Part shown: piece after piece, positions 1 through 64,000 of the stretch
Layout: each line of letters starts with the position of its first letter
Numbering within the stretch: the stretch's first letter is position 1
Assembly (NCBI GenBank): GCA_963662275.1
Contig: OY759316.1
Span: 4,160,001-4,224,000 of the forward strand
Length of the DNA: 64,000 nt
From: Candidatus Cloacimonadales bacterium
GTDB taxonomy: Bacteria; Cloacimonadota; Cloacimonadia; Cloacimonadales; DAONDQ01
Reading direction: 5' to 3'
Position numbers and translations under genes: made by a program
The notes under the pieces: model-generated
The model's database searches: none
What the model saw: the letters and a program-made list of their open reading frames with translations, nothing else
What the model was told of the DNA's origin: nothing

Positions 1-229
1 ACTGAATAACTTCTCCCACGATAGGAGAGAACTTAGCCAATGCACCGCAACGGAGATAATCACCATAGGAAAATCCCCCTGGTAGTATTACCAGATCAGG
101 TTTTTGGAGATCATGATCTTTATGCCAAATCAGGACAGGATGCCAATCCTGGAGTTCTGCTGCATGATAAGCATCATGATCACAATTTGAACCTGGAAAT
201 TGGATGATACTCACACGTATATTAGCCAT
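1..229 (-). CDS. purQ: Phosphoribosylformylglycinamidine synthase subunit PurQ (5' part; runs off window start)
   Basis: Not in ORF track. Manual translation from ATG at 229: MANIRVSIIQFPGSNCDHDA...LVILPGGFSYGDYLRCGALAKFSP (FPGSNCD and PGGFSYGDYLR motifs); overlaps purS stop. Confidence 0.93.
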   Translation of the reverse strand, partial: MANIRVSIIQFPGSNCDHDAYHAAELQDWHPVLIWHKDHDLQKPDLVILPGGFSYGDYLRCGALAKFSPIVGEVIQ

Positions 230-476
230 TTTCTCTCACGATTTCATAGACATATACTTCTGTATTCGGATTTGCCAGCACTTTATTACATATTGCTTCC
301 ACTTCTTCAGAGATAACCCCGTCATCTGCATCTTCAAAGAACATTTCCATGTATTTGCTGATGCGCGTTTCCTGAACATTCGCATAGCCCAGGTTATGAA
401 GCACATTCGTGACAGCAGCCCCTTGTGGATCTAAAACGCTGGGTTTTAAAGTTACATATATCTTCACTTTTACCAT
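222..476 (-). CDS. purS: Phosphoribosylformylglycinamidine synthase subunit PurS
   Basis: VTLKPSVLDPQGAAV...LANPNTEVY motifs; directly upstream of purQ; start trimmed to MVKVK. Confidence 0.93.
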   Translation of the reverse strand: MVKVKIYVTLKPSVLDPQGAAVTNVLHNLGYANVQETRISKYMEMFFEDADDGVISEEVEAICNKVLANPNTEVYVYEIVRENG

Positions 477-491
477 TTGATATCCCATATT

Positions 492-1106
492 TTAGGATTT
501 GATAATCACTGGTTTAGATAATTCGCAAAGGATAGTTTCACCAGCTTTCACAATATCTCCATTTTTTATTGGAATTGGTTGAGACAGGATACTTTCATTA
601 AATCTCAATGTCACATTGAATGTACCTAGCATCAATCCTAATAAACTGCCCATGACTTTTCCATGATCATGAAAGAATATCGGAGTTTTTTCCCCGAAAC
701 TCATTTGTATCTCATGATTTCCATAGCTAATCTCTATCTCTGAATCAATTACTTTCTCCTGTATATCAATCGGACATCTCAGTTCAATTGGATCAAAGAA
801 GGATTTATTGATTCGTATCTTGATCATTCCATTGCTTTGTTCAACAGAAATCACTTTTCCATGAACCGGAGAAACAATTACATTATCCTGTTCTGGTATG
901 GCAGGATTGCCAATACGATATAGGAATATAACAGCCAGGTATGCAACAAGTGATAGACCCATCAGTATTGATATGTATGGTATTTGAATCCTACCCAACT
1001 TAAGAATAAACCCTAATACTATGATGATAATGGGTAACAACGCAGTCTTATACTTTTGAAACTGCCATTGTCGAATGCAATTCATCGGCATTATTTTATC
1101 TATCAT
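492..1106 (-). CDS. Phosphatidylserine decarboxylase-like membrane protein (catalytic motifs degenerate)
   Basis: Two N-terminal TM helices, IVSPVHGKV and GDIVKAGETIL resemble PSD; no DVH His and no FGS cleavage motif. Confidence 0.6.
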   Translation of the reverse strand: MIDKIMPMNCIRQWQFQKYKTALLPIIIIVLGFILKLGRIQIPYISILMGLSLVAYLAVIFLYRIGNPAIPEQDNVIVSPVHGKVISVEQSNGMIKIRINKSFFDPIELRCPIDIQEKVIDSEIEISYGNHEIQMSFGEKTPIFFHDHGKVMGSLLGLMLGTFNVTLRFNESILSQPIPIKNGDIVKAGETILCELSKPVIIKS

Positions 1107-2401
1107 TCTAATACTCCCGTTCTTTTTAGTAGAAAATCTACATGTCTCCGATATCGATCATCGGAAAAGATTTCTTTGATCTCCTGCTCATTTAAATATC
1201 CCAATATCTCTATATCATTTAAGATAAGATCTAGAAATGGCTTCTTTGTTTCATAGCATTCCATGGCATTGCGTTGAACTATGGAATAAGCATCTTCGCG
1301 ATTAACACCCTTTTGAGCAAGGGCAAGCAATACTCCCTGCGAATAGATCAGACCATGTGTCAATTCAAGATTTTTCCTCATCTTATCCGGGTAAACAGTT
1401 AGACGGTCTACCAGATCAATCATCTTAACCATCATATAATGAAGCAATATTGTCGAATCAGGTAATATGATACGTTCAACAGATGAATGACTGATATCCC
1501 GCTCATGCCATAAAGCGTTATCTTCAAATGCAGCCATGGCATTGCTCCGTAAGAGTCTTGCCAAACCGCATATTTGTTCTGATACAATAGGATTACGTTT
1601 ATGAGGCATCGCAGATGAGCCTTTTTGACCTTGACTGAAGTTCTCTTCCACTTCAGCTACTTCTGTTCTCTGTAAATGACGTATTTCCATTGCGATTTTT
1701 TCTACTGTGGAACCGATGATCGCAATACATGAAAGAAACTCTGCATGCCGGTCTCGCTGAATTACTTGTGTCGATATTTTCACAGGCTGCAAATCCAAAT
1801 ACTTACAAGTAAGTTCTTCCACTTTGGGTGATATATGTGCATAATTTCCAACAGCTCCTGAAAGCTGTCCTACACTGATGCTTGTAATTGCCTGTTTCAT
1901 GCGTTGAATATTGCGTTGCATTTCATCATACCATAAGGCAAATTTCAATCCGAATGTTGTTGGTTCTGCGTGAATACCATGAGATCGACCTATCGTCATA
2001 ACGTAGCGATATTCTTTGGATTTATGACGAAGTATTTCGGAAAAACGATACATTTCAGCAAGTATCAGTTCTCCTGCCTGTTTTAACTGCAAGGCAGTAG
2101 CGGTATCCAAGATATCGGATGAAGTGATTCCATAATGAATCCACCTGGAGGCAGGACCAACATATTCTGCTACATTCGTAAGAAAGGCAATCACGTCATG
2201 CCTGGTTACTTCTTCGATTTCCAATACTCGATCTGGATCGAAATCCGCTTTCTCCAGTATCACTTTCAAATCGCTATCGGGGATGATGCCGATTTGATTC
2301 ATCGCCTTACACGCAGCAAGCTCTACATCCAGCCAAGTCTGGTAACGATTCGTCAAATCCCATACTTTCCCCATCTCGGGACGTGTATAACGTTCAATCA
2401 T
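1103..2401 (-). CDS. purB: Adenylosuccinate lyase
   Basis: MIERYTRPEM, RSHGIHAEPTTFG, GSSAMPHKRNP signature. Confidence 0.97.
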   Translation of the reverse strand: MIERYTRPEMGKVWDLTNRYQTWLDVELAACKAMNQIGIIPDSDLKVILEKADFDPDRVLEIEEVTRHDVIAFLTNVAEYVGPASRWIHYGITSSDILDTATALQLKQAGELILAEMYRFSEILRHKSKEYRYVMTIGRSHGIHAEPTTFGLKFALWYDEMQRNIQRMKQAITSISVGQLSGAVGNYAHISPKVEELTCKYLDLQPVKISTQVIQRDRHAEFLSCIAIIGSTVEKIAMEIRHLQRTEVAEVEENFSQGQKGSSAMPHKRNPIVSEQICGLARLLRSNAMAAFEDNALWHERDISHSSVERIILPDSTILLHYMMVKMIDLVDRLTVYPDKMRKNLELTHGLIYSQGVLLALAQKGVNREDAYSIVQRNAMECYETKKPFLDLILNDIEILGYLNEQEIKEIFSDDRYRRHVDFLLKRTGVLE

Positions 2402-2413
2402 TTTTCCCTCACA

Positions 2414-3079
2414 TTAACGCACTTCAGCGGGAAGAGTTGCCAATGAATCACAACAGGAAGTATTCACAAATTGTTCTACCTGCATTCTAATATTACCAAG
2501 TTTGTTGATCTCTATATTGATTACACTTGGCTCGTTATTCCGATATTGAATCATAATATTCTGCTTTTTGTCTTGAGATATGATTTGAGATAGCTGCATA
2601 TTCTTGAAAAATCTAAACTCAAATGTCCCTATTGTGGTTTTACCGGTCGATACAATCTCCGGCATTTTATCTTTTAATACGGTTTTAAAATCAAGATAAT
2701 GAGATAAATTCGACTGTTTAAAACCAGACCTGTTGAACATAGATTGAATCATATCCCGATAAGGAGATTCTATCGTAAGAAGCGAATCGACTTTAATACT
2801 AACAAACGGTGCAGGTTCTGCACCAAGTAAACCGCTATTAACTAAATCAAATTGTACTGAATGAGTGTACTTCTGGCAAATGAAATACTTGCGAATAACA
2901 AATGAAGATATACTGATTTCAGCCATGCCTTCCATGTGAAAACTCTGCCATTTATTGATTTCATTCTCCAGTTGCACCTGGGGCGATATTTTTGTATTAT
3001 TCAGTGCACAGGAAGAGAGCAGAATCATACACACAAAAATGGTTGCTGAGATAAGAGTTCTTTGTATCTTTTTACGCAT
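2414..3079 (-). CDS. Hypothetical lipoprotein
   Basis: Basic N-terminus, hydrophobic stretch and lipobox LLSSC; start trimmed to MRKKIQ, overlapping lgt stop. Confidence 0.7.
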   Translation of the reverse strand: MRKKIQRTLISATIFVCMILLSSCALNNTKISPQVQLENEINKWQSFHMEGMAEISISSFVIRKYFICQKYTHSVQFDLVNSGLLGAEPAPFVSIKVDSLLTIESPYRDMIQSMFNRSGFKQSNLSHYLDFKTVLKDKMPEIVSTGKTTIGTFEFRFFKNMQLSQIISQDKKQNIMIQYRNNEPSVINIEINKLGNIRMQVEQFVNTSCCDSLATLPAEVR

Positions 3080-3893
3080 TTTGCTTACCATGAGCTGAAT
3101 AAATGACATACAGACCAATGATACCTGAAATAATCATAAGTGAACTCAATAATTGACCTTGGGTCAAGGGCAGAAAACCGTATAATAAACCGTTTTGATA
3201 AATGGAAATCTTGTCTGGCTCCCGAACGAATTCTATCAGGATTCTGAATATGCCATAGAGAATAAAAAATATCCAGAAGATTGATCCATCTCTCAGTTTT
3301 TTATGAAGAAGCCATTGACTCACAGCAAATAAGACAAATCCCTCCAGGAATAGCTCATAAAGTTGGGATGGATGACGTGGTAATTCATCTGCGTTTGGGA
3401 ATATCATACCCCAGGGTAAATTTGTTGGCTTCCCGAACAACTCACCATTAATAAAATTACCTAATCTGCCAAGTCCAAGACCAATCGCAATGAATGGCAT
3501 TGCCGGATCAGATAATTTTAAAAAGCTGAATTTATTCTTTCGACAAAAAAGCCAGGTAGACAATACAACACCTAACGCTCCCCCGTGAAAAGACATCCCC
3601 CCTTCCCAAACAGAAAATATATGTATTGGATTGGATAAATAATAAGGTAAACCGTAAAAAAGAATGTAGCCTAATCTGCCTCCAATTATCACACCAAGCA
3701 TAATGACAAAGAGATAGTTTTCATATTGATCACGAGTCATCGTGATGTTCTTTAATTTGAGATTGTTGCGATAGAATGTATATCCTATGATAAAACCAAC
3801 AACATAAAGAAAACCATACCAGGTTACTGCCAGATGAAGACCGAAAATATGAATCGGCAGGATTTCAGGATTAATGGAAGGATATTGTATCAT
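3072..3893 (-). CDS. lgt: Prolipoprotein diacylglyceryl transferase
   Basis: WYG, GGRLGY, GGMSFHGG, GRLGNFINGELFG, HPSQLYE motifs. Confidence 0.97.
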   Translation of the reverse strand: MIQYPSINPEILPIHIFGLHLAVTWYGFLYVVGFIIGYTFYRNNLKLKNITMTRDQYENYLFVIMLGVIIGGRLGYILFYGLPYYLSNPIHIFSVWEGGMSFHGGALGVVLSTWLFCRKNKFSFLKLSDPAMPFIAIGLGLGRLGNFINGELFGKPTNLPWGMIFPNADELPRHPSQLYELFLEGFVLFAVSQWLLHKKLRDGSIFWIFFILYGIFRILIEFVREPDKISIYQNGLLYGFLPLTQGQLLSSLMIISGIIGLYVIYSAHGKQNA

Positions 3894-3992
3894 GGATTTA
3901 CTCCACAGTTAAAATGTGGCACTCTAATTCAGAGCGTGGTATATCTTATTTATCAACATTGCCTATCACACACTCGATTACAATCCTCCAGT

Positions 3993-4775
3993 TCAAGGCA
4001 TGATCTTTTTCAAGTGTTCGATGATCTTTGCTACTGCAGCATCCGGTTCACCTTCAAACTTCTCACCATGCTTTTCCAGTTTAGGGGAAAAGATGCTGAC
4101 TACTTGAGTGGGAGAGCCATTCAAACCTACATCTTTCTCATCAAGATTCAGATCAGTGCAATTCCACACTTTCATTTCCACAGATTTCGCTTGTTTTTTT
4201 CCACGTAAAGAGGGTAAGCGTGGTGAATTTATTTCCTTAACGACAGTGATAACCGCTGGTAACGGCACTTCCAAACGATCATATCCATCTTCCATCAAAC
4301 GTTGAACAACCAAGGTTCCGTTGTTATAATTTTCAATCTTTCGAATAAAGCATGTTTGAGGTAAATTCAGATGGGCTGCAATTCCTGGACCTACTTGTGC
4401 GGTATCACCATCGATAGCCTGTTGCCCGGCAAAAATGATGTCATATTCACCAATTTTACGAATTGCTGCGGCTAATGTATAGCTTGTTGCCCAAGTATCA
4501 GCACCTGCGAATTTACGATCAGATAAAAGAATGATTTCATCCACACCAAGAGAAACCGATTCCCGCAGTGCTTCTTCCACCTGTGGAGGTCCCATGCTAA
4601 TTGCAATAACCTTACCACCATGAAGTTCCTTCATGCGGATTGCTTCCTCAATTGCATAGAGATCGAATGGATTGAGGATGCTTTCTACTCCTTCGCGGAT
4701 GAGTGTATTGGTAACCGGATCTATCTTAATTTCTGTCGTGTTGGGTACTTGTTTTAAACATACAATGATATTCAT
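3993..4775 (-). CDS. etfB: Electron transfer flavoprotein beta subunit
   Basis: MNIIVCLKQVP, NPFDLYAIEEA, GADTWATS, GQQAIDGDTAQVGP. Confidence 0.95.
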   Translation of the reverse strand: MNIIVCLKQVPNTTEIKIDPVTNTLIREGVESILNPFDLYAIEEAIRMKELHGGKVIAISMGPPQVEEALRESVSLGVDEIILLSDRKFAGADTWATSYTLAAAIRKIGEYDIIFAGQQAIDGDTAQVGPGIAAHLNLPQTCFIRKIENYNNGTLVVQRLMEDGYDRLEVPLPAVITVVKEINSPRLPSLRGKKQAKSVEMKVWNCTDLNLDEKDVGLNGSPTQVVSIFSPKLEKHGEKFEGEPDAAVAKIIEHLKKIMP

Positions 4776-4782
4776 CTCTCAC

Positions 4783-5889
4783 CTATGCATGATAAAAATT
4801 ACGAATCTCATGTACAACATACTCTTTTTGGTCATCCGTGAGGGCTGCGTCTATTGGAATGGATAATACTTTTCCGGTAGATGCTTCTGAAACTGGAAGA
4901 TCACCTTTCTTGTACCCTAAATCTGCAAAACATTCCTGGAGATGCAATGAAAGTGGATAATAGATCGCATTCCCTATTTCATGCTCATGTAGATGCTTCA
5001 TTAAACCATCACGGTTTTCCGCAGCTAATGTAAACTGATTAAAAATCGAATAAGCTTTCGAGTGAATAACGGGTAACTTTATTTGCTGAATATCGGATAA
5101 ATGCTTGAAATAATACTCCGCATTATGCCTTCTCGCCTCTGACCAGCCCTGCAAATAATCCAGTTTTACGGATAATATTGCTGCCTGGAGTGAATCAAGT
5201 CGACTATTAAGCCCTACCCATTTATGTATATATTTGGGATTCTCACCATGAACTCGAAGTTGGAAAAGCTTTGCTGCCAAGTCATCATTATTTGTGATGC
5301 ACATTCCCCCATCACCCATCGCTCCCAAGTTTTTACTGGGGAAAAATGACAATGTTCCAATATCACCGATGGTTGCTGACATCTTATCGCCAAAATTACT
5401 GCCTATGCCTTGGGCATTATCTTCAATCACAGAGAGATGATGTTTCTTGGCAATCTCCATGATTGCATCCATATCCGCCGGTTGACCAAACAGATGGACA
5501 GGCATGATTGCTTTCGTATTTGAAGTTATCGCAGCTTCGATAAGTGTAGCATCTATATTGTAAGTATTTGGATTAATATCCACAAATACTGGCTTGGCAT
5601 TACAACGATGAATGGAACCAGCGGTCGCAAAGAACGTGAAAGGAGTCGTGATCACTTCATCTCCTTCCCCTATCCCGAGAGCTTTGATTGCTAGAATTAA
5701 AGCATCCGTTCCAGAGGCGCAACCTATTGCATGTTTCGCTCCATGATAAGCAGCCATTTTGTTTTCAAAAGCTTTCACCTGCGGACCTAAAATATACTGA
5801 TGAGTATCCAGTACCTGATTTATCTCTTGTTTGATTTTTTCAAGTATCGGTATGTATTGCGCATGTAAATCCAATAATGGAACTTTCAT
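4783..5889 (-). CDS. DegT/DnrJ/EryC1/StrS family PLP-dependent nucleotide-sugar aminotransferase
   Basis: SGTDAL, FTFFATAG, EDNAQ, SFFPSKNLGAMGDGG. Confidence 0.93.
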   Translation of the reverse strand: MKVPLLDLHAQYIPILEKIKQEINQVLDTHQYILGPQVKAFENKMAAYHGAKHAIGCASGTDALILAIKALGIGEGDEVITTPFTFFATAGSIHRCNAKPVFVDINPNTYNIDATLIEAAITSNTKAIMPVHLFGQPADMDAIMEIAKKHHLSVIEDNAQGIGSNFGDKMSATIGDIGTLSFFPSKNLGAMGDGGMCITNNDDLAAKLFQLRVHGENPKYIHKWVGLNSRLDSLQAAILSVKLDYLQGWSEARRHNAEYYFKHLSDIQQIKLPVIHSKAYSIFNQFTLAAENRDGLMKHLHEHEIGNAIYYPLSLHLQECFADLGYKKGDLPVSEASTGKVLSIPIDAALTDDQKEYVVHEIRNFYHA

Positions 5890-5941
5890 TTGTTCTCCTC
5901 TCGATCTAGCCTGGGTTAACCTGATGACCTTGATTTATTTA

Positions 5942-7375
5942 TTATTTAGTTAAACTCTGAACAGCAAACAGGATCGTAACGATTTGGGAAGTGATCAGTA
6001 ATGTTTCCTTGAATAAATCCCAGTTGGTTCTGTCAGATTTTGAGGGAATAAAGATCATATCTCCAGTGTATAATCTCGTGTTCTTATCCGGTTTGATCCA
6101 GTTTCCGGAAAAAGCCCTGATAATACGAATTTTCCCTTTGTCTGCATTCCAATTGTATCCACCTGCTTTATCTATATAACTTGACCAGGTCATTGAAGGT
6201 GACCAGTCGTAAACTCCCGGTGTTTCTACTTGACCTAGTAATGTCACAGTTCTACTGACTTGAGGAACATGGATAATATCATTATCATGCATGAAGATAT
6301 CCAATGTTTTATCCTGCGTTGTCCATAACTTTTCGACATTTGTGGCAATCAGCCCCACAGGTTGCCTAATCTTCATGCGGAGATAGTCTTCATCTGATTT
6401 ATTTGTAACCACGTATTTTTGCAACTGCAGGAAGCTGAAAGCTGGATCATATGCTGATTTACGGATACTATTGAATGCCTGGGCATTACGTAAATCTGCC
6501 TTATCGGTTGGACCACCGCAACGACGTAATAATTCCAACAAAGATATTGAATCCTGTATAGCGTAAGTTCCTGGATATTTGACTTCTCCAGTGACTGAAA
6601 TACTTCTATCCGTGTGATAGTCTGCACGAGTACCAAATTCTATGCGGTCTCCATCCTGGAGCTGAATACTTGAGCCTGGCATCAAGTGGAGCACATCGGA
6701 CTTAGGAATCGTTAGCGTCGTTATTGACCGCCCATCGTCCTGGTAGCGATAAAGATAAACTCGATCCGGATCTGTCTCAGGTTTGATGCCTTGTGCTAAT
6801 TCCAGGATATCTCCTAGAGTCTCTTTTTCACTGATTTCATACTTCCCCGGCTGATATACTGCACCATCAATTGTAACCTGCATCTTGATAGGAAGAAGAA
6901 TGATGACATCCCCATCTTCTAAAAAAGGATTTTGGGATGTGTCACCGAGACGTATAAACCGGAAAACATCGAGGATTGTATCCTTTCCCTTTCTCCTGAG
7001 AATAACCTTCCTTAATGAAGAATCATAATCAAAAAGCAGAATTGATTCAGCGACTTGAACATACTGTTCTTCCTGGTTATTCTTGGCTTTATTGTCAGTT
7101 AAGTTCGCTTGTGCTTTCACTGGTTCATTTTGAGTCATGGTAATCAGGCTGGCTTTATAAATAGCATCAGTTACTCGGTTCATGTTAGTCAGATAGTATG
7201 AACCTGGATTCTTAACCTTACCGGACACAGATACATTGATTGGTATCGCTGCCCCGGAAACTGCATTCAATTTGCTTAGATCAACCTGTGCCAACAAAGT
7301 TGTACTGATGAGGAACAAAATAAAAAGAATGATTCTACATGTTGAATGAAACAATCTGTTATTGAAATCTATCAT
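5942..7375 (-). CDS. SLBB-repeat polysaccharide export protein (Wza/KpsD-like)
   Basis: Signal peptide; repeated V.V.G.V..PG.Y SLBB motifs; amphipathic C-terminal helix. Confidence 0.85.
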   Translation of the reverse strand: MIDFNNRLFHSTCRIILFILFLISTTLLAQVDLSKLNAVSGAAIPINVSVSGKVKNPGSYYLTNMNRVTDAIYKASLITMTQNEPVKAQANLTDNKAKNNQEEQYVQVAESILLFDYDSSLRKVILRRKGKDTILDVFRFIRLGDTSQNPFLEDGDVIILLPIKMQVTIDGAVYQPGKYEISEKETLGDILELAQGIKPETDPDRVYLYRYQDDGRSITTLTIPKSDVLHLMPGSSIQLQDGDRIEFGTRADYHTDRSISVTGEVKYPGTYAIQDSISLLELLRRCGGPTDKADLRNAQAFNSIRKSAYDPAFSFLQLQKYVVTNKSDEDYLRMKIRQPVGLIATNVEKLWTTQDKTLDIFMHDNDIIHVPQVSRTVTLLGQVETPGVYDWSPSMTWSSYIDKAGGYNWNADKGKIRIIRAFSGNWIKPDKNTRLYTGDMIFIPSKSDRTNWDLFKETLLITSQIVTILFAVQSLTK

Positions 7376-7404
7376 GCAATCCTGCCTGTATCAAATCGTC
7401 CTGG

Positions 7405-8364
7405 TTATTCTTCATAGAAATCGATAATTCTTTTGATAATTGTATTTAAGTTATGTTTAGGTTTATAACCTATGAATTTCTCCAATTTGCTCAAATCCGG
7501 CATCCGACGTCTCATATCTTCAAAACCTTCTTCAAAAGCATCTTCATAAGCCATGTATTCAATTTTTGACTTGCTTTTTGTCATTGTTTTAATTTTTTCG
7601 GCTAATTCAGTAATCGTAATCTCTTCGTTATTTCCAACATTGAATATCTCACCTTCACACTTGGGATCTAACATCAGCTTGATAAAAGCATCAATAACAT
7701 CAGCTACATCAGCAAAACATCTTGATTGTTTTCCATCCCCATAAATAACCAATGGCTGACCTAATAAAGCGCTTTTTACAAATTTCGGAACCACCATCCC
7801 ATATTGACCTGTTTGTCGTGGACCTACCGTATTAAAACAACGGACGATTACCACGGGAAGTTTCTTCTCCCGAAAAAAAGCCAGGGCAAGAAATTCATCC
7901 ACTGCTTTTGAACAACTATAGCCCCACCGACTGATGTATGTAGTACCAAGAAGACGATCATCATCTTCAGAGAAAGGGACTTTTTCGCTTTTCCCATATA
8001 TTTCCGAAGTGGATGTAATCAGTACCTTGCATTTGTATTTGTTTGCCAAATCCAGTACGTTTTCTGTACCAATGATGTTGGTACGAAGTGAAGATAAAGG
8101 ATTTTCTATGATATACTTTACCCCCACTGCTGCAGCCAGATGATAAATTTGTTGCGTTTGTGAGACTAAGTTTTCCAATACTGCTTTATCTAAGATACTT
8201 CCGATAACACAGGTGAAATTCTTGTTTTGCTTCAAATGTTCAATATTTTCTAAACATCCTGTTGATAGGTTATCAATAATTGTTACAATATGTCCATTGT
8301 TTAATAACTTTTCTGCCAGATGTGAGCCTATGAAACCTGCACCACCCGTAATTAACACCTTCAT
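7405..8364 (-). CDS. NAD-dependent nucleotide-sugar epimerase/dehydratase (extended SDR)
   Basis: TGGAGFIGSH, STSEIYG, YSCSK (YxxxK), FNTVGPRQ. Confidence 0.93.
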   Translation of the reverse strand: MKVLITGGAGFIGSHLAEKLLNNGHIVTIIDNLSTGCLENIEHLKQNKNFTCVIGSILDKAVLENLVSQTQQIYHLAAAVGVKYIIENPLSSLRTNIIGTENVLDLANKYKCKVLITSTSEIYGKSEKVPFSEDDDRLLGTTYISRWGYSCSKAVDEFLALAFFREKKLPVVIVRCFNTVGPRQTGQYGMVVPKFVKSALLGQPLVIYGDGKQSRCFADVADVIDAFIKLMLDPKCEGEIFNVGNNEEITITELAEKIKTMTKSKSKIEYMAYEDAFEEGFEDMRRRMPDLSKLEKFIGYKPKHNLNTIIKRIIDFYEE

Positions 8365-8384
8365 TTTTCCACCTTATATTTGGA

Positions 8385-8540
8385 AAGTTCGAAGTTCGTA
8401 TTCGAAGTTCGAAACAAATCAAAGATTTTTTAGCATAATATCCATGTTTTCTAGAATATAGCTAAGTTTCGTAAACTGCTTTTTTGTCAATGGAATTATC
8501 TGCACGAAGTTCGAAGTTCGAACTTCGAAGTACGAACTTC
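8385..8540. repeat. GAAGTTC/GAACTTC heptamer arrays (8385-8413; palindromic array 8506-8540)
   Basis: aagttcgaagttcgtattcgaagttcgaa and gaagttcgaagttcgaacttcgaagtacgaacttc read directly. Confidence 0.85.
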
Positions 8541-8634
8541 CCAGAAAACAGGTTTCCGCTACGGGAGATGAAAAAGGGTGGCAAATTCCCTTTTGCCACA
8601 TGCAAAATTGGAGTTTGGCATCCCAGTTTTCATG
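8534..8634 (-). repeat. Short copy of the dispersed intergenic element (family A)
   Basis: Minus strand reads CATGAAAACT...TTTCATCTCCCGTAGCGGAAACCTGTTTTCTGGGAAGTTC, the same ends as copies at 10.4, 23.4, 39.3 and 40.4 kb. Confidence 0.7.
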
Positions 8635-8639
8635 TGAAG

Positions 8640-8828
8640 TCAATAATTTGAAATGATATCCGCTGTTGATTTTCCTCTTCTTGCAGATCTATAATTTGCT
8701 CTAACGGATGTCGAACAACGAATAAGTTGCTTAGTAATGATTAAAGATTCTTGAGTTTTAGGTAATGTAAAACTGTATTTTACTACATCGATTGCTATTC
8801 ATTTAGTCCTATCTCATAAAGCATACAT
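8640..8828 (-). pseudogene. Four-helix-bundle protein (TIGR02436-like) pseudogene
   Basis: GGAGG RBS, then MYAL*DRTK*IAIDVVKYSFTLPKTQESLIITKQLIRCSTSVRANYRSARRGKSTADIISNY*; two internal TGA codons, 3' half missing; resembles KQLLRSGTSIGANIEEA of 35605..35973. Confidence 0.85.
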
Positions 8829-8895
8829 ACGACCCTCCATAATTCATTAAATTATCATATTCTAAATGTGAACTCTTACTCTGAAGCCTCTTTCT

Positions 8896-8937
8896 TCACT
8901 TCTACTTCGTACTTCGAACTTCACACTTCGTACTTCT
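8896..8937. repeat. Heptamer array (GAAGTNC on minus strand) starting at the ThrE_2 stop codon
   Basis: tcacttctacttcgtacttcgaacttcacacttcgtacttct. Confidence 0.8.
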
Positions 8938-9387
8938 CTAGAGCCTTCTCTTCAAATCCTGGAAAATATTAGCAAAAGTAGAAACTACAGCAATTCCTAT
9001 AGATATTGTCCCCGCTATCAGCAATGCCTGCATCGACAATCTCATCGCTTTCATGAAATTTCCCTGCACATATTGAGACATGGCATAATAGATTACACTT
9101 CCGGGAACAAGGGGAATAATTCCACATACAACGAAGACCGTAATTGGTACTCTGAATATTCTTCCCAAAACTTCTGAATAAATAGCAACAATCAGTGCTC
9201 CGATGAATGTAGAGAGAAGTAATGCATGAGTTTGATGGAGAACATAGAGGTAGCACCCCCAGCTTACAGCACCACCCAAACTGGTAAATAATAATTTCCA
9301 CCCTCGAATATTACTTCCTATGGCAAAGCCAAATGTACCCATCGTAGCAAAAAGTGTTTGGAGGAGGAATTTGGTTTCAAACATCAT
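8938..9387 (-). CDS. Threonine/serine exporter family small subunit (ThrE_2/YjjB-like)
   Basis: Hydrophobic; GIIPLVPGS motif; TAATG coupling to upstream ThrE gene. Confidence 0.88.
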   Translation of the reverse strand: MMFETKFLLQTLFATMGTFGFAIGSNIRGWKLLFTSLGGAVSWGCYLYVLHQTHALLLSTFIGALIVAIYSEVLGRIFRVPITVFVVCGIIPLVPGSVIYYAMSQYVQGNFMKAMRLSMQALLIAGTISIGIAVVSTFANIFQDLKRRL

Positions 9388-10157
9388 TAATACCAGAGAT
9401 ACCAAAGCTTGAGCATCGAACCTGTTCCGGCTGCAATGGCAATGGCTATGAAAAAGGCTTCTGTCATCCTGGCAGTTCCTGAGACAAGATCCCCTGCCAT
9501 CGTATCCCTGATCGCATTCGTGATGGCAAGACCCGGAACAAGAAGCATGATAGAACCTATGACAATCTTATCTGTCTGTAAATCATGAAAATAGGTACCG
9601 GCAAACCGGGCAATAAATACAGCCAGTGCCCCACAAACAGCATTGATTAAAAATATGTTAAAATGCAATCTATACAAAGAACGATTGAAAAGAATAATGA
9701 AAATTCCCGTTATAAAGGCAACACAAAAGTCCATCCAGTTTCCACCAAAAAGTAAAGCATAAAAACTGGCTGAGACTCCTCCAAATAATAACTGTATTGA
9801 CAAAGGATATACCTTTTTAAGCGCTAAAACGTGCATTTCCTGCTCATATTGCTCTGGGGTAAGACTACGTGTCTTAATATCATTGCAAAGCTTGCTCATA
9901 CGCGCTATTTTATCCAAATCTACGGTCCTGGATGAAATGCGTTTGATACTCGTCGCCACATGCTCCTGATTATCCCACACTGAGATAAAAATACCTGTGG
10001 GAGTAACAAAACTCTCTACTGTCTCATAACCAAATTGCTTACAGACTTTCTGAATAATATTCTCTACACGGTGGGTCTCACCACCGCTTTGTAAAACAAT
10101 TTGCGCTGTTTCTGTGGCTAACTCAGCCATCTTATGGAGTCCAATCGTTTTTGACAT
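9387..10157 (-). CDS. Threonine/serine exporter family protein (ThrE/YjjP-like)
   Basis: SGGETHRVE, FVTPTGIF, LLVPGLAITNAIRD. Confidence 0.9.
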   Translation of the reverse strand: MSKTIGLHKMAELATETAQIVLQSGGETHRVENIIQKVCKQFGYETVESFVTPTGIFISVWDNQEHVATSIKRISSRTVDLDKIARMSKLCNDIKTRSLTPEQYEQEMHVLALKKVYPLSIQLLFGGVSASFYALLFGGNWMDFCVAFITGIFIILFNRSLYRLHFNIFLINAVCGALAVFIARFAGTYFHDLQTDKIVIGSIMLLVPGLAITNAIRDTMAGDLVSGTARMTEAFFIAIAIAAGTGSMLKLWYLWY

Positions 10158-10324
10158 ACTGCAATTCGCATGAAGATGACAGAAATGTCAAGGAAGAAGC
10201 TGTAATCCTATAACAACCACTTCAGCGGATTCTTATTTTCCGTACAAATTCTTCATACCACCGAAATCATACCCCTAAATATATACTTCGTTAAAACCAG
10301 GTTCAAACAAATTCTAATGCTATA

Positions 10325-10376
10325 TCATACCAATTTCTCGAAACAGGAATGAAACAGGTATGAACTTGGTATAATA
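10325..10376. repeat. 11-bp-period inverted array (family B)
   Basis: tcataccaatttc tc gaaacaggaat gaaacaggtat gaacttggtat; related copies at 34.2 and 60.5 kb. Confidence 0.75.
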
Positions 10377-10396
10377 TACGTGGAATAATAGTAAAT

Positions 10397-10575
10397 ATGG
10401 AAGCTAAGAGCCGGTTCATTGAGTGATTTCGACTAAGGAGAAATTGTATCGAAATGACCCAATGTGACCTTATAAGGTTGTGCAATGTCGTCTCCTCGAT
10501 ACAAACAGATAAATCTGTTCACTCGGAGAACTCAGCTTTCATCCTCGGTAGCGAAAACTGATTTTCAGTGAACTT
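10397..10575 (+). repeat. ~175 bp dispersed structured element (family A, REPIN/MITE-like)
   Basis: Nearly identical to 39286-39465 and to the reverse complement of 23405-23600. Confidence 0.92.
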
Positions 10576-10583
10576 TAAACTAA

Positions 10584-10614
10584 TAAAAAACGCCGGTTTT
10601 CACCGGCGTTTTAT
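10584..10614 (-). terminator. Rho-independent terminator after the 1044-aa gene
   Basis: AAAACGCCGG-TTTTCA-CCGGCGTTTT hairpin with flanking A/T tracts. Confidence 0.8.
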
Positions 10615-10632
10615 ATTATAGGTTATTTAGAG

Positions 10633-13600
10633 TTATTTAACAGCAATCACTCTGTAGAAGCGAAGGCCATAAGAATCTGCATCACCAGTGGCTTCATAGG
10701 TAGTTGCACCAGTAAATTCACCAGTAGTAAGTACAGAATAAGTACCATTTGGAGCATCTGCATATTCAACGATATAGCTGGTAGCACCAGTTACCGCAGC
10801 CCAAGTAAGGATAACGTTATTTCCGCTAACTTCAACGCCTACAGCGATTGGTGCAGAAGTTGAAATATCAGCAAGACTGCGTGGTACAAATTGGGAAGTT
10901 GTTGTATACTGCAGACAGATACCAGTGTAGTTTCTCGCATCGGTAGGTGTGGCAGTTGTGATATAATCAAGATCAGAATAGGCTGTGCGTATTAAGCCTG
11001 TTCCGGTCGGATCAGTGATCGTGATGTTTGCTCCACTTGTAAATGTGGTTACTAATGGATCGATTTCGACATTTTTAATGCGGATAAGCTGTGCCTGGTA
11101 TGTAGTATTTAAACCGGCAAGTGTCACATCGACTGGAGTGGGCACATAGCCTGATGTATTTGTAGCAGTACCGGCATCAGCAGTAGGTTTCAGTTCTATC
11201 ATACCGTAATAATTGGTTAATGTTCCAAGAATTCCGGTGATTCCATTACCAATAGAATAAGTGGTTGTCATTTTTGCAGGAGCTGCATCATAAATCTGAA
11301 TCGCTCCAGTTGCATCCTGGATATACTTGTTTTTTGATAAACTAGTAGTCCCAGTGGTTGACTGAAGTGTCAAAATGGCTTCACTTGTCAATCTGTAAAG
11401 TGTTGTACCGTCATTGGATAACCCGTTGTAAGCAGGTGCAGCCGCACGTAAAGCTGCGATGCTGGCAACATTGATGGGGAATGTATAAGTTGCAGTTGCA
11501 ACATCACTACTTGTCCAAGTTGCTCTATAGGCAATTGCTTTGATCGTAGTTGTCGAACTGACATTAATTGGTGTCCCTGTGTACAAGGTTCCAATCGTTT
11601 CTGTCGGTGAGGTTACACCATCAGTCGTATAACGTATAGACGAACTGGGTGTTAAGCAACTTAGTGTTACGTTTTCTGAGGCAGAATAATAAATACCTGG
11701 TGCCGGATCAAAGGTCGGTAAGGACACAATCGTGAGAGCACGTCCGGTGATTGAAACATCATCAATACCGAGACCCTGGACATAGGTGGTGGTAGTTCCG
11801 GTAACAACTGAATAGTTCCAGGCAAGATACAGTGCAGAAGATGCAGGTACCGTAACACCTAGTGTGCCGGATACAGGAATTGTGGCACCTGGAGCTGAGA
11901 CATAACCATAAGTGGTATCATCGGCAGCAGGCCAGGAGGCAAGGAAATCCGTTCCAGCATCGTTCCAGGATGTACCATTCAATGAATAGTACATTTGGAT
12001 TCTGCTACCAGCACTATTGATTCCCTTTCTATACTTTTCAGCATTGAAAGAAATGTCAAATGCGGTTATTGCAGAAGCACCAGTGTTCGTTAACATGGCA
12101 TATATATTGCCACTTTTAGTTGCACTACCGGATGAGACAAAACCTAAAGCACGGTCAGTTGCCGTAGCCGCGTCACCGGCACCATAGTTATATATGCCGT
12201 TTTGCGCAGAAGAACTCATCAGGTTACCCGCTCTTAATTCAGTAGCAGAAACAGCAGCGCTATACGTACCTACCGTACGGACAGTGGTGTTTTTATCCAC
12301 TTTCCAACCAGATCCTAGAGTCGCAATTGCAGCAACGCCAATGGCATTAAAGTTTTCAGTAATAGTAGAACCTACTTCAATATTCATTGGTGAACTGGTT
12401 CCTGTACCATAAACATTAAGGTTTGTCGTCACACTATTTGCAGTATGAGAGACAAGTCCGTCATTCGTTCCATAACCCAGGGGTTTGAACTGAACATATA
12501 GCAGACCATCATATGTAGGTGGGACTTTGAATGTAGAAACCCAAGGTCCGGTGGTAAGTTTAGATATTTCATAACCTGTTGGTGCAGTCACGGTAATACT
12601 GTCTGTTAAACTGGCTCCTGTGAGAGTATATGACTGGTAGGAAGAAGTTGTACCAGCAGGTGTGGAAAAAGTACGTGACGTTGGATTAACAGTAATGGTC
12701 GCTGCAGTTGTCGCTGTACCATATACTGGGAGATCAACTTCTGCTGCACCTCCTGCAACATTGGTAACAAGACGATTTTCGGTTCCAGGTGCGACAGGGT
12801 TGTAACGTACAGAAATCGCTTGTGTGCCGGGAGGAGTTACATCGACCGAATCAGCCCAAGTTGAAGATTCTGAATATTTCACTTGGTAATGTAGAGGAGC
12901 TTTAATCCGAATATCCGTTGTAAAAGTCCCTGTACTTGTTACTTCATAATCTTGTCCAGCCGAAGGTGTACCACTCGGTGTTGAGAAAGTCAATGAAGCT
13001 TTGTTGAGTTCAATCAAACCGGTAAAACTGGAAGGGTAAACATCGTTCCAGGCTGTACCTACTTTGATTGCATCAATAATACAAGGAGGTGTATTAGAAC
13101 CTTGACGCAAAAAGAATGCTGATAGAGTAGTTGCATCAGCACCGGCATCTGTACTTGTCAAAGTAGGAGCTGTCTCTGTTCCCGGTGTGGGAGGGTTGAT
13201 CCATAAATAAGCCACATCATTCGTTGTACTTGCAACGTATGTATATTTCAAAATGAAAAGATAGGTTGTCCCTGTGTCATAGGTTGCAGTTGTATAGACA
13301 GCAGTGCCTGTATATTTAGATAATCCAACCGTATATTTGTTCGTTAATGTTGCATCTCTCTTAAAAAAGATTCTTCCATAGAATGTTGAAGATCCAGTTC
13401 CAAGACTAATTTCATAATCCGCATTTGCATTGGGAAAACTGGATACATTGATAAGAAAAGCAGAATAGACACTACCTGATGTAACTGCTGTAAATGTTTT
13501 GTTGATATCTTGACCGGTTGAAGTGGTTGTTTGGCATTGAAGACCAACACCGGTTGCTGAATAATTTGCGTAAGTCAAGTTACCAGTTGTTGACAACCAA

Positions 13601-13767
13601 GGATTTGTTGTGCCACCACTATGAGTAGTCCAACCATTGATTCCAGAGACAGCAGAACCAGCAGTAAATGTTGGTGTCGCAAAGTCTTCTGTCATCAAAG
13701 ATGTAGCATAGAGGGAACAAAGCCCAGCTACCATTAAAAGGGAAATGAGTAGAATCCATTTTCTCAT
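10633..13767 (-). CDS. Secreted Thr/Ala/Gly-rich multidomain protein (Ig-like repeats, FN3-associated domain, OB-fold-like domain, C-terminal incomplete FN3-like module)
   Basis: Signal peptide MRKWILLISLL; PTFDPAPGIY...IRYTTDG...TIKAIA; YIQDATGAIQIY; ends LTW..VTGATSY...RFYRVIAVK. Confidence 0.85.
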   Translation of the reverse strand: MRKWILLISLLMVAGLCSLYATSLMTEDFATPTFTAGSAVSGINGWTTHSGGTTNPWLSTTGNLTYANYSATGVGLQCQTTTSTGQDINKTFTAVTSGSVYSAFLINVSSFPNANADYEISLGTGSSTFYGRIFFKRDATLTNKYTVGLSKYTGTAVYTTATYDTGTTYLFILKYTYVASTTNDVAYLWINPPTPGTETAPTLTSTDAGADATTLSAFFLRQGSNTPPCIIDAIKVGTAWNDVYPSSFTGLIELNKASLTFSTPSGTPSAGQDYEVTSTGTFTTDIRIKAPLHYQVKYSESSTWADSVDVTPPGTQAISVRYNPVAPGTENRLVTNVAGGAAEVDLPVYGTATTAATITVNPTSRTFSTPAGTTSSYQSYTLTGASLTDSITVTAPTGYEISKLTTGPWVSTFKVPPTYDGLLYVQFKPLGYGTNDGLVSHTANSVTTNLNVYGTGTSSPMNIEVGSTITENFNAIGVAAIATLGSGWKVDKNTTVRTVGTYSAAVSATELRAGNLMSSSAQNGIYNYGAGDAATATDRALGFVSSGSATKSGNIYAMLTNTGASAITAFDISFNAEKYRKGINSAGSRIQMYYSLNGTSWNDAGTDFLASWPAADDTTYGYVSAPGATIPVSGTLGVTVPASSALYLAWNYSVVTGTTTTYVQGLGIDDVSITGRALTIVSLPTFDPAPGIYYSASENVTLSCLTPSSSIRYTTDGVTSPTETIGTLYTGTPINVSSTTTIKAIAYRATWTSSDVATATYTFPINVASIAALRAAAPAYNGLSNDGTTLYRLTSEAILTLQSTTGTTSLSKNKYIQDATGAIQIYDAAPAKMTTTYSIGNGITGILGTLTNYYGMIELKPTADAGTATNTSGYVPTPVDVTLAGLNTTYQAQLIRIKNVEIDPLVTTFTSGANITITDPTGTGLIRTAYSDLDYITTATPTDARNYTGICLQYTTTSQFVPRSLADISTSAPIAVGVEVSGNNVILTWAAVTGATSYIVEYADAPNGTYSVLTTGEFTGATTYEATGDADSYGLRFYRVIAVK

Positions 13768-13942
13768 ATGAATCTCCTTTTGCGATCTTTGTTAAAGATC
13801 ATTACATAATTATTATCTAAGAAATCAAAATCATCGATTCTAATTTTGATGATTACATGAAGTAGGAAGGGATTAAGATTCGTGCTCAATGAATCTGTTA
13901 TGGGATAATCAACCCAACCTCTTCACACACTATACATTTGGG

Positions 13943-13978
13943 AAAAAATAGCGGGAGCATCAATTGATGCACCCGCAT
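13943..13978 (-). terminator. Rho-independent terminator after the 848-aa gene
   Basis: gcgggagcatc aatt gatgcacccgc hairpin followed by T-tract on minus strand. Confidence 0.7.
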
Positions 13979-13992
13979 AATAATCTGAAAAG

Positions 13993-16506
13993 TTATTTCA
14001 TTAAGACGACTTTTTGAGTAGCACTATACTTACCGGCAGTCATGCGATAAAAATAAACACCACTACCGACTACTTGACCATTTTCATTTTTCCCATTCCA
14101 AACCAGATGATGCGTTCCAGCATTCCAATCTTGAGAGGTGAGGGTTCTAATTTTTTGACCTTTTACATCATAAACAGTGACATTTACGAAACTAGGTGTC
14201 TTTAAATCAAAGGAAATATTCGTATCAGGATTGAAAGGATTCGGATAAGCGCTGTTGAGTTTTGTTACAGCAGGTATGACTGGAGGTGTATTAGGATCAC
14301 TTTGTTCAAGAACTGTGACCATGACGGGTCCATTGAAACTGTTGCTGCCGTCTAAATCAACATTCTCAAGCCAGTAATAATATGTATTAGGTGCTTCCAC
14401 TGAAGCATCATTAAAATTATAATTATGCTGTGTTGAAGTGTTTGTCCCAGTAATAATATCAGAATTCATACTGATCGCATTTCCGATATTTGAATCTGTG
14501 GAACGAAGAACATTGAATCCCAAGTTATTGGTTTCCGATTCTGTCGTCCACTGTAAGGTTACTAATAACTCTACTGTAGAGAATGTTGCTGTAAAAGAAG
14601 ATAATTCAACTGGAAGTACAAGATCGCCAGCTTCTTGACCAATCGTATAAGTTCCCTTGGTTAGAGTTGATGAAATAGGAACTATTATCCAACGTGTTGC
14701 GGTTGAAACATCATATGATGTATTAGAAATCTTAGTTGAACCTTTATAGACAGCAGGTATTGAAATTGACCAATCATAGTCATGATCATCGCTGCTTGTC
14801 CAATAGAATTTAACATTCTTACTGCCAGTAAATGTCCCGTCTAAAACCCACTGTCTGTCTACTTTATAAGGGTAAAGGGAAGCAGGTGACATTGTTGCAG
14901 AAAAGCTACTAATGTCAATTTCGGTTTCGGCAATATCAATATAGTTATATGCTGCAGAAAAATAACCATCAACAGTAACAGCTCCAGTTATTGCCCCAGC
15001 AGTATGGGTAAAATTTTCAAGAACTACAAAGCTACCAGTAAGAGAAACTCCGGCAGCATTGTTGATTGTACAATTATTAAGTCCTGAAGTTACAGCGGGA
15101 AGCGTCAATGCTGTGGTTCCGCCAATAACGAGATTTGATGTGGCTCCGCCGACTAATCCGCCGGTTATGGTTGGGATTGTCCCATTTAGCGTTAACGTAT
15201 ATGCATCTATGGTCAGGGCAGTAGTCAATGAAAGAGCCCCACCAATAGTCATGTCAGATTTAAGAGTACAGGCATTTGAACTAGTGTTCACGGTTAAATT
15301 ATTCAGCGTTGGAATTATCTTTACATTAAAAGCCTGAGTACCTGGTGAAGCACTACCAAGAACAATAGTCCCTCCACTAATTGTACCGCCATCAATACTT
15401 ACATCATTACCAGAATAAGATCCCTGGTTAGCCTGTTGAATATTCAATGTTCCAGATGACATAGTAAATGTTCCGCCTGTGGCAGGAGCACCGAAAACAC
15501 CATTTGTAGTATTACTTACAGAAGTAGATGGCACATTAACAGTAGCTCCGTTAATCGTCAAAGTACCTGTCCAGTTATTCATACCAGGAGCTGTACTTGA
15601 TCCAATTCTTCCCCCAACATTGACCGTACCAGCGGTTAATGTAATTGTCCCGCCGTTCGGAGAAAGGCTGTTACCTGTTCCACCAATTGTGACTGTTCCG
15701 GAGGTATTGACTAAAAATGTTCCACCAGATACAGTTAAACTTGCTCCAGTTATTGTTAAACTACCACTGCCGGTTACACTTAAGTTACCTGTGTTGGCAA
15801 CAGGAAGAACTTGAGTATTTGACTGAAAAACCATCGTTCCTGCAGATTGTTCCCATGTGCCATTAGTCCATACCATTAAACCGTTGTTTGTTGACGAAAC
15901 CGAACACACAACTTTCCTTGAAGCTGCTCCCCTGTTCAGGGTTAATATTCCAAAGGAAACTGCTGTCGGGGTTCCGGGTGACGATATGGTAACATCACTA
16001 GCTGATGTGCTGTTGAATGTAACATTGCCTTTTTTTGTACTGGAAGAATACAAACCAAATGTGGCAGTATTTCCTACGGTCAGATTACCGCCAATCACTA
16101 AAACATGTTGAACATTATTTGTTTGAGTACCAATATTAAATTGTGCGGAAGTTTTTAACTCAACATTGCCAGCAACTGTTAGCGTTCTGACTGTGGTCGT
16201 ATTCTGGTATACCAATACACCCGTTGTACCTTCACCGATAGTTAAACTCGCTAATGCATTCGCTGGAGTTGAATCAATGGTTATCGTATGTCCGTCACGA
16301 ATTAACACCGCCGCTCCGGCTGCAACGCCCGGTGTTTGACCTGAAACTGCAGCTACCCAAGCTGAACCATTATAACGTTCCCAAGAGCCAAAGGCACTCC
16401 AATTCCCTGTCGCTTTGCTGCGGTAATCACCTGTGGCATCAGCAGCAAACAGAACATTAAAACTGAAAATGACACAAAGTGCAAAAATTAAGACCATTTG
16501 TTTCAT
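13993..16506 (-). CDS. Secreted beta-helix-like adhesin with LPVELSSF domain and FlgD/T9SS-type C-terminal domain
   Basis: Signal peptide from MKQMVL (AAGGAG RBS); GDYRSKATGNW start; G/T/S-rich repeats; YPNPFNP...GVYFY...KVVLMK. Confidence 0.87.
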   Translation of the reverse strand: MKQMVLIFALCVIFSFNVLFAADATGDYRSKATGNWSAFGSWERYNGSAWVAAVSGQTPGVAAGAAVLIRDGHTITIDSTPANALASLTIGEGTTGVLVYQNTTTVRTLTVAGNVELKTSAQFNIGTQTNNVQHVLVIGGNLTVGNTATFGLYSSSTKKGNVTFNSTSASDVTISSPGTPTAVSFGILTLNRGAASRKVVCSVSSTNNGLMVWTNGTWEQSAGTMVFQSNTQVLPVANTGNLSVTGSGSLTITGASLTVSGGTFLVNTSGTVTIGGTGNSLSPNGGTITLTAGTVNVGGRIGSSTAPGMNNWTGTLTINGATVNVPSTSVSNTTNGVFGAPATGGTFTMSSGTLNIQQANQGSYSGNDVSIDGGTISGGTIVLGSASPGTQAFNVKIIPTLNNLTVNTSSNACTLKSDMTIGGALSLTTALTIDAYTLTLNGTIPTITGGLVGGATSNLVIGGTTALTLPAVTSGLNNCTINNAAGVSLTGSFVVLENFTHTAGAITGAVTVDGYFSAAYNYIDIAETEIDISSFSATMSPASLYPYKVDRQWVLDGTFTGSKNVKFYWTSSDDHDYDWSISIPAVYKGSTKISNTSYDVSTATRWIIVPISSTLTKGTYTIGQEAGDLVLPVELSSFTATFSTVELLVTLQWTTESETNNLGFNVLRSTDSNIGNAISMNSDIITGTNTSTQHNYNFNDASVEAPNTYYYWLENVDLDGSNSFNGPVMVTVLEQSDPNTPPVIPAVTKLNSAYPNPFNPDTNISFDLKTPSFVNVTVYDVKGQKIRTLTSQDWNAGTHHLVWNGKNENGQVVGSGVYFYRMTAGKYSATQKVVLMK

Positions 16507-16645
16507 AATATTACTCCTTATCTTTTTTGAATATTTCATATGAATGCCTTATAAGGCTATTTATCCATAGTATGAATCAAAATAAACTTGAAGATACTTG
16601 TCAACCAAAAAATTGAACGTAATACCATTATTTTCAGATAATAAC

Positions 16646-16673
16646 ATGGGGATTCATAAAGCTGAATCCCCAT
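16646..16673 (-). terminator. Hairpin/terminator after the M6 protease gene
   Basis: atggggattca taaagc tgaatccccat. Confidence 0.6.
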
Positions 16674-16695
16674 AGGTTAAAGTATGCTACGAAAT

Positions 16696-19224
16696 TTACT
16701 TGAGAAGTACTATCTTCCTCATGTCATGATGCCCATCAGAAGTAAATCTAACGAAATAAATACCACTGGAAACGTGATGTCCCTGGTCATCTTTTCCCTG
16801 CCAGGATGTAGTATATTTTCCTGAAGTTCGATTTCCTTCGTAAATCGCACTAATTTTCTCACCTCGAATATTGTAAATATCGATGCTGATCCGACTCGGT
16901 CTTGTTACTTGATAACGGATATTCGTCTCCGGGTTGAAGGGATTAGGATAAATGGAAGTCATCCCGGTTGAAAGAGGAATCACATCCGTTTGATCATCAT
17001 TTCCCATGATTGGAGAGATCGTAACTTCATTGGAGAATGAAGACTCACCATTTTCGTACAAAGTGGTCACTTTATAGGAAGTCAATCCTGTCAATATTTC
17101 CGAATCATAATAGACCAAGGAATCAGTAGGACTGACCATATCGAGTAAATCATTATTCTTATAAATTGAATATCCGAGTATTTCTATTACTGAATCTGGG
17201 GCGACCCAACGTAATACTGCATGATTACCATTTACATGTAATGCAGCCAAATTCAAGGGTGGTAACAATGGTGCATCCGGGAAGGATATATTATCAATCC
17301 AGACGCAATCACTCCCGAAAGCAGTCGTTGCATTCTTCAGATAAGTCCATTTAAAGATATGTGCTCCTTCAGTAACTGGAAACGTATTTAATGCCCAATC
17401 ACTTGTTCCTGACCAACGTCCATTTTCTACATTATCGATATAGAAAATGAGAAAGTCATGATTTATTTGGGAAGATGTTTTAACATAAAAGCCAACATTT
17501 CCGTCCTGTGGAATAATATAATCAAGAGACGCTGAAGTATTTTGACTATTCCCAATCGTTCCTGATTTTGCACAATACAAACCGCTATAGACATTACTGG
17601 ACACAACACTCCAATTGGTATTCCCTGTTAATATCCAAGGCAAAGCTGTCATATTCCCGGATTCAAATCCTTCCTCAACGGTCACTATCACCGGGGCGAA
17701 ATCAACATAGAAATGCATCGTTGTATCCGGATTGCTAATTTGAGAAATGTTCAAACCGCCAGGTGCTCCATTTTGGAGAAAACCGGAAGGACTCGTTCCA
17801 TCATTAATGGCAATTCTTCCAGCCGAAGCTGAGTAGTTTGCCTGATTTATCTGTCCATTAATTGTTACGGTACCGTTTGGACGATATAGATAAACTTCAT
17901 CGGGAGGTCCGTCTGCATTGCCTTCTCCATCAAGCGTATGATCAATTCGATAGATCAATAGACCTGCACCGGGAGTGGAACTTTCAAAAGTTCCTAAGTT
18001 ATCCCTATATTCCACAACGTAGAATTGATCAGGTGAGTTTGGAGAAGCAATTTTATAGCAATTGTTCGTTGATGAGTTTAAAGAATGGATAGAATATGTA
18101 CCCGCTGTAGTTATTTCCGGGATTGAATCTATCCAATGCCCATATCGGAATTTCATATAGGCACCCATATGCTGAGGAGGGTTTTGCGTACCTTCCATTA
18201 AATCCCAGTCTCCCACGGGACTTGGTCCCTCATAGTAATAATGATAAAGGTCAGGAGAACCCAAGCTATGGAACATTTCATGGCAAAGAACACCTACCCC
18301 TTCATACTGTAGAAATTCCTGGAGCTGAAAATTATAGGTAAAGACTCTTTTATCGTTAATCATAACATTATATGATTCTAATACCCACATATGAGGCCAT
18401 AGAAGATCAGCCCAGTCGCCTGCTCCACCGCTTATCGTAAAACATATATTATCAACTTGTCCATCGCCATCACCATCCAGGTTCAAAGTGGAAGGAATTT
18501 GGTCACTGCAAAAAATACTGGCATCTCTAAGTAGCGCGTGTTCTCGTAAAGTTCTGTCATTATCATCCGTATAACCATTCGGATTCAAACTCTCATCGTA
18601 GGGTTCAAAATAATCTCGTGTATGGCTATCCTCGTAGGAGACAACAAACCCGCTCAGAGGTAAAGGATAGAAACTGGTATTCACATTTAAAGCACCATAA
18701 GATGCTTCTTCAAAATAGTTATGTAATGAATTGGCACCTTGTAAAGTATTGTTAAACATTGTATCATAACTTGAGATCGTTTCTCCATATTCTGATTCTC
18801 CACTAAAGCGGATGAAAATCACTAAATTATTGAGTATTCCTGTTGTTGGGGCTTGATACTCAATGCGAGACAATTTATGCTGCCATTGCTGGCGTATTTG
18901 ACGATAATTTTCTTCAGATTCTTTCACCCCGGGTATCAAACCTAACTGAGTTGGATCTGACTGACCAACAATATAATTAGAAGCCACAGGCATATTATTC
19001 ATTTTATTTGCATAGGTATAAAAGCCTGTTTTCCCATTCTTCAAGATAGTAAAATCTTTGGCATCATGAGCACGACGATAGAATTCATCTCCACTAATTA
19101 AACAGGATATTTTACTGCCATCAGGTTGTTGAATTTGATAAGGCATATTGCTCAACCAAGCTGCATGAAGAGGAACCAAACAAAGAACATATAGCATTAA
19201 CAATATAAGTATTTTACTTTTCAT
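16696..19224 (-). CDS. M6 family (immune inhibitor A-like) secreted metalloprotease with FN3 and FlgD/T9SS-type C-terminal domain
   Basis: QPDG..GDEF propeptide motif, DGDGDGQVD, LWPH, HEMFHSLGSPDLY (HExxH..G.PD); start at MKSKILILL after GGAGG. Confidence 0.92.
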   Translation of the reverse strand: MKSKILILLMLYVLCLVPLHAAWLSNMPYQIQQPDGSKISCLISGDEFYRRAHDAKDFTILKNGKTGFYTYANKMNNMPVASNYIVGQSDPTQLGLIPGVKESEENYRQIRQQWQHKLSRIEYQAPTTGILNNLVIFIRFSGESEYGETISSYDTMFNNTLQGANSLHNYFEEASYGALNVNTSFYPLPLSGFVVSYEDSHTRDYFEPYDESLNPNGYTDDNDRTLREHALLRDASIFCSDQIPSTLNLDGDGDGQVDNICFTISGGAGDWADLLWPHMWVLESYNVMINDKRVFTYNFQLQEFLQYEGVGVLCHEMFHSLGSPDLYHYYYEGPSPVGDWDLMEGTQNPPQHMGAYMKFRYGHWIDSIPEITTAGTYSIHSLNSSTNNCYKIASPNSPDQFYVVEYRDNLGTFESSTPGAGLLIYRIDHTLDGEGNADGPPDEVYLYRPNGTVTINGQINQANYSASAGRIAINDGTSPSGFLQNGAPGGLNISQISNPDTTMHFYVDFAPVIVTVEEGFESGNMTALPWILTGNTNWSVVSSNVYSGLYCAKSGTIGNSQNTSASLDYIIPQDGNVGFYVKTSSQINHDFLIFYIDNVENGRWSGTSDWALNTFPVTEGAHIFKWTYLKNATTAFGSDCVWIDNISFPDAPLLPPLNLAALHVNGNHAVLRWVAPDSVIEILGYSIYKNNDLLDMVSPTDSLVYYDSEILTGLTSYKVTTLYENGESSFSNEVTISPIMGNDDQTDVIPLSTGMTSIYPNPFNPETNIRYQVTRPSRISIDIYNIRGEKISAIYEGNRTSGKYTTSWQGKDDQGHHVSSGIYFVRFTSDGHHDMRKIVLLK

Positions 19225-19303
19225 AAATCCTCCAGATAAAATGAGCATATGCAAGAAAGAAGCCACAAACGAAGATTGAAGAATATGGGGAGCCATAAAA
19301 AAA

Positions 19304-19380
19304 GTAGAGACGTCCAATTTGGACGTCTCATAAAAATAGACCCTCAAAAACGTAGAGACACCCAAGTTGGGCGTCTCTAC
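19304..19380. repeat. Pair of GTAG-type REP palindromes
   Basis: GTAGAGACGTCCAATTTGGACGTCTC and GTAGAGACACCCAAGTTGGGCGTCTCTAC. Confidence 0.75.
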
Positions 19381-19396
19381 ATAGAAATTGATATTA

Positions 19397-22300
19397 TTAT
19401 TTGAGCAATATCATCTTTTTTGTACTTGAGTAATTTCCTGATTTCATCTTGTAGAAATACAAGCCACTTCCCAGGGTATTACCTTTTTCATCGTTGCCAT
19501 TCCATGTTGCTGTGTAATTACCGGCTTCCATCCTGCTATTCACGAGAGTTCTGACTTTTTTACCAAGTGAATTATAAATCTCTAGAGAAACGAAACCGGA
19601 TTGTTTTACACTATAGGATATGACTGTTGTTGGATTAAAAGGATTTGGATAGTTTCCCTTCAGAGCTGTTACAGAAGGCATCACAGGATCCTGATTGCTT
19701 ACAACAGTAATTGTATTGCTGGGAGCTGATTCTCCCGGAGCTTCTGTATATAATGCGGTCACATAGTAATGATATGTGCTATTTACTGCATCTATGATAT
19801 TATACTCAGTTGTAGTCGGACTCATCACATCCTGGATCGGATGATTATTCTGATAGACCCTGTAACCAAGTAAACTGCGGTTCGGAGTACCTGACCTTCT
19901 CATACTGATTTGATTCCTGGAAGGAACTGGGGCAACCCAGGACAAATGTATATCATTTCCCGTCATAATTGATCCGGTCAGATTAGTTGGTGGAACTAAT
20001 GGAGGTGTTGCAGGAGTTACCGTGATATGTGGAGTTCCATCTGATTCACCTGTTGGATCTGTATAAGTTGCTGTTACCCAGTATTCATAAGGAAGTCCAT
20101 TTATCAAACCGGTATTTGTATAGGTAAGGACAGTTGGAGCCAATGTTGTGATTACACCTACATTCCGATAAACCTTATAACCAGTTGGCGTTCCACTTAC
20201 AGGTGCAGCCCACGTCAAGGTTGCCAATGCATTTCCGGCAACTGCTGTGAAACTGGTAGGCGGATTGAAGATTGGAGCAATAGGAGTAACTGTGATTGTT
20301 GGAGTTGCAGCAGATTCACCTGTTGGATTTGTATAAGATGCAGTAACCCAAAATTCGTAAGGTGTACCACTGGTTAATCCAGTATTTGTATAAGTCAAGA
20401 CCGTTGACGCTAATGTGGTCACCAGTGTGTTGTTGCGATAAACCTTATAACTGGTGGGTGTTCCGCTTGTTGGAGCTGCCCAGGTTAATGTCGCAGAATA
20501 AAAACCGGGTACGGCTGCGAAATTAGTGGGCGGATTGAATATATAGGGTGCAATTGTCACAGGAACTTCATTACTGAATGCAGATTCTCCATTCGGACTT
20601 GAATAGTAGCAAGAGATTTTATAAGTTAAAGTCCCCGGTACGGCTGTATTATCCACATACTGATGGGCAGTAGGATTGGCAATCGTAGTTAAAAGAGTTC
20701 CATTGCGATAGACCTTGATTCCTGTTAAGCTGCGATCTCTTAATTGTGTGACAGGCAGTACATTACCACTGAAAATCAAGTTATTATCAGCAATCTTCGT
20801 CTTTGTAACAGTTGTTTTAGAACGAATTGCACTTTTTACTTTAAAATCTTCTGCATTGAAACTAATTGATTTTGAGCTGCCTCTGGCTATGATCTGGTCA
20901 ATAAACCAAACATGAAATAAACCATCCATAGATGGTCCATCGATAGCCTGCCAAGCTAACTTGATATTCTGACCTGCATAGGCAGATAAACTGATTGTAT
21001 ATGGTGTCGCATAGTTATTCAGCAAAGGTGGAAGTGTGGAAGCATCCCATAATGTTGTCCATTGAGCACCACCATTGGTAGAGACTTTTACATAAAAATG
21101 ATCTCCACTGGCAGAACCTTGAGTACAATAAGACCAGAATGAAATATTCGCAGCAGTAGGGCAAACGAATTGGGGTGAGATTAACCATTCATCCTGGTGT
21201 TCAAAAGCTAACCATAAACCAACTTGTTTATTCCCGATATGTGGTACGATGGGAGGATCTACATTAATAATCCCCACCTGGCACCAGGTAGGAAGAACAC
21301 CTGTCACACCCGCGGTACCGGTATTTGTAATTGTTTGAGACCAGTCTGCAGGTGGATACGTACCTTCAAAACTTTCTGTATCTGAGGGAAGCAGCCAATT
21401 TAAAGTGATTGCATTCCAAGCTGTTTGATTGGCACTTAGGTTGAAAGGAGGATCAAATACAGGAGCAAGAGGTAATGCAGTAATTGTATTTGTCGGAGTT
21501 GATTCTCCACTCGGGTTTTCATATAAAGCGGTAACATAAAAAGAATAAGAAGCGTTATTCGTTAGTGTATCATCCGTATATGTAATTGCTGTTGGTGCCG
21601 TCGTGTGGATCAATGTTCCGTCACGATAGATTTTATATCCGCTTAATGTCATCCCGTCAGCCACTATTGCTGCATCCCAACTGAGAGTAGCACTGTGATC
21701 ACCGTCAATATGTGTTAAGTTGGTTGGTGGTGTATAGGTCGGAACAAAGATATCTATCGAAACATCATCAAGTCCAACACCATAAGAATTATTTGTCCCG
21801 TCGGAAAAATCTCTCCAGCGGATGAAAGAGTTTTCACCAACATATGGTGTTAAGTCGACTGCAACCTGGTGATAAGCTGTTTGCACAGAAGAAGCTGAAA
21901 GAATTGCCACAATATTCCAGGTAGAGCCTCCATTCGAAGATATTTCACAGTACGTTGTATCATGAAGTACAACTTTCGCAATATCAGCATCTTTCCACCA
22001 GAATCTCAGTCGACTGCTAGCTGGTATGGAAATTCTTGGTGTCATGAGGGTTTTTGTTCCCGCAGGTTGATAAAGAGATCTTGCACAATATGTACCGGTG
22101 TGAGTTCCTGTACCAGATATCCAGCCGGTTGTTGGCAAGCCGGTTATCGTCAAGCCGGTTGTAGTCCAGCCGAGAGGAGGAAAAATGGCACTTTCAAAAC
22201 CTTCGTTATAGGGAAAAACCACAATCGCAGGATCCGGTAGGGTAGTAAAAGACCATATTGGACACTCAGAAGTACTACCGAATTGGTTATATGGAACAAC

Positions 22301-23266
22301 CTTCCAGTAATAAGTTGTAGAATAAATAAAATTAGCTGCTGGAGTATAATTTAAAATTGTTCCAACATCCAGGCTATCGACAATGTTGGTAGGTGGATTA
22401 TTTGTTCCCAGGAATATCCTGTAGCCAGTAGGTCCACCACCACCATCAGCCCAGATCAGGTGTGCATTCAGCAGGACATCAATACCATTATTAACTGGGG
22501 TGACAATAGCTGCCGGATTGGGTGGGTCTCCTACTTCCGGAGGTGTAAAGATATAGGATAATCCCATTGGTGGTACAACCGTTGTTGACATCGCGCAGGA
22601 AGATGTGTTAATCGTTCCAGGAATTGATGTTAACCAATCATTTGTATTCAGGACAACGCTGCGATTATTGAATTCAGCATTGGAATTACCACGTAAACCA
22701 ATTTGGAAAGTATTAGCTGTCGGATTTGCAGCGCCAAATTTGTTATGACCATATTGAATTTCAATCACATTCGTTGTTTCATGGAGACGTATCTGAAAAT
22801 TGAGTGTATCAGCGGCATTGACTGTACCATATCTTTGGAAATTCTTCCATTGCAAAACAAAAATACGATTTGGTGCTTCACCGATCACCTTTCTCATTAA
22901 TTCGCCAATTGTTGGTTTGCCCCTAATATCTCTATTGAGAGCAACCACAACGCGATTACTCGCATTTGCATTACCATTACTTATAGCAAAAAAGCTGCTT
23001 ATCGCTGTTGCACCAAATACCAAATATCCATTGGAGTTGATGCTGATGATTGAGTCAGTACTAGTTGTTGAATCAAACTGAAAGCCAAAACCAATCGGAA
23101 TGGCATTAAAGCTTTGATTATCATTTTCTGCTGTGCCAATCACTGTACCCCCCGTAATTGGAATATATGTCCCAACACTGCTGGTGAATGTGTATTCTGA
23201 AACTACAGCAGGTAACAGAGAATATCCAAATAGGATGATCAAAAAAAGAATCAGGAATTTCCTCAT
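19397..23266 (-). CDS. Secreted protein with cleaved-adhesin-like domains, multiple FN3 repeats and FlgD/T9SS-type C-terminal domain
   Basis: Signal peptide; EGFE..FPP.GW and DEWLISP motifs; repeated LTW.AP...Y.VYRN...YVTA.Y..GES; YPNPFNP...KKMILLK. Confidence 0.88.
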   Translation of the reverse strand: MRKFLILFLIILFGYSLLPAVVSEYTFTSSVGTYIPITGGTVIGTAENDNQSFNAIPIGFGFQFDSTTSTDSIISINSNGYLVFGATAISSFFAISNGNANASNRVVVALNRDIRGKPTIGELMRKVIGEAPNRIFVLQWKNFQRYGTVNAADTLNFQIRLHETTNVIEIQYGHNKFGAANPTANTFQIGLRGNSNAEFNNRSVVLNTNDWLTSIPGTINTSSCAMSTTVVPPMGLSYIFTPPEVGDPPNPAAIVTPVNNGIDVLLNAHLIWADGGGGPTGYRIFLGTNNPPTNIVDSLDVGTILNYTPAANFIYSTTYYWKVVPYNQFGSTSECPIWSFTTLPDPAIVVFPYNEGFESAIFPPLGWTTTGLTITGLPTTGWISGTGTHTGTYCARSLYQPAGTKTLMTPRISIPASSRLRFWWKDADIAKVVLHDTTYCEISSNGGSTWNIVAILSASSVQTAYHQVAVDLTPYVGENSFIRWRDFSDGTNNSYGVGLDDVSIDIFVPTYTPPTNLTHIDGDHSATLSWDAAIVADGMTLSGYKIYRDGTLIHTTAPTAITYTDDTLTNNASYSFYVTALYENPSGESTPTNTITALPLAPVFDPPFNLSANQTAWNAITLNWLLPSDTESFEGTYPPADWSQTITNTGTAGVTGVLPTWCQVGIINVDPPIVPHIGNKQVGLWLAFEHQDEWLISPQFVCPTAANISFWSYCTQGSASGDHFYVKVSTNGGAQWTTLWDASTLPPLLNNYATPYTISLSAYAGQNIKLAWQAIDGPSMDGLFHVWFIDQIIARGSSKSISFNAEDFKVKSAIRSKTTVTKTKIADNNLIFSGNVLPVTQLRDRSLTGIKVYRNGTLLTTIANPTAHQYVDNTAVPGTLTYKISCYYSSPNGESAFSNEVPVTIAPYIFNPPTNFAAVPGFYSATLTWAAPTSGTPTSYKVYRNNTLVTTLASTVLTYTNTGLTSGTPYEFWVTASYTNPTGESAATPTITVTPIAPIFNPPTSFTAVAGNALATLTWAAPVSGTPTGYKVYRNVGVITTLAPTVLTYTNTGLINGLPYEYWVTATYTDPTGESDGTPHITVTPATPPLVPPTNLTGSIMTGNDIHLSWVAPVPSRNQISMRRSGTPNRSLLGYRVYQNNHPIQDVMSPTTTEYNIIDAVNSTYHYYVTALYTEAPGESAPSNTITVVSNQDPVMPSVTALKGNYPNPFNPTTVISYSVKQSGFVSLEIYNSLGKKVRTLVNSRMEAGNYTATWNGNDEKGNTLGSGLYFYKMKSGNYSSTKKMILLK

Positions 23267-23404
23267 AATATCTCCTTTTAAATAATTTTTTGTATAATTT
23301 ATCAGATATATTTTAATATATAATAATCAAATATCAAGGATAACCGTCAAGAAAAATCTATTAAATACAGAATGCTGAATTTAAAAAACTGTGGGGAATT
23401 CTAT

Positions 23405-23627
23405 GAACTTCCCTAAAAAGGATTTTCGCTGCCGATCATGAAAGCTGAGTTCTCCGAGTGAACAGATTTATCTATTTGTATCGAGGAGACGACATTACAC
23501 AACCTTAAAGGGTCACATTGGGTCATTTCGATACAATTTCTCCTTCGTCGAAATCACTCAATGAACTGTGTATTCTCTCGTTCGATACTTTAGCTTTCAT
23601 ATAAACTCCAAATCCTCAGCTTTCATG
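23405..23627 (-). repeat. Family A element, reverse orientation, with duplicated 5' end
   Basis: Reverse complement matches 10397-10575; AGCTTTCAT present twice at 23592-23626. Confidence 0.9.
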
Positions 23628-23717
23628 TTAAGTCCATAAGAGTTGTTAGTCACATTTCCTTTTCCTAGAGAAAGAATTGAATTAGAGAGTCTAGTTTTCA
23701 TATAGAGAGAAGATAGA

Positions 23718-24236
23718 CTATTTATTGAGTGGTAATTTACCTTTGGCTTTATTCAGGGGAGGAACTATTTGTGCTTCACTTTTATCACTCACGAAGATAG
23801 CCGCAGTCCCTTCCGGAATAAAATAACTCCACGAAGTTGATTGATTATAATATGGACCTTTTCCAATATAAGTGACAGTGCAATGGATTTCATCCCCGGG
23901 ATTTACCTGGTTCTCAAAGGAAGCTAATTGAACATATAAAAATGCACTAGCTAGTTGACCTTTTCTAAGCACATTGATCCTTAATGCATAAGGCGTAGCT
24001 CCACCTGGTTGTGCAGTCGTAATTACTTGTCCTGGAGACGAAGAGCAGGTCACTGTGACTAAGTAGTTTTCGTTATGCGTCATTCCTGTGTTAGTAACAC
24101 TTTCTAGAATATTCACTTTTGGACTGATAATCATCTGGTAATAACCGCGTGGATCATGCTTAATAGATGATGCGTTAGCTATCAGATTACTTAATGCCAT
24201 GAGGCAAATAATTAGTAAAATCATCCTGCACTTCAT
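23718..24236 (-). CDS. Secreted single-domain protein homologous to the N-terminal domain of 24450..26681
   Basis: Signal peptide, AAGGAG RBS; RGYYQ..VTNT..NYL..YVQ..F..TYIG..W....GTAAI..VPP shared with neighbour. Confidence 0.82.
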   Translation of the reverse strand: MKCRMILLIICLMALSNLIANASSIKHDPRGYYQMIISPKVNILESVTNTGMTHNENYLVTVTCSSSPGQVITTAQPGGATPYALRINVLRKGQLASAFLYVQLASFENQVNPGDEIHCTVTYIGKGPYYNQSTSWSYFIPEGTAAIFVSDKSEAQIVPPLNKAKGKLPLNK

Positions 24237-24372
24237 TATTTCTCCTTAATTCTTTTAACAAGTACTTTGAAACTCAGTCAATGTGATACACCTCTATATT
24301 AATCATACTCTGTCAATGAAAATCTGTCTTGGACTTTGTTAAAACTGACAATGATGACAGTCTTAGTAGCAT

Positions 24373-24404
24373 CAAAAAGAGGCAGGATTTTCATCCTGCC
24401 TCTC
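24373..24404 (-). terminator. Rho-independent terminator after the 743-aa gene
   Basis: agaggcagga ttttca tcctgcctct with A-tract on the left (T-tract on minus strand). Confidence 0.8.
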
Positions 24405-24449
24405 ATATTTTTGCTGTATTACCGATAAATCGGCAATCTCAACATTTAG

Positions 24450-26681
24450 TTATTTTACAATAACCATTTTCTTGGTTGTATTGACACTAGCTGAGCTGAG
24501 TTTGTAGAAATAAATTCCACTGCCACAGACAGCATTACGATCATCACGACCATTCCACTGGATGTTGTGTGCGCCTTCTGAACGGACAAAGGTCTTTACG
24601 GTCTGACCAAGTACGTTGTAGATGGTAAGTGTGGCGTTTTCGCCTCTCTTGACATTCAAACCAATGTTGGTATTGGTATTAACATTGAAAGGATTTGGAT
24701 AAGCATTTTTCAGTTCTGTTGCAACTGGTACTTGTGGAACTGGTGTTTGACCATTCGTTGTTGTAACCATGACAGAATTACTGAAATTGCTTTGTCCACT
24801 GAGAGGAACCATCTCTAACCAATAGTAATATGTAGTTTGAGGATCAACTGAATTATCCACAAAACTATAGTTATGAGTTGAAGATGAGTTTGTTCCAGCG
24901 ATAATTTGGAAGTTTACTTTAACTGCATTGTCAACGTTGCTGTTACTTGAACGATAGACATTGAAACCAAGGTTATCAGTTTCTGATTCGGTCGTCCACT
25001 GCAGATTGACAAACATTTGTGCTGTAGCAACAGCATTGAATGATGACAATTCAACAGGCAGATCCAAGTCTGTGCCCATGATGAGTTCTAATACTCCGCC
25101 TGGAGCTTTTGCAGCCCACGTTGGGATTGGACCTATTGTCAAGGCACCGGCTAAATAACCTGCAGCCGTAAATGGTGCATCACCAAGGACAAAGTCATAA
25201 GGTGGATATTCAACTGTGCCACCATTGAAGGCATAACCAGGAGTAGGAAGGTTAACCATCGGATGATCAGTTGGATAATAACCATCATCGACTCCACCCC
25301 AGTGAATTGCTACATACTTGTAACCGAGAATTGGATCATAATTCAAGACAATTGTTGCGCCATTAAGCTCATTTTGATCTACGACTTCAGCTTTATAAAC
25401 TGCAACAACATTACGATAGCCGTTATAGAATCCTTTTGCTGGTGGAACATATTTTGTGAAAACAATCACACCACCAGTTGATGCTGGTCCTGCGGTACCT
25501 GATAATGTAACGCCACCAGTTGCAGGAAGTGTAAAGCCTGAACCTGCGGTTGCACCAATAACACCAACAGCAGCGGCAACGCCACCACCGGTTGTATTTG
25601 CTGGATTCGTATATACGAAGTTATGTCCACCACTTACAGCGGCTGTAAATTCAAATGGAGCTGGAGTAACCTGGGTAGTAAGATCCATAACTTTGTAAGT
25701 ATGTGAAGTACCGACATTACATGTGAAATGATAAGGTGCTGAATGACCTGTGGTTGTATAAGTTTCACCAATTAATTCATAGATCAGCACGCCGGGGATA
25801 TTGGATGTGACGTAAGCATCATAGGTGGTTGGAAGATCATCTTTCGTAGTGAAATCAAAGACATCTGACCATTCACCATCAGCTCTTGAAGTAGTTGCAG
25901 CACGCTGCATTGAAGGAGCTTTTCCCTTTCCAGGTGCCGTTGTACTTGCCTGTACTTGCCAATAGTAATGAGTTGAAGGTAATGCAGAAATTCCATAAGC
26001 TGTACCGACTACTGCAGCTTGATTATGAATCTGCGCAGTTGCTAATGCACCGGAGGATATTGCATATCTTACATTATAATAAGTAGGTGTTACGATACCA
26101 GCACCGAGAGTATAATCCCAATCCAAGTTAAGAGCACCGAAATCAACTCCTGTCTGATGTAGTGTTGGTGCTGTTAGTGTTGGTACACCAAATACATCTG
26201 GAGCTGGAGTCGGAGGTACTGTTACAGAATAACCGGAATGGATTAAGTCATTATAAATAGCTGCTGTACCTGATGGGACAACAAAATCCCACTGTGAAAA
26301 AGCACGACTTACACCTTTTGTGCCAATATAGGTCAATTTGCAACGAATAATAGTTGTTGCAGGAATTGCTGTAGGCATAAAAGCACTAAATTGAACATAA
26401 ACACGAGGACCGGCTCCAGCTAAACTGAAAACACGTAAACTGGAAATAGGGGTAGGTGTTGACCCACCAGTTGACAATGTTCTGACATAACCGTCAGCGG
26501 AAGTCGTGACTTCCAACAGATAGTTTGGACTCGTCGTTGTTGTTAAAGTGTTAGTTACATAAGTTGTAATCAGGTTTGGAGCTTGGCAAACGATTTCCTG
26601 ATAATAACTTCTTGTGGTTGCATTCAGTGATACGCCTAAAATTAGCGTAAACATTAATACTAAGAATACTAATTTTTTCAT
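24450..26681 (-). CDS. Secreted protein with unrecognised N-terminal domain, FN3-like domain, LPVELSSF domain and FlgD/T9SS-type C-terminal domain
   Basis: Signal peptide; AGGAGG RBS; LPVELSSF; YPNPFN...GIYFY...KKMVIVK. Confidence 0.87.
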   Translation of the reverse strand: MKKLVFLVLMFTLILGVSLNATTRSYYQEIVCQAPNLITTYVTNTLTTTTSPNYLLEVTTSADGYVRTLSTGGSTPTPISSLRVFSLAGAGPRVYVQFSAFMPTAIPATTIIRCKLTYIGTKGVSRAFSQWDFVVPSGTAAIYNDLIHSGYSVTVPPTPAPDVFGVPTLTAPTLHQTGVDFGALNLDWDYTLGAGIVTPTYYNVRYAISSGALATAQIHNQAAVVGTAYGISALPSTHYYWQVQASTTAPGKGKAPSMQRAATTSRADGEWSDVFDFTTKDDLPTTYDAYVTSNIPGVLIYELIGETYTTTGHSAPYHFTCNVGTSHTYKVMDLTTQVTPAPFEFTAAVSGGHNFVYTNPANTTGGGVAAAVGVIGATAGSGFTLPATGGVTLSGTAGPASTGGVIVFTKYVPPAKGFYNGYRNVVAVYKAEVVDQNELNGATIVLNYDPILGYKYVAIHWGGVDDGYYPTDHPMVNLPTPGYAFNGGTVEYPPYDFVLGDAPFTAAGYLAGALTIGPIPTWAAKAPGGVLELIMGTDLDLPVELSSFNAVATAQMFVNLQWTTESETDNLGFNVYRSSNSNVDNAVKVNFQIIAGTNSSSTHNYSFVDNSVDPQTTYYYWLEMVPLSGQSNFSNSVMVTTTNGQTPVPQVPVATELKNAYPNPFNVNTNTNIGLNVKRGENATLTIYNVLGQTVKTFVRSEGAHNIQWNGRDDRNAVCGSGIYFYKLSSASVNTTKKMVIVK

Positions 26682-26696
26682 ATTTATCCTCCTACA

Positions 26697-27365
26697 TTAT
26701 TTTGTACGGGTTGTACGTGGTGTATGTACTTTGCCGCTGACAATGCCTTTCGCTGAAGGCCAGGTAGCTGCTGTTGCTGCATTAACCATGAATGCTGCAC
26801 CGATGGATGTTGCAGTTTCAGTATCAGACCAACCGAAAACTGAATCATAATCAACTGCATACCAATCTTGAACGTCATTCAGCCATTGATTAACAGTTGT
26901 TACATTACCGGTAAAAGCGTCACCAAATGCACTGATGGTTGCCAAGTCAGAACGATTCAATGGAACCATGACCAAATTCAAACCTTCATACATATTATAT
27001 GAAGGATCTGATGGTAATGGACCCATACTGTAAGCATCAAAAATAGCATTTGAATTTACATAGACAACTTCACCTGGTGAAATGGTAAATACATCTGACC
27101 AGCCAAAGACTTCATCATAATCAATTGCATACCAGTCTTGAATATCAGGCAGCCATTTGTTGACAGTCGAAATATTGCCACCCATCGCGGTACTGAAATC
27201 TTCAGCAGTAGCGAATCCTGGTGCCATTGGAAAGGCGATCAGATTCAACCCTTCTACACATGGATATTTCACATACCCAACTACAGCGCTGGGAGTGGAC
27301 TCAGCGGCTAACAGAAAACTGCTGATAGCCACGAGCATTAACAGAGGGAGTAACACTTTCTTCAT
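26697..27365 (-). CDS. Secreted protein with two ~95-aa internal repeats
   Basis: Signal peptide ending FLLA; EGLNLIAFPM...VNKW..D.QDWYAIDYD.VFGWSD repeated as EGLNLVMVPL...VNQW..D.QDWYAVDYD.VFGWSD; AAGGAGG RBS. Confidence 0.88.
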   Translation of the reverse strand: MKKVLLPLLMLVAISSFLLAAESTPSAVVGYVKYPCVEGLNLIAFPMAPGFATAEDFSTAMGGNISTVNKWLPDIQDWYAIDYDEVFGWSDVFTISPGEVVYVNSNAIFDAYSMGPLPSDPSYNMYEGLNLVMVPLNRSDLATISAFGDAFTGNVTTVNQWLNDVQDWYAVDYDSVFGWSDTETATSIGAAFMVNAATAATWPSAKGIVSGKVHTPRTTRTK

Positions 27366-27436
27366 GTAACCTCCTTAAGGTTAATCATAATTTTTTGTAG
27401 TCTCTTTTTTACAGACCTAGTTACAGATTTCATTGA

Positions 27437-27460
27437 GCGGGGATAAATTAAATCCCCGCC
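27437..27460 (-). terminator. Hairpin between the 1931-aa and 222-aa genes (terminator or mRNA-stabilising stem)
   Basis: gcggggat aaattaa atccccgc; no clear T-tract on the minus strand. Confidence 0.45.
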
Positions 27461-27474
27461 CAAAATTTAGCAAG

Positions 27475-30400
27475 TTATTTTTTTATCCGCGCCCCTGTTG
27501 TGTTATAGCGAGGATGGATTGAAGCTGGTCTCAGAGCAGTAAGAGTCTGGTTTCTATTTACTTTTTTACTGCCATTGATCGCTGTTACTTTGTAGAACAA
27601 CATTCCGTTGGATGTTGTGTCTAAGTACGAATTCGTCAACACCGCTGTTACAAATGTCCAGAGACTATCAGCAGCATACGGATCCGCAGAAGTGTAGATG
27701 TTATAACCAGTTGCATTTGTGCTTGCCGCCCAATTCAATTGAACTCCAGTTGGCACAACTGTAGCTACGAGGCTATCAGGTACAGTAGGAATTACTGGAG
27801 CAGCCAAACCAGGTAAACCAACATCATCGATATATAACCCGTACATATCTGCAGAATAATATTGGAATGCCAGGCAGACCGTATAACCATCGTAATCAGA
27901 AAGATCAATTTCATATCCTACATATGTCTCGCTATCAAAAGCAGGAACATCTAACAGAGTGACTGTGAAGTCAGCAGGGAGAGTTCCCGTAGTGGAAAGC
28001 ATTACCTTGAAGGATTCAGGATAACTTGCACTCTCTACTCTTGCATAGAATGATATTTTATCACCAGTTACGATATCAAATATGGGTGCAATTAACCAGT
28101 CGTCATTAGCTGATTCATATGGAATACCAGCGGTTTTCACGCCTGAATGTGCATTCGAAGAGTAAATGCCCCAAGTGTTACCATCACCATCAAAGTCATC
28201 TACATACCATCCGGTATATGGTGACACTTCCCAATCCTGGGTTGTGATTCCGGCATTGGATTCGATGGCTACAACTTTATCAGCACCACCATTGGAGTGG
28301 ATCGTCACTGTTTCTGCAAATAAACCCTGTGTATCGGGTTCATAAACAACTTCAACAATGAGAGTAGCTGGTGAAGCTTGAGTGAATGTTGCCGGACCTG
28401 TAATACGATCAGAGGAATATTCAATTGTTCCGGTCAGTACGCCAGGACCTATATTGCTGATTGTGAATGTGTCAGATGTACCGCTGCCTATTGGAGTAAC
28501 AGGCAGGATAATTTTAGTTTTATTAATTGAAATCTCGGGAGTAGTTGGTACAGGATTAATCAGGATGTCATCAAGACCTGAACCATAAGCACTATATGAT
28601 CCATCTGTCTTATAGCGCCAGCGAAGTATTCCAGTTCCTGAATAAGTTGCCAATGATATTGTACTCTGATGAAATGCGGATTCAGAAGATGCAGCAGACA
28701 AAGTATCAAGAGGTGCCCAAGAAGAACCACCGTTCATTGAAATTTCAACAAAAGTAGAATCATGAGCTATGATCTTTGCATCCATATCATTATTCTTCCA
28801 CCACCAGCTTAAGATCATTGGAGCTGATAAATCGATTGGCGGAGTAGTTAAGATCTTGGTTCCAGCCGGGGTATATACAGCGCGTGCACTGTAAGTACCT
28901 GTATTGGGTTCGCTTGAATGCGACCATTGATCTGCAACCCAGCCAGCAGGCGGGAATATGGAATCTTCAAATCCCTGAGTATAGGGGAAGTCCTTGATTG
29001 TAGGATCATCCATCGTCGTGAACTGCCAGATAGGGCAGGTATACAGAAGAGTAGCATCACCATTCAAGTTGTAAGGAATGATCTGCCAATAATAACGCTG
29101 TCCGTATACTAAATCACCGACATCAGGGACAAACGTCGTTACATTATACAAGTCTCTTGCTTCGCAAACGTCTGTCGGTGGATTATCGGTACCTAAAGAA
29201 AGTTTGTAACCGGTAGGTCCGCCGCCGCCTGAAGCCCACTGGAAAGTAGGTAACAGAGAGACACCAGTAGCCATACTATCAGGAAGAATCATGACTGCTG
29301 GATTTGGAGGTGTGGGAGGATCCCAGTGTTCTACATGAATCGTATAATCTTCTGTTTCACCCCAACTATAGGTTCCGACTGCCACGGTGTTTACTTCCGT
29401 GCCACTTTCTCTCAGTACAACACGCAGACGTGTAGATCCTGTATCAGCAAGCGCTGGTACTTCGATAGAGCCATTAATTTGCATGTGTGTTGAAGATGTT
29501 TGTCCAGTCATAACCTGTTCATCAGGTAGATCGAAGGTTCCATTCTGGTTGAAGTCAATAAAGACTTTTCCCCAGCATGGGTAAAAAGTATCTTCATTGA
29601 TCTGATGAATTTGGGTAGGATAACTATGTCCCTGCTGTACATGGATTGTAATCGCTGTGTAATCCGTGTACATATTTACGGATGCAACATTAGGTATAGA
29701 ATCAGGATGTACTGCCGGATTGGTGACATCAGCCATAATGAACTGCCCGATATCATCGTCTAAAGGACTTGTTGCAGTGGATGCGCCATAAGCCCAGCCC
29801 GTGCCTGTTGTGAATCTCCAGGTTGAGCTGCCTGTGGCATCACCATAGGTATTCTTTGCCACAACTTTCCAGAGATACATCGTATTAGCAGTCATCGTTG
29901 GAGGTGTCCAGGTCAAAGGAGTGGTCACGTTTGCATTGGCTGTGCCCGGTAAGGTTTGACCGAAGTACACATCATAAGAGGTTGCTGTCGCAACAGCACC
30001 CCAGGTTACCGAGGCATTTCTGCCAACATTGGCTGCACTATCTGCTGGTGTATGTGTTGTGACTATTGGAGGAACACCGACTGTATAGAAATTCCAAGGT
30101 GTGCAGCCGGTAGCATGACCGACCAAGTTGTAAGGAACAACTTTCCAGTAGTAATGTCCGTTCAGTGCAAGTCCTGCGGGCATATATTTGTTCACAAGAC
30201 CGACATCAACACTATCCACCATATTTGTAGGAGGATTATTGGTTCCTAAATAGATCAGGTAACCGGTTGGATCAGGACCCGAAGAATCTTTGATCCAGCT
30301 AAGGCTATCTGTAAGAGCAATCGAAGTTGCCCCATTCGTAGGATGAGTTACATAAGCAGGCAGTGGAGCTGTAGGAATCTTTTCGACTCTCACATCATCC

Positions 30401-33264
30401 ACGTATATATTGTTACCAAATTGACTCTTGACTTTCAGCATGACATATTTGCCATTACCGCCAGAACTGGTACCGAAAGGTACTACATACTGATGCCAGC
30501 CAGTGGTCGCTGTCGGTGCAAAAACACCGTCTCTCGGAACAAAAGTCAGTTTGGTTGCTGATGTTGTATCGGTAGGAGATGTTCCGTACCATACTGCGAC
30601 GCCTTCATCTGAGAATTTAACAGTATTATAACTGCTGCTCAGATCGCGGTACATCCAGAAGGTTACACGGTAATCATCACCAGGAACATTCATCGGTGGA
30701 GTTGACATCACTGCATGGTTTCCACCGGTAATACTATACGCATTATAGCGAGTCATTCCAACACCGCTATGAGGTGTACAGGCAGGATTAGTTGATGATG
30801 TTGTCTGATAATCCCAGGCTACTGTTGAAGGTGTAGCAATCACCGGGATTTGAGGATCAAGCGCAGAGATGGACTGATTTGTCCAGCCATAAGGTCCGGA
30901 ATAGGCTCTGTTAACATCAAAGCTTTCCACTAATGGGAAAGTTGTGACTAACGGATTCGGACCGACCGTAAATGTCCATACACTTGGTGTTCCGCCTGTT
31001 ACGCCAAAATCGTTCTTCGGAACGATCTTCCAGGTGTAGGCTTGACCGTAGGTCATGGTTGGAGGTGTCCAGCTCAAAGGAGTGGTCACCGTTGCATTGG
31101 CTGTACCTGGCATCGTGGTTCCGAAATACACATCATAGGCTGTGGCGTTCGTCACGGAAGACCAGGTAAGTGTTGCATTGTTCATCACCGGGTTGGCAGC
31201 ATCAGCAGGATAAGGAGTCGTAGCAACTCCGGTTACTAATGAAGCTGTCGTGAATGACCAGGTTGCAGGGGTACTGCAATCACCAACAGCATTTTTAGGA
31301 ACGATTTTCCAATAATAGGGAGTTCCTGCTGTTAGTGGTGAACCATAAGTATAGGTAGAATCTGCTCCATTGTTATAATTACTTACAAGTTCATTGGCAG
31401 CAACAGATGTGCCGAGATTGAACCAGTAACCTGTCGGAGCTGCCCCTAAAGGACCTCTGTGCCAGGTAAAGGTAGGAGAAGGTCCGACCAGGGTTGCAGT
31501 ATTAGCCGGGTATGGCGTCGATGCTGCATCCGGAGTCTGCGGGATCTTCTCAATAATTACATCATCAATATACTGGGATGAACCATATAAGCCCAATCCT
31601 TTGAAGAATATGTATCTGCCAGAACCGGCTCCAACTGGAAGCGCTTGAGTAATTTGCTCCCAGCCCGTGGTCGCATTATAGCAGACTGCTGTTGTAAGCA
31701 GAGTGGCACCAGACAGGGTTGGACTGCTGTTGATATAAACTTCAGTTTTTTCATTCGCGTAAGTCGGATAACCATTATAATGACGATACTGGAATTTAAC
31801 CCTGCAGGCATCAGCCGGCAAAGTCAAACGCGGAGAAATTAAAACACCCTGTGTTCCTGTGGAAAATCCGCCTGAACCAAAATAGGCTGAGCGTGTACCA
31901 CTAACATAATAAGATGTTGAAGGAGCCCATATACCGGTAGATGCTGTTGTGATATCGGTTTTATAGGTTGTCCAGCCAACAGGCATCGTGGAGGCTGCAT
32001 CAAAGTTCTGGTTCACAGAAGCTGAACCGAGGTCCACCGTCTGGTTTGCCCAGGTTGTAAACGTAGGTGTCGATGGGGTTCCTGTAGAAGCACCCAATGC
32101 GTTTCTTCCTACGACTTTCCAGGTATAAGCCTGGCTATATGACAATTCACCCGGATCCCAGTAAACATAACTGGCTCCGGCATTAGGAACTACGTTCGCA
32201 TTCGGGGTACCGGGCATGGTTGTACCAAAGTACACATCATAGGATGTTGCACCGGAAAGTACTGACCATTGCAGGATACCGATATTGCTGACATTGGATG
32301 CGCCAGTCGCAGGTACAAAACCTGTGACATTAGTTGTCAGCAATGCACCTGTTGTAAATTTCCAGATCGGCGTATAGGGGGCAGTACCTGATCCATTGTA
32401 GGGAACGACCGCCCAATAATAAATTGTCGAAGCAGCGAGGTTTGTGGCGGGAGTATAACTCGTAGCAGTAAAAACATCAGTTCCTAAAGCACCCGCATAG
32501 GTTGTTGGAAGCGTTGTACCGGAACCGTCAGTTCCTAAATAAATCTTGTAGCCGGTGGGCGCATTGCCATTACCGGCGTTCCAGGTTATTGTAGGTCTTA
32601 AGACAATCCCTGTGGCTGTATGCATAGGATAGGTATATTCAGCCTGTGTGGGAGTGGCTAAGGAAGCTGTAAAAGATGTGAAATTAAGTCTGATATTCGG
32701 ACGAGTGGTCGTAGCCGTACCTGTTTCTGTAGTAGGGGCAGTATCATCCTTGCGCAGGTACCAGGCTGAATTTGTTCCTGTTGTAACAGATGCATAATAT
32801 TGCGGATACGGGCTGTTGCCACCACCGCCATAATTACTTTCCACCAGGACTTCCAAGTTGTTGGCATTATAATTGAATGCTGTTGGCAAAGTCACGTTTG
32901 CCCATGTTTGAAGAGTCAAACTGGCAATTGTACCAGTGTAAACAGCAGTCAAGCCGGTAGTCTTGGTTGCCCAAGTTTCTGCGACTTCTGCCGTCGCTGT
33001 TGTCGTTCTCATATAGACGACCACGGGAACATTGGCAGCTGCCTTCGTAAGGTTTGGCAGGAAGCCTACGGAGCTAATCGAGCCATAGCCTCCAATTTCT
33101 GCTGCCGTATAAATTTGGGCGGAACGATGGTAGCCGTAATAACTGCCCCAACCATCATAGGTTGTGGCTGATCCGCCACCGATTAAAGTAACAGCAGCGA
33201 ACGCCGTTGTTACGCCGAGTATCAGAACAATCAATAAAATCGTTCTCATTAGTAGATTTCTCAT
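27475..33264 (-). CDS. Giant secreted adhesin-like protein (repeated FN3/Ig-like modules, cleaved-adhesin domains, GEVED domain, C-terminal incomplete FN3-like module with basic tail)
   Basis: Signal peptide; repeated YDVYFG/YYWKVVP.N modules; IDFNQNG.F...RLRV...GETEDY (GEVED); DDWLIAP; GAGGAG RBS favours ATG at 33264 over 33270. Confidence 0.88.
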   Translation of the reverse strand: MRNLLMRTILLIVLILGVTTAFAAVTLIGGGSATTYDGWGSYYGYHRSAQIYTAAEIGGYGSISSVGFLPNLTKAAANVPVVVYMRTTTATAEVAETWATKTTGLTAVYTGTIASLTLQTWANVTLPTAFNYNANNLEVLVESNYGGGGNSPYPQYYASVTTGTNSAWYLRKDDTAPTTETGTATTTRPNIRLNFTSFTASLATPTQAEYTYPMHTATGIVLRPTITWNAGNGNAPTGYKIYLGTDGSGTTLPTTYAGALGTDVFTATSYTPATNLAASTIYYWAVVPYNGSGTAPYTPIWKFTTGALLTTNVTGFVPATGASNVSNIGILQWSVLSGATSYDVYFGTTMPGTPNANVVPNAGASYVYWDPGELSYSQAYTWKVVGRNALGASTGTPSTPTFTTWANQTVDLGSASVNQNFDAASTMPVGWTTYKTDITTASTGIWAPSTSYYVSGTRSAYFGSGGFSTGTQGVLISPRLTLPADACRVKFQYRHYNGYPTYANEKTEVYINSSPTLSGATLLTTAVCYNATTGWEQITQALPVGAGSGRYIFFKGLGLYGSSQYIDDVIIEKIPQTPDAASTPYPANTATLVGPSPTFTWHRGPLGAAPTGYWFNLGTSVAANELVSNYNNGADSTYTYGSPLTAGTPYYWKIVPKNAVGDCSTPATWSFTTASLVTGVATTPYPADAANPVMNNATLTWSSVTNATAYDVYFGTTMPGTANATVTTPLSWTPPTMTYGQAYTWKIVPKNDFGVTGGTPSVWTFTVGPNPLVTTFPLVESFDVNRAYSGPYGWTNQSISALDPQIPVIATPSTVAWDYQTTSSTNPACTPHSGVGMTRYNAYSITGGNHAVMSTPPMNVPGDDYRVTFWMYRDLSSSYNTVKFSDEGVAVWYGTSPTDTTSATKLTFVPRDGVFAPTATTGWHQYVVPFGTSSGGNGKYVMLKVKSQFGNNIYVDDVRVEKIPTAPLPAYVTHPTNGATSIALTDSLSWIKDSSGPDPTGYLIYLGTNNPPTNMVDSVDVGLVNKYMPAGLALNGHYYWKVVPYNLVGHATGCTPWNFYTVGVPPIVTTHTPADSAANVGRNASVTWGAVATATSYDVYFGQTLPGTANANVTTPLTWTPPTMTANTMYLWKVVAKNTYGDATGSSTWRFTTGTGWAYGASTATSPLDDDIGQFIMADVTNPAVHPDSIPNVASVNMYTDYTAITIHVQQGHSYPTQIHQINEDTFYPCWGKVFIDFNQNGTFDLPDEQVMTGQTSSTHMQINGSIEVPALADTGSTRLRVVLRESGTEVNTVAVGTYSWGETEDYTIHVEHWDPPTPPNPAVMILPDSMATGVSLLPTFQWASGGGGPTGYKLSLGTDNPPTDVCEARDLYNVTTFVPDVGDLVYGQRYYWQIIPYNLNGDATLLYTCPIWQFTTMDDPTIKDFPYTQGFEDSIFPPAGWVADQWSHSSEPNTGTYSARAVYTPAGTKILTTPPIDLSAPMILSWWWKNNDMDAKIIAHDSTFVEISMNGGSSWAPLDTLSAASSESAFHQSTISLATYSGTGILRWRYKTDGSYSAYGSGLDDILINPVPTTPEISINKTKIILPVTPIGSGTSDTFTISNIGPGVLTGTIEYSSDRITGPATFTQASPATLIVEVVYEPDTQGLFAETVTIHSNGGADKVVAIESNAGITTQDWEVSPYTGWYVDDFDGDGNTWGIYSSNAHSGVKTAGIPYESANDDWLIAPIFDIVTGDKISFYARVESASYPESFKVMLSTTGTLPADFTVTLLDVPAFDSETYVGYEIDLSDYDGYTVCLAFQYYSADMYGLYIDDVGLPGLAAPVIPTVPDSLVATVVPTGVQLNWAASTNATGYNIYTSADPYAADSLWTFVTAVLTNSYLDTTSNGMLFYKVTAINGSKKVNRNQTLTALRPASIHPRYNTTGARIKK

Positions 33265-33674
33265 ATCCATCTCCTCATTTCTTGCTCTCTGGAGAATTGA
33301 TCCGTATTTTCTTCCAGAGATGAAATGTTAGACCTCCCAAACAATTTATACCAGATTGGGAGGCAACCAATTATTACGAAAGTTAACAAAGCAGCTAGAA
33401 CCGAAAATCAAGATAGATTCCGATTTCCTTCATTAAAAAAAGACGTGAACACAAACATCGGCTTGAGCCGCATTCATTTGTGACTTTTCTTACCTATTTT
33501 GTTTCCTTTTATTATGATCGTAGCTATTACACACTATGGAGTTGAAAGGGGACGGCTGATATACCGCCTAAGAAATCTGAAAATCTAAGAAGGAAAAAAC
33601 AAATACATTCCGTAACCTCCTATATCATAAAATTTTACGAATAAATACAGTCCACTCGATAATAATACGACTTT

Positions 33675-33703
33675 ACTTTAATGAATGAGAATTTATTTGT
33701 CAA
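33675..33703 (-). promoter_or_regulatory. Sigma70-type promoter for the surface-protein cluster
   Basis: TTGACA (33703-33698), 17 bp spacer, TAAAGT (33680-33675). Confidence 0.6.
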
Positions 33704-33899
33704 TGACTTTTTTTACTTCTTAAACTTGTTGGTTGTGTTTTGTATTTATTTCTTATTCTTCTTTCCATTGACATCCTCATATAATAGAATAAGTTATATT
33801 GATATTTAGTTGCTTTTAAAGTCAAAGATATTTGTTCATATCTATTTTTACTTCATATCTTTACAACTATTTTTAAAATACTTTGTTTCTCCCCTGTGA

Positions 33900-33978
33900 C
33901 GCCACCTATCCTTCCTTTGGGGCGCCACCTATCCTTCCTTTGGGTCGCCACCTATCCTTCCTTTGGGGCGCCACCTAT
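33900..33978. repeat. 23-bp tandem repeat, about 3.4 copies
   Basis: (CGCCACCTATCCTTCCTTTGGGK)x3 + CGCCACCTAT, no spacers. Confidence 0.92.
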
Positions 33979-34113
33979 ACTGGTGGTGCTATGTGGGCTA
34001 TCCTGCCCACGTATGCATGAGAAAACTCCAATATAATACGTCCTCTCAAAGAGCACGTAGCACCATCTGAAAAGATGGCGCTCCAAAACGATGACGGGGC
34101 AGTTCCCCTAAGA

Positions 34114-34229
34114 GCATTACGGTAGCAATACGGTAGCATTACGGTAAAAAACCGTATTTCTACCGTAATGATATAGTAATCGTACCTTGTTTCACGAAAC
34201 AGGAATGAACCAGGATTAAAATTGGTATG
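34114..34229. repeat. 11-bp-period arrays: (GCAWTACGGTA)x3 with an inverted copy, then family B array
   Basis: gcattacggta gcaatacggta gcattacggta ... taccgtaatg ... taccttgtttc ac gaaacaggaat gaaccaggatt aaaattggtat. Confidence 0.8.
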
Positions 34230-34463
34230 TAAATTTGAATTTAGTCGTATTTGTTCGTTTTGTTGTATGAATCTCATTAATGTAGTAGTATTGAAGAGTA
34301 TGCTCTTTATACCTATTCCACTTCGATTGTATTATCTTGTTTATTAAATTCATTGACCAAAACATATCCCTCTCGGTGTTTTTGATTTAGGTTATCAAAC
34401 TTTTAATAAAGATAGAGAAAATGTTGCAGACAATGCGACGTTCCTGTTACAAAGGAGAATTTT

Positions 34464-35489
34464 ATGAACTACACAGATTTCGCAGTCGAACAAATCGCAA
34501 ACTTATGCCGTATCCCCAGTCCTTCAGGATTTACGGAAAAGATCCGCAATTATCTTATTATGGAAATCCGCAGCCTGGGATTTGAACCCATAATTACAGT
34601 AAAAGGGACAGTCCTTGTCGAACTTGGAGGCGTCGGGAGTCCACTTGTATTGGCAGCCCATGTGGATACTCTGGGTGCCATGGTCAGGGCAATTAAATCC
34701 GATGGTCGGATACGATTTACAAAAATCGGCGGTTACCCGGAAAATAACATCGAAAACGAAAATGTCACAATTCATACCCGAACCGGAAAAACCTATACGG
34801 GTACAGTTTATTTAAATGGACCTGCTGTGCATGTGTATAAGGATACCGGCAGTTCTCCCCGGGATGACAGTCATATGGAAATCGTCCTGGATGAAATCGT
34901 AAAATCAAAGGAAGATACTCAAAAACTGGAAATCGCCACTGGTGATTTTATTACACTTGATTCCCGCACTATTGTCACAGAAAGTGGATTTATCAAAAGC
35001 CGGCACCTGGACGATAAAGCAAGTGCAGGCGTTTTATTGAGCTTGGCAAAAATGGTGAAAGATGGAGAATTAAAGCTTTCCCGTAAAACAACAATCCTCT
35101 TCACCAACAATGAAGAAGTGGGACATGGTGCATCTGCCGGTATTCCCCATGATACGGAGGAGATGATTTCGGTGGATATGGGATGTGTTGGTGATGACTT
35201 AGAAGCTGATGAATACAAGGTTTCTATCTGTGCTAAAGATTCCGGAGGACCCTATCATTATGACGTAACCTCAGCTCTCATCGCAACAGCAAAGAAACTG
35301 GAACTGGATTATGCTGTGGATATTTATCCAATGTATGGCTCGGATGTGGAAGCTGCTTTATCAGCCGGTTATGATATCAGGCATGGTCTTATTGGACCGG
35401 GAGTTTTCGCCTCCCATGGCTATGAAAGGACACATAGGCTGGGGGTGGAGAATACGCTGAAACTGCTGGTGGGATACTTGCAGGATTGA
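34464..35489 (+). CDS. M42 family metallo-aminopeptidase
   Basis: IPSPSG, AHVDTLG, HLDDKAS, NEEVG, VDMG, SHGYERTH. Confidence 0.93.
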   Translation: MNYTDFAVEQIANLCRIPSPSGFTEKIRNYLIMEIRSLGFEPIITVKGTVLVELGGVGSPLVLAAHVDTLGAMVRAIKSDGRIRFTKIGGYPENNIENENVTIHTRTGKTYTGTVYLNGPAVHVYKDTGSSPRDDSHMEIVLDEIVKSKEDTQKLEIATGDFITLDSRTIVTESGFIKSRHLDDKASAGVLLSLAKMVKDGELKLSRKTTILFTNNEEVGHGASAGIPHDTEEMISVDMGCVGDDLEADEYKVSICAKDSGGPYHYDVTSALIATAKKLELDYAVDIYPMYGSDVEAALSAGYDIRHGLIGPGVFASHGYERTHRLGVENTLKLLVGYLQD

Positions 35490-35531
35490 AGATTTAAGAT
35501 TTAAGATTGAAGATTAGGTGAGCAGACTGGA
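35484..35531. repeat. (GATTTAA)n heptamer array plus GAGCAGACTGGA, left arm of four-helix-bundle cassette
   Basis: gattgaa gatttaa gatttaa gattgaa gattagg; overlaps the M42 TGA stop. Confidence 0.85.
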
Positions 35532-35604
35532 AGTCATTTGACCCCGCATGGTGATATCACTTGAAAATATTGTAGATTGATAGGCACTCGGTTCATTGAT
35601 TGTA

Positions 35605-35973
35605 TCAATCTGATTTCTCTATTTGGGATTTCGTTGTAATAAGTATGGAAGATAATATTTTTTGTACTTCATCACAATCTCTATAAATTGATAAATACTG
35701 AGTTTCCTCAAGATAATTAGCATCTCGAATTAGCTTGAGCCAATAAGCAGTTTCTCGCGCTTCTTTATAGGCAATGCTGATTTTGGAAATAAAATCTTTT
35801 TTGGATTGAGCTCCATTTGCTTCTTCAATATTTGCCCCAATAGAAGTACCAGATCGAAGTAACTGCTTCGCAAGAACCCACTCTTGTTTTTCCTCAACCA
35901 GATACTTATATAACTTAACAATTCGTAGTGCAAAGGCATAAGTCTTTTGAGCTGTGATGTTTATTTTTTGCAT
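35605..35973 (-). CDS. Four-helix-bundle protein (TIGR02436 / 23S rRNA-IVS-protein-like family)
   Basis: FALRIVKLY...KQLLRSGTSIGANIEEA...SKKDFISKISIAYKEARETAYWL. Confidence 0.93.
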   Translation of the reverse strand: MQKINITAQKTYAFALRIVKLYKYLVEEKQEWVLAKQLLRSGTSIGANIEEANGAQSKKDFISKISIAYKEARETAYWLKLIRDANYLEETQYLSIYRDCDEVQKILSSILITTKSQIEKSD

Positions 35974-35990
35974 TTTTACCCCCCCATTTC

Positions 35991-36230
35991 TATTTAAGAT
36001 TTAAGATTTAAGATTTAAGATTTAAGATGGAATATCCGTAATTGTATCATGCCTGTCAATATTTATTATTTAAATTACGTGTTTAGTGTTTTATTTGTTT
36101 CACCGTATCTGCCTCTATTTGCTCTAACTCCGTTCTTCTTCTGCCAATCTTAAATCCTAAATCTTAAATCTCCAGTCTGCTCTTCATCTGCCAATCTTAA
36201 ATCTTAAATCTTAAATCTTAAATCTTAAAT
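35991..36230. repeat. Heptamer arrays (GATTTAA)5 at 35991-36028 and inverted (AATCTTA)n at 36146-36171 and 36193-36230
   Basis: Read directly; includes TCCAGTCTGCTC (36171-36182), the reverse complement of 35520-35531. Confidence 0.88.
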
Positions 36231-36371
36231 TCTGAAAGTCTTGACAAATCAAGTGATTGCTATTTTTTGCAATTTGTCGGATTCTCCAATTCTTGGATGA
36301 TCCTGTTAAAGTATAATTATGGGATGTAAAAAAATAGCATCTCAACCGATGAAATCACAGAAGGGGCAAAT

Positions 36372-37709
36372 ATGGACCAGGATATTTGGCAGAATATACT
36401 CGATAAACTGGAAGAGCATATCAATCCACAGAGTTTCCGGACTTGGTTCAATGACACACGCCTGATCGATCTCATGGATAATGAGTTGAAGATCCGCGTT
36501 CCTACCCAGTTTGCTGCGAATTATTTAAATCAGAATTACACGGATATGCTTTCCGATATTTCCTATGGACTTTATAAGAAAAAATATAAGATTCGCTTTT
36601 CCTCACAAGTACATAAGAATACACGTTACAATGGTATCGGTGGAGAAGATAAAAATCCTTCCAATAACAAGATTATCCATTCAAAATTGAATGAGAGATA
36701 TACTTTTGAACAGTTCGTTGTTGGTAAGAACAACAATTTTGCCTATTCAGCAGCGCTGGGGGTTGCCGAATCTCCGGGAAATACTTATAACCCATTGTTT
36801 ATCTATGGTGAATCGGGAATGGGAAAAACGCACTTGATGCAGGCAATCGGTAATTTTCTCCTTACCGAAGGACGGAATACGACTATCTATTATACAACCT
36901 CAGAGGAATTTACGAATGAGATGATCGAATCCATCCGTTCGAACAGGATGTCGGAATTTCGCAGTAAATTTAGATCAGTCGATCTTTTATTAGTAGATGA
37001 TATCCATTTTCTTTCCAAAAAAGAAGGAACACAGGAAGAGTTTTTCCATACATTCAATGCCTTATCTGAACATAAAAAACAAATCATCCTGACCTCAGAC
37101 AGATCACCCAAGGATATTCCTGACTTGGAAAAAAGATTAGTCACCAGATTTGAAAGCGGATTATTGGCTGACTTGAAGAATCCGGATTTCGAGACACGTG
37201 TGGCAATTCTCAAGAAGAAAGCAGAACCGGAAAACTTATACTTGGATAATTCCGTAATCGAATTTATTGCTGAGCATATCACAAGCAGCGTCCGTGCACT
37301 TGAAGGTTCGTTGATCCGCATTCTTGCTTATGCTTCTTATAATAAGATTAACCCGGAGGAAATAGACGCTAACCTGGCACGTGAAGTACTGTCTGACATG
37401 ATCTCAGATAAGATCAGGGAAATAACGCTTGATAACATCATCCAGAAGGTATGTAATGCCTATGGTATTTCCATTGCACAAATGTTGGATAAGACACGTA
37501 AACAGAATATTGCTTTTCCGCGCCAGGTCTCAATGTACCTGGCAAACCTGTTGATTCCGCAGTTATCTCTCAAAGAGATAGCAGAATATTTCAAACGTAA
37601 AGACCATACTACAGTTCTTCATGCCAAAAAGCTGATTGAAAACCTCTTTCGAAATGACCAGGAATTACGTATTCAAATTGAAAAACTAATTAAAGAAATC
37701 AAAGGATAA
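36372..37709 (+). CDS. dnaA: Chromosomal replication initiator DnaA
   Basis: YTFEQFVVG, YNPLFIYGESGMGKTHL, LLVDDIHF, VRALEGSL, KDHTTVLHA. Confidence 0.98.
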   Translation: MDQDIWQNILDKLEEHINPQSFRTWFNDTRLIDLMDNELKIRVPTQFAANYLNQNYTDMLSDISYGLYKKKYKIRFSSQVHKNTRYNGIGGEDKNPSNNKIIHSKLNERYTFEQFVVGKNNNFAYSAALGVAESPGNTYNPLFIYGESGMGKTHLMQAIGNFLLTEGRNTTIYYTTSEEFTNEMIESIRSNRMSEFRSKFRSVDLLLVDDIHFLSKKEGTQEEFFHTFNALSEHKKQIILTSDRSPKDIPDLEKRLVTRFESGLLADLKNPDFETRVAILKKKAEPENLYLDNSVIEFIAEHITSSVRALEGSLIRILAYASYNKINPEEIDANLAREVLSDMISDKIREITLDNIIQKVCNAYGISIAQMLDKTRKQNIAFPRQVSMYLANLLIPQLSLKEIAEYFKRKDHTTVLHAKKLIENLFRNDQELRIQIEKLIKEIKG

Positions 37710-37744
37710 CATGACCGTAATAAGCAGCAATAACCTTAATAGAA

Positions 37745-37970
37745 GATACTTATACACAACATGTGCAATAATCATGTGTATAGCTGTTAATAACCATGAA
37801 CAATGGAACATCAGCAGAAAAAGTGTGCATAAGTTCATTCAGAACGCTCAGTTATCCACAAGTTATACACATGCCTTTATCAACTCTATCCTCATACTAA
37901 ATGGATGTTTAAAATGAATTTTTATAGTGGTTCCACATATACACAACCCCTACAACGACTACAAATTTAT
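37745..37970. other. oriC: Replication origin oriC (DnaA-box cluster with unwinding element)
   Basis: TTATACACA 37750-58, TGTGCATAA 37824-32, TTATCCACA 37852-60, TTATACACA 37863-71; tandem boxes GGTTCCACATATACACA 37929-45, then CCCC and TAC-AAC-GAC-TAC trios. Confidence 0.85.
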
Positions 37971-37996
37971 GTATGAATGAAAAAGGAATAAGAAGA

Positions 37997-39223
37997 ATGA
38001 ATATAGGAAAATCTCTCTCTCTGTTGTTACTGGTAACTCTTTTCTTTCTTGGCTGCACAACGAAAAAAAATCCTATCGGGACGGACTGGTCACATACAAG
38101 ACCTGCAGCAATAACGGATTCTTTAATAACAAATCAATTCAGCTATTTCACAGCAGCAAAAATAACTGGCGAAGAACAAAGACTGATTGTGGGAAAAAAC
38201 GAACAGAAAGAAGCTAAGGCACTCATACAGTTTACATCAATGCCTGAGAATATTTATCAAATCATAGGAACACCCTCCTTAAAACTTGTCGTGAATAGAA
38301 GTTTTACTTCCTTGCCTCTAACCTTGCATTTCGATAAAATTGTCCAGAACTGGTCTGAAAGCCAGGCTACCTGGACAAATGCGTATACAGATACAACCTG
38401 GCAGGCGACCTATATCAATACATCAGGGATATCTGATGTCCACGATATTCCGGATACCACAGAAGCCAGGGTAGATACACTAAACATAGAAATTCCAACT
38501 AATTCAATTCAAAACTGGAAGATTCCAACCATTAACGGATACTCATTACAGATTTCCACAGAAGATTCTAAATTTTTAGAAATACGTTCTTCCGAAACTC
38601 TGTATGCTCCGCAATTGGTTTTTAAATACAAGGCAACAGAATCAGACACAGTAACATATACTTATTCACGATATGCATCTTATGACACTTTTATACTTCA
38701 AGACCATGATACCCAAGTGACTTCAAATGATCTAATCCTACGTAGTATTTCACCCACAAGAATATTCATGAAATTCGATACTCCCAGGACATTATTCAAA
38801 TATAACGAAACAGACACAACTTCCTTGTCATCAATCGATTTTAAGCATATGACGATCAATAAAGCTGAACTTGTCCTGAAAGTGAAAGATAATCCCTATT
38901 TCGGTACTGATGCAACCTTCATGGCAACATTGTATCGGGTCAGAATTCCTGTCACAGAAGAAACTGTCCTGACCGATGATGATATGGAATTCATTTACTA
39001 TACACCGATTACGACAACTTCTCCAGGATTGGGATTTGTGAGTATGAATTTTACACCTTTGTTCCAAGCCTTTACTTCCGCTGAAAAACCAAACTATGGT
39101 GTCATTATCCGCTTATTAACGGAAAGTCAGGATTATGCAAAGGTTGAATTCTATGGGATAGCTGACCCTGATATTTCTAAAAGACCGAAGATCAACATTA
39201 TCTATACACCACCGGTGTTTTAG
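37997..39223 (+). CDS. Hypothetical lipoprotein with two DNRLRE-like beta-sandwich domains
   Basis: Lipobox FFLGC; ALIQF...WSESQATW...SSE...PQL, and IFMKFD...INKAEL...NYGVII...RPKINIIY. Confidence 0.7.
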   Translation: MNIGKSLSLLLLVTLFFLGCTTKKNPIGTDWSHTRPAAITDSLITNQFSYFTAAKITGEEQRLIVGKNEQKEAKALIQFTSMPENIYQIIGTPSLKLVVNRSFTSLPLTLHFDKIVQNWSESQATWTNAYTDTTWQATYINTSGISDVHDIPDTTEARVDTLNIEIPTNSIQNWKIPTINGYSLQISTEDSKFLEIRSSETLYAPQLVFKYKATESDTVTYTYSRYASYDTFILQDHDTQVTSNDLILRSISPTRIFMKFDTPRTLFKYNETDTTSLSSIDFKHMTINKAELVLKVKDNPYFGTDATFMATLYRVRIPVTEETVLTDDDMEFIYYTPITTTSPGLGFVSMNFTPLFQAFTSAEKPNYGVIIRLLTESQDYAKVEFYGIADPDISKRPKINIIYTPPVF

Positions 39224-39260
39224 AAGTGCGAAGTACGAAGTTCGAAGTGCGAAGTTGAAG
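39221..39260 (+). repeat. GAAGTNC heptamer array starting at a stop codon
   Basis: ta gaagtgc gaagtac gaagttc gaagtgc gaagtt gaag. Confidence 0.85.
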
Positions 39261-39285
39261 AGAAGAGATAAGATTTTGGAGTTTT

Positions 39286-39465
39286 CATGAATGCTAAGAG
39301 CCGGTTCATTGAGTGATTTCGACGAAGGAGAAATTGTATCGAAATGACCCAAGGTAACCTTATAAGGTTGTGCAATGTCGTCTCCTCGATAAAAATAGAT
39401 AAATCTGTTCTCTCGGAGAACTCAGTTTCATCCTCGATATCGAAAACTTGTTTTCAGAGAAATTC
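39286..39465 (+). repeat. Family A element
   Basis: Nearly identical to 10397-10575. Confidence 0.92.
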
Positions 39466-39503
39466 AAACATGATTCGTGTTTAAAGTTAGATTATTTGGA
39501 GAT

Positions 39504-40304
39504 ATGATGTCTAAGCTGCTGCTCCTTTTACTTGTGACAGTCATCCTTTTTGGATGCCAACATGCTGGAAAAGCCAGCATAGTTGCACAAGTGAATAACG
39601 AAACGTTATCTATGAGCGATTTTCAGTCGATGTTCAGCAAAACTGAATGGGATGAAATGAATATCGGGCAGAAAAGGGAATTCATTCATCAATGGATAGA
39701 TTTGACTTTATTAGCTCAAACAGCAAAAGAGATGAAACTGGAAAATAGCAACCAGGTACAGGAAAAGATAAAACTTGCCGAGAAAAAAGTACTTACAAAT
39801 GCAGTTATCGCGGAAAAGCTGAAATCCATCCAAGTTTCTGAAGAAGAGTTATTTAATTATTATCGGATTCATATGGGTGAATTCAACCAAGCTGGAAAGA
39901 TACTAAAAGTGCAGCGGATCTATTTACAGGACAGAACGAAAGTAGATGAAGTCATGGTTGAATTGAGAAAAGGGATGAATTTTGCCGATGCTGCGAAAGC
40001 TTATTCACAGGAAAGTTTGGGACAGAACGGAGGTTACGCAGGAATGGTCACAGTCAGTGATTCTGTAAAAACCTTCTGGAATGCCCTGCAGAACCTGAAG
40101 GTCTATGAGATCGCTATAATACCCGTTAATGAAGGTTATTATTTAGCACGGTCTTATGAAGAAACATTAGGAACAGGAACTCCTACCTTTGATACACTTC
40201 GCGAAGAAATCAGACAAAGGGTTTTAAAGGAAAAAAGACAGCAGATCTATGATGACCTGCTGCGTAATTTGAAAAGTAAAGCAGATATAACGATCAGTAT
40301 CTAG
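39504..40304 (+). CDS. PpiC/parvulin-type peptidyl-prolyl isomerase lipoprotein
   Basis: Lipobox LFGC; VAQVNNE; FADAAKAYS..SLGQNGG. Confidence 0.85.
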   Translation: MMSKLLLLLLVTVILFGCQHAGKASIVAQVNNETLSMSDFQSMFSKTEWDEMNIGQKREFIHQWIDLTLLAQTAKEMKLENSNQVQEKIKLAEKKVLTNAVIAEKLKSIQVSEEELFNYYRIHMGEFNQAGKILKVQRIYLQDRTKVDEVMVELRKGMNFADAAKAYSQESLGQNGGYAGMVTVSDSVKTFWNALQNLKVYEIAIIPVNEGYYLARSYEETLGTGTPTFDTLREEIRQRVLKEKRQQIYDDLLRNLKSKADITISI

Positions 40305-40356
40305 AAAAATGTATTGGTGTGCGGAATTAAAACATGTTCTTAATCCTGTCTGATTT

Positions 40357-40392
40357 CCCTCCCTTTGGATAAAGGGAGGGATTAAGGGAGAG
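40357..40392. repeat. Palindromic REP-like hairpin
   Basis: CCCTCCCTTT-GGAT-AAAGGGAGGG followed by attaagggagag. Confidence 0.6.
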
Positions 40393-40418
40393 TTTGATTC
40401 TGCGACTGTGGATATTTA

Positions 40419-40606
40419 CATGAAAGCTAAGAGTTTGGAGTTCAAATGCCCTAAACAAATTATCATTGAATACTTGACTAAAAGGGTATTCGGACTTCAA
40501 ACCCGACCTTTTATCGTCGATAGCGAAAACCTGTTTTCAGGGAAGTACAAACCTGATTTGCTTGAAGTTGAATATAACTGTCGATTTTGAACTCCAAACT
40601 CTTAGC
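40419..40606 (+). repeat. Family A variant with different interior, bounded by a perfect 21-bp inverted repeat
   Basis: GCTAAGAGTTTGGAGTTCAAA 40426-40446 / TTTGAACTCCAAACTCTTAGC 40586-40606; tail TAGCGAAAACCTGTTTTCAGGGAAG at 40521-40545. Confidence 0.8.
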
Positions 40607-40644
40607 CAGTTAGTCTTGAAATAAGATTTTAAGAAGGAATAAAG

Positions 40645-41907
40645 ATGAGAAAAACACGTTTTATCATACTCTTGGCAATGTTAATCACATGTTGCCTCCA
40701 AGCAGAAGTGATGGACCGAATCGTAGCAAAAGTTGGTGATGAGATTATTCTTTATAGCGATTTGCAAAAGCAAATGGCACAAATGAAAAATGCCAAAATG
40801 CTAAATGAAAACGAGACGGAAAAGGATGTTTTAACCGAAATGGTAGAATCCCGCTTAGTCATTCAGAAAGCCAGGGAATTGAATTACCAGGTGGATGAAG
40901 ATCGCATCAAAACCATGGTAGATAAGCAAATGAAAGGGATCCAGGCAAATTTTAAAACAGAAGAAGCCTTCTATTCTGAATTACGTAAAACACATCTTAC
41001 AAAATCTGAATTAATGAAGTATTTTAGCGATCTTTATACAGAACAAATGCTCAAGGAACAGATCATAGATAGCCAGATTAAAAGAAAAGTGAAAATATCC
41101 GATGCTGAAGTGGAGGATTATTTTCGTGAACATAAGACAGATTTTCCGATGCGACCTCTCATGTATCAGATTGGCATGATCATGAGACAATTTCATGTGA
41201 GCAAGGCAACGAAAGACCAGAAAAAAGCTGAAATACAGGATATTCTTTCCAAGTTACGAAAAGGTGATGATTTTGCAGAAAAAGCAAGGAAATTCAGTGA
41301 AGATCCAGGGAGTGCGGAAAATGGAGGAGATCTAGGTTTTGTCAGCAGGGGAATGATGGTCAAACCATTCGAAGATGCTGCATTCAGTCTTAAACCAGGT
41401 GAAATCAGCGGGATTGTTGAAACGCAGTTTGGTTATCATATAATAAAAATGGAAGAAAAGAATGGAGAAGAAATTAAAATCAGCCATATCCTGAAGATGT
41501 TAGTTCCTGATCATACAGATTCCCTAGCCACAAGAGAATTGATGGATACAGTACTTGCCCGCTTAAAAGGGGGGGAATCCTTTACGGAATTAGCAAAGAA
41601 ATATTCGGAAGATGATTCCTCTGCCGTGAATGGCGGTATCATCGGAGAGTTTAATGATGATAACTATCCGGATATGTTCAAAACGATCCTCAGCGCCTTA
41701 CCTCTCGGTCAATATTCCGATGTGATAGATAACGGTGATATGTTATATATATTTGGAAAGTTGAAGGAATTGCCTTCCCGAGTCTATACATATTCGGAAA
41801 TCAAACCACAGTTGACAGAATATGTCACTTCACAGAAACAGTTGAAATTGTATCAGCAATGGATTGACCAACTGAAGAAAGATATTTACACGGAAATACT
41901 TCTCTAA
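40645..41907 (+). CDS. surA: SurA-like chaperone with two parvulin domains
   Basis: DRIVAKVGDEIILYSD; FSEDPGSAENGGDLG...ETQFGYHII; second PPIase domain. Confidence 0.85.
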   Translation: MRKTRFIILLAMLITCCLQAEVMDRIVAKVGDEIILYSDLQKQMAQMKNAKMLNENETEKDVLTEMVESRLVIQKARELNYQVDEDRIKTMVDKQMKGIQANFKTEEAFYSELRKTHLTKSELMKYFSDLYTEQMLKEQIIDSQIKRKVKISDAEVEDYFREHKTDFPMRPLMYQIGMIMRQFHVSKATKDQKKAEIQDILSKLRKGDDFAEKARKFSEDPGSAENGGDLGFVSRGMMVKPFEDAAFSLKPGEISGIVETQFGYHIIKMEEKNGEEIKISHILKMLVPDHTDSLATRELMDTVLARLKGGESFTELAKKYSEDDSSAVNGGIIGEFNDDNYPDMFKTILSALPLGQYSDVIDNGDMLYIFGKLKELPSRVYTYSEIKPQLTEYVTSQKQLKLYQQWIDQLKKDIYTEILL

Positions 41908-42447
41908 ATGAATTTCAAACAAGTTACAGTGAATGGTCTGGCTACCCTGGGTGTAGGATATATACCCTTTGCTCCCGGAACATTTGGTTCCTTATTGGGC
42001 TTGCTAATTTGGATATTGATACCGGATAAATGGATTGGATTAACATGGAAAATTTATCTGCCAACGCTCAATATAGTGCCGAACATTCATGATTACCTGG
42101 TTTATTCAATCGCTTTGGGAATTACATTAATTTTTTCCCTGGCAGCAGTTTGGATCACGAGTAAAGCTGAAAAGAACCTTGGACATGACAGTCCAAAGAT
42201 CATCTTGGATGAAGTATGTGGTATGTGGCTCAGCGTCATGTTTCTTCCTCGGACCTGGATGCTTTATATATATGCATTTGTCCTGTTCAGAGTCTTTGAC
42301 ATTAGTAAACCTTATCCGGTCAACGAAATACAAAAACTGCCGGCAGGATGGGGAATTGTAGCAGACGACTTGACAGCAGCGATATATGTGAATCTTTTGC
42401 TCCAGATTTTACTTCACCTAAAACCATCTTTTTTTTTCCTGCTCTAA
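41908..42447 (+). CDS. pgpA: Phosphatidylglycerophosphatase A
   Basis: PFAPGTFGS, HDSPKIILDEVCG, FRVFDISKP, DDLTAA. Confidence 0.93.
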   Translation: MNFKQVTVNGLATLGVGYIPFAPGTFGSLLGLLIWILIPDKWIGLTWKIYLPTLNIVPNIHDYLVYSIALGITLIFSLAAVWITSKAEKNLGHDSPKIILDEVCGMWLSVMFLPRTWMLYIYAFVLFRVFDISKPYPVNEIQKLPAGWGIVADDLTAAIYVNLLLQILLHLKPSFFFLL

Positions 42448-42586
42448 GAATCAGGGAAAATTAAGATTGAATCAATAAATAAACACTCAAAAACATGCAG
42501 AACAGGAATTGCATGATATGTTGAAAGGAAAGAATTAGTCTTTCAAAAAGTACCCTCTGAAGTGGACGGTACAAAGGAGAACGAAA

Positions 42587-42940
42587 ATGTTATATACAAT
42601 AATTGCAATGGCAACACAGCCCGCAGCAGCAGGTGCTAAAAGTGGCGGTGCTGGCGGACTCATGGGGATGATTCCGTTTATTCTGATGATTCTTGTTTTC
42701 TGGTTATTGATCATCCGTCCCCAAGCGAAAAAACAAAAAGAATTGACTGCGATGCTATCCACGTTAAAAGAAGATGACAAAGTAATTACAACAAGTGGTA
42801 TCTATGGAAAAGTTTTTTCCATATTGCCAGATAAAGATATTGTCGTAGTTGAGATTGATGAAACCAACAAAGTTCGTGTTAGATTCCAACGCGGAGCGAT
42901 AGCAACCATCCTTCCGAGAAAGGACAACCAAGAGGATTAA
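42587..42940 (+). CDS. yajC: Preprotein translocase subunit YajC
   Basis: FWLLIIRPQAKKQKE, DKVITTSGIYG. Confidence 0.93.
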   Translation: MLYTIIAMATQPAAAGAKSGGAGGLMGMIPFILMILVFWLLIIRPQAKKQKELTAMLSTLKEDDKVITTSGIYGKVFSILPDKDIVVVEIDETNKVRVRFQRGAIATILPRKDNQED

Positions 42941-42949
42941 TCCAGCTTT

Positions 42950-43495
42950 ATGAAATCAAAGATGCTTCGGATTCGTCTTGTCGGAGACCCAATTCTAAAG
43001 AAAATAGCTGAACCTGTCAGGGAAATTACACCTGAACTAAAAGCCTTTATCAAAGATCTTACTTTCACGATGTATGAAACAGATGGTGTTGGTCTTGCAG
43101 CACCCCAGGTTGGTCTTTCGCAAAGAATATTTGTAATTGATACTACGTGGACTCAGGATGATGGAAAAAAAGAAGCATTTGTCCTGATCAATCCGGTCAT
43201 TCGAGAAAGCTTTGGTGAACTGCTTTATGAAGAGGGATGCTTAAGTGTTCCCGGTATCTTTGAAAAAGTACGCCGATATAATTCAATTATCATAGAATAT
43301 ACGGATGTAAAAGGTGAACTATGTCGTATAGAAGCAGAAGGAACACGTGCCGTCGTGTTGCAGCATGAATATGACCATTTGGAAGGTATTCTGTTTATCG
43401 ATAGGCTTCCAAAATTAAAGCTTTGGCCTTTAAAAAAGAAAATCAGACAATTTGAAAACATGATCGATAAAGATGGTAACAACTTTCGACCCTAA
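42950..43495 (+). CDS. def: Peptide deformylase
   Basis: GVGLAAPQVG, EGCLSVP, QHEYDHLEG. Confidence 0.97.
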   Translation: MKSKMLRIRLVGDPILKKIAEPVREITPELKAFIKDLTFTMYETDGVGLAAPQVGLSQRIFVIDTTWTQDDGKKEAFVLINPVIRESFGELLYEEGCLSVPGIFEKVRRYNSIIIEYTDVKGELCRIEAEGTRAVVLQHEYDHLEGILFIDRLPKLKLWPLKKKIRQFENMIDKDGNNFRP

Positions 43496-44438
43496 ATCAA
43501 TCAAGTCACTCATATTTATGGGGACTCCCCTTTTTGCTGCCTATTCCCTGCAATCTTTAAATGATTCAGGATTTAAGCCTATTTTAGTCATCACACAACC
43601 CGATTCAGCCCAGGGAAGAAATTTACGTTTAACACCACCACCGGTTAAAGTTCGTGCCTTAGAGATGGGGATTGATGTCCTTCAGCCTGAAGATATCAAT
43701 GCAGAAGCTGTATTGAATATTCTGACACACCTTTCACCGGATATTATTGTAACCACAGCTTATGGTGGTTATATTGGAAAACAAATAAGATTGCTGCCTA
43801 AATTTGGATGTATTAATCTGCATCCATCCATGTTACCGAAGTATCGTGGTTCTTCACCCATTCGTACCGCATTATTAAATGGCGATAGTATAACCGGAAA
43901 TACAATTTATCGTCTGACCTCCAAAATCGATGCTGGACCGATCTATCTCCAGGAAACGATTCAAATCACAGCAGAACATAACTTATCTCTTCTTGAGCAT
44001 GATTTGGCTGTCCAGGGGGCAAATTTATTAGTGAAAGCTTTAAGACAGATTGCTAATAATTCCATTTGTGAACAACCCCAGGATAATGATTTAGCAACTT
44101 ACACAAAGAAGCTTGCCAGTGAAGATCAAAAAATTGATTGGAACTATACAGCCAAAGAGATTTATCATCAGATTCAGTCTCTTTCTTTTGAACCTGGAGC
44201 TATCACTTCATTTAGAGGGAAGCCAATCAAAATTCTAGCTGCTAAAGTAAGTGAAATTACTTCCAATGCCTCTCCCGGTATTGTTAGGTCAATTGAGAAA
44301 CACCAAGGAATCCTAGTTTCTACAAAAGATTATGATTTACTGATTACATGTGTTCAGCCTACAGGAAAGAAAATCATGGATGCATACACTTTTCATATCG
44401 GTGCCAGGATCGAAAAAGGAGAACAAATTGGTTTCTGA
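43473..44438 (+). CDS. fmt: Methionyl-tRNA formyltransferase
   Basis: FMGTP.FA, TQPD, INLHPSMLPKYRGSSP, DAGPI; follows def. Confidence 0.95.
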   Translation: MVTTFDPKSIKSLIFMGTPLFAAYSLQSLNDSGFKPILVITQPDSAQGRNLRLTPPPVKVRALEMGIDVLQPEDINAEAVLNILTHLSPDIIVTTAYGGYIGKQIRLLPKFGCINLHPSMLPKYRGSSPIRTALLNGDSITGNTIYRLTSKIDAGPIYLQETIQITAEHNLSLLEHDLAVQGANLLVKALRQIANNSICEQPQDNDLATYTKKLASEDQKIDWNYTAKEIYHQIQSLSFEPGAITSFRGKPIKILAAKVSEITSNASPGIVRSIEKHQGILVSTKDYDLLITCVQPTGKKIMDAYTFHIGARIEKGEQIGF

Positions 44439-45192
44439 ACGCATCTTTGGTAGAAAATCTGATTTCTTGTTATTAACAACTTTATCGTTTGGCATCTGTC
44501 TATTGGTTTGGGAAGTGCTTTGGTGGCTAGTATCACCTCGCTTTCATCATTTGTATATTAACCTGCATCTGGTGATGAACAGCCTGGTACAAAGCTGTGC
44601 ACTCATCTTTGTATTATCTTTTCTATTACTGATCATTCATGTATTAGCTGAAAGAATTACAATTCTTGGCTTTTATACGCGATGGTTTTTTTTACATACT
44701 TATCCTATTGCATATCGTCTAGGCAGATTATTTGGTTTGAAAAAAGAAAGATTAAGTATCACTTTTATCATGGTTAATAATATCCTGGTTAGTAAGATAA
44801 AAAAAAAATACGAATCAGAAGACATGATGATACTTCTACCGCATTGCCTGCAAAAACAGAAATGCAATCTTAGAATCCAGAATGAAATTGATAACTGTAA
44901 AGCCTGCGGAGCTTGTAACCTCACGGAATTCAAGCAATTAACCAAAGAAACTATGATCGGTGTCCATGTGGCAACAGGTGGAACTTTGGCTAGACGTATC
45001 ATTTCGAGTAACAAGCCCCTATTTATCATCGCTGTTGCTTGTCACAGGGACTTGGTTGATGGGATTGTAGAAGCTTATCCGATTCCTGTTTATGGGATTT
45101 TGAATGAAAGACCGGAAGGACCCTGTATCAATACAATCGTTGATATGGATCTGGTAAGAAAGGCCGTTAATTATTTTCGAAAAGGACAGTAG
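44428..45192 (+). CDS. DUF116 family membrane protein
   Basis: LLPHCLQ..C...C..CG.C, VATGGTLAR, AVAC.RDL..G, GPCINT; TTG start after AAGGAG. Confidence 0.85.
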   Translation: MVSERIFGRKSDFLLLTTLSFGICLLVWEVLWWLVSPRFHHLYINLHLVMNSLVQSCALIFVLSFLLLIIHVLAERITILGFYTRWFFLHTYPIAYRLGRLFGLKKERLSITFIMVNNILVSKIKKKYESEDMMILLPHCLQKQKCNLRIQNEIDNCKACGACNLTEFKQLTKETMIGVHVATGGTLARRIISSNKPLFIIAVACHRDLVDGIVEAYPIPVYGILNERPEGPCINTIVDMDLVRKAVNYFRKGQ

Positions 45193-45305
45193 GGATTTAT
45201 GGCTTTAAATATGTTTACGAATTCATTAATATTTTGAACAATGCGTGTATACGACCGCAAATATCTATGTAGCAGAACTCACTTATAAACAAAAAAAAGA
45301 GGATT

Positions 45306-46466
45306 ATGATGAAAAAGGGACATATCTTTCTGCTCTTATTCTTCGTGTTGATTGTGAATACATTGATCAGCATTATCATCAATGAATCAAAGGATCAGGA
45401 CAAGGATTCTAATGGTTTTTTTACGACTTCTACACAAAAGCGAAATGAAGATAACATCAATCTCTCAACATCTCGCAGGAACTCCATCACAGAGGCAGTG
45501 AATTTGATCGAACCTGCAGTCGTTAGCGTAAATGTATTCAAGACACAGATCGTCAGGAACGGGAATAATTTTTTTGGAGATCCTTTCTTTGGATTTTATA
45601 ATATGCCTCCGATGAAACAGCAGGTACAGAGCATAGGTAGTGGAGTAATCATCAATAAAGATGGTTATATTGCGACAAATGGACATGTTGTTGAGGGTGC
45701 TTCCCAGATTAAAGTAGTTTTATCAGATGGCAGGGAATTTGATGCGAAATTAATTGGCATTGATAAAGGACATGATATTGCAGTGATCCAAATTAAAGGA
45801 GAAAAATTGCCATTTGCTATCATGGGTTCTTCTGATGATCTAATTATTGGTGAATGGGCAATTGCCTTGGGAAATCCATACGGCTATCTCATGGGAGATG
45901 CAAAACCCAGTGTTTCTGTTGGTGTAATTTCTGCCTCAAACCGTAACTTTGCAGGCAGGCAGGATGGAATCGCTTACAAAGGTATGATTCAAACAGATGC
46001 CCCCATTAATCCAGGTAATAGCGGTGGTCCCTTGGTTAATATTTATGGTGAAGTGATAGGACTTAATACATTCATTTTTTCAGAGAGTGGAGGAAGTGTT
46101 GGTATCGGATTTGCCATCCCTGTAGATCGAGTAAAAAGAGTAGTTTCTGAATTGATTAAAAACGGTAAAATTCAAGAAATAAACTATGGTTTCAAGGTGC
46201 AGGATATGAATCCAAACCTGGCAAAATACTTGAATACAGCCGACCAGGATGGTGTTGTCGTTGCTCAGATTGATCCAAAAGGTCCTGCATCTGAAGCAGG
46301 ATTACAGTTAAAAGATATAATCATCAGCATTAACGATTATCGCACGAAAAACTCAAATGATATCCAACTGGCAATAGCTGATATTTTTCCAGGGGATAAC
46401 ATTGCAATCCAAGTGGAGCGCAAAGGGAAGAAGATAATTCTGAATATGAAAGCAGTCGCTTTATAG
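45306..46466 (+). CDS. HtrA/DegP-family serine protease with one PDZ domain
   Basis: GSGVII..TNGHVV, DIAVI, QTDAPINPGNSGGPL. Confidence 0.93.
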   Translation: MMKKGHIFLLLFFVLIVNTLISIIINESKDQDKDSNGFFTTSTQKRNEDNINLSTSRRNSITEAVNLIEPAVVSVNVFKTQIVRNGNNFFGDPFFGFYNMPPMKQQVQSIGSGVIINKDGYIATNGHVVEGASQIKVVLSDGREFDAKLIGIDKGHDIAVIQIKGEKLPFAIMGSSDDLIIGEWAIALGNPYGYLMGDAKPSVSVGVISASNRNFAGRQDGIAYKGMIQTDAPINPGNSGGPLVNIYGEVIGLNTFIFSESGGSVGIGFAIPVDRVKRVVSELIKNGKIQEINYGFKVQDMNPNLAKYLNTADQDGVVVAQIDPKGPASEAGLQLKDIIISINDYRTKNSNDIQLAIADIFPGDNIAIQVERKGKKIILNMKAVAL

Positions 46467-47177
46467 AAGATTTTCCTCCGCAAAACTAAAATAGGCATTA
46501 TCTCCAACAATGACGTGATCTAGTACTCTCACGTTCACAAAATCCATAGATTGTTTAATTTTCCTGGTGATTTGAAGATCATCCTGGGAAGGTTTCATTG
46601 TACCGCTGGGGTGATTGTGAATCAGCATGATCGCTGAACTACCATAATGAAAAACTCTTTCCATTAACTCCCTGATATAAATCTTAGCCTCATTCACGGT
46701 ACCTGTTGAGATCGTTTCATCCCGTAAGATCATATTTTTATTATTCAAAAACAAGACTCGGAATTCTTCTTTTTTCTCACCTTTATATTTCAGTTGCAGA
46801 TAAGAGAGAACATCGCTTAATGATGAAACGCAGTCTGCATTCAGTACCTTTTCTCGTAAACAAAAGACAGCCGCATCTTTCATAAATCTCAGAAAAATGA
46901 TCGATCTTTTGCTGATTCCTGTAATCTTCTCAAGCTCGTCAACAGAAGCGTTCAGAACATTATTCAGACTGCCGAATTCTTGAATCATAATCTTGGAAAG
47001 AAGTTTATTATCTTTACGTATCAGTACTAACCCAAGCATTAATTCTAATACTTCCTGGGACGTAAAGTTATCTAGCCCTTCACCAAGATAACGCAGAAGC
47101 ATTCTTTGACGATGTCCGGTTTGGAATTTGGTTAGTTGTTCTTTTTCAGAAAAGTTTGAGGAATCGTGGATTTTCAT
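46461..47177 (-). CDS. radC: RadC/JAB-domain protein (UPF0758)
   Basis: GHRQR, EEFRVLFL, HNHPSG...SQDD, LDHVIVG. Confidence 0.93.
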   Translation of the reverse strand: MKIHDSSNFSEKEQLTKFQTGHRQRMLLRYLGEGLDNFTSQEVLELMLGLVLIRKDNKLLSKIMIQEFGSLNNVLNASVDELEKITGISKRSIIFLRFMKDAAVFCLREKVLNADCVSSLSDVLSYLQLKYKGEKKEEFRVLFLNNKNMILRDETISTGTVNEAKIYIRELMERVFHYGSSAIMLIHNHPSGTMKPSQDDLQITRKIKQSMDFVNVRVLDHVIVGDNAYFSFAEENLL

Positions 47178-47543
47178 AGGTACCCTCCTTATTTAAATGC
47201 TAATTTACTAGAACCTCAGAACTTTGGCAATATATTTCTAGTTCCATAGCTATCATTTAACGCATTATCGAACCTCAGTTAATGATTTTATGAAGGTAAA
47301 GGGGAATTGCGCTTAAAATGAAGTTTTGACACACGCTAAGCGAAATAAACAAATGGAAAAAGAATGTTGTCCGTATAAAGGTTGTTTTATAAAACAATTG
47401 CAATATTATGCAGATCTAGTTTCTGTAGAATGACATCCTGAATCAGTAAAAGAATGCTGTACATGTATGATAATTAATTCAAAGAAAGTCATTGTAAGAT
47501 GTATCTAAGAAGATATAAGTTATCTGGTATCTTTTCACTCTGA

Positions 47544-47559
47544 TGTTTCACGTGAAACA
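47544..47559. promoter_or_regulatory. parS: parS centromere site (perfect palindrome)
   Basis: TGTTTCACGTGAAACA. Confidence 0.9.
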
Positions 47560-47603
47560 CAGAAAACAAACAATCAATATCTATTTCTTTCATTTATTAA
47601 AAA

Positions 47604-47697
47604 TGTGTATAAATGAGAAATTCATGTGTATAAGTTAATTTGTTATTGCCAGAAATCGACTAGATCTTACTTCACCTGATGGTATGGATGTGTATAT
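47604..47697. promoter_or_regulatory. DnaA-box cluster between the parS sites
   Basis: TGTGTATAA 47604-12 and 47625-33; TGTGTATAT 47689-97. Confidence 0.55.
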
Positions 47698-47713
47698 CTG
47701 ATGAATAGTCGGA

Positions 47714-47729
47714 TGTTTCACGTGAAACG
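47714..47729. promoter_or_regulatory. parS: parS centromere site (15/16 match)
   Basis: TGTTTCACGTGAAACG. Confidence 0.85.
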
Positions 47730-47730
47730 A

Positions 47731-48204
47731 TTAACTGTTAAAAGCCTTTCGAAACTCTCTAATTTTCTTCCGTATTTCCGGATTTGAAAGAGCTAGGATT
47801 TCTGCTGCGAGTATTGCTGCGTTCTTCCCTCCATCTATGGCAACCGTAGCCACAGGTATGCCGGTTGGCATTTGAACAATTGCCAGTAAAGAATCCTGTC
47901 CATGCAAAGCGGAACCTGAGAGGGGTACTCCAATAACCGGCAGCAGGGTATAGGAAGCTAGTATTCCTGGTAGATGAGCTGCCATACCTGCTGCTGCAAT
48001 AATTACCTGGATACCTTCTTCTTCTGCTTTTTCAGCAAGATCAATCGTTTTTCCAGGATTACGATGGGCTGAAGAAATGTAGAAATCATAGGGAATCTGG
48101 AAAACCTCGAGTTGTTCTCTGATAGAATTGCCAGCAAGAATATCAGATTTGCTACCGATAATTATTCTTATCAATGGTGATTGTCTGTCTTCTAATGATT
48201 TCAT
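47731..48204 (-). CDS. purE: N5-CAIR mutase
   Basis: GSKSD, SAHRNP, AAAGMAAHLPG, VQMPTGIPVATV. Confidence 0.96.
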   Translation of the reverse strand: MKSLEDRQSPLIRIIIGSKSDILAGNSIREQLEVFQIPYDFYISSAHRNPGKTIDLAEKAEEEGIQVIIAAAGMAAHLPGILASYTLLPVIGVPLSGSALHGQDSLLAIVQMPTGIPVATVAIDGGKNAAILAAEILALSNPEIRKKIREFRKAFNS

Positions 48205-48225
48205 TACATTGATAGATTATTAATT

Positions 48226-48882
48226 TTAAATTGAAGTAAGGGCTTTATGAATTTCTTCAACTGAATTCGTTGTTTTAAGTAATTTGATGATGGTTTCATT
48301 CATAAGTAGTTTTGATATGTAGGATAAAGAAAACAGATGCTGCTTATCATTATGCAGCAAGAGCATAAAAAATAGGCTAACAGGTTTATTATCGGGGGCA
48401 TCGAATTCTACACCTTCATCAGATCTCCCGAATAAAATGGAAGGAGTTTTGATTTTCGTCGGATGTAAATGCCTGGGATGTAAGAGAGCAACTTCATTTC
48501 CAACTGCTGTGGAAACGAGTTCTTCACGAGCCACAACTACTTCATAGAGCCATTTGGCATCTCTCACAATTTTCAATTCTTTCGCTTTCTCAGCAGTAAT
48601 GCGGATTGCTTCATATTTATTATCAGCGTGAAAATCCAAGAAGATGTTCTCCGGTCTAAAGTATTCTTCAAATCGACAGATAGTTCTTTGCATTGCAAGT
48701 TGTTCTTCATCGTTCTGAGATAAGTTTTCCAGCCACCCATCAACAGAATCCTTATCAATCTTGATTGATTTACCGGCTCTTGCAGTTGTGAATACATTAT
48801 CTTTTATCATTTCATGTATTACTTTCTCACTGACTTTCAAGTATTTTGCTGCTTCGATAAACGTAAGCATCTTCTTTGTCAT
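48226..48882 (-). CDS. Excisionase-type HTH fused to PTS EIIA (Ntr/fructose-type) domain
   Basis: LTFIEAAKYLKVS N-terminus; RE..STAVGNEVALLHPR, FDAPDNKPV; start after GGAGG. Confidence 0.88.
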   Translation of the reverse strand: MTKKMLTFIEAAKYLKVSEKVIHEMIKDNVFTTARAGKSIKIDKDSVDGWLENLSQNDEEQLAMQRTICRFEEYFRPENIFLDFHADNKYEAIRITAEKAKELKIVRDAKWLYEVVVAREELVSTAVGNEVALLHPRHLHPTKIKTPSILFGRSDEGVEFDAPDNKPVSLFFMLLLHNDKQHLFSLSYISKLLMNETIIKLLKTTNSVEEIHKALTSI

Positions 48883-48968
48883 AAATCCTCCACTCTTGTT
48901 TAGATACGCTATACACACTTATAAGTTAATGCTTGACAGATAATATTCATAATTTTATGTAATATGTC

Positions 48969-49472
48969 ATGGTCAAGAAATTAATAGTCTATATCGGGAT
49001 TTTTTTCACTTTATTCGGCTGTTCTTATTCCGTTCATTCAACAGCTTATCCGAATTTGAAAAAAATACTCATTCAACCTTTTGAGAATAAATCTACCGAA
49101 TACAATCTCGGTGATGATCTTCTCATATTCCTGAATAACTCATTTCGGGATGATGGAAGATTGCGTCCAGTGACAATCGCTCCTGACTGCCAATTGGAAG
49201 GAAACATACTCGACTTCTCAGAGACAGCTTTTAGTTACGATCAATCTAATAATGTACAGGAGTTTCAAGTCAAGATACTTTTTTCTATCACCCTGACTGA
49301 TTTACAGAAAAGCCAAGTAATTTACGAAAATAAGAGTCTTTTTTTATCAGAAAATTATGCCCCTCGTCCTGGTGAGGGTACAAGCAGTTTTAAAACAAAA
49401 CAGGAAGCTGAAAAACAAATCTACAAAGATCTTTTTCAAGATATCCTGAAAAATAGTTTGGAGTCCTGGTGA
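48969..49472 (+). CDS. lptE: LptE-family lipoprotein
   Basis: LFGCSYS lipobox; I.IQPFENKS.EY; C-terminal helix ending in W. Confidence 0.7.
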   Translation: MVKKLIVYIGIFFTLFGCSYSVHSTAYPNLKKILIQPFENKSTEYNLGDDLLIFLNNSFRDDGRLRPVTIAPDCQLEGNILDFSETAFSYDQSNNVQEFQVKILFSITLTDLQKSQVIYENKSLFLSENYAPRPGEGTSSFKTKQEAEKQIYKDLFQDILKNSLESW

Positions 49473-50233
49473 GGATAAACCGCTTTTTAGCGCAAGCAAA
49501 TCTCGGTTCGCGACGACAAGTAGAAGAGTATATTTCAAGAGGAAAAGTAACGGTTAATGGTAAAATATGTCAGGATCTAAGTACTCAGATTGATACTGCT
49601 AATGATATTGTGACATATGATAATAAAGTCGTTCATATACAGAATGAATTAATTTACATTATGCTCAACAAGCCTCTTGATTATGTCGTAACAAAATCTG
49701 ACGAATATGGCAGAAAGACAGTATATGACTTGCTTCCTGAGTTTGCCCGTGCATTAAATCCAGTTGGCAGGTTAGATATGGACAGCGAAGGTTTACTTAT
49801 CCTGACTAACGATGGTGATCTGGCAAATCAGATTACACATCCACGCTACAAATTGGAAAAAGTTTATAAAGTTGAAGTCCAAGGTAATCTGACAAAGGAT
49901 GCTATTGAGAAGTTACGTCTTGGAGTTGAGATAGAAGGTATCAAGACACAGAGCGCACGTGTTTTTGTAAAAAGTCATGTTGGTGATCATTTTATTTTGA
50001 GAATAACGATTAGGGAAGGGAAAAAGCGTCAAATCAGGAGGATGGTCGAAGCGGTTAACTGTAAGGTTCTGCATTTAAAGCGGTTACAGATAGGAGACAT
50101 CAATCTTGATAAATTGCCAATTGGCATGTGGCGTTTCCTGAAACCGACTGAAATTATCTCTTTGAAACGCAGCATTTCACCAGGGAGCTTTCATAAAACA
50201 GGAGATAATACAAAACAGAACGGTGATGTATGA
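49469..50233 (+). CDS. RsuA/RluB-family pseudouridine synthase
   Basis: S4 domain RINRFLA..GSRR; PVGRLDMDSEGL; EGKKRQIRRM. Confidence 0.93.
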   Translation: MRINRFLAQANLGSRRQVEEYISRGKVTVNGKICQDLSTQIDTANDIVTYDNKVVHIQNELIYIMLNKPLDYVVTKSDEYGRKTVYDLLPEFARALNPVGRLDMDSEGLLILTNDGDLANQITHPRYKLEKVYKVEVQGNLTKDAIEKLRLGVEIEGIKTQSARVFVKSHVGDHFILRITIREGKKRQIRRMVEAVNCKVLHLKRLQIGDINLDKLPIGMWRFLKPTEIISLKRSISPGSFHKTGDNTKQNGDV

Positions 50234-51309
50234 AAATTGCATTAATAGGCATGCCGAAAAGCGGTAAAACAACTATCTTTAACGCATTAACAGGTCTTCA
50301 GAAGGAAGTTGGGGCTTTTATCAGTCCGGAAAGTGAAACACATCATGGTATCGTAGAAGTACATGATGCTCGAGTAAGCTGGTTATCTGATCATTATAAA
50401 CCAAAGAAAACGATTTATGCAACGATTGAATATATGGATTTTGCAGGCATGTCTTCCGGTTCTGAAGCAGAAGAAGGTTTTTCTGTTCAGATACAGGAGG
50501 GAATGAAGACTGCAGATGCTCTGGCTCTAGTACTCAGGAATTTTGATGACGAGATTATTTCGGATATCGTTGGATCTCCTCAAGTGCTGCATGAGATTAG
50601 AACATTGGAAGAAGAAATGCTGATTTCAGATCAAATCCTGGTCGAAAAGAGATTAGAGAAGATTGAACTTGCCTACAAGCGAGGACAGAAGACACCTCAA
50701 CTTCAGATTGAAGAGAAGGTGCTTCGTTCTATCCTTGAACATCTTGAACAATCCAAACCGATTCGAACTATGGAATTAGCAGAAGAGGAAGATAAAGCGA
50801 TTCGTGGTTTTCAGTTTTTATCGCAAAAGCCAGTTTTAGTTATTTTGAATTCAGATGAAAATCATTATAGACAGGACGTAGATTTAATAGAGAAGATAAA
50901 ATCTCAGTATCCTTTTGTTGAATTTGCAGGTAAATTTGAAATGGAATTATCAGGGCTTTCACAAGAAGAAGCTAAGATGTTTATGGATGATATGAATATT
51001 GAGGAATCTGCCCGTGATTTACTGACCCGTTTTTCCTATTTGACCTTGGGATATGTCAGTTTCTTTACTGTAGGACCAGATGAAGTGCGTGCTTGGACGA
51101 TTTCAAATCATGAAAATGCCGTTGATGCAGCGGGGAAGATTCATTCAGATCTAGCCCGTGGCTTTATTCGAGCTGAATGTTTCAGTTATGCAGATCTTCT
51201 GGCTCATGGATCTGAAAAAGTACTTCGCGAAAAAGGACTCTTCCGCCTGGAAGGTAAGAATTATATTGTGAAGGATGGAGACATTCTTAATATCAGGTTC
51301 AGTGTATAG
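50230..51309 (+). CDS. ychF: YchF/Obg-like ATPase
   Basis: GMPKSGKTT, FFTVGPDEVRAW, AGKIHSD..RGFIRAE, EGKNYIVKDGD. Confidence 0.9.
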   Translation: MKIALIGMPKSGKTTIFNALTGLQKEVGAFISPESETHHGIVEVHDARVSWLSDHYKPKKTIYATIEYMDFAGMSSGSEAEEGFSVQIQEGMKTADALALVLRNFDDEIISDIVGSPQVLHEIRTLEEEMLISDQILVEKRLEKIELAYKRGQKTPQLQIEEKVLRSILEHLEQSKPIRTMELAEEEDKAIRGFQFLSQKPVLVILNSDENHYRQDVDLIEKIKSQYPFVEFAGKFEMELSGLSQEEAKMFMDDMNIEESARDLLTRFSYLTLGYVSFFTVGPDEVRAWTISNHENAVDAAGKIHSDLARGFIRAECFSYADLLAHGSEKVLREKGLFRLEGKNYIVKDGDILNIRFSV

Positions 51310-51311
51310 AA

Positions 51312-53591
51312 ATGGCAACAAGAAAAAAAGCGGTACTCAAGAAAAAAGCTAAACCAAATCAACTACCCAGAATCTTGGTTTCAATTCTTTTTGCCATCTT
51401 TTCCTTTCTTTTATTGATCGCCATATCGATTAGAACCTCTGATTTGCAGTTGGATTTTTACAATCTTACCAGTCATACTCAATCTGTCCTGGATTATATT
51501 CTATTTCGCTTCCCAGGAGATAGTATCAATCCCATTGGTCCATTTGGAGTGATCTTCGGATATTTTGTGGTATATTTATGTGGCAAATTCTTTTCCTTTT
51601 TTTTACTGCTGGGGATTTTTGCAGTCAGTTTAATACGTGTAATAAAACCTCATGAATATCGCCATTATTTTCGTATTCTATGCGGTATTCTCTTTTTCTT
51701 TTTTGTGCAATTACTTATCCTGACAACGAAAAATGAAATCAATTATGGTATGGGTCAAATTCCATGGGTTATCTTATCAGTTCTGGTCAGGATTTTTAGT
51801 ACAACAGGGACAATTATTATCTCCTTATTTGCTTCAGCCTGTTTTTTGATTCTTTCTATTGAAGCAGCAACCATTAAAAATTGGTACACGACATTCAGGA
51901 ATGTTCAAATCAACTCACCAACGGTAAATGGTCAAGTGAAGCCATTACCTAAGCAAAATAATGCTGTGACGATTCAGCGTCCCAATTCATCTTTTGCAGA
52001 GGATACTAAGGATATTGAAGAAGCGATGCCAACGATCATTGATCATGTGTTAAAGCAAATTGGTGAAGAAGATATGGAATCAGAAACAGCTGCAAAGCTG
52101 AAATTGAAGCAAAAACCAAAACCAGCGATTGATATTGAAGATGACCGGGAATATGTGAAACCCAGTATCAATGATTATTTGTTAAGCCCTGTCAAATTGA
52201 CGAAGCGTGATCGTGAGGAAACAGAAGAGGCGATCAAAAATGTAAGTCGAATCCTGAGAGACAAACTCAGTGAGTTTGGCATTGATGCCGAAGTGATTAA
52301 TGTGAATATCGGTCCGATCATTACGCAGTATGAATTGAAACCCGCACCAGGTGTGAAAGTTGCTAAATTTCTCTCTCTTGCTGATGATCTTGCATTGGCG
52401 ATCAAGGCAAAATCGATTCGAGTACAGGCTCCCATACCGGGGAGAGGATTAATAGGTATCGAAATTCCCAATGTCAATCGGGATATGATCTATTTGAAGG
52501 ATATCCTGCTCTCAGAAGAAATGAAGCAAAATGATAAACCTCTGACCATTGGATTAGGCAAGGACATTGCTGGGAATCCGCTGGTTGCTGACTTGGCAAA
52601 AATGCCGCATCTGTTGATTGCAGGTGCAACCGGCTCTGGTAAAAGTGTTTGTATTAATACGTTAATCATTAGTTTGCTTCTACGAACTACCCCATCTGAG
52701 CTGAGACTTGTTTTAATCGATCCGAAGCGTGTTGAATTAGCAGGTTACGAAGGGATTCCACACCTGATCGGTGAAGTTGTTACAGAACCTGATGATGCTC
52801 TAGGTACGATGCATTGGGCTGTCAGGGAAATGGAAAAGCGATATGAAATGCTGCAGGATCTGACAGTTCGAGATATAAATAGTTATAATCTTAAGCTTTC
52901 AGAAGATAAAAAAGGTGAATACAAGGATTATTCTCCACTTCCATTTATTGTCATTGTTGTGGATGAATTTGCAGATTTGATTATGACTGCCGGAAGAGAT
53001 ATTGAAATGCCTATTACACGATTAGCTCAAATGGCAAGAGCTGTAGGAATTCATTTGATCCTGGCAACACAGAGACCTTCCATCAAAGTCATTACCGGTA
53101 TCATTAAGGCGAACTTCCCAGCCAGGATAGCTTTCCAGGTATCTTCCAAGGTGGACTCCCGGGTCATTCTTGACATGATGGGAGCTGAGAGGCTTTTAGG
53201 ACAAGGGGATATGTTGTTTGTTCCCCCGGGCAGAGCAATACCGGATCGTATTCATGGGGCTTTTGTATCGGATGTGGAAATATCGAAGATATGTGCGTAT
53301 CTGAAAGATCAACCTAAGCCAAAGACAGAATTATTCATTACATCATCAGAGAAGAGTGGACTTGAGAAATTTGAATTTGATGATGAATTATTCCCGGAAG
53401 CTGCACGGATAGTCATTTCTGCTAATATGGCTTCAGTTTCCATGCTCCAAAGACATTTTAAAATTGGATATGCCCGTGCTGGAAGATTAATCGATATGCT
53501 GGAACAGGCAGGTATCATCGGACCGCATGTTGGCAGTAAATCAAGGGATGTTCTTGCTTCTGAATCAGATTTGGAAATCTATGGATTATAA
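51312..53591 (+). CDS. ftsK: DNA translocase FtsK/SpoIIIE
   Basis: N-terminal TMs; PHLLIAGATGSGKS, VDEFAD, ATQRPS; gamma domain LQRHFKIGYARAGR. Confidence 0.96.
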   Translation: MATRKKAVLKKKAKPNQLPRILVSILFAIFSFLLLIAISIRTSDLQLDFYNLTSHTQSVLDYILFRFPGDSINPIGPFGVIFGYFVVYLCGKFFSFFLLLGIFAVSLIRVIKPHEYRHYFRILCGILFFFFVQLLILTTKNEINYGMGQIPWVILSVLVRIFSTTGTIIISLFASACFLILSIEAATIKNWYTTFRNVQINSPTVNGQVKPLPKQNNAVTIQRPNSSFAEDTKDIEEAMPTIIDHVLKQIGEEDMESETAAKLKLKQKPKPAIDIEDDREYVKPSINDYLLSPVKLTKRDREETEEAIKNVSRILRDKLSEFGIDAEVINVNIGPIITQYELKPAPGVKVAKFLSLADDLALAIKAKSIRVQAPIPGRGLIGIEIPNVNRDMIYLKDILLSEEMKQNDKPLTIGLGKDIAGNPLVADLAKMPHLLIAGATGSGKSVCINTLIISLLLRTTPSELRLVLIDPKRVELAGYEGIPHLIGEVVTEPDDALGTMHWAVREMEKRYEMLQDLTVRDINSYNLKLSEDKKGEYKDYSPLPFIVIVVDEFADLIMTAGRDIEMPITRLAQMARAVGIHLILATQRPSIKVITGIIKANFPARIAFQVSSKVDSRVILDMMGAERLLGQGDMLFVPPGRAIPDRIHGAFVSDVEISKICAYLKDQPKPKTELFITSSEKSGLEKFEFDDELFPEAARIVISANMASVSMLQRHFKIGYARAGRLIDMLEQAGIIGPHVGSKSRDVLASESDLEIYGL

Positions 53592-54198
53592 AAGAAAAAT
53601 CGTTTGTGCAATTGTCATGTGTTGCATTACTCTATTATTTTCGATTGATCTCGATGACTTCTACCAGCAAGTCCATTCCAGATTCGATAGTATCTCTACT
53701 CTACAGGCAGATATTGCCCAGACAAATGAATATGCCCAATCTAAAACGAAACTAACATCCTCTGGAGTATTGTACTATAAGCCAAATAATCTGATTCTTG
53801 ATTATTCCAAACCACATATACAGAAACTGATCATCCAGGGAAATAAAGTCCAAATGTATGACAAAGAAAGCAAGACATTGATCAAGACAACAAATAATCA
53901 AGGTGTTTCTAATCCAATGCAAATTGTGGATAAATATTGGACAAAGAGCAGAAAGGAACTGATTTCTGAGGATTCTGTTTCGATTCGTGTGAGATTATTC
54001 CCGTCCTCAGATGAGAATATAAAAAAAATTGAAGTGAGTTTTAATAATCGAACAAAAATGATCTCTGAATTATCTTATTGGGATAAACTTGGTAATAAAG
54101 TCAGATTTCGATTTCAGAATATTCGTATTGGCATTGCAATACAATCATCAAAATGGACATTTACTCCACCGCATGGAGTGAATGTCATCCAGCAATAA
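53581..54198 (+). CDS. lolA: LolA-family outer-membrane lipoprotein carrier
   Basis: Follows ftsK; LQADIAQT..SSG.LYYKP...Y.KP..Q, DKLGN...F, FTPP.GV. Confidence 0.8.
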   Translation: MDYKRKIVCAIVMCCITLLFSIDLDDFYQQVHSRFDSISTLQADIAQTNEYAQSKTKLTSSGVLYYKPNNLILDYSKPHIQKLIIQGNKVQMYDKESKTLIKTTNNQGVSNPMQIVDKYWTKSRKELISEDSVSIRVRLFPSSDENIKKIEVSFNNRTKMISELSYWDKLGNKVRFRFQNIRIGIAIQSSKWTFTPPHGVNVIQQ

Positions 54199-54202
54199 CA
54201 GC

Positions 54203-54268
54203 GTAGAGCATGATGCCGATCCTGCTGAATTGTGATGTTATTATTGCAGGATCAGCTTCCTTTTCTAC
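54203..54268. repeat. Inverted pair of GTAG-type REP-like units
   Basis: GTAGAGCATGATGCCGATCCTGC ... GCAGGATCAGCTTCCTTTTCTAC; related unit at 56244-56267. Confidence 0.6.
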
Positions 54269-54289
54269 TTATCATAAGGAGCAGATGAT

Positions 54290-55345
54290 ATGATAGCATT
54301 AATCATGGCTGGTGGTGCCGGAACCCGGTTCTGGCCTTTAAGCAGAACTAATCTTCCCAAGCAATTTCTTTCAGTAGTTGCCAATAAATCAATGATTCGC
54401 CTGACAGTGGATCGTTTGTTAAAGAAAATACCCATTGAAAGGATATTTATTGTAACGGCTCGTAACCAAGTGGAATTGATATTTGAACATATCCCGGAGT
54501 TACCGGTAGAAAATATTATTATTGAACCCTTCGGTATGAACACGGCACCATGTATCGCTTTGAGTGTGCAATATATCAAGCGATTATACAATGACAAAGA
54601 AACAATGATCGTGTTACCTTCAGATCATGTTATTGGTAAAGAAGATGTATTTTTGGAGAGCTTGGATAGTGCAGAAATTCCTGCAAAAGAAGGATATCTT
54701 GTCACTTTTGGTATCATTCCGGACTTTGCTGCTACAGGATATGGCTATATTGAGGAAGCTGAATCCTATCGTGAAGGTATGTATCATGTTCGGCAATTCA
54801 AGGAGAAACCGCAGCAGGAGGTTGCAGAACAATTTCTGGCAAAAGGTGGTTTTTATTGGAACAGCGGTATGTTTTACTGGGAATTGGCAACCATCTCCAA
54901 AATGTATGAGAAACATCAGCCGGAAATGTTTAATGTCCTTTCTGAAATTGAAAAGAAATGGAATGAAGAAGGAGTGGATGCAGACATATCTGAACTCTAT
55001 GCAAAGATGCCTAAGATACCAGTGGACATAGGTATTATGGAAAAAGCAGAAAAGCGGATTGTAATTCCGGTATCCTACAATTGGAGTGATGTTGGTTCCT
55101 GGCGTGCATTAGCAGAGATATCAGAGAAGGATGAGTGCGGTAATACAATCAAATCTGAGCATATGAATATCAATAGCAGAAAGAATTATATTTACACGGA
55201 TAAATTCACGGCTATCATTGGAATTGAAGGTTTGGTTGTGATAGAAACACCGGATGCCATCCTGATTGCTAAGAAAGAATGTTCTGAAGACGTGAAGATA
55301 ATCGTTGAAAATTTACGAAAAGAAGGGAAGACAGAGCTTCTATAA
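54290..55345 (+). CDS. manC: Mannose-1-phosphate guanylyltransferase
   Basis: MAGGAGTRFWPLSR..PKQF, EP.GMNTAP, PSDH, FKEKP, WSDVGSW. Confidence 0.93.
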   Translation: MIALIMAGGAGTRFWPLSRTNLPKQFLSVVANKSMIRLTVDRLLKKIPIERIFIVTARNQVELIFEHIPELPVENIIIEPFGMNTAPCIALSVQYIKRLYNDKETMIVLPSDHVIGKEDVFLESLDSAEIPAKEGYLVTFGIIPDFAATGYGYIEEAESYREGMYHVRQFKEKPQQEVAEQFLAKGGFYWNSGMFYWELATISKMYEKHQPEMFNVLSEIEKKWNEEGVDADISELYAKMPKIPVDIGIMEKAEKRIVIPVSYNWSDVGSWRALAEISEKDECGNTIKSEHMNINSRKNYIYTDKFTAIIGIEGLVVIETPDAILIAKKECSEDVKIIVENLRKEGKTELL

Positions 55346-55363
55346 AAGCTCTGAAGAGGAAAA

Positions 55364-55714
55364 ATGAAAGACGGAAAACTAGTCAGTCTCCTGTATCTAC
55401 AAAATGCAACCGATAATGATGAAGAGCTAATCCGAGAAATCTTGGACATCTTTCTGCAGGATACAAAACAGGAATTGGATAAACTACAGCAAGCCGTCAC
55501 TGAAGATCGCTGGAAAGATGTAGGTAAAATTGCGCATCGCTTGAAGTCGAGTATGTTGAATCTTGATTTAGAAGAAATCTCACAGGAATTGCTTAGCATT
55601 GAAGATAGCATCAATAAAAATACTGGCTTGGATGAGATCAAACAACGGGTAATGAAAATATTTGATATCTGTCAGGAAGTCTTCCAGGATGTGATGGATA
55701 TTCTAGAATCGTAG
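55364..55714 (+). CDS. Stand-alone HPt (histidine phosphotransfer) domain protein
   Basis: AHRLKSS motif in an all-helical 116-aa protein. Confidence 0.85.
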   Translation: MKDGKLVSLLYLQNATDNDEELIREILDIFLQDTKQELDKLQQAVTEDRWKDVGKIAHRLKSSMLNLDLEEISQELLSIEDSINKNTGLDEIKQRVMKIFDICQEVFQDVMDILES

Positions 55715-55780
55715 AGAGTCCCTACTCGTGTATCTCCCTATGCGAGATTCTCATGAATTAAAATAATTAGAGGTATCTTA

Positions 55781-56149
55781 ATGTATAAAATCAATGTCAG
55801 TGACACTTTCTCAGCAGCACACCAGTTGAAGGGCTATGATGGTGCTTGCCGTAATGTACATGGTCATACTTGGAAGGTTCGAGTCGGGATAGTATGTGAA
55901 ACAACGGATGATATTGGTTTATCAATTGATTTCAATGTCATCAAGAAGCATCTTCGTGAACTCATTGAAACATTGGATCACCAGTTTCTTAACGAGCTGG
56001 AGATTTTTAAATCTTTGAATCCCACATCTGAAAACATCGCCCGTTATATGTATAGGCATATCAAGCAAAGGATCAATATTCCTGACTGTTATCTTGCAGA
56101 TGTGGAAGTGTGGGAATCAGATAAATCTTCTATTATTTATAGTGAATAA
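55781..56149 (+). CDS. queD: 6-carboxytetrahydropterin synthase
   Basis: FSAAHQL..Y.GAC.NVHGH, LDHQFLNE, NPTSENIA, VWES. Confidence 0.93.
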   Translation: MYKINVSDTFSAAHQLKGYDGACRNVHGHTWKVRVGIVCETTDDIGLSIDFNVIKKHLRELIETLDHQFLNELEIFKSLNPTSENIARYMYRHIKQRINIPDCYLADVEVWESDKSSIIYSE

Positions 56150-56152
56150 TTG

Positions 56153-56267
56153 GTAGGAATAGACCCGCGTGTCTATCCTCTTCGAAAATTTAATGATAAA
56201 CACAAGGATAGACACACGGGTCTATCCCTACTTCAACGGAAATAGCAGGATCAGCATCCTGCTCCAC
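56153..56267. repeat. GTAG REP inverted pair (REPIN-like) plus a third REP-like unit
   Basis: GTAGGAATAGACCCGCGTGTCTATCCT ... AGGATAGACACACGGGTCTATCCCTAC; AGCAGGATCAGCATCCTGCTCCAC. Confidence 0.75.
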
Positions 56268-56284
56268 AAGGTAAAAGGATTAAA

Positions 56285-56911
56285 TTGAGAATCGTGGAAT
56301 CTAATTTCATTAAAAGTGCAATCAAACCCTCACAATATCCAGAGGATACATGTGCAGACATTGCCTTTGCCGGGAAATCAAATGTAGGAAAATCATCTTT
56401 TATCAATACCCTGACAGGTAGAAAACTCCTGGCAAAAACTAGTAATACACCAGGGAAAACACGATTATTGAATTTCTTTCGGATTCGCTATAAATTTGAT
56501 GCCTATGAAGAAACAGGTTTTCTGAACTTCGTTGATTTACCCGGTTACGGTTATGCTAAAGTTCCTATCAGTGAAAAAGAAGCATGGAAAACGATGGTCT
56601 CTGACTATGTTAAGCAAAGAAAGAACTTGATGGGATTCATAGTCCTGGTAGATATTCGTCATCCTGCTGATCCCAAGGATATCATCCTTTTAGAATTATT
56701 AAAACAGGAATCGATTCCTTTCTGTGTTTGCGCCACGAAATCCGATAAGATCGGGAAAACAAAGTTGGCTGCAACCCTTGCCGCATTGAGAAAAGACCTT
56801 GGCATTGCCCCAGCTCCTATTTTTGCCATTTCCTCCCTGGAAAAGAGTGGTATTGAACCAGTACTGGAATGGATGTATGCCTGTTTAACCATTTATCATC
56901 AAGATCATTAG
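56285..56911 (+). CDS. engB: Ribosome biogenesis GTPase EngB/YihA/YsxC
   Basis: GKSNVGKSS, TSNTPGKT, DLPGYG, TKSDK. Confidence 0.95.
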   Translation: MRIVESNFIKSAIKPSQYPEDTCADIAFAGKSNVGKSSFINTLTGRKLLAKTSNTPGKTRLLNFFRIRYKFDAYEETGFLNFVDLPGYGYAKVPISEKEAWKTMVSDYVKQRKNLMGFIVLVDIRHPADPKDIILLELLKQESIPFCVCATKSDKIGKTKLAATLAALRKDLGIAPAPIFAISSLEKSGIEPVLEWMYACLTIYHQDH

Positions 56912-56920
56912 GATAATACA

Positions 56921-58780
56921 TTGCGCTGCCAATATGATGTGATCGTAATCGGTGCTGGTCATGCCGGTATCGAAGCAGCTCTTGCTTCTTCACGAATGGG
57001 TGCTAAGACAGCCATGTTCGTCATTAAACTGGAGAGTATTGGCAGAATGTCCTGTAACCCATCTATTGGTGGACCTGCAAAGGGACACCTGGCTCGTGAA
57101 ATTGATGCTTTAGGTGGAGAGATGGGATATGCTGCGGATTTGAGCGGTATCCAATTCAAAATGCTTAACCGGACAAAAGGACCAGCCGTCTGGGCTCCCA
57201 GGTCTCAAAATGATAGGCAATTATACTCACTAATTATGCGCCAGTCTGTCGAAAACATAGCAAATCTGCATATCATAGAATCTACCATCTCGAGTCTTAT
57301 TTTCAATACGGCAATGAATCAGGTAATTGGCGTTATCTCCAATATCGGTAAAGAATATCATGCACCTAAGGTAATCATTTGCAGCGGTACATTCTTACGT
57401 GGCTTGATCCATGTGGGTGCCATTTCCTACAGTGGTGGACGATCCGGGGAACCTGCAGCAGACCAGTTGACAGAATCACTCCTGAAGTGTGGTATAAAAG
57501 TCAGACGTTTTAAGACGGGTACTCCACCCCGAATTGATATTCGTACCTTAGATTTGTCAAAGATGGAAGTTCAGCCAGGGGATGAACCAACAAGTGGATT
57601 TTCCTATTACAGAGATGTGAAACTAGTGAACAAAGTTCTTTGCTGGCTTACCTATACAACAGAAAAAACACATGAGATCATTAGGGAAAACTTGACTCAA
57701 TCAGCATTATATGGAGGATATATCAAAGGTGTTGGACCACGGTATTGTCCTTCCATTGAAGACAAAATTGTTAAATTCCCTGCTAAGGAAAGACACCAGA
57801 TCTTTATCGAACCTGAAGGAACAGAGACTTGTGAAGGGTATGTAAATGGTATTTCCACGAGTTTACCACCCTGGGTTCAGGAGCAGGCACTCCATTCGAT
57901 ACCAGGTTTGGAAAAAGCCAGATTAATGCGTTATGCCTATGCGATAGAGTATGATTGTGTTGCAACAGAAGAAATTAAAGCAACGCTGGAAACCAAAAAA
58001 GTGAAGGGACTCTATCTTGCTGGTCAGATCAATGGTACATCAGGCTATGAAGAAGCTGCCAGCCAGGGTTTGATTGCCGGCATAAATGCAGTTTTGTCTT
58101 TGGATAAACAGGAACCGTTTGTGTTGGATCGATCTCAAGCCTATATCGGAGTATTGATAGACGATTTGATTACAAAAGGTACAGAAGAGCCGTATCGAAT
58201 GTTTACTTCCAGGGCAGAATATCGTCTATGGCTTCGACAGGATAACGCAGACGAGAGATTAATGCCCATTGGCAGAAAGTTAGGCTTGGTGGATGAAACT
58301 CGCTGGAATCGCCTCCAAAGGCAGTTGAAGATCAAGGAAAGGGTCATGGCGGAGTTGAAGGAGATGACTTCGATAAAACATGAGAATCTGTCTGAACCAA
58401 TGCGTTTGTACCAGATATTGAAAAGACCGGAAATTACTTTCCAGGATCTTCCAAGTTATGGATACACTATCCCACTTGATTTGGATGAAGATCTTCAAAC
58501 TCGAATTACCCTGGAATGTAAATATGAAGGTTATCTGAAAAGGCAATTAGCAGATATCGATAAATTTGAACACTGGGAACATGTGGAGATTCCTCCAAAA
58601 TTGAACTTCATGAAGATAGATTCCGTTTCTTATGAAGCCAGGGAAAAATTGCAGCGTCTGAATCCGACGAATATTGGACAGGCAATGCGTATTTCTGGAG
58701 TAAATTATCCGGATATATCTGCTATACTGATTTACCTGAAAAAGAAGAAATACCTTTCAGGGGGAGATATCGAATCATGA
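56921..58780 (+). CDS. mnmG: tRNA uridine-5-carboxymethylaminomethyl modification enzyme MnmG/GidA
   Basis: GAGHAGIEAA, MSCNPSIGG, KTGTPPR, PRYCPSIEDK, GQINGTSGYEEA. Confidence 0.98.
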   Translation: MRCQYDVIVIGAGHAGIEAALASSRMGAKTAMFVIKLESIGRMSCNPSIGGPAKGHLAREIDALGGEMGYAADLSGIQFKMLNRTKGPAVWAPRSQNDRQLYSLIMRQSVENIANLHIIESTISSLIFNTAMNQVIGVISNIGKEYHAPKVIICSGTFLRGLIHVGAISYSGGRSGEPAADQLTESLLKCGIKVRRFKTGTPPRIDIRTLDLSKMEVQPGDEPTSGFSYYRDVKLVNKVLCWLTYTTEKTHEIIRENLTQSALYGGYIKGVGPRYCPSIEDKIVKFPAKERHQIFIEPEGTETCEGYVNGISTSLPPWVQEQALHSIPGLEKARLMRYAYAIEYDCVATEEIKATLETKKVKGLYLAGQINGTSGYEEAASQGLIAGINAVLSLDKQEPFVLDRSQAYIGVLIDDLITKGTEEPYRMFTSRAEYRLWLRQDNADERLMPIGRKLGLVDETRWNRLQRQLKIKERVMAELKEMTSIKHENLSEPMRLYQILKRPEITFQDLPSYGYTIPLDLDEDLQTRITLECKYEGYLKRQLADIDKFEHWEHVEIPPKLNFMKIDSVSYEAREKLQRLNPTNIGQAMRISGVNYPDISAILIYLKKKKYLSGGDIES

Positions 58781-59619
58781 AACAAATGATCATATTTCTT
58801 TTACTCCTTTTCAGTTTCTTAGGATGTGCAACTAATCAGAGTAATCAACCGAAGCAAAAGGTAGAACTATCTGTTAGTACACAACAACCTATATCAACAA
58901 TCGCTCCTCAAACTACAAAACTTTCTGTCCCTGATTGGTTCATAAGCTTACCTGATGGTGACATAGAAGCGATTGGCATCGCCCATGATAAGTTATTCAA
59001 AGAAGAAGAAACAAAACAATTAGCGAAGGAGCATGCTGCCGTATTACTTTCACGGTGTCATGGTTCCTTCAATGTCAATAAACGGGCAACTTTTACCAAT
59101 GATGCTGATGCTATGGGATCAGATGAGCAATCAGCGCAATTTGAAGTAATTGTCAGTTCCGATCTGAATTATTTGAAGCAAGTAGCAGATTCATTGAAAA
59201 TCTGTGATCATTTTCGCTTACATAATTACTATATTTCCTTACTTGGCAATAAAACTGGTTCATTCAAGCCCTCGATGGTTGAAATCTCTGACGATTCTCT
59301 ACCTGTTTGGTGTAAACAAAATGCGATTCAAACCAAAGATACTGAAGTTTATTCTCTTGGTGTCGGAAAATCTGAAGATCTGATTTCTGCCTGGGATAAA
59401 GCTTATGATGCTGCCTTGAAACAGTTGGCAGGATACAAACAGACCCAAGTTTCCAGTGTTACCCAGGAAACTTATGATAATCAGTCAAAATCAGTTGCTC
59501 TTGAAACAAGCACGGTATTAGGAAATGTGAAGCCTTTAAATCATTATGTCACTTGCCAGACAAAGGAAGGATTAACGACTTATCAAGTCTGGTGTCGTCT
59601 GAAGTATCATATGGAGTAA
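58777..59619 (+). CDS. Hypothetical lipoprotein (LPP20-like, two repeats)
   Basis: Lipobox FLGC; PDWF...AIGIA...A...A and PVWC...GVG...A...A...L. Confidence 0.65.
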   Translation: MKQMIIFLLLLFSFLGCATNQSNQPKQKVELSVSTQQPISTIAPQTTKLSVPDWFISLPDGDIEAIGIAHDKLFKEEETKQLAKEHAAVLLSRCHGSFNVNKRATFTNDADAMGSDEQSAQFEVIVSSDLNYLKQVADSLKICDHFRLHNYYISLLGNKTGSFKPSMVEISDDSLPVWCKQNAIQTKDTEVYSLGVGKSEDLISAWDKAYDAALKQLAGYKQTQVSSVTQETYDNQSKSVALETSTVLGNVKPLNHYVTCQTKEGLTTYQVWCRLKYHME

Positions 59620-59621
59620 AT

Positions 59622-60353
59622 ATGAAAATTATTGCTGTTGTACCAGCTCGTTTTGCTTCCACACGTTTTCCAGGGAAAGCCCTTGCGCTTCTGAATAACA
59701 AACCAATTATTCAGCATGTTTATGAAGCTGCTATCAATGCAGGAATCTTCTCAGAAGTCATCATTGCTACAGATGATGAACGGGTTCGGGAAGCTGTCAG
59801 CCTTTTCCAGGGAGTTGTTGTGATGACATCTCCGCATCATAAAAGCGGATCAGACCGTATTGCCGAAGTGATATCAAAATTAGACTGCGATGTGGTATTT
59901 AATATCCAGGGAGATGAACCGTTTATATCCAAACAGCCGTTAGCAGATTTACGTGATGTCTTTGCAGATCCTACGGTACAAGTGGCTTCCCTAATGCATA
60001 TCATGAATGAACACAGTGAAATCAATGATCCGGGAAATGTGAAAGTGATATGTGATCGTCTTGGGAATGCTCTCTACTTTTCAAGGTCTGTTATTCCATA
60101 TGATAGAGATGGTAAATTCCCCGTTACTTATTGGAAACATATCGGTGTTTATGCCTATCTAAAAAAGACACTGATGCGATTTGTTGCTACCCCGCAAGGT
60201 ATTTTGGAAAGAATTGAATCCTTGGAGCAATTGAGATTACTGGAGAATGGAATCCAGATCAGGATGGTGAAAACAAATTACACAGGAATTGGCATTGATA
60301 CACCGGAAGATTTAGAGAAAGCGCGGGAGATACTTGTTGCTGATATCATATAG
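59622..60353 (+). CDS. kdsB: 3-deoxy-manno-octulosonate cytidylyltransferase
   Basis: VPARFASTRFPGK, SGSDR, NIQGDEP, LYFSRS.IP, HIGVY, LEQLR, IDTPEDL. Confidence 0.96.
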   Translation: MKIIAVVPARFASTRFPGKALALLNNKPIIQHVYEAAINAGIFSEVIIATDDERVREAVSLFQGVVVMTSPHHKSGSDRIAEVISKLDCDVVFNIQGDEPFISKQPLADLRDVFADPTVQVASLMHIMNEHSEINDPGNVKVICDRLGNALYFSRSVIPYDRDGKFPVTYWKHIGVYAYLKKTLMRFVATPQGILERIESLEQLRLLENGIQIRMVKTNYTGIGIDTPEDLEKAREILVADII

Positions 60354-60478
60354 GTCTGAGGGAAAGGAAGCTCTTTAATCTCCATCTTGTCTTGACATAT
60401 TTCATCACATTATTCATAAATGATATAACCGTTTAAACTTATCTCTTTCAAATACACCCCCTCTTCGCTCCTTCATTA

Positions 60479-60580
60479 TTCCAATCTTATTCTAATCTCT
60501 TACCTATCCCATACCAATCTCATACCTGTTTCACGAAACAGGAATGAAACAGGATTGAAACAGGATTGAAATTAGTATAA
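60479..60580. repeat. 11-bp-period inverted array (family B, longest copy)
   Basis: ttccaatctta ttctaatctct tacctatccca taccaatctca tacctgtttca c gaaacaggaat gaaacaggatt gaaacaggatt gaaattagtat. Confidence 0.85.
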
Positions 60581-60786
60581 TATATGAGGTTCTCTTTTTA
60601 GTTCAGTAAGCTGATGTTGTTTGATTTGAGCGGGCTAATTATAGTTACAATTTCTGAACGTCTCCTTGAATCGAGATTGTTCAGAAGTTTGAATCGAGAA
60701 AAGTATCCCTCCAGATTAACCTTGACATATATATGACAATAACTTATTTAAGTGAAATGCTTTGTAAATATCAACTGGAGGTTACA

Positions 60787-62337
60787 ATGAAGATTAGGTT
60801 ACTTTTTATTATTCTGTTAGGTATACTGCTATCCTTATCTCTCACATCTTGTTTTGATACAAGCACTGACTCCAACAACAACACAGATGTAAGTGCCGCC
60901 AATGTCATAGCCCGGCAAGGTATGGATTTGCTAAACAATGAAATCACCAGGCTTAATAATACTGAACCAAGCCCAAACATGCAGAGTGTGTTACCCACAG
61001 CGACATATAATGTGATTAAAGCGAAATTTACGCAAGCTCTTGAAAGTGATTCCGATAATCCCATGGCAAATGTAGGTCTCGCAATTCTGGATATTGTCGA
61101 TTTGAACTATGATAACGAACTATGGTCATTATATGAAGATGTGGATAGTCTTAGTGCTGGTGATAAGGGATTTTTAAATAATCAGTTCGGTTTCTTAGCC
61201 AATTCACCCACTGTTTTGTTTAAATCATTCCAGATGTCGAGATCAAATCCTCTTTCCATTATGCGTTTCCAGAATTTCGTAAAGAATTCTGTCATTCCTC
61301 GTTTGGATAATGCCAAACAAAGACTCACCAATGCTATTAACCTGGCAGAAAGTGATTCAATCCTAGTGAATACAGGTGAAGAAAATTTAGTGATTAATGC
61401 GGGAGAGATCTATGCTTTCAAAGCAGAAGTTGAATTATTTACTGCAGCCTTCCAAATGATGACGGCATATGATTGGGATATGATTGACCAACAGCATAGT
61501 TATCAATGGATAACGGATATGCAGAATATAATAGGACAGGAATATGACAGCAATGATGCTTTTGCTTATGATATCAGTAACGATGTATTAACGATTAAAT
61601 ACTGGGATCATGATTTGAACGATGCCGATGTGAAACAGCAGGAAAAAGCAGCTAAAATATTGAAATATAATATTGATAGTAATCCGAGCTTTGCCACATT
61701 GACCAGTCAATCGAGTTTGGCTTCAGCTAAAGCTAATATCCAGGCAGCAATCCAAGATGTGCAGGATGGTATGGATCATATTCTTGCTGAGACAGGTCCC
61801 CAAACAAATCACGTTATCAAGATTCAGAATATCTTAGATATGAATTCAGATATTGCAAATCACGATCCAGATGCACCTCAATTCATGCACGACTGGAATA
61901 GTGTTTCAGATGTCGTGACGTGGTTGCAAGGCATTTTTAACGCACCTTATACAACAACAGTCAATGATGTCTCCGTAACCATCGATGTCAGTGCTTATTT
62001 CAACGGCAACCTGGATGATCTCAGGGATGTTCAGCCCTATTCACAGTGGAATAACGTCAGTTCATCATGGATTGTCAATACACTTAGTTGGGATTACCAT
62101 TGGTATAATACGTCAAATTATACTTTTACTTATCTTGGACAAGAGTTTACTCCAATAGGGACATATCATACGATTCATTTTATGTATTATGATAAAACTG
62201 TTGAAGTTGGTCACCTAACCAATGGACCTTCAGGTACTGAAATCGGTCATGACGAACAACCATATTTTCCCGATTATACATTCAAAGGGCTATTTCCCGG
62301 TATGACCAGGGCGAAATTGATCAGTCTTAGTGATTAA
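60787..62337 (+). CDS. Hypothetical helical lipoprotein
   Basis: GGAGG RBS; lipobox LTSC; ends FPDYTFKGLFPGMT. Confidence 0.75.
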   Translation: MKIRLLFIILLGILLSLSLTSCFDTSTDSNNNTDVSAANVIARQGMDLLNNEITRLNNTEPSPNMQSVLPTATYNVIKAKFTQALESDSDNPMANVGLAILDIVDLNYDNELWSLYEDVDSLSAGDKGFLNNQFGFLANSPTVLFKSFQMSRSNPLSIMRFQNFVKNSVIPRLDNAKQRLTNAINLAESDSILVNTGEENLVINAGEIYAFKAEVELFTAAFQMMTAYDWDMIDQQHSYQWITDMQNIIGQEYDSNDAFAYDISNDVLTIKYWDHDLNDADVKQQEKAAKILKYNIDSNPSFATLTSQSSLASAKANIQAAIQDVQDGMDHILAETGPQTNHVIKIQNILDMNSDIANHDPDAPQFMHDWNSVSDVVTWLQGIFNAPYTTTVNDVSVTIDVSAYFNGNLDDLRDVQPYSQWNNVSSSWIVNTLSWDYHWYNTSNYTFTYLGQEFTPIGTYHTIHFMYYDKTVEVGHLTNGPSGTEIGHDEQPYFPDYTFKGLFPGMTRAKLISLSD

Positions 62338-63691
62338 ATTCATTTTCAATCGAAGAACATTTATCATGATTGGAATACACCTTCTGGTGTATTCCAATTT
62401 TTTGTATGCTGATCTGACCGAGAAGCAATTCCAATATGATGATAATTATCTTCCCAGAGATAGAAGTTATTCGAGTGCCCAGTATAAGGATATCTATCGA
62501 TGCCATGATGTGATCAATCCTGGTGGATATATTCTTGCCTATGAATACGTAGTGGGAGCTGGTTCCAGGATTGGGAATTTTTACTTGGACATTTCTTATC
62601 GACGCAATATGTTAAATGGAAAAATAGATAACCTGGCAGAAATGAAAGATGCCGTACAATTTAAATACACAGAAGAATCTACCAAAATTTCAGGGTTGAC
62701 AAAACTCGGAAAAAGTCTTGTTACTGTATCTGTTTTTGCAGGCTATACGCCCGGGCTGGAATTAAGTTTTCAAAGACAGTTCGGTAATTTCTTATGCAAA
62801 GGTCTTGCCTCCTATCTGGAAGATCAAGCCAATATCTCATATGATGTGAAGAATGATGATGGAGCCATACCATTTAACTGGTCTAAGCAGACTTTTGAAG
62901 GAAACATTAGTACAGATAAGACAAAATCAGGTATCCGATATACTTTCTGGTTACCAGGAGCAGGAATAGATCAATTTGATAATCGGTTATATTTACAGGA
63001 TATGTTGATTCAAAATACGTTCGAGCTAACAAAGACTATTCAGACCAGTTTATCTGCCAGATATCGGGAATTCTCAGGGAAACTTATTTATTCAGAAGGA
63101 ATATACAGCAAAATTGACAATTTGCAGATGATGGATTTTCATTTCAGCATAAAAAAGCAATCAACACATTCTGTATTTACTTTCGGAAGCGATTATTATC
63201 AAACATGGTCTGGTTCAGATAGTTACTTTGATATATGGCCTTTTACTGCCTGGGATATGTTTCTAGCTAGTCGAACAAGACTGAAACAACTCAACATTGA
63301 TTGTCTAGTTCCAGAAGTATGTTATGAGTATAGTAATTTAATCAGGATCGGTAATGTGGAAATTTCATATAGGCTTGGATCAGAATACCATCATATTTTT
63401 CACCAGGAAGAAATTGAAATTAAAAATCGAGTGGTAGTCCTTTATCCTTTTTTATTTGGTTATGATACATATCATTATCAAGTTAAAAATCTGGATGGGT
63501 ATTTTGTCATACCATTGAAATCTGATATCTATGCTGGACATTTCACAATTACTGCAAAAGTAACACAAATGATTCCGATACATTGGAAAACAGCTATGCA
63601 AACACCATCTTCTCATGAACCCTCTGCTGCAAATAAAAAAAGCGAGTGGGGCGGAACCTTTTATGGATTGACTATCTCGTTTCCGTACTAA
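62330..63691 (+). CDS. Hypothetical protein, probable outer-membrane beta-barrel
   Basis: Signal-like N-terminus; alternating aromatic/hydrophobic strands; C-terminus GGTFYGLTISFPY; overlaps upstream lipoprotein gene. Confidence 0.6.
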   Translation: MIKFIFNRRTFIMIGIHLLVYSNFLYADLTEKQFQYDDNYLPRDRSYSSAQYKDIYRCHDVINPGGYILAYEYVVGAGSRIGNFYLDISYRRNMLNGKIDNLAEMKDAVQFKYTEESTKISGLTKLGKSLVTVSVFAGYTPGLELSFQRQFGNFLCKGLASYLEDQANISYDVKNDDGAIPFNWSKQTFEGNISTDKTKSGIRYTFWLPGAGIDQFDNRLYLQDMLIQNTFELTKTIQTSLSARYREFSGKLIYSEGIYSKIDNLQMMDFHFSIKKQSTHSVFTFGSDYYQTWSGSDSYFDIWPFTAWDMFLASRTRLKQLNIDCLVPEVCYEYSNLIRIGNVEISYRLGSEYHHIFHQEEIEIKNRVVVLYPFLFGYDTYHYQVKNLDGYFVIPLKSDIYAGHFTITAKVTQMIPIHWKTAMQTPSSHEPSAANKKSEWGGTFYGLTISFPY

Positions 63692-63940
63692 TCTATTATC
63701 CCTTTTAACAGGTAAGTGACTAAGAGGATGTGAATTAAGCTGGATTCTATGAATATCCATATATATTCAACAGGGATTGATATTCTAGACTATTCGCACA
63801 TTATGTTTATTCTATTTGCATTATTCTGATTATGATTTATTTTATACTATTATTCTAAGTGAAATAAACTAAAAATAGAATAATATACGAAAAAGTCGAA
63901 ATGTTAAAAGTATTTGCGTGTAGGGGAATCAATAAATTTA

Positions 63941-63968
63941 TTGACAGAAAACGTTTCTGTAATATAGT
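63941..63968 (+). promoter_or_regulatory. Sigma70-type promoter for a gene beyond the window
   Basis: TTGACA, 16 bp spacer, TATAGT. Confidence 0.5.
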
Positions 63969-64000
63969 GAGTTTGTTATTCAAAAATAAAAAAAATTAGC

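Follow-up and report, generated by a model that had tools for sequence, protein, structure and literature searches.

A small secreted protein that starts with a missing FN3 strand probably serves as an adaptor between tail-less giant proteins and T9SS cargo in a Candidatus Cloacimonadales bacterium

How might very large secreted proteins that lack a T9SS tail become tied to the T9SS? The question is raised by a 64,000-nucleotide stretch of the genome of a Candidatus Cloacimonadales bacterium, here called the window, in which three minus-strand genes follow one another in the order 1931-aa gene (27475..33270; an earlier note had put its start two codons later, 27475..33264), 222-aa gene (26697..27365) and 743-aa T9SS gene. 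The 1931-aa protein ends ...VQLNWAASTNATGYNIY...LFYKVTAING followed by a 30-residue basic tail; the last strand of its C-terminal FN3 module is the F strand, LFYKVTAI, and a G strand is lacking. The 1044-aa protein, encoded at 10633..13767 on the minus strand, ends ...VILTWAAVTGATSYIVEY...LRFYRVIAVK*, with the stop codon two residues past strand F, such that its chain does not hold all seven strands (A-G) of the module. The 222-aa protein begins with MKKVLLPLLMLVAISSFLLA, followed after the inferred cleavage site by AESTPSAVVGYVKY; cleavage after FLLA was deduced from the small-residue rule rather than from a predictor. Complete G strands (GESAPSNTITV, GESAFSNEVPV, GESSFSNEVTI) are found in the 889-aa and 1289-aa T9SS proteins of the window, right behind F strands of the Y.V.A type. 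The Por_Secre_tail/TIGR04183 sorting domain is present in the 743-aa, 848-aa, 889-aa and 1289-aa proteins and absent from the 222-aa, 1931-aa and 1044-aa proteins. The earlier note had held that the large passengers stop after FN3 strand F and that the mature 222-aa protein starts with the G-strand motif, and every sequence statement behind this was verified. The features of the locus are listed in Table 1.

Table 1. Features of the locus, with positions counted from the first letter of the window.
Feature	Position	Strand	Basis or detail
Six-stranded FN3 module, C-terminus of 1931-aa protein	27577..27771	minus	about residues 1834-1898
Basic, low-complexity tail of 1931-aa protein, NGSKKVNRNQTLTALRPASIHPRYNTTGARIKK	27478..27576	minus	translation and model
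Six-stranded FN3 module, C-terminus of 1044-aa protein, ending FYRVIAVK*	10636..10860	minus	translation
Spacer between 1931-aa and 222-aa genes, 109 nt	27366..27474	minus	G+C-rich hairpin and AAGGAGG ribosome-binding site
Signal peptide of 222-aa protein, residues 1-20	27306..27365	minus	sequence and family alignment
Putative orphan FN3 G strand AESTPSAVVGYVKY, residues 21-34 of 222-aa protein	27264..27305	minus	homologue alignment, fused relatives, predicted complex
Two-repeat beta domain of 222-aa protein, residues 35-118 and 119-203	26757..27263	minus	AlphaFold2 mean pLDDT 85
Basic C-terminal tail of 222-aa protein	26700..26756	minus	alignment
N-terminal 'YYQ' domain of 743-aa T9SS protein	26232..26618	minus	translation and profile-profile match
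T9SS type A C-terminal sorting domain of 743-aa protein	24453..24701	minus	Por_Secre_tail E 3.1e-8, TIGR04183 E 1.7e-11
172-aa secreted protein, YYQ domain alone plus basic tail	23718..24236	minus	translation

An AlphaFold2 model of the 110-residue C-terminal end of the 1931-aa protein contains six strands (positions 14-18, 21-25, 34-40, 51-56, 60-63 and 71-77) at pLDDT 84-94 and no seventh. The basic tail was modelled as coil (pLDDT 50-63) and leaves the place of the G strand empty. Foldseek returned FN3 domains as top matches to this module (probability 1.00, rmsd 1.8-3 A over about 78-87 columns), with a best E value of 1.9e-3 and none at E ≤ 0.001. The module scored 47.3 bits with a profile of the terminal modules; Pfam fn3 (PF00041) gave no match above threshold on the C-terminus of either large protein, and at E ≤ 1 it matched only 2 of 21 terminal modules (best E 3.6e-4). 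Judged by the modelled fold, the terminal modules of both the 1931-aa and the 1044-aa protein are FN3 beta-sandwiches. A module that formed a complete stable fold by itself had been named beforehand as an argument against a donor strand; the six-stranded model is indeed confident without a partner, while being silent on stability.

In 30 homologues of the 222-aa protein, residues A20, E22, S23, S26, V29, G30, Y31, V32, K33 and Y34 are invariant, the mean column identity of the whole family alignment being 48%. Among the 9635 ORFs of the genome the motif ES.[PA]S..VGY occurs once, and a looser scan for a signal peptide plus motif returned five ORFs, only the 222-aa protein having a true signal peptide and then the motif; neither scan revealed another donor in this genome. 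As judged from sequence, the match of the 222-aa N-terminus to the missing strand exceeds chance. Whether the segment is instead buried in its own domain, as the earlier note had asked, received a divided answer from the monomer model: residues 21-28 are free coil without an intramolecular role (pLDDT 61), whereas residues 29-36 double as a strand within the protein's own domain. The two-repeat domain that follows has no Pfam or NCBIfam match, and PHROGs gave only matches at E ≥ 0.02. A Foldseek search of the PDB with the 222-aa fold gave nothing at E ≤ 0.001, the VIA wide structure search reached a best Z of 5.3 with RCK_C-like chains, a weak value inside the range of chance arrangements, and the ESM Atlas neighbours are unnamed clusters only.

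The pairing itself was assayed by complex prediction, using a 96-residue C-terminal piece of the 1044-aa protein as acceptor, the 222-aa protein as partner and unrelated proteins, rather than near-cognate decoys, as controls. The pair reached ipSAE values of 0.92, 0.92 and 0.91 against 0.01 for the best control. In the benchmark this mark was attained by 116 of 157 solved complexes and by 2 of 215 mismatched pairs, counts that hold only roughly for the 1044-aa/222-aa pair because the analysis used its own alignments. At least 95% of the contacts agreed among the three runs, the partner was modelled at pLDDT 89-90, and the FN3 chain at 81-83 with the 222-aa protein vs 57-58 with unrelated partners. 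In the predicted complex, F-strand residues 87-94 of the 96-residue piece lie antiparallel to residues 33-23 of the 222-aa protein, and the same segment also contacts the A strand of the FN3 module. The missing-strand pairing expected by the earlier note was thus borne out at the level of the model, which places residues 23–33 exactly as a G strand. A split fold can pass such a test because it resembles intact FN3, and the pass may merely reflect that likeness.

A second line of evidence came from relatives of the 222-aa protein. The family profile matched 1118 proteins at E ≤ 1e-3, and we sorted the architectures of the best 150 of these. They comprise 65 stand-alone small proteins, 16 fragments, 27 proteins with a passenger in front, 24 small proteins with a C-terminal extension and 18 with both extensions. 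Twenty-two of the 27 passenger-fused proteins have an FN3 module, of the same subtype as the terminal modules, ending just ahead of ES.PS..VGY; 20 of the 24 C-terminal extensions hold a YYQ-like 'mid' domain (13 of them also a T9SS motif), and half of the doubly extended proteins (9/18) combine FN3, mid domain and T9SS motif. All intermediate fusion states are therefore present in this set of 150, and the full single-chain order, passenger–FN3–G strand–two-repeat domain–'YYQ' domain–T9SS sorting domain, is the gene order in the window. Pfam identified Por_Secre_tail in P0120, P0121, P0159, P0081, P0082, P0110 and P0131, and FlgD_ig in P0160. The G strand of the 222-aa protein is colinear with that of the fused relatives, and its basic tail is the counterpart of their linker into the next domain. 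Fusions were also seen closer by, two in the related genome G017 and one in this genome at 2424607-2426718. The 1044-aa terminal module ranked first of 59 in this genome for similarity to the FN3 of the fused relatives, with 46% identity over 71 residues.

In the fused relatives, the stretch that separates two-repeat domain and T9SS sorting domain matched the N-terminal domain of the downstream genes in a profile-profile comparison with hhalign, at a probability of 97.0 (E 8.1e-11, 106 columns); the 172-aa protein aligns with the YYQ set used in this comparison. Run against the 9635 ORFs of the genome, the mid-domain profile gave three matches at E ≤ 1e-3, all of them YYQ proteins, and no direct match to the 743-aa protein, to which the link runs via the family alignment. 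Natural fusions of a passenger FN3 with a 222-aa-type domain, a search for which the earlier note had proposed, thus exist and are common among these best 150 relatives. Its suggestion of a surface-layer subunit fared less well: nothing points to an S-layer, and the anchor side is T9SS cargo, since the fused relatives run from the two-repeat domain through the N-terminal domain of the downstream gene to the T9SS sorting domain.

The 743-aa gene begins 15 nt past the 222-aa gene, which is therefore coupled more tightly to it than to the 1931-aa gene, from which 109 nt and a hairpin separate it; a terminator-like match lies in that spacer at 27474..27455, as a consensus match only. The genome encodes T9SS machinery (PorU at 582 bits; SprA over its cut-off). 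Given that the 222-aa protein starts with the strand missing from its neighbours and that its relatives hold all parts in one T9SS-tailed chain, it probably acts as an adaptor, fastening proteins without a tail to secreted cargo. The account we favour, with some confidence, is that of a T9SS cargo split into three polypeptides and rejoined partly by strand complementation in trans, so that the 1931-aa, 222-aa and 743-aa genes would correspond to pieces of one T9SS cargo protein of other organisms. The first piece would be the large passenger without T9SS tail, ending in FN3 strands A-F only. The second would be the 222-aa protein, which after removal of its signal peptide would present the missing G strand first and then the two-repeat beta domain, and the third would carry the YYQ domain at its start and the type A sorting domain at its end. 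According to the predicted complex, the free G strand of the second piece would slot beside the F strand of the passenger FN3 and along its A strand, completing the sandwich in trans. The two-repeat domain may then grip the YYQ domain of the third piece, as within one chain in the fused relatives, and passengers without a tail would in this way gain a link to a protein exported and anchored by the T9SS. Such assembly could take place in the periplasm, with co-export, or on the cell surface. Another passenger is probably the 1044-aa protein, whose gene lies at a distance of 13 kb.

To determine how far donor and acceptor go together, we followed both across genomes. A profile search found 59 terminal truncated FN3 modules in this genome, 43 with no more than 10 residues left before the stop and 16 with 11-45; sixteen of the 59 carry tails resembling the basic one of the 1931-aa protein. 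The truncated module is therefore not special to this cluster, and 59 possible acceptors face one donor. A DNA pattern for F-Y-[RK]-V-x-A-x-x-stop had 13 matches in this genome vs 0 for the control, but was too noisy for following co-occurrence in relatives (0-8 matches vs 0-5 for the control), and profile searches with fetched loci were used instead; a word-based homologue search, for which the C-terminal 85 residues of the 1044-aa protein were taken, yielded just two proteins and was uninformative. Of 61 related genomes, 27 contain the back-translated donor motif, for the most part as a single copy; the reversed control pattern occurs once in each of 5. All five adaptor-bearing genomes examined have truncated FN3 ends. 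Such ends are also abundant in all four genomes examined that lack both motif and domain (52 profile matches in G010, 20 in G056, 16 in G045 and 14 in G052), and all 26 matches in the fetched loci of adaptor-less genomes end 0-45 residues before the stop; these modules hence do not depend on the 222-aa protein, and the phyletic co-occurrence anticipated by the earlier note holds in one direction only.

The neighbours of the small gene were compared at 20 loci. All 20 have a secreted gene at most 20 nt downstream, while a truncated-FN3 gene stands directly upstream in six, spread across four families, and is absent there in 14. With 59 modules for one donor, modules without adaptor elsewhere, and 6/20 upstream against 20/20 downstream neighbours, a strict one-to-one system is disfavoured. 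The notion of an adaptor that completes the FN3 fold of its passengers accordingly kept the support of the fusions, the complex prediction and the free donor strand, and lost that of strict co-occurrence, upstream adjacency and a surface layer.

On a different reading, the 222-aa protein does no more than accompany the T9SS cargo encoded downstream, as its subunit or partner. The G-strand motif would then be what a past gene fission left behind, or would serve the protein's own domain or that partner, and the six-stranded ends would be self-sufficient and need no donor. The constant downstream and occasional upstream neighbour, the abundance of truncated ends where the adaptor is missing, the confident partner-free model of the module and the participation of residues 29-36 in the protein's own domain would all fit. 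A leftover should drift, however, yet E22, S23, S26 and V29-Y34 are invariant; residues 21-28 play no part in the modelled monomer's own fold, the pair passed the complex prediction in G-strand geometry, and six upstream neighbours in 20 is far above the genomic share of such genes (about 59 of the genome's genes). We regard this reading as doubtful, though of some weight.

Less probable still is that truncated FN3 ends act across this bacterial order as a general C-terminal signal for sorting or anchoring, their open edge being filled by conserved machinery or an outer-membrane component, with the 222-aa family as one specialised user or competitor. Dozens of terminal modules per genome, with and without adaptor, are in line with this, as are their numbers, comparable to those of T9SS tails (59 vs about 97, the latter by a loose sequence pattern), and the two family-f6 genomes examined, which have neither truncated ends nor adaptor. 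The terminal copies moreover form a distinct subtype, scoring about 40-70 bits vs less than 30 for internal, G-strand-bearing FN3 repeats. Against it, no candidate donor was found in the machinery, no other secreted protein of the genome starts with the motif, and no conserved donor gene stands behind the truncated-FN3 genes of adaptor-less genomes. A general signal of this kind would be compatible with the three-piece explanation at the 222-aa locus. T9SS cargoes were also considered as general strand donors and rejected, the N-termini of the roughly 97 tail-bearing proteins being diverse, with only a few having a YYQ start.

Head-to-tail polymerisation of the 222-aa protein by pilin-like donor-strand exchange is very improbable: its conserved N-terminal extension recalls chaperone-usher pilins, and the distant relatives P0134, P0144, P0154 and P0170 have both an N-terminal strand region and a C-terminal FN3 module, but the tails of these four may hold a G strand of their own, the 222-aa protein has no acceptor FN3, and PapD-like chaperone (PF00345) and usher (PF00577) searches gave no match in this 99.97%-complete genome while finding both in an E. 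coli control. Nor does the 222-aa protein resemble a type V (FimA/Mfa) pilin, a class marked by a cysteine-bearing lipoprotein signal and by strand exchange that follows proteolysis, since no cysteine closes its signal peptide (FLLAAES) and Pfam gave no pilin match.

In chaperone-usher pili, an Ig-like fold without its last (G) strand receives it in trans from an N-terminal extension that belongs to a different secreted protein, and no part of the donor is better conserved than its donor motif. The three-piece arrangement proposed here would share the acceptor without last strand and the donor extension on a second secreted protein, features found here in silico, as well as the high conservation of the donor motif. 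Unlike in these pili, the acceptor role in the window would fall not to a pilin but to an FN3 module with which large multidomain proteins end, the link is to the T9SS, and chaperone and usher are missing; as the donor has no acceptor groove, docking would be a one-off event and not polymerisation. Laboratory split beta-sandwiches, such as SpyTag/SpyCatcher and FN3 fragment complementation, have one strand supplied as a peptide tag, whereas the split in the window would be natural and genomically encoded and shows no sign of an isopeptide bond. Type A T9SS cargo is described as attached to the surface by the PorU sortase; its sorting domain is common to the 743-aa protein and the fully fused relatives, but passengers and adaptor lack it and would rely on non-covalent attachment to cargo for their passage. 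As in cohesin-dockerin assembly, many enzymes or adhesins would dock modularly on a cell-anchored partner via a small terminal module; there, however, two complete domains are in contact, while docking here would add one strand to a single fold, and Pfam showed neither cohesin nor dockerin in the proteins of the window. A cellulosome-like complex has been proposed for a member of the Cloacimonadota (PMC8542988). No description of split-FN3 docking, of the terminal module or of a cargo-tied passenger route was found in the accessible portions of the literature, including PMC11285876 and PMC8542988.

The host phylum is poorly studied and mostly uncultured. If the three-piece explanation is true, this would be a natural example of one domain that two genes encode in parts and that is put together again beyond the cytoplasm, in building a surface complex. 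It would explain how very large proteins without T9SS tail can be tied to T9SS cargo. Two families without a name would be defined as well, one for the six-stranded terminal FN3 module and one for the two-repeat adaptor domain, and protein engineering would gain a ready-made pair of peptide (14 residues) and socket (75-residue module). A broader idea, which we hold to be unlikely at present, is that hitchhiking by strand complementation is a general export or display route, in which the approximately 59 tail-less giants (14-52 matches in relatives) would use the open FN3 end as a universal socket, G-strand donors would tie them to T9SS cargo or other machinery, and the 222-aa family would be the first donor recognised. 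Were this so, the terminal module would join the type A and type B T9SS domains as a third kind of C-terminal signal, and a natural docking code of split domains would come with it.

Two large proteins encoded on the minus strand of the window, of 1931 and 1044 aa, end in an FN3-like module that halts at the F strand: the former terminates in ...FYKVTAING plus a basic tail and the latter in ...FYRVIAVK-stop. The earlier note had pointed to these truncated ends and to a matching G strand at the N-terminus of a 222-aa protein, an observation borne out by translations, a structure model and a motif count. Past its signal peptide, the mature 222-aa protein reads AESTPSAVVGYVKY, and the three complete G strands quoted in that note were found in neighbouring T9SS proteins. 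AlphaFold2 modelled the C-terminal 110 residues of the 1931-aa protein with six strands (pLDDT 84-94) and its tail as unstructured (pLDDT 50-63), and the tail is therefore not the source of the missing strand; the best Foldseek matches of this module were FN3 domains, none at E <= 0.001. The G-strand motif (ES.PS..VGY) is unique in the genome (1 of 9635 ORFs) and shows the highest conservation within the small-protein family (30 homologues).

The window lies within a single 4.38-Mb contig, and named homologues bear the label Cloacimonadota. Large secreted proteins are encoded one after another along the minus strand of the window; four of them (743, 848, 889 and 1289 aa) carry a C-terminal T9SS type A sorting domain, which the 1931- and 1044-aa proteins lack. 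The 222-aa protein had no match in Pfam or NCBIfam and no meaningful one in PHROGs, and structure searches with its AlphaFold2 model (mean pLDDT 85) gave no clear match to any solved fold. The model runs from the signal helix through a coil (residues 21-28, block pLDDT 61) into two similar beta units, residues 29-36 being the first strand of the protein's own domain. A G+C-rich hairpin directly 3′ of the 1931-aa gene stop may separate transcription of that gene from the 222/743 pair (coordinates are collected in the table).

Coordinates of the genes and features discussed (G000 C1, contig of the window; G040 C2, contig of a related genome)
Feature	Location	Strand	Remark
222-aa gene	window 26697..27365	minus	109 nt after 1931-aa gene, 15 nt before 743-aa gene
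Hairpin	window 27455-27474		G+C-rich
Terminal-module protein	G000 C1 4224252-4227149		just beyond right end of window; one example
FN3–G strand–domain fusion, 703 aa	G000 C1 2424607-2426718	plus	same genome as window
703-aa fusion and 1705-aa T9SS protein	G000 C1 2424607-2431832	plus	4-nt overlap
YYQ–two-repeat protein, 341 aa	G000 C1 697694-698719	minus	same genome as window; no ES.PS motif
341-aa and 2910-aa proteins	G000 C1 688956-698719	minus	6 nt apart
N-terminal FN3-subtype proteins (five)	G000 C1 3471282-3472433, 2569993-2571192, 2907597-2917574, 144976-148437, 3579610-3580713		no ES.PS G strand after FN3
T9SS protein arrays (two)	G000 C1 2535159-2553579, 3690111-3701814		
Tandem duplication (L013)	G040 C2 3226000-3236000		

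Natural fusions, which the earlier note had proposed to look for, are the central result of our analysis. Searched against 1.84 billion representatives, the small-protein family profile matched 1118 proteins (E <= 1e-3), and the best 150 were sorted with local profiles. These 150 comprised 65 stand-alone small proteins, 16 fragments, 27 proteins with a passenger in front and the two-repeat domain at the C-terminus, 24 small proteins with a C-terminal extension and 18 extended on both sides. In 22 of the 27 passenger-in-front proteins, a terminal-subtype FN3 module ends just before the ES.PS..VGY motif, as in ...FYRVIAQSGR/VESAPSAVVGYVKY (slash, junction). The C-terminal extensions contained a 'mid' domain in 20 cases, 13 of them also with a T9SS tail motif, and FN3, mid domain and tail motif occurred together in nine of the doubly extended proteins. 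Pfam confirmed the T9SS domain in eight checked fused proteins, among them P0121 (C25 peptidase). Homology links the mid domain to the N-terminal (YYQ) domain of the 743-aa protein, of a 172-aa protein and of relatives' downstream genes (profile-profile probability 97.0, E 8.1e-11, 106 columns); among the genome's ORFs the mid-domain profile gave three matches at E <= 1e-3, all in proteins bearing a YYQ domain, and did not match the 743-aa protein directly. The fused classes and this homology therefore yield the single-chain order passenger–FN3 / G strand–two-repeat domain / YYQ domain–...–T9SS tail, the same as the window's gene order 1931 → 222 → 743, with one gene boundary in the F-G loop of FN3 and the other in the linker past the two-repeat domain. 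Two fusions were found in one relative (G017), and the window's own genome encodes those of 703 and 341 aa.

The gene of the 703-aa fusion overlaps the 5′ end of the gene for a 1705-aa T9SS protein (mature N-terminus GLPHLVTG...), a pairing like that in the window. The 341-aa gene is followed by that of a 2910-aa protein with a YYQ domain at its start and the end ...YYFVIGFVG plus a basic tail; this pair is a second module of the window's kind, differently arranged. Passengers that accompany the two-repeat domain thus include scaffoldin-like proteins and proteases: P0107 joins four cohesin domains to an FN3–G strand–two-repeat end, and P0121 has a gingipain-type peptidase in the fully fused architecture. 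Four relatives of ~440 aa (P0134, P0144, P0154 and P0170) have a strand region at the N-terminus, followed by the two-repeat domain, then the mid domain and, at the C-terminus, an FN3 module with the tail sequence ...KTIEINEK. Either such proteins may assemble head to tail, or this tail may be their own G strand.

The complex suggested in the earlier note was predicted with the expected G-strand interface. A C-terminal piece of the 1044-aa protein (82 residues; 21 paralogous modules in its alignment), paired with the mature 222-aa protein (30 homologues in its alignment), scored 0.92, 0.92 and 0.91, the best control 0.01; the score mark was reached by 116/157 solved complexes and 2/215 mismatched pairs, counts only roughly valid here because our own alignments were used. 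Contacts agreed by at least 95% across the three runs (partner pLDDT 89-90), with F-strand L87-A94 of the 1044-aa piece predicted antiparallel to K33-S23 of the small protein, which the A strand also touches. The module reached pLDDT 81-83 with the 222-aa partner versus 57-58 with unrelated partners. The parts of a split fold are prone to pass such a test because they resemble solved intact domains, a caveat that applies in full to this score; the model favours, rather than demonstrates, binding of the 222-aa protein to the 1044-aa module.

Gene order was compared at 20 small-gene loci in 19 genomes. A downstream secreted gene began within 20 nt of, or overlapped, the small gene in all 20, and ended in a T9SS-type tail in eight of the nine loci that include its end (judged from the pattern of the C-terminal sequence, with Pfam applied to the window protein only). 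A truncated-FN3 gene lay directly upstream in 6/20 loci (G000, G001, G040, G033, G004 and G021, from four families) and ended ~1.6 kb upstream in G054. A tandem duplication at locus L013 covers both the small gene and the ~730-aa T9SS gene that follows it, all behind a single truncated-FN3 gene; these small proteins have the conserved ES.PS..VGY start and then a divergent domain, the match being limited to the first 47 profile positions.

In the window's genome, the terminal-module profile matched 115 domains in 79 proteins: 43 ending at most 10 residues before the stop, 16 ending 11-45 residues before it, 41 internal (mostly ordinary FN3 repeats, <30 bits, with a normal G strand) and 15 short of the profile end. 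There are thus 59 sockets, as we call the terminal six-stranded modules, versus one donor. A basic tail follows this module in some of the 59 proteins and is absent from others; by comparison, ~97 proteins of the genome carry a T9SS-type tail (loose pattern). The 1044-aa module is the most similar of the 59 to the fused relatives' FN3 (59.3 bits, 46% identity over 71 residues), its alignment ending exactly where their G strand begins; the 1931-aa module ranks 18th. The top rank is modest evidence of specificity because the ranking is a continuum. Elsewhere in the genome, five proteins have a high-scoring FN3-subtype copy near the N-terminus, directly followed by a segment ...F.LVEGGTFNNG.S.VT.S.F that may supply the strand in cis; G043 holds a similar case (L075). 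Two arrays encode ~14 near-identical T9SS proteins of 532-568 aa, all beginning MNKLFI...ATNHLDIMTSMQG.

Among 61 related genomes, the family profile matched 34 and the motif pattern 27. Co-occurrence of passenger and adaptor, a check proposed in the earlier note, held in one direction: in the genomes examined the adaptor occurred only where sockets did, but sockets were also present in four genomes with neither family profile nor motif (G010, 52 module matches; G045, 16; G052, 14; G056, 20). All 26 profile matches in fetched loci of these four ended 0-45 residues before the stop, and no conserved donor-like gene lay 3′ of their truncated-FN3 genes. Adaptor-bearing G012, G022, G043 and G054 also have truncated FN3 ends, and both features are absent from two family f6 genomes. 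The pattern is therefore nested, and not a statistical test because the genomes are few and related.

The logic resembles donor-strand complementation in chaperone-usher pili. In contrast to those, this genome has no usher or PapD chaperone, the 222-aa donor offers no acceptor groove, and there is a link to T9SS, of which the genome encodes PorU and SprA. Neither the passengers nor the adaptor carry a sorting domain, and by the defining test for T9SS cargo they are therefore not such cargo. The proposed surface-layer anchor was not upheld: the fused chains run into the YYQ domain and T9SS tail, making the anchor side T9SS cargo instead. No description of such split-FN3 docking was found in the literature searched. 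On evidence that is computational throughout, the 222-aa protein is probably a strand-donating adaptor, the best-supported reading, although the counts speak against strict one-to-one pairing with passengers. The six-stranded terminal module constitutes a C-terminal family of its own, as yet without a name, and this open-ended FN3 family is much wider than, and independent of, the 222-aa adaptor.
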